Shown: positions 1-64,000 of the stretch, piece by piece
Layout of the letters: each line of letters opens with the position of its first letter
How positions within the stretch are numbered: the first letter of the stretch is position 1
DNA from: Raja brachyura
Taxonomy: Eukaryota
Reading direction: 5' to 3'
NCBI GenBank assembly: GCA_963514005.1
Contig: OY740813.1
Coordinates: forward strand, 20,894,001 to 20,958,000
Length of the DNA: 64,000 bases
Position numbers and translations under genes: made by a program
The notes under the pieces: model-generated
What the model was told of the DNA's origin: nothing
Seen by the model: the letters and a program-made list of their open reading frames with translations, nothing else
Database searches by the model: none

Positions 1-24144: not shown

Positions 24145-25781
24145 TGAAATAAATTTTCATTAGGCGAGAAATAGTATTGGGTAGGCTAATGGGACTGAAG
24201 GATGATAAATCCCCGGACCTGATGGACTGCATCCCAGGGTCCTCAGGGAAGTGGCTCAAGAAATCGTGGACGCATTGGTGATCATTTTCCAATGATCAAT
24301 AGATTCAGGAACAGTTACTGTGGATTGGAGGATAGCTAATGCTATCCCACTTTTCAAGAAAGGAGCGAGAGAGAAAACGGGGAATTACAGACCAGTTAGC
24401 CTGACTTCGGTGGCGGGAAAGATGCTGGAGTCAATTATTAAAGAGGTAATAATGGGGCATTTGGATAGCAGTAAAAGGATTAGTCCAAGTCAGCATGGAT
24501 TTATGAAAAGAAAATCATGCTTGACTAATCTTGTGGAATTTTTTGAGGATGTGACAAGCAAAATGGATGAAGGGGTGCCAGTGGATGTAATGTATCTAGA
24601 CTTTCAGAAAGCCTTTGATAAGGTCCCGCACGGGAGACTGGTGACTAAAATTAGAGCACATGGTATTGGGGGTAGGGTGTTGACATGGATAGAAAATTGG
24701 TTGGCAGACAGGAAGCAAAGAGTAGGAGTGAACGGGTCCTTTTCATAGTGGCAGGCAGTGGCGAGTGGTGTGCCACAAGGCTCGGTGTTGGGGCCGCAAC
24801 TGTTTACCATATATATTAATGATTTTGAAGAGGGAATTAGGAGCAACACTAGCAGGTTTGTGGATGACACAAAGTTGGGTGGCAGTGTGAACTGGGAAGA
24901 GGATGTTAGGAGGTTGCAGGGTGACCTGGACAGGCTGAGAGAGTGGGCAGATGCAGTATAATATAGATAAATGTGAGGTTATCCACTTTGGTGGCAAAAA
25001 TAAGAGGGCAGATTATTATCTCAATGGGGTTAGGTTAGGTAAGGGGGAGGTACAGCGAGACCTGGGTGTCCTTGTACACCGGTCACTGAAAGTTGCCGTG
25101 CAGGTACAGCAGGCAGTGAAGAAAGCTAATGGAATGTTGGCCTTCATAACAAGAGGATTTCAGTACAGGAGTAAAGAGGTTCTTCTGCATTTGTATGGGG
25201 CTCTGGTGAGACCACATCTGGTGTATTGCGTACAGTTTTGGTCTCCTAATTTGAGGAAGGACATCCTTGTGATTGAGGCAGTGCAGCGTGGGTTCACGAG
25301 ATTGATCCCTGGGATGGCGGGACTGTCACATGAGGAAAGATTGAAAAGACTAGGCTTGTATTCACTGGAGTTTACAAGGATGAGGGGGGATCTTATAGAA
25401 ACATATACAATTATAAAAGGACTGGACAAGCTAGATGCAGGAAAAATGTTCCCAATGTTGGGCGAGTCCAGAACCAGGGGCCACGGTCTTAGAATAAAGG
25501 GGAGGCCATTTAAGACTGAGGTGAGAAAAAACTTTTTCACCCAGAGAGTTGTGAATTTGTGGAATTCCCTGCCACAGAGGGCAGTGGAGGCCAAATCACT
25601 GGATGGATTTAAGAGAGAGTTAGATAGAGCTCTACGGGCTAGTGAAGTCAAGGGATAAGGGAGAAGGCAGGCACGGGTTATTGACTAGGGACGATCAGCC
25701 ATGATCGCAATGAATGGCAGTGCTGGCTCGAAGGGCCGAATGGCCTCCTCCTGCACCTATTTTCTATGTTTCTATGTTTCT
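24145..25781 (+). mobile_element. 5'-truncated CR1 (HER1-like) LINE with disrupted reverse transcriptase ORF2
   Basis: NYRPVSLTS, YLDFQKAFDKVPH, SGVPQGSVLGP and FVDD motifs. In-frame stops near 24295 and 24748, a frameshift near 24950, and a (tttctatg)n tail. Confidence 0.95.
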
Positions 25782-26045
25782 AAGCTGATGATTATGGGAA
25801 AGCTGTTCCTGAAGCTGGAGGATAGGGACGGTAGCAGTAAGAAGCACAGATCATAGAGCGGAGCTTGGTAAGAAGAGGGCATGGCCCGGGTGGTGGGCAT
25901 GAATGATGACTGAGGCAGTGCCTCATGTAGATGCTGTCGGTGGTGGGGAGGGCTGTGCCCGTGATGGACCGAGCTACTACAGCCTGAATCCAGGAGCGGC
26001 CAGCAGTTTTCCATTCCTCCTGCAGATTCACTTGCTCAAAGGTCA
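25782..26045 (-). mobile_element. Rex1/Babar-type 3' fragment
   Basis: ARSITGTALPTTDSIYMRHCL...FRNSFP peptide on the minus strand. Confidence 0.6.
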
Positions 26046-27437
26046 CCAGGGCTTCAAGTCAGGATTGTAAGCACAACAAGCCCAGTCTAGCGCGAGAAGG
26101 GCAGAAAGGTGGCCGTAGTGTTGCTGCCTCACAGCGTCCCGTGGAATGCGTTCCTTCGGCCGCTTACAACTTGGTGCTCGGGTTCAGAGTGTCCAGTCAC
26201 CTATGGCATGTGTGGGAAAATGACCGCCATCCTCCCGTCTCCACCGGCCAGTGAGGTGACGGACGCGGGGACCTGGACCAATCGCTGACAAGTCCCGCCC
26301 CCACGGCGATGTCATGTCCGTTATTTGACTTTTCTGTTGAGCGGCCATTCAGTCAGTTGGCTTGTAGGCAAACACGGCCTTTCGGTTAGTTGGCGTTTCG
26401 GCTTTGTACGCTTTCGTTTATTTGGCTTCCACTTTTTTGCTTCGGCTTCTCGTCCTTTGACGCCACGTCCGCACACGTTCCCCAATCAGCTGAAGCCGGG
26501 GCCATTGTTCGCGCTCAGTCTGAGATTGGTATGCGTTTGTTGACCAGTGGTGTCCATGGATGTTGGGCCTCAGCTCATCCTCAGAATTGAAAAAAAAAGT
26601 CTCAGGGGCTGAATGGTTAATGCAAATAAATGGCATTAGTTGTCTCAGATATTAGAAGCCTCTGCGTTTGCAATTGATAACCACCAGACTCAGGAATAGT
26701 TTCTTTCCCTCTGCTATGATGCATTAAACTTTAGAGATACAGCATGGAAACAGGCCCATCGACTCACCGAGTCCACGTCGACCAGCGATCACCCCAAACG
26801 CTGGCACTATCGTCCACGCAGCGGTCACAGGGAGAACGTACACTCCATACAGACAGCACCCGTAGTCAGGATCAAACCCGAGTTTCTGGCACTGCAATTC
26901 TACCACTGAATGACCATCCCATAAACTAGGGTCATAAAGATAGATTCACATCTATCCCATAGCGGGCATTGGACTTTATCTATGGATCTGGTGTGCTACA
27001 AAGCTGAGAACCATAACCTGCACTCTGTACCTCACCCATAGCTCTATATATTGTAGTTAAGTTTAACATTAGTGTATTTATGTATAGATATCTGATCTGA
27101 TTGGACAGCATGCAAAACAAAATTTTCACTGTAACCTAACGTTAAACCGTATCTAAATTACTTACATTTGAGTAACTGAGAGGGGTGTTAGAGTTGAAAT
27201 GTTCTTCTCGTGTACCTTGTGATGCGTCCACCCCTTGAAGAGGTTATTGATTGCTGGGGTTGTCTCTGCCTCTCAGCATGGGCTGCTATGATAGAGTCAT
27301 AGGGTCACACAGCACGTTGCTCATTGCCGATCAAGATGGTCCATCATCACCAGTTGGGGCATCCTGGTCTGCCTGTGTTTGGCCCATAATACTGTATCAG
27401 TACACTGTGTGATTTACTGTATCTGTTGCCCACGCAG

Positions 27438-27612
27438 GTCTGGTTTCAAAACTGCAGAGCACGGCACAAAAAGCACACGCCGCAGCACGCCGTGGGTCAG
27501 CCTGGCCCCCCTCGGTCGCGCCTCCCTCCGTCCCTACCCGAGGAGCTCCATTACCAAGCGTTCAGCCATCACGAGCGGACCCGGATGGTAGCACTACATG
27601 GCTACGTGGAGA
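27438..27612 (+). CDS. LHX6: Lhx6 exon: homeodomain recognition helix and C-terminal region
   Basis: cacgcag|GTC...GAGA|gtaagt, 175 bp. Encodes [17 protein letters not shown]...[13 protein letters not shown]. Confidence 0.97.
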
Positions 27613-28258
27613 GTAAGTAGACCTGAGATTGATGAGTTATAGAGTCATAGATAGAATCATAGAGTCTTGCAGGCCCTTCGGCCCATCCTACCCACACCAG
27701 CCAACATGTCCCATCTACACTCGTCCCACCTGCCTGAATTTGGTCCATATCCATCTAAACCTGTCCTATATATTCTTAAATGTTAAATGTTTCTTAAATG
27801 TTGCGATAGTCCCTGCCTCAACTACCTCCTCTGGCAGCTTGTTCAATGGGTATAATCAATAGTTTGTTCTATATACGAACTATGCTCGTTCTATAACTGT
27901 GATGTGATCTTGCGAGTATAATGTCACATTGTTGGTCTCTTCCTGATATCCAAATCTTTTCAAAGTATAAAAGCTTTGCAAACAAATGCAAAGTGACATA
28001 GTGGGCCTGCTGGCTCATAGCGTGAGATACCCAGGTTCGATCCTGACTGTGTGGAGTTTGCATGTTATCTCTGTACCCAGGTGGGTGCTCCGGTTTCCTC
28101 CCACATCCCTAAGACATGCGGATTGGTGGGTGAATGGGCCTCTGTAAATTACCCCCCAGTGTGTAGGTGAGGGGAAAATCTGGGGGGAATGGACGGGAGC
28201 GTGGGCAGAATAAATGGAATGAGTGTAGGATTGGTATAAGTGGGCGGTAAAGGGACTT

Positions 28259-28442
28259 TAAAAAAAAATCAAAATATTTATTCAATTATTAAAAAATAAT
28301 ATTTACACTACAATAAAACAAACCAGAACCCAACACCATAATACAATACAAACAAATATCCTTAATAAACTACTATACAACTATGTTACAATCCTTATTG
28401 AGGATGCATTCAACACCCTGCGCAGCCCAGCGGTCCTGGAAT
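28259..28442 (-). mobile_element. short 3' end of an L1/Tx1-like element inserted in a SINE
   Basis: Minus strand FQDRWAAQGVECIL..., then a T-rich 3'UTR with AATAAA; GGACTT is duplicated on both flanks. Confidence 0.5.
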
Positions 28443-30816
28443 GGACTTGATGGGTGCAGGACCTTCTTCCGTACACTGTGACCCTATGATTCCAAGTGAT
28501 GAATTCAACATACCAGGACCCTACAGGTGGATAAGGTGGTCAGAAGACATCCAGGAGTCTTTGCTGTGTAGGTTGACAGATCAAATGTGGAGCAGGAAGA
28601 TCCTGGTAGAAGATTAGAAGCCAAGGTGTACTGACAGAGCACAAGGTGCCATGTTGGTCACCACAATGCAGGAGGGGCATGGGGCACTGGTGAGCAATGG
28701 GTGGGATTTATGAGAACGGAATATAGAACAGTACAGGACATGAAGGGCCCTTCAGCCCACAATGTCCGCGCTGAACACGATGTCTGTCTGCACATGATCC
28801 ATCTTCCTTCATGTTCCCTGCACATTCATGTACCTATATTGAAGCCTCTTAAATGTCACTCTCATATCTGCCTCCATCACCATCCTTGGCAGTGGGTCCC
28901 AGGCACTCATCACTCTCTGTGTAAAAAAACCTTACCCCGCACATCTCCTTTAGAATTTGTCCTTTTTAAAGCTCTGCCTGCTATTGTTTGGCATTTCCAC
29001 CCTGGGGTAAACGTTCTGACTGTCTACCCTATCTATGCCTCTTATAATTCTATCAGGACTCCCCTCAGCCCCGGTCCATGTAATATAGTTACTCTGTTGT
29101 ATGGAGAAAAAGATGGGGAAGAACCTTTCTCCCAGGGTCGAAATGTCAAAGATTTGAGAACATAGCTTTAAGGTGAGAGGGGCGAAGGAACCTGTGGGGT
29201 GACCTTACAGAAGCTTATTATTGATGATGGGCAGAGATATGGGAAATAGCCGGTCTTTTCACCAGGGTAGGGCAGACAAAACCAAAGATTTAAAGCGGAC
29301 ATACGATACGATACGATGGCACTTTATTGTCAGTCCGAGGTCTGAAATTTTTTTTTGCATACAGCCATACAATAAAATAAAGAACACAGCACACAATAAA
29401 GTCCAACATGAGGGGCACCTTTTCTTACAGGGTTAGTGAATATGTGGGGCGACCTATCGGAGGATATGGTAGAGGCAGGTACAATCACAATGTTCAAAAG
29501 ATTTGGATTTGGACAGATACATGGACAGGAAAGAGATATGGGCCAAATGCAGGCTTAGCGTGGATGGACATCTTGGTTGGCATGGATGAGCTGGGCCGAA
29601 GGGCCTGTTTCCATGCTGTACAGGTGCTTGATGGTCACCACAGCTTCAGTAAGCCATGGGGTGTGTAACTGTGCAGTGCGACTCCCAGACTGGATTATGA
29701 TGTCAATTTTACACGGACTAACACCTAGGATTGGGGGCGACTCCATTTCTGCAGCCCTGACCTGGTTGTGATTAACACCCCCAACAACAGTGTGCTCCAA
29801 CAAGATGCAAGTCTCCAGGCTATGTTTAAACCGATGGTCTATATCCTGTTTATGCTGTTAACTATAAATAGGTGTGTTTCTAATTATCAATTCGCTGTGC
29901 CTTCATTGGATGGAGTAAACTCCACTGCCCCTGTCCTAGACTTGCGGCAACAGATTGTCGAAGCTATTTTACAGTCACTTGTCTATGACTGTCCTGGGCA
30001 CCCCCTTATCTCTAGGTGATTTAGCCAGGTATTAATGTGCTGTTAATGCCATTCCTGCCTTGAAAATAGGCTTAGAGTACCCATGTTGAGTGTTGGCATC
30101 CCTGTTGAAATAGTAAATTTTCACAGCTCATAGCCTGGAGGTCTTAGGCCAGGATCAAAGGAAATGGGAATAGAATTCATCGTGAGAACTATTTCACTAG
30201 CTCATTGGTGTCCGCCCACATTTCTGGCCATGTTTGCCTGAAGTGATGGCCTCGAATATTCCCACTCATATTTAGCTTTAGAAGGAGATCAGGAGGAATT
30301 TCTTTAGTCGGAGGGTGGTGAATCTGTGGATTTCATTGCCACAGAAGGCTGTGGTGGCTAAATCAGTGGATATTTTTAAGGCAGAGGGATAGATTCTTGA
30401 TTAGTACGGGTGTCACGGGTTATGGGGAGAAGGCAGGAGAATGGGGTTAGGAGGGAGAGGTAGACAAGCCATGATTGAATGGTGGAGTAGACTTGATGGG
30501 CCGAATGACCCAATTCTCCTCCTATCGCTGATGAGTATATTTTATTCACAGTCGGATTGAAATCCACTTACTGTGAGGAATTTGAAAAGCTCCAAAAAGG
30601 ATAAAATAACTGCAGATGCTGGAAATCTGGAATAAAAACAGAGATTGCTGGAAATAATCAGCTGGACAGGCAGCACCCGTGGCGAGGGAACTGGAGCTAA
30701 TGCTTTATCACAACTGAGTAAATTCTGTTGTAAATTTGCTGTTATAGTTGGACTTGATTATGAAGTTACTTACTGCTGTGTGGAAATGCATTGGAATGTC
30801 TTTGTTTTCTCCTCAG

Positions 30817-30896
30817 ACCACCCGTTCTCTGTACTGACCGCTCAGTCAATCCCACACCAAGCTTTGGCTTTGCCGCAATTGCCGATTAGCCGGTGA
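30817..30896 (+). CDS. LHX6: Lhx6 terminal coding exon
   Basis: ttttctcctcag|AC, phase 1 matching the previous exon. Encodes (N)HPFSVLTAQSIPHQALALPQLPISR*; compare recalled mouse Lhx6 HPFSVLT...QLPLSR. Confidence 0.92.
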
Positions 30897-33800
30897 ATCC
30901 CTCTGCGGAAAAAAAATCCAGCTTTTGAAGAACAGAAGGCATTCATGGATCGTGTGATGGATCAAGCAGAAATGTAGTTTGTAAATCCCGCCTGTGTACA
31001 TTCTCGGTCATGTTGTTAAGCTCTACGCTGTTCACACAGTCTGGTCCGCAGATCGGATCGAATTCAATTCACTATCCAAGGAAATGCTGGAAATACCCGG
31101 CGGGGCAGGCAGCATCCGTGGAGAGAGCAGACGAGTTGACGTTCTCGGGCGTGGGCCCCTCTCTCAGTCACGGTTTTCAGCAGCTGCACCACTGTGGTCC
31201 TTACAAAGGAACATACTGACTAGTCTGGAGCTGGACCTACTTGCTGCTTGTCGAGAGACTGATGAAGAATCTTCTGCATTACGTGTATTAGAGCTGGGAG
31301 CTGGGTAAAGGAGATGGTTCATCAAATCATCCTTACTGATGCAACACACCCTTAGCAGAAGTGGAAAATACTTTCAGCTTTATTTCACTTCTTTCATTTG
31401 TTCCATTTCCCTTGCAGTGGACAATGCAATATGAAGGAAAGGCCTGCCTGATGACTCACACCTTGCAAAGTTGCTCACAACTTGTCCCCTGCAACATCCT
31501 GCCCCATCTGGAGTTCTCGTCACCCATTCTTTGAGTTGCAGTCCATTGACATCCAGCATGACGTATCTTTCCCTCAGAGCCCGGTTCCACGTCGGAAAAC
31601 ACGCACCGTAATTCTCTCTTTCTCTCTCACTTCATGTCTCGAGCTCTCGGTTCCAATAGAACCCACGAAGAGAAACCCTCTCCTCGGTTTCCCTGTTGCA
31701 CCCACACACACACCCACTGGTAACACCGCGATTTCACTCCTTGCCTGTGAAGGCTTCTCCACGGAGCTGCCTTTGAGCCATGCTGAACCTTATACATTAT
31801 GTTGAGGTGACATTCAAGAGCAGTTTCATGAACTCCATTCAAATCAATGGACCCATGCTCTAACGGGGATAAATAACAGGGTTTGCTAGCTTCCAGAAAT
31901 ATAAAATTGTAAGACTTTCAACTTCATTGAGTCGATGTATTGGTGGTTATAACTTTTTAGTGAACAGCAAGCTTCATCACACAACGCCTACACTTTCAGA
32001 TTGTAGCGAGTGATGTCCTAATGTGTTGGCTGCATTTTAAGGTCAGAGTAAGGAGGCTCTCACTACAGTGGAAGAGACTGAATTGGTGGTTACTCAGACA
32101 GCAGGTCGGAAGCTACCGGCTGTAATTTATTCTGCAATGTTTTATTCATCTGGCACGAATTAGTGTCTGCACAGAGAACAAAAGCCAAAATTAATTGCTT
32201 CCGTCTGTGGACTTCATGGTGAGAGGATGGCGGTGAGGGAGCTCCCTTGTGGGGCAAGGGAAGGGTGAATGGGAAATGGGGCCACTGCTCCAGAGAGGAC
32301 CCTAGAGAGAGTTGGAGGTCTGCACCACTTGTTAGCCAAGGCACCAGCCATTGTGATCCCGGGAGAAATGGATCGCAGGCTCATGGGTGTCGTTTGTGCA
32401 GTGTGGTGGTCTCGCCAAGAGCTATGGTGGGAACCTGATACTTCCCCCAAGGAGATGCAGTCCGAGGATGAGGGAGACCTGCAAAGAAGCTTGCTACAGG
32501 TTGCCCGTACAGGTGAAGGGAAAGCTAACGGTCTTGCGCACATCGGTCCATAGTAACCTCATTATAAACGGTTGCCTGGGTAAGCTCCAATTCCTCATGA
32601 CACCCTTCAACATTATGAGATGAGGCCTTCATTAGAAAGGTGATTTTTCTTTTCGATTCCTTTCTGATTTACCCTGAAACTACAGCACAGTGGCACAGGT
32701 GGTATAGCTGCTACCTCACACCACCAGAGACCCGGGATCAATCCTGACCACAGGTATTGTTGGTGTGGAGTTTGTACGTTCTCCCTGTGACCACATGAAT
32801 TTCCTCCGGGTGCTCTGGTTCCCTCCCAGATCCCAAAGACATGCAGGTTTGTAGGTTAATTGGCCTCTATGAGTTGTTGCCCTTAGGGTGCAGTGATTAG
32901 ATTGGAAAAGTAGGATAAACTAGAACTAGTGTGAATGGGTGATCAATGGTCAGCGTGCACTCGGTGGGCTGAAGGGCCTGTTTCCATGCTGTATTTTTCA
33001 ATCCAATCCATCTACCAATGCTCCACTTCCCTGCCTGATCCTCACATTCCTGGAGATCCAATGAGCCATCAACTGCTAAAAGCAAAGAAGAAAAAAAAAA
33101 GCAAATGATCTGGATTAGAAAGATCTGAAGAAAATGCTGGACGCCTGCATCAGGTCGGGCAGCATTTGTGGAGGCAGGGACAGAATTGACACTTTGGGTC
33201 AATCACCTTCTATCGATGGAACAAACCTGTCCACAGATTCTCTTGTGCATTTCCAATCTTTGCTGCTTCAATATCAATTTAATGGGTAAAAAAAATTGAA
33301 TAAGCACTGAACAGCCACTGCCTGGGTAGAAAGATTCTGTAGACGTGATGCGCAAAAGCAGAGGATTTTTTTGTTAAATGCCCACCGCCCTATCCCTTTG
33401 TTCTAACCACAGGCAATTGCCAGTTTCATTGAGACAATTCCCCCCCCCCCCCCCCCCCCTTACTCTTCCGCATTGCAGGGGCCCAGCTCCAGGTCACTCC
33501 CTTCCTCCACACAAGGGTAATTCCTACAGTCCCAGAGGGGGGGGGGAAAGAAGAAAGAATGGGAGAGCTAAATGGGATCCATCTCGTCAATAGGTGCCAC
33601 AGTGGTGCAGCTGGTAGTGCTGCTGCCTCAGTAGTCCAACAACCCGGATTCCATCCTGACCTCTGGAGTTTGCACATTGCACGAGCTAAAGACTGCAATT
33701 TGCCTCCTGGAATGCAAGCGAGGTGGAATGTGGGATGAATTGACAGGAAAGTGGGGCCAACACAGAATGGATTAGCATAAACTCGGTTGGATGAAGGGCC

Positions 33801-36546
33801 TCTTTCTTTAGACTTTGAAGCTCTTTAAAGATATATTGAAGAAACAGGCCATTCGGCCCACCAGGTCTGCGCTGACCATCGATCACCCCACACACTGGCA
33901 CCATCCTACACACTAGGGACCATTTACAATAGATAATTAACCTTCCAACCATGTCTTTCGAAAGTGGGAGGAAACCGGAGCACCCGGAGAAAACCCATGT
34001 GGTCATAGGGAGAATGTCTACTCTGTACAGACAGCACCCGTAGTGAGGATCGATCCCGGGTCTCTGGCGCTGTAAGGCATCAAGTCTACCGCTGTGCCTC
34101 TGTGTCACCCTAAAAATGTTTGCTCCACCCATTATATGGTGGATTGTTCTCTATAAAGTTTAAGATGTTTTGTGTGAGGATGGGTCCTGACCCGAAACGT
34201 CACCTACCCATGTCGTCCAGAGATGCCTGACCCGCTGTTACCTCAGCATTCTGCACTGCATGACCATCAAGATTCCATAACGCATTAATATCTGATAATG
34301 GCAACAAATGCTAATATTGTTTCGCAGCTGCAAGAATGAGGGATGGAGACCTGTAAACAGCACGAGAGAAATGGCTGGAGGCCACATCAGGATATTTGTG
34401 GCAATTTTTACCCAATTTGTGGGAATATAAATCATTTACAAGGGGTTCTGACTTCAGTTCACCTGAGTAATGAGTCCCATCAGGTTCTAAACGCAACCTG
34501 CTGTGCTAAAGCAGCCACAGCCTGCTGGATCCATCCAAGAACCCTCGAAGTAACATCAACGCTAACCCACAGAGGCAGGAACATTGTCCCCACATGAACG
34601 ATGCAAACTAAAGACCGTAGAAGTATATTTGTATATTACCAAGGAGAAGGGGGTTGTTCTAAGCAAGAAAGGGCTGGAGGAACTCAACGGGTCAGACAGA
34701 ATCAGTGGAGGGAATGGACAGACGTTTTTCTCTTGTGGTAAACACCCTGCAAAGCCCAGAATTAGTCACATTCATCCCGTTTGAGCCTCCACGTTGCAGG
34801 AATCTGATAAACGTCACTGGGGAGGTGCAGAGGTGATTGACAAAGACATTGGCAGAAGTAGAAAGTTGTGAGGAAGGATCAGCGAGGCCAAGGTTGTTTT
34901 CTTCGGAATAGAGGAGGTCAATGGGAGACTTGATCGAGTTGAGATTGAGTTGATGGAGTAATGGAAAGAACCTACTTTCCCCAGCAAAGGAGTAAGAAAC
35001 CAAGGGATATGGATTTGAAGTATTTAGAAGGACTAGAGCGAATGAGGAAAAGTTTTCACCATCAGGGTTGTGGGGAGTGCAGCTCAATGATAGAGGCAGA
35101 AACTCATCATATTTAAGAAGTACCAGGGTGAGTACATAAAGAGCCCTAACCTGCACTGTAGGGACCCAATACTTGAAGGTAGGATTAGACTGGGGACCTC
35201 ATTACAACCAGCACAGATGTGATGTGCCAAATGACCTCCTCCTGTCCTGTAAATCTTTTATGATCTTATAGCTCATTCCCACCTCAGCAAGACACTAATT
35301 AAAAAAATCTCATCCTTGTTTGCAAGTCCCTCCTTGGGTCTATCACTGCAATCCCCTCCTATCCTGATTTGCCGAGATTTCCACAATCACTAAATTCTGG
35401 CCATCACCAAATGTAATAACTCCATCACCGATGGCTGTGCCTTGTCCTAAGCTTCAGAGTTCCGTCTCTAAACCTTTCTCTCCTCCTGGAAGGTGGTTCT
35501 TGGTTCTTTGGTCACCTGAGCTATTGTCTCCTGTGGCTCGTTGTCACATCTGGTTTTGTACCTCTCCTGTGAGGTGCCTTGGGAAGTTTTACCGTATACC
35601 AATTGACATTGGTGTTGTTGGCAAAATAATGTAACATGGATCTGTTGCACGTATGTCAATAGTGTACAGATGGAGCAGGAGAGAAGGACGTGTCTAATTC
35701 CATAAGTAACCTTTTTGGTTAGTGATTAAACTGGAAAGAGACATGATGCAACAGGACATATACTGGGCACAGCAGTAGTGCCCAACCTACTAGTCTACAT
35801 CTCCCAGCACTATTGAGCTTTCCATCTCAGCCACACCCTCCTTTAGGCTGGCACGGTGGCACAGCGGTAGAGCTGCTGCCTAACAGCACCCGAGACCAGG
35901 GTTTGATCCTGACTACCAGTGCTGTCTGTATGGAGTTTGTACGTTCTCCATGTGACCATGTGGGTTTGCCCCGGGTACTCCCACACTCCAAAGACATACA
36001 GGTTTGGAAATCAATTGGTTTTGGTAAAAATTGTAATTTGTCCTAAGTGTGTAGGAGAACGGGGTGATCGCTGGTTGGTTCGGACTCATTGGGCTGAAGG
36101 GCCCGTTTCCGCATGGTATCTCTAAAGTCTAAAGGATATTGTATGGAAGGCACAGTCCTGTTGATCTTTATCATATCGTTTCATATTTCATAATTTAATA
36201 GGAAGATAACATTTGGTTCATGTGTTTCGGTCAGTTCTCAGAGCGATTGCCCACTCTCCCCACACCCTTTTGATTTCACCTCCAACCCTCGCCCCAAACC
36301 CCTCTGTATCTGCAGATCAGCCGGATCATAGAACAGCACAGAAACAGGCCCTTCAGCCCATAATGTCTGTGCCGAACACGATCCCACAATAAACAAATCC
36401 CACATGCCTGCACATGATCCATATTTCTCCATTTCTGTATATCTGAAAAATTCAAATGCCACTATTGTTTCTTCCTCCACAATCACTGCTGGCAGGGTAT
36501 TTTCCAGACACCCACCACAAAACTTGCTCTGCACATCTCCTTTAAA

Positions 36547-36876
36547 AGGCCCTGTCCCACTTTCCCGAGTTACTCACAAACTCTCCCAGGCTTTCCCCTT
36601 GATTCAAACTCGGGGAATGTCGGGTAATGTCGGTAGCGAGTCCTTAGGAGCCCGTAGGAGTCCGTAGATGTTTTGTAGCGGCTCGTAATGCCAGCCGTAG
36701 GAACTCGGGGCATCAGGTAGGTCGGGACGTTTTTTCAACGTTGAAAAATGTCCTCGAGTTAAAAAAAAAAATAGCCCCGAGTACCTACGAATGGCTTTAT
36801 CGTAATTCTCCGAGTTCGAATCAAGGGGAAAACTTAGGAGATTTTGTGAGTAACTCGGGAAAGTGGAACAGGGCCT
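36547..36876. mobile_element. 330-bp MITE, PIF/Harbinger-like termini
   Basis: TIR AGGCCCTGTCCCACTTTCCCGAGTTACTCACAAA / TTTGTGAGTAACTCGGGAAAGTGGAACAGGGCCT, with a 3-bp A/T duplication; it splits the CR1 sequence cctttaaa|ctt. Confidence 0.85.
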
Positions 36877-37827
36877 AAACTTAACCCCCCTCTTACCTTA
36901 AAGCTCTGCTCTCTAGTCTTGGACATTACCACCCTGCAGAAAAAAAGTTCAGAATGTCTACACTATCCATGCCTCGCATAATTTTATTAACTTCTGTCAG
37001 GTCTCCTCTCAACCTCCGGCGCTCCAGAGAAAACAATCCAGGAGTTCGAGGTCTGTTTTTAGCTTTGGTCTTACGGTTACATCTGATGCACTTCAGGTCT
37101 TGGGGTCATCCTGTATTGTAACATAATGGTGACTAAGAGGATGAGGCTGGCTGGCAGGGAGGAAATAACATGAGCTTAATATTAGCCGAGGCCTTTGTCA
37201 GCATTTCACACGTTTTACCTTAAAGGAAATCAGGCTTCATATATCTTACCATTTACAACTCGAGAGGTTCGCAAGGAATTCCAGCAAAGAATGTATCAGC
37301 ACTTAATGCAACATGAACCTTGTGACATTTAATGAATCATTGTACCTCATTTAGACAGGCCTTGGTGTTTGTCATACTACATCCAGTAAAAGCAGAAAGG
37401 TTTACAAGGTTTACAGCAGGAGCATAGAAGCACAAAAAAAGTTTCAATAAAGAAGAAAATTGAGATTGTTTACTTTTTCCAGGCATTTTTTGTGCATCCA
37501 GCTTTATAATCCACAAGGAGGTTTCACTATAGCTCACAGACTATACAGAAGCATAGACATGTCCTGTCATATATGTTCTTGTACATAGATGTTTAAAGCG
37601 TTTTTAATCCAAATTTGTTTGTTTAGCATGTGATGATTTAACATGTCTTGGCTTTCAACAATTACCATTGCAACATGGATGCTACTTTTAAAATGTCAAG
37701 ACACTGTTAATCAAGTATTTATTGTAAAATATAAACCTCTGTAAGCACTTTTAAAATTTTCAGTTTTTGTAACATTTAGACTTTTATTGTTGTGCGTTGT
37801 TAATGTATTATTTGTGAGATTAAACAC

Positions 37828-37833
37828 AATAAA
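37828..37833 (+). terminator. candidate LHX6 polyadenylation signal
   Basis: AATAAA closing a 700-bp repeat-free, AU-rich, 3'UTR-like block. Confidence 0.45.
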
Positions 37834-40474
37834 AAGTGTCGCCATTTGATGAATTCAACCTTGTTGGCTGATCCTGCTTCAAATTTATCCCTGCTCTTAA
37901 AAATCCATCTTTAGTTTAGTGATACAAAATCATGAGGGGAATTGACAGAGGAATTGGAGAATCAAGAGCAAGAGTGCATAGGTTTAAGGTGAAAGGGAAA
38001 GATTTAATAGGAAACCAAGGGACAACTTTGACAGAGGGTGGTGGGTAAATGGAATGAGCTGCTAGAGGAGGCAGTTGAAGCATGTACTATCAGCATTTTA
38101 AATATATTTAGACAGGTACATGGATGGGAAAGGATTAGAAGGACGGGCCAAATGCAGGCAGGTGGGGCATCTTGGTTGGTGTGGGCGAGTTGGGCTGATG
38201 GGCCCGATTCCATGCTGTATGACTCTAGACACTTCCTACACAATAGGGACAATTTTACAGAGGCCAACTAACCTACAAATCTGCACTACAAATCTTTGGG
38301 AGGAAACTCACACGGTAATAGTGCGTGCAAAATTCACACCGTCAGCACCAGAGGTCATGATTGAATCCGGGACTCCGGCACTGAGACAGTGGCACTACCA
38401 GCTGTGCCGCTCTGATGGCATCTCTCTGATAGAGGTTACTTACGCAACACAAATTCTTCAAAGCTGTCTAAATTCAGGAATTGTGGCCTGGATTGGAAAA
38501 AGTCAAATAACATTTCTTTCCATTTATATAGTTACAAAAATAAGTATTTGGTGCCTCGATACTTTGCTGCTTTGATAGTTTTGTTCATTCCCACAATTTG
38601 GACCACATTATTTTCTTGTCTTCCCTTTCTGTTCTAGGTCTGCCTTCATCATCTTTAGCACTGGGATTAATATTGTCCCTTCCCTTACTTATCGATCATG
38701 GTTGGATTGATCGCCCATTAGGCTGCAGCCCTGTGTAAAGTTTTGGTTGTTACAGTACAGGATGCACTTAACTGCAGCAGCACGGGTGTAGAGGAGATTT
38801 ACATGGATATTGCCCTGGCTGGAGTAGCATAGTTAAGATAAGAGCATATCTAGGCAGGAGTTACCCCAATGGACCAAGAAGACAAAGCATGCTTGACTGA
38901 GAGTCAAGCCAAGAGATTCAAGAGTGTTTAATTATCCTATTGTCAGCGGAACAGCACAGTTCTTACTTGCTGCATCTTTACAGGCCCATAAACGCAATAG
39001 ACAGATAATATGATAATCAAAAATATAATAAATTAATAACCATAATAGTGCAACTAAAGACACAGTCCAAAGAAGTTCATAGCTGCTGAGGTTAATGTTG
39101 TGCAGTGTTCGAGAGCCTGCTGGTTGCTGGGAAGGAGCTGTTCTTGAACCAGGTTGTCACGGTTTATGGCCTCCTGTACCTTCTTCTCAATGCAGGAGTG
39201 AAATGAGAGCGTGGCCAGGGTGGTGTGGGTCTTTGATGATATTGGCTGCCATTTTGTGGCAGCATCTCCCTATAGATCCATTCGGTAGTTGGGAAATCAG
39301 TGGTGCAGTAAAAAAAAAAATTATAAATGGGTTTCATTTGTTTAACTTGGCGGAAGTTACATAACAAGGATGTTGATTTGAAGGAATTGAGATGAGATGA
39401 GAGATGAGATGCATTTATTTGTCACTGTGCCAATTGGGAAGAGGATTAGCTGGAAGTTGAGGGAAAATGTGGATGTTCAAACAATCGTAGGAGTCTGGAA
39501 CTCACTACATGAAAATGTGATGGAGGCAAAGACACTTGTTGCATTTAGAATATATATCTGGATTAGTACTTGAAGACCTGTAAATTTATGTACATGGGCT
39601 GGGCGTGGGATTAATTTAAAATTAATCTGGTTAGCAAATAAAACAATAGACCAAACATGCTCTTGTATGGTATAATTCTATGATTCAACACCAATTTAAC
39701 TGCAATAGTAAACCTCGGCATATTTAATAGTTGTGTACAGCATTCAGTGCCTTTTTGAAAATATTTCACAACCAGTGAGGTTTATTTATCAACAGCTGAG
39801 CTCAGCCTACACAAGTCAATTCACTTCTCCAGCCTGATCTCGGAAATGTAAAATCACAGTTTATAATTCTGGCTGCTGCTCCCTGTTAAATAGAACATCA
39901 ACTTGTATCATGATAATCTCTTGTCATTCCCTTAAGTCAGATTAACCAAGAAAACAAACAGTAGCTAAAAGATACAAAAGGGACAAATAGGTTATATGTG
40001 AAAGCAAGGAAGCAGTGAAACAGTAAAGGATACAAAGCTCTGGTGGGAGATGTCGACAGAGCTTCTGACAACAGAGATGTGGTTCTCTGGAGTGTTGGAG
40101 GTCGAGGTGAGACCTGCTATGGTGAGAGCCATAAATTTGCTAATCAAATAATCTTTTTCCGCTCGTCTTTGGGATATGGGAGGAAACCGGAGCACCTGGA
40201 AGTCCACGTGGTCACCGAGAGAACATGCAAACTCCACACAGACAGAACCCACGGTCAGGATCAAATCAAAGGCTCTGCCACGTAAATAATGTTTTATCTT
40301 CCTTATGACCCATTAGTATTTTCATATTTTCAATTACAGTTCTTCTGTAACCATTGTGTACCAGACTATTTAATGTTTATTTTCAATATTTCTTTGTTAC
40401 TTTCTATAGTAATATAGAATATTTATTACCTTAGAAAATTAATCGAGACTGCTTAATCGAAGTTTTCCCTTAAA

Positions 40475-40782
40475 CTAAGTTTAGTGTAGAGATACAGCTC
40501 GGAAACAGGCCCTTCGGTCCACCGAGTCAGCACCGACCAGTGATCCCCACACACTAACACTATCCTACACACACCAGGGACAATTTACACATACACCAAG
40601 CCAATTAACCTTCATAAAGGTACCTGTACGCCTTTGGAGTGTGGGAGGAAACAGAAGATTTCGGAGTAAACCCACACAGGTCATGGGGAGAACGTACAAA
40701 CTCTGCACAGACAGCACCCGTAGTTAGGATTGATCCTGGGTCTCTTGCGCTGGAAGGCAGTGCTTTACCGCTGCGCCGCCCT
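40475..40782 (-). mobile_element. HE1/V-SINE-type SINE
   Basis: Reverse-complement head (taccgctgcgccgccc), V-domain and tail are all present. Confidence 0.85.
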
Positions 40783-41459
40783 GGCTTCTGAGTTCACCGA
40801 AGTAGAAACAGCTAATTTAAAAATAATTAGAGACTATTATACTATCATGTTAAAAGACCTTTGTAATAATTGACACATTGTCAATATGAGATATACTTTA
40901 CATGGATTGAAGGCTACACATTAGTCAGTATGTGTCATAGTACAGTGTAAAAGATTCCAAGAGACAAATAGCTACAATATTGAATGGTGCATTATTTTTC
41001 ATTGTCATTAAATCTTGCATTGTTATTATCATCGCAATATTAGCTAGAGTGCTTGCTCATAAAGCAACATTGATCATATTGATTGCTTTTTTTAAAAAAA
41101 GGTGAAATTAGGGTTGGTCAAATAACTACATATCACAATGTATAGTCCATTTGGGAAATAATTTGTCTTTAACATTAGATCAGCTCATCCATCTAGTGCT
41201 TGTCATCTAGTCAAATTTATTTCATATTTTAACAGCAGCAGCACCACAACATTAAAATTGCATAGATGACAGAACAAGCACTTTATTAAATATGCACTTG
41301 AGATTTCTGACACTTCTCACACCAGCTCATTTTTCTCATTTAATCTTCACTATGTTGATGAGAGATACCTCTAGACTACCCAAGTTGAAAATACTGCGGT
41401 CAACTAGAGTGGAAATAACTGGATAACCCTTTTCAATTAAAGTTAGAGATTTCACTGAG

Positions 41460-42125
41460 CAAAGTACAAGCTGCTGAAGGAATACAGAGGGTCAGGTAAT
41501 CTTTGGAAGGAAATAGAGTCATTAATTTGGATCGTGACCCTTCCTCAAGAATGAAAGAGCGGAGAAGATAACGGGGAGGTGGAGTGGGGCAGCAGATGGT
41601 GTGAGATAAGCGAGGAGGGATGGATCGTGTATGGAGTCAGGTAGGGGAAGAGAAGGGTGGGGATAACACTGCAGCTTGAGGTGTGATTGATGGGGGTAAC
41701 CAGGGGCTGTGGATGAGGAATTTTGATGGGAAAAGTAGAATATGGGACCTAATAAGGTGAGGTGGGCAGATGGGGGAGGTGGGGATCCGATGAGAGGAGA
41801 GTGTGGGCGATGGGCAGATAGAATGGGTGAAGAAGAAGCTGGGTGGGAGGGGGCAGAGTCTTATGGGAAAGAGTTTGTCTCAGAGTCAGGATGGATAACT
41901 GAAATTAGAGAAATCAATGTTCATGCCATTGGGTTGCAGACTACCCAGGAGGAATACGAGGCGCTGTTACTTTAGTTTGTGTATGGCCTCACCCTCGCAG
42001 TGGAGTAAGCCAAGGACAGACAGGTCAATCTGAAAAAGGGTCTTGACCCGAAAGGTCACCCATTCCTTCTCTCCAGAGATGCTGCTTGACCCACTGAGTT
42101 ACTCCAGCATTTTGTGTCTATCTTC
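41460..42125. mobile_element. Penelope-like element fragments
   Basis: Same terminal sequence family as 8495-9120, with a purine-rich segment and a hammerhead-like motif at about 42030. Confidence 0.6.
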
Positions 42126-45100
42126 AGCTGCAATGGGAATTAAAATTGCTAGCAATCAAGAGGTCTAGGTGTTCAGGTGGAAATTGAACTGCTATTGAAG
42201 ATGGGGAGATTGATATTTCACAGAATGTGCATGTATCCAGCATCCATTCGATGCTTTTCTTTCTGGAAGAGGTTGGTAATTTTTTAATCCAATGCCTCTT
42301 AAATTAACTTTAATAACAATTAATTTGAAGAATCATAAATACCACAAACATCTTTACTAAATATTCAGTCTGTTTTCTCATTAAATTGATATGCAACAAA
42401 CCAATTGACACCGCCTTCAACTTATTGATTGAAGGAGAATACAGCACATCATAGAACTGGAACAGGCCCCACCACCCATATTGTTTTGTGCTGAACAGGA
42501 TGATGTTACTCACCTCTGCCTCCTCCTGATACATATCCCACCATACCCTGCATATCACATGCCTATCAAAGCCTCTTAAACATCACAATCCTATCTGCTT
42601 TCTTCATCCACCCCCGACAGCACATTCCAAGCAAAACATCTTTATGTGTAAAATAATTGCCCCACACATTTCCTTTAAACTTTGTCTCTCTCACCTTAAA
42701 GCAGTGCCCTCTAGTCTTTGACATGTCCACACTGGGGAAAAAAGGTTTTGACCGTCTAGTCTAGCTATGCCTCTCAAAATTATATAAGCTTTGATCACGT
42801 TTTCCCTCAGCCACCGATTCCCCAGAGAAAAAAATCCAAATGTATTAATTTCCCTCTAATTTAGACAGAATTCCAGCAAACCTCTTCTGCACTCCCTTCA
42901 AAGCCTCCACATCATTGGTGTAATGGGCAGCAGAACTGCACACAATACTCAAAATGCTGCCTGACCAATGTTTTATAAAGCTGCAACATGACTTCCTAAC
43001 TCTTATACTTAATGCCTAGATCAACAAAGGCGAGCTGGATATTCAAACTCTATTCCAGTAAACATGGTTAATTAGCATTGTATATATACTTTTGGCTAAC
43101 AAAAAAAAATTAATGCAGTAAATGCAAAATTAAAACCAAGAATTCTGGTGCAGGAAAGAATAGGACGATCAGTATTTTGACAAGGGCCATTCACCAGACA
43201 ATCCAACAACAGTCCACCTTAACGGATGTGGGTGGATACAACCATTTCCAGCCTTTAATGCCAAGTATGCAGTCATTAAAATCTGTGCTCCTCTGTATTG
43301 AATGGACTGGGCTAAGAAATTTGCATTAGGCTGCTACGTGAATAATGATAATTTTTGATGTTTTGTCCAATTTGGGAGAAAATAAAGCTGAACACTGTGG
43401 GCTGCAGGTTTAATACCATGAGCTGAATCAAAGCGACTGTCTAAACTTACCTAAGGAAACCTTGTGACATTCAACTGCACATTACAAATGTGACCAATTT
43501 GTTTCACAGATTTTAGATAAGACCCTTACAGCACCTGTCTACCAGAAAGCTGCACGAATCAGAGTGTATTTAGCTACAAAGAAAGGTTGCGTAAACTTGG
43601 ATTGTTTTCTCTAGGCCACCAGAGGTGAGGGAAGACCTCATAGAAGTACATAAAATTACCTGAGACACAGATAGGGTAGATAGTCAGAAGCTTCCCCCCC
43701 CCCCCCCCCCCCCCAAGGTGGAACTGTCAAAGACCAGGGGGTCTCGCTTTAAGGTGAGAGGGGCAAAGTTTATAGGAGATGTGCAAGATATTTGTTTTAT
43801 ACAGAGGGTGGTGGGGTGTGGTGGGTGCCTGGAATGTGCAGCCATGTATGGTGGTGAAGGCAGATACAATAGTGGTGTTTAAAAGTCTTTAAGATACGCA
43901 CATGGAATCGCAGGGAGTGTAGGGGTGTGGATCACATGCAAGCAGAGGCGATTAGTTTAACCTGACATCATGTTCAGCACGGACATTGTGGGCTGAAGGG
44001 CCTGTTCCTATGCTGTTCTTCTCTATGTTGCATGTTCTATCCATACATCACTCACCAGAAACAAATCCAATGCAACATCCAAGAGTATTCATATTGATTG
44101 CATGGGATTGTGATTTAAAGCTCCCCATGTTAGAGAAAGCAATTTCATGTTTGAAATACACAGTAAACATGGACACGAAGTGCAAATCAGTCCAAAGAAG
44201 GGTCCAGACCAGAAATATCACCGATCCACGTTGTCCAGAGATGCTGGATGTCCCGTTGAGTTACTCCAGCAATTTTTGCCCTTGTTTGTAAACCAACACC
44301 TGTAGTTCCTTATTTCTCTCTATCCTTTACCCAGTCTCTGATGTTATAAATTCTCTAGTTGTTAATTTGCAAGAACTTCTTTTGTTAGGAATACTGGAGT
44401 GAGCTGTGTGGATAATGTCAATGGTCTTACTAAAACTACTTTGTGGCCAAACATTCTGTGGAATCTCTGAGACATTTCTTGAAACAATATCAGGATTCAT
44501 TAGCTTTGTGAATATGTGGACATTAGAGTGATGTCACTGGATTTGTGGCCAAATTTATTTAGGAATCACAGCAAATTTCACTCCCAGGAGTAAATAAACT
44601 CTGCCGGTCTCATGCCCTTAATTACCCGTAAATCTGAGCTGTATATAATAAGTCTGACACCTTGCTTTGTCGGACATTTTTTTTGAAGTTAACAAGGCAT
44701 AATGACTGGACTATCCAGCTAAAGTGGGTATCACAAGCTGCCAAATCCTGTTAAAATTTAAACTCTTCCTGAAGTGATTATAAGGCAGCTTGAACTTTGA
44801 CTGGTTCACCCTTTCACCACCCATCTCCACCACAACTCCACACTCACATGCAGATGTTCGCTCTCCAGTCAACTTGGCTTTTTTAAATTTGTGCAAAGAA
44901 ATGCCTGTGTACGTATAAGGACCGCTCGCATTCAATTGTTGAGTAGAGTTCAAGCAAGTGTTCCCACTTAAAGAAACAGGCTTCTTGCTTTAACATTCAG
45001 TTTGGATTTCTGTGCCAATTGTAAGATTCTAAAAGCAATTTCCTTGAACCAATGTGAAAGCCATCGATCTTACCGAATGCTCCTTGATAAGAAAAATAAT

Positions 45101-46005
45101 CAAGCAGTGGTCCTTAAAAGGTCATCTTAAAACTGATATATTGTTTTTTTTAATTCAGCAGTTATTAACTACACTGCATCCACCTATGATTTGGAAGAAG
45201 TGTATCACTTGCAGCACTGTCTAATACACGACACCCAAAATCAATTCATAGTCAAAACAAGATCTAAACTGCAGATAACTATAGCAAATTCTCTCACTAA
45301 AACTAGGAAAATGCTAAAGAAGCACAAATCAAACACAATCCGGAACTAGCAATGCAGCTACCCACCTTGATTGATGGGAGATAGACACAAAATGCTTGAG
45401 TAACTCAGTGGGAGAGGCAGCATCTCTGCATAGAAGGAATGGATGACATTTTGGGTCGAGACCCTTCTTCAGACTTCAGTTTCTCCAGGCTACAAAACAA
45501 ACACACACTAGTCCATTGTTACTATCTCCTCCCCAGTTGTCCATTGCCAGCCCAAGTCTTCCTGCCTCTCCCATCCTAAATTTAGCATTCAATAAGACTC
45601 AGAACAGTGGGTGGCCTGCTGGTATGGTCAAAGCACCAGCTGCTCCGTTACTGCACCACTCCGAATCAACTCCTCCGCTTACCCAATCTCCTTTTATGTA
45701 GACACAAGAGACTGTAGATTTTGGAATATGGGTCAACAAACAAACTGCCGGAGAAACTCAGTGGGTCTTGCAGCATCATTGAGTGGAAATAGGTCAATGT
45801 TTTGGTTTGAACCCTCACATTAGTCTCAATGCAGATTTCTTCTACAGGTGTTGCTGAGCCGTTGATTTTTCCATCAGATTGTTTGTTGTTCCTTAGTTGT
45901 AGAGTAGATGCTTTCTTTATTTGTGATTGTGCTGCAGCTACAAAGTACTGAGATAAATCAATAGACACCAGCACATCAGGAATATTCCAGTGCTTATTTT
46001 TCACT

Positions 46006-46011
46006 TTTATT
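46006..46011 (-). terminator. candidate MORN5 polyadenylation signal
   Basis: AATAAA on the minus strand about 1.1 kb after the MORN5 stop. Confidence 0.35.
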
Positions 46012-47121
46012 TCCAAAATAAGATGGGCAAGGATTGACACCCTGTCATACAATCAATATATAGACCTACTTCAATTGCTGCGTCAAACATGAAGCATGGC
46101 ATGTTCAAAACATAGATGATTTAATACAGATGTGTTCCTACAGAATTCAGAACAAAGGATGTAGTATGTATGTTGCACAAGTAATTTGATAACCTTTTGT
46201 TGAGATACACAAGGCTAGTGAAGAGTTGTGTGTCCCTAACAAAACTGTCCTGAAATAATATCATCTTTTGACTTGTAAAAGATGTTTACTTCGAATACGT
46301 TTGAATTTACAGATATAAAGTTCAGTTTCCTGACTATATAGTAAAACATAAAATACCTACTTTGTTAAAAATAGAGTTTTAACATTCAAGTTTACAAGTT
46401 AATAAATATTTTTCAATTTTCTATCAACATCTCTATTAATTGGTTGCAGATTATTAATTACCAAAGGTCAAGCATACTTCACAGATGTCTCTATAAAACA
46501 GAGCAGATATCTTCAACACCTGGAAAACACTAAGAACATTCAAAACACAATATGCCAAACTAAATCGGAAACCTGAACATGAATCTCAAAAGGTGGAACT
46601 CTTTACGAGTGTTTGCCTTCAATTGGTAATCCTGTATTTTTACACTGTGTAACCTTTCGCAAGATAACCAGAATGGAAATCAATTATCACTTTTGGAAAC
46701 CAGGTTTACACTAAAAGGATTTATACAATTTAAGGTGGGTATTATTAGAAATAAAACACTCTATTTCTTCCAGGATAGGTGCTAGTCTGCATGCATGCAT
46801 CAGATCAAAACACTGCCCAGCTTAATAATCAGGGCAGAAAATTGTGACATTGAGAAAAATTATGCATCATAAATATTTCATGAGATGGGTGCACAATATA
46901 GAAAATTGGGGAAAATTACTCAGAATTATTTCCTAATATTTCCTAAAACAACAAATCATATCTTTATAAAGCTAAGTTATGAATTTGTCACGTTTTGTAA
47001 ACGATGTGCGAGAAGGATTTAATTCTGACAAATTCTGCAAGGTTCACTATCTAATGTAAAACACGCTTAACACCAAAGGAATGAGGATACTACGTGACAA
47101 CTACGACAGGCTCCATCCCAA

Positions 47122-47231
47122 TCACGAGGGGTATCTCGGTAGCTGCTGCTGGTGCAGTTCAGGCCTGTATCCTGTTATCTGGTCCCAACCTTTCCGACAG
47201 GTGCGAACTATCCAGTTATGCTCATCGTCAT
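47122..47231 (-). CDS. MORN5: MORN repeat-containing protein 5, exon 5 (terminal)
   Basis: ttttcag|AT. Encodes [36 protein letters not shown]. Confidence 0.93.
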
Positions 47232-48349
47232 CTGAAAACACAGACAGACATTTCCTTGTGACTTTTCAGATGGAAATGGAATTTTGCCAGGAAAGTTCAG
47301 GCTGTCGTATGCTGCAATTAGATTCAAATTGACTCAATCCTTCAGTCACAAACATTTGTATTCCTGCATGTGCAATCAGGAAAGGTTCCAATAATGCACT
47401 CTTTGTTACTTTATGACTTAGAATGGGCATCATGTCAGACCCACCACCTCATTGTTACATCAATTACATCTGCTTACTTGCATGTTTTTGTTGCACACAC
47501 CATTCTGCTCAGGGTGGCCATCTACCATATTATAATGGCGGATGATAAACATATTTCAGTTTCAGCAGAGCCCGGGTAGGATAATTGCAGGAGATTTCAT
47601 GGCTAATTGGAATCACTGCAGCTGCAACCTCTTCAGTGGTAACCCATGAACAAGATGAACTGGCCTATTGTTGTGAACAAGGCTTAAATCCTTCCCTGAT
47701 TGTTCATAATTGGTGACGATGGCCTTAACAGCCACTTGACTAGCCTTTTCACACTCTACCTGGCTATGTGGCCACCACATTAAATCCCAGATGCCCAGGC
47801 TGAGTCCTGCCAGCTGCATGGGAACTAACTACTTTCTCTTATTCTCTCTCACCCTGTGACACTAGGTCAAACTCAAGAAACACATTTTATCACTTTTTAA
47901 AGCGCAATTAATGCTTGTGGCTTCATTTGTACCAGCTACCAGCCAACTATAATTATCGTTGAGCTTAACTGCAATTGTTTGTGGATGGTAATTAAAGCTT
48001 AAATACAATTGCTCTGCATCTTCTCACCTTTTATATAATTTACTCTTTAGATAACAGCTACATTTTCCCTTTTTAACATAACCCAACTCTGTAATCATCT
48101 GGAAATTGTTATTTGGCTGATAGTTTATCATTGGTAGAATTCTCAATCTTACCATTTTCACCTTGCAAGGAATAGAATATTTTAATACATTTTTTCAATA
48201 TTAGCAGCAGGCAAATATTTTTAATGTAATCATTTTATAGATATATTGTGCTTTTGAAATTTGAAATATTGTCAAATTTGATCTTTATGATGTATTAGTT
48301 TCCTAAAACTGTTTGACACCAAAAAATGAGCACAAAGCAGATAGTTATA

Positions 48350-48870
48350 TTTTCAAGTCAAGAGTGTTTAATGGTTTGCACCAGCAACGAAACAGCAACA
48401 TTCTTACTTGCTGCAACTTTACAGGCCCATTAAAGCAATATTTGACAGATAATTCATTGGTATGCCGAATCTCCGCAAACCTTTAGGGAAGTAGAGGTGT
48501 CGATGAGCTTTCTTTGTGATTGCATCGATGTGCTGACCCCAGGAAAAATATTCAGAGATATGCACGCCCAGGAACTTGAAGCTGTTGACTCTCCCCATTG
48601 CCACCCCATTGATGAAAACTGGTTCATGGAACCCCGGCTTTGCCGTCCTGATGTCAACAATCAGCTCAATGGGATTTTACTAATGTTGAGAGCAAGGTTG
48701 TTGTTCTTGCATTATCAATCTCCCTCCTGTATTCACTCATCATTACCCGTTATTTGTCCAACAATGTTGGCATTGTCTGTGAATTTAAGGATAGTGTTAG
48801 AGTTTTTTAATGTAATTTAAGGATAGTGTTGGAGTTGTGGCTGGCTGCACATTCATCGGTACAGAGATTT
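48350..48870 (-). mobile_element. Rex1/Babar-type RT C-terminal fragment
   Basis: VNSFKFLGVHISEYFSWGQHIDAITKKAHRHLYF..LRRFG peptide. Confidence 0.75.
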
Positions 48871-49059
48871 TGTTTGACATTCTGTTGAAGTTTATCTATC
48901 GGGGTATAACTATACAAAATCCTAATATTTGGCTCCAATGGTTCATTTTCATGTCTGATAAATGGAGTGATAAAGTATGATTTTATGTTCATGCCTACTT
49001 TTTTTCTCTGACACTATTGACAGGTATAAAGTACACCCACTAGTATGAAAGCAAAATAA

Positions 49060-50290
49060 GGCTGCAGCTACTGGAGATCTGAAATAAAAACAAAAAATGT
49101 AGGAAACACTCAGCAGATCAGGCAGCATCGAACTGAAGAGAAGCAGTGAAAATATCTCAGGTTGGTGACCCATCATCAGAATTGGGCAAGAGATAAAAAT
49201 GAGAATTTTAAGTTGCAGAAAGGGTGGCAGAGATTAGATTGGTCAAAGGGAGTATTTGTGGCCAGGTAAATGGGGTTAATGTGGTATTTACACATTCTTG
49301 CTATGTGTTGCTAATACCTGGACTGTGGAACATGCCCAGCAGGTCAGGCTGTACTAATGGAGAGAAAACACAGGGTCAAAATCCCAGGTGGATGACTTTC
49401 ACAGAATGGACAAACCCATTATGGATGTGAGAAACCAGTGGAGAATTTAAAATGGAGCCTGGAAGGTTGCTACATGCCCAGATAGAAGATGGGATGTTAG
49501 TTTGTCAAGCTAACATTGGGCTTCATTGTAACATTACAGCAGACCATGGACAGATAGAGCATTGCAGGAAGCAACACAAAGTTCAAGGTCACTCCTGTAG
49601 GATGAACACTGGTGCTCTGCAAAGCGATTACCCAATTTGTATTTCGTTTCTATGAAGCAGAATGACCACATTGTGAATATCAAATGAAATATAATAGATT
49701 GAAAGAAGTACAGGTGAATACTGCTTCACCGAGGAAAATCAGTTGGGGGTCCCAAGATGGTGAGAGAAGAATGAGATGAAAGGAGTTGCATTGCTTACAG
49801 TTGCAATTGCTTGAGGCAGATTCTTCAGAGAGGAATGGTTAATGGGGGGGGGGGTGTTAAAGAATGGACCAAAGAAGCCTGGAGGAAGTGATCCCTTCAA
49901 AATGCTGAGAGGAGAGGGGAGGCGGCTATATATCTAATGGTGTAATATTGGAGCTGGTGAAGGATATTTTTGGAATGTTGAGGCTGTAGGGTGGAAGGTG
50001 AAGAACGGGAAAAATTTTCATCTTACTGTCCAGGAGGAGAGAAGATGATAGCAACAGATGAGAGGTGGTGAGGGCTCTGTCCACTTTGGTAGATGGGAAG
50101 ATGTGGTTAACAAGAAAGAAGACATTTCAGAGAAACCTGTGTAGAAGGTTTAATTATTTCAGGAAATACAAGGGAGGTGGTGGGCCTGGAAGAATGGAAT
50201 GAAATTCTTGAGGAGCCAGGGTGAGAATAAATAGTTGGAAGAGTTAAGGAGGTCCGTAGGCGTGTATTAGATGTTTGTAGGTAGCCTATC
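49060..50290 (-). mobile_element. decayed Penelope-like element including GIY-YIG endonuclease remnant
   Basis: Minus strand near 49600-49720 reads FTCTSFNLLYFI*YSQCG...ETKYKLGNRFAEH. The Penelope terminal sequence is at 49060-49180. Confidence 0.7.
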
Positions 50291-52176
50291 CCGAAATGAC
50301 AAAATACCCATTGGCATTTATTGCAATATATATATATATAACATGGATATTTTGTTTTCCATTCCTCTGTCTGATCACTTCTGGAAGTTGCTGTAACCTG
50401 TTCACAACCTTAACATTATACATGACTCAAAGTTGACCTAGCTCTTGGTCATATATAATGCTAATGCTGGAATGGTGTCTGGACCTTTACCAAGCTGTGT
50501 CCTTTCCTCTCTATAGCATTGCCTATTTCCTTCTCAGCATCAGTTTTTCTGTGACCTTGTTACGTCCAGAGTTAGAAATTCCAATCCACTCCTTACTATT
50601 GTTCTTTGATCAAATGGCTTCAGAAACCGTTGGCTCATTCTAAAATCTGTTGACTTGCCATAACTTGTACCAATTCCTGTTCACACACGCTCACCTACAT
50701 TGGTTCCCAATACAATATATATTCTGTTAACAAATACCCCAATGGTTCACTTTCCAATCATTGTTCCATCTCTTAGCTAACTTATTATGATGTCTACATT
50801 CTTGCGTCTTGTGCAATCTCTATTTTTGTTGTTTCATTGTGGATCAGTATTAATTCAGTTGCTGAGACCTCAAGAACTGGTATTCACCTTCTAAACTTCT
50901 CTGCCATTTTTTGAAGGACAATTAGGCAATTGTCAATTATCCCTTGCCAGTGATACCCATATTTCATGAAAGCATTAAGTAGAGTTATCTGCAAACCTGC
51001 CTCATCCTTATTTTATTCCTCAACTTGGGGAGGGAACATACCTGCTTCCTTCAGAATGGAGCAGGGAATCAGTCTTATGGAGGGTTCGGACCTGAAACGT
51101 GGCTTATCCATTCCTTCCACAGATGCTGCCTGACCCGCTGAATTACTCGAGCAATTTGTGTTTTGCACCTTATTCTTTCACTTACATTTAAAGTAGACTA
51201 CATCTTAAAAAAGGTTAGAAACGAGAGTTCATTTTTGGTAGATATACAAAGTCATTTCTTTCTCTGTGAAGAGCATTACTGTAGTGCCAAAAAAGCAGCA
51301 GCTTTACACCCTGTTTATCAGTGAAACAACACCAGTCTTTACAGAGCAGACGGGTTAAAGGTCGGGGAACCTGTGCATCCTTTAAAACCACTCCCTGACC
51401 AAAGAGAGACGGCAGCATTTTATGCTAACCTGTTTGGTCTTTGGAGTTGAGCGGAGAGTTTCCTGAATGTTTCCTACCATCCGCTTCTGCAAGCTCCAAG
51501 CTGTAGCCAGAAGCCTTGGTGTTTCCTGTCCCTCCACACAGAAGGAGCTTGAGGTCTGTCTCTTTTATCCCACCCTTCTTCCTCGGTTCCTCTTGCCCAC
51601 AGCTGCTCATGTACTCTTCCTCTACAGTGCTGGCCTTCTGGCCCATACTATCTCTCTCAAGGGAACACAGTTCCTCTGCATGTTGGACATCAACTGCCTC
51701 ACAATTGTGTTTTCATTTTCCCCAAAGGAAGGTTGCGGCAGTATATCTTTTTGAAAACGCCCTGGCTTTGGGTTTGACTTTTATACAAAGCAGCTTGACG
51801 TACAAAATGAGAGCAATCAATCCTGTGCAGGCAACAGTAGAATAAGGCTTGAACTTTTGTAGATGAAAGCAAATGTCAGAGAAAAAAATTAGCATGTTAA
51901 AAGACCAAAATATTGATTCATATTTAAACCACAAACTCTGACTGAGCTCAAAGTCATGATTAAATTCCACAGCACGGTTCATCAGACTTATGAAGTTGTT
52001 TCCATTTAAAAATATTTTAATTAGATACACTTCAATATTGTTTGCATGTAGTCATATTGGGATTGCAATGAATCGTGCAAAACTTGCTACTATTCCAAAA
52101 ACATGCGATGGAACATGAAGAGACAAGAAACAGAGTTGCAAGTCAGTACACATGTGATGGAAATTTAGTTTTTTTA

Positions 52177-52386
<210 letters not shown>

Positions 52387-52750
52387 TTAGCCAAGAAAGA
52401 TCAACAGATTACCACACCTTCTATTGCATGTAGCGTTTTGCATTGTAGATGACTGCATTAATAGTAAATCCAACATTCAGTATTAATGCAGTCATCTCAC
52501 TCTGAGAATAAAGGTTGACAGGTTTATGAGAACTTTTACTCAGCCTTAAATAGTGTTCATTCCGTATACAGTAGGTTTTGTTTTGGTTTAATAACTACAC
52601 AAAGCATGATACAGATAGATTGATGTGACTGAGCATGTAAAATGTATCATATAGTTAAAATAATATTATTTTTAAAGACATGGACGTACTTATGTCACTC
52701 ATTATTTGCTGTGTGCAATGTAAAAATGTATTTTTGATGTTTTCTTATCA

Positions 52751-52885
<135 letters not shown>

Positions 52886-53069
52886 TCAACAGTTTCAGAA
52901 ATTATGTGGAAGTACTGCAGTGTTGGTAACATGAATGTTGTAACTTGGAAGACATTCTGATGAACTGTGTGAGTGGGTGGAATCACTGACCACACTAATA
53001 AATTATTATGAAAGACTAACACATACCGACTAAATCACTCCTATTGTTTTCCATATAATATTCAAATCA

Positions 53070-53273
<204 letters not shown>

Positions 53274-54104
53274 TCAAAGAAAAGCTTCATTGTTACTGGC
53301 TGATTGTTCCCAATGACAGTAAGTGAATGTGATGGAATATAATCAAGGGTTTCCTTCCAACATGACGTTGCTTATTTCATAGAATCATTCAAATTTCAAC
53401 AATTCTCTGTAAAGTTATTCTAAAATAGATTGGGTATTTTTCTTTCGGTTAATTTCGCCATAAGATCTCATGCAGATTCCAAAGGAGTTTGAAGCAGCTC
53501 AATAAAACTGGTATTGTAGGCAAGTCATTTTTTCCCTTCATAAATGAGGTCAATTTTAACCCTGCTCGCCTGATAGATGCCAGGAGGGTGGGCAATTCAA
53601 ATCCACTGATGTCATTGGGGCTTGATTGCTATTTTAATGGATATGAGCAGGAAGTTACTATGATTTCCCACCAGGTCAACTTTAGGCAGAAGAGAAGTGG
53701 AAACAGAAGAGGCCGTGTAAGACAAGCTTTGTTAATTTTTCTCTGTGAAGCCACGAGAAACAGGAATGGTCCTCTGGGTCTCACAAGGAATCCCAAAACC
53801 ACAATTTCCCTGGACACCGTGTTCCCCAGTTTACAGAAAAACTGTCTGAATCTACTCATGCTAGCAGTTAGTTGCAGGTGGTGGCAAGGTAAATATTATT
53901 GAGGCCTCCAAGTTAGCATTGCCCCGATGCCCTGAAATATAACTGAAACAAATATCTGGGACTGCTAACCAATCACATTCGCAGCTGGAATCCTCTTTTC
54001 CCCTGGCCAATTTATCCTCTCCCATAGCCTTGTGCCAAATTGATGGATTGGGAATCTTAGAGACGTAGTGTCATAGCATGGAAACGAGTCCGGACTAATG
54101 TAGC

Positions 54105-54330
54105 AATACACTAAGTGCTGGAGCAAACTCAGCAGGTCAGGCAGCATCTATTGAAAGGAAATAGATTGGCAATGTTTTGGGTCGAGACCCATCTTCTGAC
54201 TAAACTGAAGAAGGGTCCCGACTCAAAATGCCATCTCTCCATTTTCCTCTACAGATGCTGCCTGACCCGTTGAGTTCTTCCAGCAATTTGTTTCTTTTTC
54301 TCAAGATTCCAGCAACTGCAGTCTCTTATG
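54105..54330. mobile_element. inverted pair of Penelope terminal sequences (fold-back)
   Basis: tgctggag..ctcagcaggtcaggcagcatct ... agatgctgcctgacccgttgagttcttccagca. Confidence 0.7.
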
Positions 54331-55779
54331 TTTCCTGACTAATGGGCCTTCTTAAGCACATTATCTACCTGCAATGTAATCTTCAAGAATCTTTGGCCTT
54401 TTCCTCCAAGATCAATACTCTCTAGGACCCTACCATTCATGATGTCTACCCTAGACTCATGGACACTCCAAAAATGTATGACGTCATATTTCTCAGCTCA
54501 ATTCACATTGATATCACCCTGTGCCCGCAGGTACACAATCACACTTTCAACAACTCCTGCAAACTTGTCTGCAACAGCTTCAAGAATCTTATGTTGCATT
54601 AATGCAATGCCAGTCTTGATTCAACTGCTTGTGGCAACACAGCACATAACTGCCACAAAATGTGCTCTTACTTCTTAAAATCGAACGATGACTAGAAATG
54701 TCAGGAGGGTATAATGGAAATCATGCAGTGCTGAAGAGGGAGCTGCTGTCCAAAGTTGTGGTTAAGCCACTGATTTGCATTTCCCAAGCCTGCTCTGTCT
54801 TCATTAAGAGCTCTAATGTTAGTCTCACCTGAGCAACTCCAGGCTGTGTTCTGCCCCCACAGCATTGCCAGCCTTAAGTATGTGAGTGGAAATTTTCATC
54901 TGCGATAACATTATTGCACTTAGGACCCCTTCTGTTGATAGGCTCTGTTGTAATCCCACTATTACCGAAACACTTTGTGAATTAGTGGAAATTAAAAATG
55001 GTTTTTAGGCAAAAATGGGCTCAAGGCCAGCATATGGTGGTAAATCCCATAATAACTGTGTTGGGTGCTAGACTGTTTCTATTTAATATTTCTATTTAAT
55101 ATTTTAATTTATTGAAATAGGCACTGAAGATAAATTAAGACTAATCAAGGTGATTACAAGAGTAGGTGTTACTGGCATTAGTGAGATTTGGGGATTCTGC
55201 CTGTAGGGCAACATGGCTTTTGTGACTTTCGGTGGTGCTGTGGCAATGCAGACCTACAGTTTGTAGTTTAGATGCTTTCATAGTTCAGTCAGGTCATGGA
55301 TTGAAAATGAATAAAATAATAGTTCAGGAAGGGAAGTAGGTGTCCCACCGTTCACGGTGGTGTAGCAGTTTGTTTAGGTGCCTCACATTCCAGGAACCCA
55401 GATTCAATCCTGACCTTGATGTGTGGAGCTTGAACTTTCACTCCATGACAGTGTGGGTTTTTGCTGTTTCCTCCTGCAGCTCAAGGATGTGCTAGCAGAC
55501 TAATTGCTTACTGTGAATTATTTCTTGGTGTCGGTAAGTGGCAGATGAATCAAAGGGGAATTGGGACAAAAATTACATGTTTCTTATTACCCTGGCAGAA
55601 AACACCGCACACCTAACAGAGGTACTACAAGTGGGAAGACTTGTCAGGATGCATTTAGATCTGGTAAAGCCAGAGCCTAGTGCTACTATGTATTCCAAAC
55701 AGGCAAAGCAGGTTAATGGTGATCAAGAACACATATCAGCATATTTATTTTCTTAGACGTCTGAGATGAAATATGCCAC

Positions 55780-56100
55780 GAGGATTCTCTCATACCTCTA
55801 GATGCGCTATAGAAAGTAATGCATCACAGTCTAGCATGACAACTCCTCTGTTCTTGACCGCCTGAACCTGTAGACAATGGTGAACATAATCCAGTCATCA
55901 CAGGCTCGTCACTTCCATTCATCCAGTCCAACTTCACAGTACGTTGCATCAGGATGGCTGGAAGTATCATCAAGCATGCCTGCCAACCTGACCTTTCTTT
56001 TTTGTTCTTTCTTCTGGGAGAAGGTAGAGAAGCCTGAAAGCCTGGCATCAAAATTTAAGAACAGCTTCTTCCCCACTGCTATTAGATTCCTGAACCAACC
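55780..56100 (+). mobile_element. Rex1/Babar-type 3' fragment
   Basis: SLASKFKNSFFPTAIRFLN peptide. Confidence 0.65.
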
Positions 56101-57848
56101 ACTTTTTTGCACCTCCATCCCGGAGATGGGAAGGCAGCACAGTGGCACAGCAGTAGAGGTGCTGCCTTACTGCGCCAGCGACCTGAGTTCCATCCTGTCT
56201 ATGGGTGCTCTGTGTACAGAGTTTGTATGTTCTCACTGTGACCACGTCAGTTTTCTCTGGGTGCTCCGGTTTCTTCCCACATTCAAAAGACGTTTAGGTT
56301 TGTAGGTTAGTTGCTTCAGTAAAAATTGCAAATTGTCCCATGTGTGTAGGATATTTCTAATTTATGGGGTGATTGATGGTCGGCACGGCCTCAAAAATGG
56401 GCCAATGGCCTGTTTCTCTAAAGTTGCTGCCACGTATCCTACTACCTAATTTGCTTATTGTTATTACGGTCTAGTTTTTTTTGCACTTCATATTGTACTA
56501 TAAATCTTTGCATCATTCTGCTACCTTACACTTACCATTGTATTTCTTGGTGTATATATCATTACCATGTACACTGTTTATTCCATGTGCTTTTTGTAAG
56601 GATGAAATTTTATTGCAACCTGTTATAAACTAATAGAATCTGATTCTGAACATCGGCAGCGCAATCTGGGTGATCCTTTTCATTGTGTTCCTTTGATCTA
56701 TTCTTTCTCTCCTCTCAGCATCCAATTTGAAATTGAATTCAAGCCTGTAACAGCCGTTTCTGGGTTCATGCTATTCATCAGCTCTTCAATAAGATCTGTT
56801 AAAGATCTGCATGGTTGCTTTTCCCATTCACACAGATCCTAGTCATCCTGTAGAGGGAGCAATGGTTTTTAAATGGGTTACACAAAAAGCTGGAGAAACT
56901 CAGCGGGTGCAGCAGCATCTAAGGAGCGAAGGAGATAGGCGACGTTTCGGGTCGAGACCCTTCTTCAGACACAATGGTTTTTAAATGGTTGGCTGACAGG
57001 AACCCCCAGCTCACAAGCATGCAGAAAGTGTAGGGCTGGACGAGGAGGGGCAAGTGGTGTTCATTGCAACCAGATATAATATCAAGGTAAAAGACAAATA
57101 ATGGATGCAAATATATCTTTGCTTACCACCAGAAACACTGAAGAACTCTGACATTTACCCGGCATACATAATCTTTCTAAGTGACTATTTTCTAGAGCAA
57201 TTATACTTAAATAAAATGATGACCTTATTAATCAGATTGCTTCTACTCCATTCTGATATGTCAGGCTTTTATAAATCATTGTTTAAAGCATAGGATAAAC
57301 ATTGTCATTTCTCAGAAAGGGGTTAGATTTGGAATGATCTATTAGCCTTCAATATTGTGCAGTTAATACAAATTATTTGCACTTGTAGAGGCAGGACATG
57401 GGGGATCAGATGAAAATAAATCAAGAAAATCGGGATCTTAACAGAACTATTCCACACAAAGTCCAAGATATACAGTATCTGGATCAGTTGCCAGGGAGGT
57501 CTCTGAAGAACAAAATGCAAGTGAACTGAAAGGACATCTGGATTTGTTAATGCCCTTTATATTCTCCAGCAGTGAAAAGTTGATGTAAACAGAATTTATC
57601 GTCACTCTCTGGTACAGTTGGGAAAGTAGAATTAATTCTCGAGCAGCTTTAGTGGTGCAAATAAAATCCATATTTCTCATTCAGCAATGCATAAAAAAAA
57701 TCTAGATTTATCTTGCTCTTGAATTAAGTTAAAAGGGGAAATCGCTGAGAGAGATCCAGCTTCAAAGCTGCACACTTGAATCACTTTGTGAAACATTAAG
57801 CCTGGAAAAAAAACAAGTGCTTCTAGTTTTTATTAAAACAGGAATTTC

Positions 57849-57880
57849 AGGCCCCTGGTGGCAGCAGGGGGGTATTGCAG
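57849..57880 (-). promoter_or_regulatory. candidate CTCF site with upstream (ZF9-11) motif
   Basis: Minus strand CTGCAATACC-cccctg-cTGCCACCAGGGGCCT: near-consensus core plus a TGCARTACC module at canonical spacing. Confidence 0.5.
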
Positions 57881-58910
57881 CAATAATGCAACCATACAGC
57901 TCAACAGAGACAGTTCATAGCAGATAAGAAATCCGCCAATAAAAGTGAACACGAAGGTAGAAAGTAAAATTCTTTAAAATCCAAGAGCAATACTTAGGAT
58001 TGCAATAAATTCTCTGGAATCAAGCCGTTTTAAAAATTACTTTTTATGTCAAGATATAATCCAAATGTCACGAAATGCTGCAGGCTCACTTTCAGCTTTG
58101 TATATTGTTTATATAATCCAGTGATTTCTCATTTGGTGCGCTGAGATTGAGTTCTGCTATATAATGAAAGTAGTTGTTTAGACAACTCATTCCAATTCCA
58201 ATACTTAGAATTCATATATATCATAATTTTATGAAAATTAATCAAGCTTTTCAGTGTACTCATTTATACTAAAGAAATTTGAACATAGAACAGTAAAGCA
58301 CAAGAATTTGCCTTTCAGCCCACAATGTTTGTGCCGAACATGATGCCGAGTTAAACAAATTTTACCTGTATGTACATGATTTGTGTCCTTCCAATCCCTG
58401 CGTATCCATGTGCCTATCCATAAACCTTTTAAATGCCACTATCATATCTACCACTACCACCGGTAGCATGTTCCAGGAACCCACCACCCTCTGGGTAGTA
58501 AAAGACTTGCCCCATACATCTCCTTTAAACTTTGGTCCCCTCACCTGAAAGCTATGCCCTCCAGTCTTTGACATTTACACCCTGAGGAAAAAGGTTCTGA
58601 CTGTCTACGCTATCTATGCCTCTTGCAATTTTATACAGGCACTCCCCGACTTACAGAAGGGTTATGTCCTGTAAACCTTATGCAACTCAGATTATACACC
58701 AGTTAGAATCACCTTAAAACTAGGTAGAAACAAGGAAATGCAAATGCTGGTTAAAACACAAAATGACACAAAGTGCTGGAATAACAGCAGGTCAGGCAGT
58801 ATCTCTGGAGAACATGGATAGGTGATGTTTCAGATTGGGACCCATGTTCAGACTGATTCATTTACTTGCTGAGTTACTCCTACACTTTGTGTCGTTTCAC
58901 CTTTAAACAA

Positions 58911-59047
58911 GGTACTGGTGCCACTGGTCTGCACCTGCGAGTCCCTCTTCATTAGCGGCCGCACCATCCGTTTGACATGGCTATCACTGTGCCTCATGTT
59001 GTAGCCCCTGGCCGACAGCACTTTTCTTAGGCTGCCGCCACTGACAG
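58911..59047 (-). pseudogene. decayed histone H1 globular-domain fragment
   Basis: VSGGSLRKVLSARGYNMRHSDSHVKRMVRPLMKRDSQVQTSGTS aligns without gaps to the H1 consensus [44 protein letters not shown]. Confidence 0.65.
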
Positions 59048-59211
59048 GACGTGCATGAGACACTTTCCCCTCTCACCTCCTGCTTCTCTTCGGAGTCACC
59101 AATATCTTCCACATTGGCATCTTCCACCTTAGGTGGTGAAGGTGGAAGCAGCGGGATGGACAAAGTGATGGCTGACAGGGAGAGGTGGCAGCAGGAGAGA
59201 GGTGAGGGAGC

Positions 59212-59347
59212 CCCATGGTGACCCAGTGTATTCTGTCAGTGGTGGCTGCCTGAAGCGCTGTCAGCCAGTGGCTACAATGTGAGCCGCAACAACAGCCGCG
59301 TGAACTGGACAGTGTGGCAGCTGGTAAAGAAGAGCTCACTGGTGCAC
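59212..59347 (+). pseudogene. second decayed histone H1 globular-domain fragment
   Basis: PMVTQCILSVVAA(fs)ALSASGYNVSRNNSRVNWTVWQLVKKSSLVH versus H1 [31 protein letters not shown]. Confidence 0.7.
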
Positions 59348-61160
59348 TTTGTGGAAGATGTCGGCGACTCATTTGTTCTCCACCGACTCACTCGCCTTCC
59401 CAGTGTCACACTGACAGTGACCCAAACTGGAAGAGTAGCAAGCCCAGACGATGCTTTTACATCTATGAAGCCATCCTCCTGCTGCCAAAAGTGTGTTTCT
59501 CACTTTTATTAAACCATTGAATCATAGCGAAACCCACCCACCCACCTTGATAAGCATGCTGGGTCCTGCCTTAATGGCTACAAAGCATCCAAAGCCCAGG
59601 CTTGGCTGCACTTGCCCATCTTCCACCCAATTGCAATTTAAAATTTCCGATTCAAAGTAGTCGCTAAGGAATAGGTTTCAGGGAGAGGCAGTGGTTTCTC
59701 CATTTAGATTGTTTTGAAATGATTCTATAAACGTGGCTGTAATAACACAAGTCATTCGGGAAACGGACCCACCGGTTGTGAACCGTTTACATAAGAACGA
59801 GTTAACATAAGTCACCTACCACGTAAGTTGGAGATTGCTTGTATACTATAATCTATCTAATTTTCCCTAAGAGGAAACTACTGTCGATAAGTACCACAGA
59901 GAAAGGAATAGAAGGATATACAGATGTAGTGGATGAAAGGAGCGAGTAGATCAAACCAAAAGCATTTATCAGTTGGGTTGAATGGCCCATTCCTGTCCCT
60001 GTGTAATAACAATATATATTTGTAACTAATAGCATAGAGTGAAACAGCATGAGAAGTTCCGATGTTTCAGATGCAGCAGAATCTGAGTTCTGAGAATAAA
60101 CTTTAACACTGACTGTAGTAAAAGGATGTTCAACAGCTGGAATAACTGCCCAGAAAGGGTTGTGAGGCAAGCACAATGCATTCAACAAAGATTTGTTATT
60201 AGAAAATGGGTCAACAGGTAATTTGGATAGATGAACACAGCGCGCCCAATCAGCTGAACCTAATTTGTGCACATTTATTTCACTGATGAATGTGTAGACT
60301 TGGTGTAGGAGTGAAAATATTATTATAGGCTTATTCATTTTGTGCCATACATTTTTATATACACATTACAGTTCCAGTAAATTAAAATTAATAATCCTTA
60401 CAGAAATGTTTTTCTTCAAAATATGTTTTGTTCAGGATGGTGGAGAGGGTATTGATGAACCAAATAACTGTGTTATGATTTGTGACGGTGCTGAGCAAGG
60501 AACATGTGGCTATAAAGAATATTAACAGCTTCAAGATGGATGACAGAATTAAATTTAGTATTAAAAACTTCAACTTTGACACTTCTCAAAAAGACCCTGC
60601 AACAAGGTAAGCCTCTGAAAGAGGAAAGTGGCTGTGGGTAAATATTTTCACTCCCCAAACTACATTCAGAGGTTTTCTGCTTGCAATCTACTTGTAGACG
60701 GTCAGGGAGATCTCTGAGATGCAAAGAGGTTTTGCTGCAATTGTACAAAGCTTTGGTTAGAATGGAACTTTAGTTTTGTACGAAGTTATGATCTCCTTAT
60801 ATAAGGAAAGATGTTCTCTCACAATGGTACAGCAAAGGTTCATCAGATTTCTATGATTACAAGATCAACAGAGATTGAGATGGGGTCAATTGGGCACATA
60901 AGTTTGAAGAAGGATTCTGACCAAAAACGTCACCTCCCATGTTCTGCAGAGACACTGCCTGATCCGCTGGGTTATTCCAAAGGACCAATTTCATGCTGCA
61001 TGACTCTGAGGACTTGTGGTTACAATCTAAGCATGGACCTAAGCCACATCTAAGATGGATAGAATTTTTTTCACTTAGAATGTGGTGCACCTCGAGAATT
61101 CTCCACCACAAAAAGGAGTTTGAGCCAAGGTATATTCAAGAGGTGCGGCACAGTGGCCAG

Positions 61161-61223
61161 CAAAGATACTAGAGCGAAGCTATACTATACTATAAGATAC
61201 TATATTCCGCTATAGTATCTTCG
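61161..61223. mobile_element. 63-bp minimal MITE with 8-bp TSD, inside a SINE head
   Basis: GTGGCCAG duplicated (61153-61160, 61224-61231); TIR CAAAGATACTAGAGCG / CGCTATAGTATCTTCG. Confidence 0.75.
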
Positions 61224-62431
61224 GTGGCCAGCAGTAGAGTTGCTGTCTTACAGTCCCAGAGAACCGGGTCTATGGGTGCTGTCTGTACTCCCTGTGACCA
61301 CGTCAATTTTCTCCCAGTGCCCCGGTTTCCTTGCTTCCCCACTCCAAAGACGTGCAGGTTTGTAGTTTAATTGGCTTCTGTAAATTGTCCCTGGTGTGTA
61401 TGATAGAACTACTGTACAGATCGCTGTTCGGTACGGACTCGGTGAGCTGAAGGGCCTGTTTTCATACTGTATCTCTAAAACGCCTTCTTCTTCTTTCGTG
61501 TGGCGGGCACAGCCTAAAGTTGTAGGACAACTTGTTCTATTTGATCTTCCGTTTGTGCACGTCCACCTGATTGCATTAGTTGAAACAGGGCGGACCACAT
61601 GAAGGTTGCAATCTTCTACCACATCTCTAAAACTAAAGAGTTGGGATATTTTCCCTCTGGCTAGAGAAACCAAAGGATATGAGGACAAATCTGGATAAGG
61701 GATGATCAGCCATGATCTGATGGTCTGCTCCTGTTCTTATTTTCTCCGCTTCTATAATGTGTTGGTTAAAGAAATCCGTATATTTCTAAGCCTATTTTTA
61801 CATTCCAATACACTCTACATAATTTTAAGCTCTCTTGAAATGTAGCTAGTTTTTAAATGGTAGCTAGCAGAGCAGAGGATCTGCAGACGGGAAGGTCCTA
61901 CAAACTGCAATGTAGAACGCCGTGAGTGATAGAGGAATCATTATTGCCCAAGACACTGAGGATAATGTTTTGATGGTTGTCCAAACAGACCTGGGACCAA
62001 GGGACTGGATGAGGCTTTAGTTGATCCCTCAGCACTGCGCACCCTCGTTAATGCCCCAACAACACGGCGCTCCCTCTTCATTGCCCCTCCAACAGCGCGG
62101 CGCTCCCTCAGCACCAAATATCATAGAGCGGAGATCACCAGCACTGCATCGACTTCGCCGGCATTGACGACGGCGCGGCGCGGCGCTCCCTCGGGGGCTC
62201 CTCAGACAGCGTGACGCTCCCTCACAAATAACACGGCGCTCCCTCAACACGGAATGGATGTGGGAGGGGGGGGGGGGGGGGGGAGGGGTTGACTTGTTCA
62301 CCGCCGGCCAACTCTCAACTCCCTCATCGCCATCGCCGCCTCTGCAGGCACCACTGAGGGAGCGTCGCGCTGTCGTGAATGATAAGGGGAGCGCCGCGAA
62401 AGACGCCAGCCCGTGCCAGCCCACTAACTAC

Positions 62432-62478
62432 CTGCCATGGTGGTAGTCCCCGACGTAGCTGCTGCCCGTGTACTCCAT
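62432..62478 (-). CDS. MORN5: MORN5 exon 1
   Basis: gccatcATGG Kozak context. Encodes MEYTGSSYVGDYHHGR, then AG|gtagtt. The five exons join in frame to 546 nt (181 aa). Confidence 0.94.
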
Positions 62479-62914
62479 GATGGCGCCGCCGCCTCCTTGC
62501 CCCGCACCGCCGTCCGCCGCCACAACAATGTTGCCATAGCAAACACCGCGCCCTTTGACCCCCGACAGCAGAGAAAAAGCTAACCCCCGCCCCTCACTCT
62601 TCATTTACACGCCCAACAGCATTTAATATGGGAAATGAAAACTAAAGGCAGAAATTAAAACAAATCTATTATTTAATTGTGAATTTAACAAAGAACCGCC
62701 CAGGTGTGATAGACAGCGTTACAATTCAATCACGACGCAGTATTGGGAGACGCGCGCAGGGATTAGCCAATCAGAGCAGTTGTGGGGCGGGACTTGTTGC
62801 CGGCAAAGGCGGGTTCATGGTTGCGCGCATGCGTGTTGCGGCGACCTTCGGGCTTTGCCGGCTGCGGCCTAGAGCGCGGGCGGCTGAAGGAGCCGAGCAG
62901 CAGCGGCCGCCGCC
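62479..62914. promoter_or_regulatory. bidirectional CpG-island promoter of MORN5 and NDUFA8
   Basis: 436 bp between divergent ATGs. X-box GTTGCCATAGCAAAC at 62530-62544, GC boxes at about 62585 and 62783, CCAAT AGCCAATCAG at 62765-62774, NRF1-like CGCGCATGCGTG at 62824-62835. Confidence 0.85.
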
Positions 62915-63126
62915 ATGACCGCGGTCGAGTTACCGACGCTGCAGGAGCTGAACGTGCAGGAGGTCAACGTGTCCTCGGCCGTGCTGAAGGCGGCGGCTCA
63001 CCACTACGGCTCGCAGTGCGACAAAGCCAACAAGGAGTTCATGCTGTGCCGCTGGGAGGAGAAGGACCCGCGCCGCTGCCTGTCCGAGGGCCGCAAGGTC
63101 AACCAGTGCGCGCTCGACTTCTTCAG
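62915..63126 (+). CDS. NDUFA8: NADH:ubiquinone oxidoreductase subunit A8, first coding exon (gene continues beyond the window)
   Basis: gccgccATG. Encodes [71 protein letters not shown] with twin CX9C motifs; donor TTCAG|gtaccc. Confidence 0.96.
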
Positions 63127-63319
63127 GTACCCGAGCCCGGGGATGTGTACAGCGCAGGCCGCGGCCAAGCCAATGGGCTGGATCTGGCAGAGCCCGGAGT
63201 TTGCACTCCCGCTGCCCTGGGGTGTTAGTGCCTTGCACATGCGGGATTCGGGCAACATCACAGGGGTGTCTACATATGCAGCAATCTCGAGCGGAATACA
63301 GAGTACTGGAGTAACATTG

Positions 63320-63760
63320 AGACGCAAGGAACTGCAGATGCTGATTTACTGAAAATGAGCCAAAGTGCTGCAGAACTCAACGGGTCAGGCAGCATTTATG
63401 GAGGAAATGGACGTGCGACGTTTTCGGGTTGGGTGTTTTCGTCAGACTGATTAAACGATGGCTTAAAAGCTGAAAATGTTGCGAAGGATAAATGTGGAGA
63501 CACGGAATTGCAAATGCCGGTTCTTAAAAAAAGTTGCAGTAACTCAGTGGGTCAGGCAGCATCTCGGGGGAGCATGGATATGGGCGATGGGGGGTTGAAT
63601 GACACGTGGATGGACAAAGGCTAGAGGTGAAAAGGAGACGAAGGTTGTCAGAAGGAGTGAAATGTGAAGACGGGGAGGGATATAGGTAGGTGGAATCGTG
63701 GGAAAATATGTACTGGGGTTGTTGCCTGAAATTGGAGAAGTCAGTGGTCATACTCGGATT
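63320..63760. mobile_element. Penelope-like terminal fragments in NDUFA8 intron
   Basis: aaggaactgcagatgctg...ctcaacgggtcaggcagcat family sequence, two copies. Confidence 0.6.
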
Positions 63761-64000
63761 GTTATATGTAACCTGGCATTGACAGCTGTTTACTCTTGAT
63801 TCTCTTTAAGAACATTTCTGTGCATGTTGGAGAATGCAGCTGGACAGGGTTCAGGTTCAAGTTTATTGTCATTTGTGCATAATGAGGTAGAGGTACAATG
63901 ACAACTGATTTTATCGAGAGTCTCTGCAGCATCCCCAGTATCCTGTTTGATCTCTGTCACCCATAATGAACTATGAGTTTATAGCTTAAGTTTTTGTCTA

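Follow-up and report, generated by a model that had tools for sequence, protein, structure and literature searches.

A non-autonomous Tigger/pogo-type element in MORN5 intron 1 of Raja brachyura and its histone H1-derived inverted repeat

Gene fragments carried by DNA transposons

Maize Mu killer is a promoter-driven inverted repeat of a piece of its target gene, present in few copies and with siRNA output. Among animals, the accessible part of a survey of 100 genomes describes four multicopy cases of Pack-TIRs, among them some with three and five copies, and reports no case from elephant shark (PMC8277862). Culex Helentron-Cq-32A carries fragments of H4 and H1 (H15) in eight copies, the H1 piece measuring 87 bp (PMC4067079, accessible part). 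For fragments captured in maize, the donor genes are siRNA targets, and the less constrained ones may pseudogenise (10.1101/777037, accessible part). Drosophila hpRNAs target protamine-derived genes (PMC10317233, accessible part).

We describe a transposon family of which one copy lies in a 64,000-nt stretch of Raja brachyura DNA (contig OY740813.1, positions 20,894,001 to 20,958,000; the window). Like the Pack-TIRs, as far as PMC8277862 presents them, the family holds host sequence, a GC-rich 5' gene piece, between Tc1/mariner-type TIRs, its donor lies far from the copies, and transposition with target-site duplications recurred after the capture; the template-switch-then-transpose (FoSTeST) model of that survey fits it as well. 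As to a parental copy, paralogs are intact on contig C32, and the closest donor is intact in another skate and a remnant here. Unlike the Pack-TIRs of that account, the H1 family numbers hundreds to thousands of copies; its captured piece is duplicated in inverted orientation and has a putative promoter of its own, its cassette is present in two TIR families, and the same gene clade was captured a second time. On what the survey sets out, the family fits its multicopy Pack-TIR class. Helentron-Cq-32A likewise shows a broken linker-histone fragment amplified by a DNA transposon, but it is rolling-circle, and the accessible part of PMC4067079 describes no inverted duplication or promoter. As in maize Pack-MULE and Helitron capture, the captured fragments could direct silencing at the donor, although the maize conflict concerns plant RNA-directed methylation and is backed by data (10.1101/777037, accessible part), whereas the skate H1 case is predicted from sequence. 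Drosophila Nmy, Tmy and hp-tHMG offer the closest parallel in design, a promoter-driven inverted repeat of a target piece, the target being a chromatin-packaging gene or a derivative; these are few-copy loci with shown siRNA output in the accessible text (PMC10317233), whereas the H1 cassette is mobile, high-copy, decayed in its arms and known to us as DNA sequence.

Anatomy of the window copy

The element and the neighboring exons of its host gene comprise the following parts, in window coordinates.

58634..58655, plus strand: left TIR (TIR type 1, starting CAGGCACTCCC) with its TA target-site duplication; at <=1 mismatch it has 225 hits in the genome, versus 0 for the control
58656..58723, plus strand: left subterminal segment A, by eye like the end of the decayed DDE_1-coding Tigger elements L158, L166 and L173
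58724..58897, no strand: segment B, part of a genomic repeat of very high copy number; it contains a short fold-back and occurs in both TIR families
58900..59120, minus strand: left arm, an H1 5' coding piece with an N-tail remnant, ...VLSVAA, the 34-nt deletion and then the globular domain as far as QTSG
59121..59148, no strand: hairpin apex (CTTCCACCTT / AAGGTGGAAG)
59149..59347, plus strand: right arm, a second copy of the same H1 piece, stopping at GSLV
59348..59470, minus strand: segment F, putative captured H1 5' UTR and core promoter, pointing into the hairpin
59471..59737, minus strand: segment G, marker of a longer subfamily; 23 matches genome-wide, the window included
59738..59821, plus strand: right subterminal segment H
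59822..59843, minus strand: right TIR with its TA target-site duplication; contigs from three other organisms span this junction
62432..62478, minus strand: first coding exon of the host gene, MORN5, followed by the intron in which the element sits
53073..53220, minus strand: MORN5 second coding exon; residues 17-64 of MORN5 chains 9fqr_Xu and 9d2f_I; Pfam MORN

Non-autonomous Tigger/pogo elements have short TIRs of about 20-30 bp that start with CAG. The window copy is bounded by TA at 58634-58635 and 59842-59843, just where a first-pass annotation of the sequence had placed the TIRs and their flanks; its left and right 22-mers, TA included, differ at 5 positions, and in the majority of 30 elements the TIRs are 26 bp long and match at 88%. 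The same ends were found again in other copies, and TA stands before 47 of the 59 TIR hits of type 1. The element has no transposase of its own, and its copies are many and dispersed. The Tigger/pogo-type label given to 58634-59843 is supported by L158, a 2.0-kb DDE_1 element, now decayed, whose TIRs are related (3 and 5 mismatches of 22) and whose subterminal motif is similar. It was the best match among the 30 of 49 DDE_1 loci fetched, which included no autonomous element with exactly the window's TIR and no transposase partner for the second TIR family described below.

The location in MORN5 intron 1 was likewise confirmed, about 3 kb from exon 1 and more than 5 kb from exon 2. MORN5 stands head to head with NDUFA8, whose exon 1 lies at 62915-63127 (plus strand), and a LIM-domain exon, which we take to be LHX6, at 3141-3350 (plus strand); the order of LHX6, NDUFA8 and MORN5 is presumably that of the human arrangement. 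A short-period tandem repeat at 16477-16932 produces open frames on the minus strand. Insertion of the element is indicated by its target-site duplications and the dispersal of the copies; no empty orthologous MORN5 site was seen among the joints listed for relatives. The stretch 58634-59843 is thus one old, TA-flanked copy of a non-autonomous Tigger/pogo-type element.

What are the two H1-like fragments within it? They had been described as homologous and divergent, on the minus and the plus strand, and 94 nt of them are complementary at 70%. BLASTP of the window peptides against the chondrichthyan H1 variant XP_078280407.1 gave 24/45 identities (E 4e-12) and 25/34 (E 1e-14), and the DNA shares 79-84% identity with H1 genes that are intact on contig C32. 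The Pfam Linker_histone scan that the annotation had proposed as a check returned no hit for any of four window peptides. All four sister-copy peptides, picked because they already matched Linker_histone in a prior scan, exceeded the cut-off at 22.9-24.8 bits, and donor-clade H1 genes pass that of PF00538. Given the BLASTP matches and the passing sister copies, the missing hit is not a refutation, and the H1-type identity of both fragments stands. The homology reaches past the fragments first marked out, through N-tail codons to the apex on one side and into promoter and 5' UTR-like sequence (about 59350-59470) on the other; the arms span the N-tail (EDVGDSGGG, GVDKA) via PTVTERVLSVAA to the wing, and the globular part of the 30-element majority is 89-92% identical to the intact genes L037 and L038. 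We give virtually no credence to a chance likeness, for which the missing Pfam hit might speak, or to the reverse direction, in which the genes would derive from transposon sequence. Chance is refuted by the BLASTP scores, by the sister copies and by the pieces of the majority peptide, which agree with XP_078280407.1 at 36/40, 12/12 and 11/18 residues, the best among 42 proteins; the reverse is refuted by a gene clade intact from sharks to rays, while all arms are frameshifted. The window arms, of which the left has additional internal deletions, are non-coding H1 derivatives and no H1 gene.

The short inverted repeat noticed earlier is the apex of a long predicted hairpin. Folding predictions gave -229 kcal/mol for the minus strand (z -10.2) and -228 kcal/mol for the plus strand (z -8.3), with 0/100 shuffles as stable in either case. 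In the column majority of 30 elements, self-complementarity reaches 92.8% over 513 columns, and the majority cassette is predicted to fold into 248 pairs with helices of 77 and 57 bp. This long, hpRNA-like inverted-repeat anatomy is present in the family majority and decayed in the window copy, whose longest perfect helix is 15 bp and whose arms are about 69% alike. Among 91 arms, 12 do not span the 34-nt deletion site; 60 of the 79 that do carry exactly this deletion, none is an undeleted precursor, and in none of five apparent exceptions inspected is the segment intact. A deletion common to the arms points to a single capture that was deleted, then duplicated, then amplified. The first-pass annotation had proposed a second, independent gene capture within the window: a captured H1 sequence and its Tigger/pogo carrier are indeed there, but the capture did not take place at the MORN5 locus. 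The two H1 pieces are one capture duplicated, apparently with its promoter, and the MORN5 copy is one of at least hundreds that were transposed. At L065:1408-2942, a variant palindrome takes in segment B on both sides before segment F and the TIR.

Based on alignment, an H1 promoter and 5' UTR, overlooked before, are part of the element. When segment F is read on the minus strand, it matches three H1 genes, L037, L038 and L040, over their TATA region and 5' UTR (scores 38-57; 0/500 shuffles each); there was no such homology in four other H1 genes, L025 was marginal (23/500 shuffles), and L029 lay outside the comparison. A TATA-like site at 59454-59466 is altered in the window copy, the family majority reading GATATAAAAG. 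A transcript starting in segment F would run through the UTR, the antisense arm and then the sense arm. Segment G contains AAACACA at 59492-59498, and the family majority has a GC box upstream of TATA; we take the former to be the H1 'AC box' and the latter likewise to be an H1 promoter label. By these motifs alone, segment G is likely the upstream promoter of the donor; it had no match, as gene upstream or coding piece, in 33 H1 loci or in 30 kb around the donor remnant. The captured sequence reaches upstream of the TATA box; for this reason a retro-copy origin was rejected, and the capture was from DNA, not RNA.

Segment B has a contig depth of about 2 million, versus about 24 for unique flank, and its presence in both TIR families implies that it was acquired before amplification. 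The core of its majority, CTGAAGA...GAAAC, presumably resembles Penelope-type minimal hammerheads; a hammerhead ribozyme was rejected, Rfam giving none in the window or in six copies, and only sub-threshold hairpin families.

Family size and repeated H1 capture

A genome-wide search with the interior, also suggested at the outset, recovered other TIR-bounded copies with the H1 cassette. The best 40 of 853 candidates scored yielded 90 matches. We gathered 77 loci, 17 of them duplicates; among the remaining 60, 31 are two-armed, all of them divergent, and 29 one-armed. The copies lie on many contigs, with differing flanks and the common 34-nt deletion. A 22-nt arm motif had 687 hits genome-wide at <=1 mismatch (control 0). 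As 41/91 arms of a biased set, or 2/18 of an independent set that includes partial arms, pass the motif, we estimate about 1,500-6,000 arms. The cassette thus occurs at hundreds of sites, likely over a thousand. Twelve of the 225 TIR hits were fetched: three hold parts of the cassette, and six (L122, L125, L126, L128, L129 and L130) are 300-680-bp elements with the window's TIR and different interiors. Our literature searches, which took in PMC5753468, gave no account of an H1-hairpin family; Repbase and Dfam, outside their scope, may catalogue the repeat.

The cassette of segment B and both arms also lies between unrelated TIRs (TIR2, CAGTAAACCCTCG...), in elements of about 950 bp (L012, L057, L069, L078, L087, L107, L181, L188 and others), where it is 90% identical over 767 columns and lacks the promoter. 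TA precedes 24/33 TIR2 hits. This family accounts for 16/20 motif-selected loci and for 33/96 loci overall, versus 52 of the window's type. The two families have similar divergence (12.4% and 11.1% at non-CpG sites, p 0.06), and overall the copies diverge by 11-14% at such sites. With donor promoter sequence found only in the window's type, the cassette was likely transferred from that type to TIR2.

A third Tigger type, with L158-like ends, carries sequence from the modern H1 paralogs, namely their promoter, UTR and N-tail, undeleted, to GISLAA. It was found at nine dispersed loci, 92% identical to their own majority: L120/L198 (G000:C6:83182074-83183015), L199-L202, L204, L205, L207 and L208. 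This capture from H1 paralogs is independent of the first. It stops beside the 34-nt deletion seen in the first capture, at that deletion's 3' end.

Donor gene, proposed history and meaning

On current sequence comparisons, the closest donor is the Arg-enriched variant XP_078280407.1 (P0010 below). The cassette groups with it in a tree (support 95/76, on 52 columns only), within a well-supported chondrichthyan clade. Donor-clade tails contain 11-20% K and 14-31% R, versus 33-39% K and 1-4% R in canonical H1. The earlier hint, from Arg in place of Lys, at a sperm-type, protamine-like source holds insofar as these tails are richer in Arg than canonical H1; 'protamine-like' is too strong for P0010, whose tail has about as much K (16%) as R (14%), the paralog L037 reaching 31% R. 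P0010 itself is the intact gene of a softnose skate. In this assembly no intact ortholog was found among the best 150 of 988 candidates, the best being paralogs at 46-49%, and in the protein collection the P0010 tail matches only itself, though Amblyraja and Leucoraja paralogs are included. A frameshifted remnant of the donor tail was located at C32:33831625-33831912; its scores in two frames are 107 and 127, versus <=61 for seven other tails. A search of 30 kb around it with arm and promoter models for the donor head or promoter gave only a paralog-type pseudogene head 2.7 kb off. At this locus (L237, C32:33831625-33834841), two halves of H1 pseudogenes thus stand in opposite orientation, with 2.7 kb between them and the head cut at LVQ. 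Intact here are the paralogs L037 and L038 (89-92% identical to the arms) and L040 (about 80%). An intronless cluster of H1 variants with Arg-enriched tails occupies C32:35.09-35.69 Mb (L025, L028, L037, L038, L040, L081), with a further member on C25 (L027). These variants are candidates for the H1-derived sperm proteins of cartilaginous fish; no paper on the cluster or on expression of the donor clade was found in the literature.

We propose, with good confidence, that a non-autonomous Tigger/pogo family with an H1 promoter, UTR and inverted 5' coding half arose by one capture, spread in trans and is now a relic. The H1 piece, recognized by its homology, would have been taken up from DNA by template switching. 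The 34-nt frameshifting deletion and a small N-tail deletion, both common to the arms, would have come next, and a fold-back duplication would then have created the roughly 250-bp near-perfect inverted repeat, probably primed by the short GAAGATGTCGGCGAC motif that flanks the apex on both sides and recurs at the arm/UTR joint. With transposase likely supplied in trans, amplification would have led to about a thousand or more copies, by extrapolation from the hundreds observed. The cassette of segment B and both arms, without the promoter, would later have passed to the second TIR family, which shares it. Insertion into MORN5 intron 1 predates the split from three related organisms, in whose contigs the right junction is bridged (the left also in one), and ordinary decay would have followed.

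Arm-to-arm identity in 29 two-armed copies is 71.2% within and 71.1% between copies (p 0.59), derived changes shared by the arms (122/5053 sites versus 2.5% by permutation) are not above permutation, and changes that keep a wobble pair are not favored on either strand (p 0.33); all three tests for selection on arm pairing were thus negative. They average 29-30 copies of perhaps thousands, so a few functional copies, or effects when the family was young, remain compatible with them. The window copy is CpG depleted, and in two relatives its arm region differs at 26/432 and 26/414 letters (6.0-6.3%), versus 4.3-5.6% in neighboring DNA. No exon-exon joints in sequencing runs were among the joints listed. 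The suggestion that the arms could pair as dsRNA in MORN5 pre-mRNA is borne out in silico, but not as pairing that has been maintained, given the 15-bp helix and arms conserved no better than the flanks. It is very improbable that the copy was co-opted, with a hairpin in MORN5 pre-mRNA tuning splicing, editing or small-RNA output. Its place in intron 1, its fixation in related organisms and the predicted minus-strand fold (z -10) would suit such a role; yet the plus strand folds as well, the arms are only about 69% alike, both exons are kilobases away, and the TATA-like site is altered. An old, fixed, neutrally decaying copy is the best reading.

A different role for the family when young, as a producer of hairpin RNA, is unlikely but deserves weighing. 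Copies with about 250 bp of dsRNA would have yielded small RNAs that silenced the donor H1, which was then lost. The putative promoter points into the hairpin, and the majority cassette is predicted to form its long helices; in the TIR2 family, however, which makes up most motif-selected loci, the promoter is absent, and pairing bears no trace of selection. The donor's present state, a frameshifted tail without an intact ortholog found here and without a partner in the protein collection, would agree with such a loss, but the softnose skate ortholog is intact, assembly or annotation gaps could conceal an intact donor, and the H1 cluster is unstable anyway (pseudogenes L081 and L084). Maize capture siRNAs (10.1101/777037) and Drosophila hpRNAs (PMC10317233), in the parts accessible, would provide analogies. 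Three paralogs close to the arms nevertheless remain intact in this genome. That young copies once silenced the donor is possible: it fits the donor loss, and the intact paralogs and the promoter-less family weigh against it. We are equally doubtful of the fuller version, a mobile hairpin-RNA gene with a stolen germline H1 promoter and a 250-bp inverted repeat that, in a thousand or more copies, silenced its donor, the donor then disappearing from this skate lineage and its paralogs taking over. If true, the repeated captures by three Tigger types would mark the H1 gene as a hot spot in transposase-active germ cells, and the family would show, in a vertebrate, a host gene removed by RNA silencing of transposon origin.

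What is the relevance of the relic family that we favor? Its scale, promoter-plus-hairpin design, cassette exchange and repeated capture are unusual, and tests for present function came out negative. In practical terms, it will yield false 'histone H1' matches in skate annotation. According to the accessible part of PMC8277862, multicopy gene capture by cut-and-paste transposons is rare in animals and yields few copies; here one capture reached at least hundreds of sites. The movement of the cassette between two TIR families, together with a second capture of the same clade, opens capture bias and cassette exchange to direct study. If hairpin small RNAs ever acted on the donor, the family would allow the capture-silencing conflict known from plants to be tested in a vertebrate. 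An H1 variant seemingly lost from this assembly is also preserved in its copies, as promoter and 5' half.
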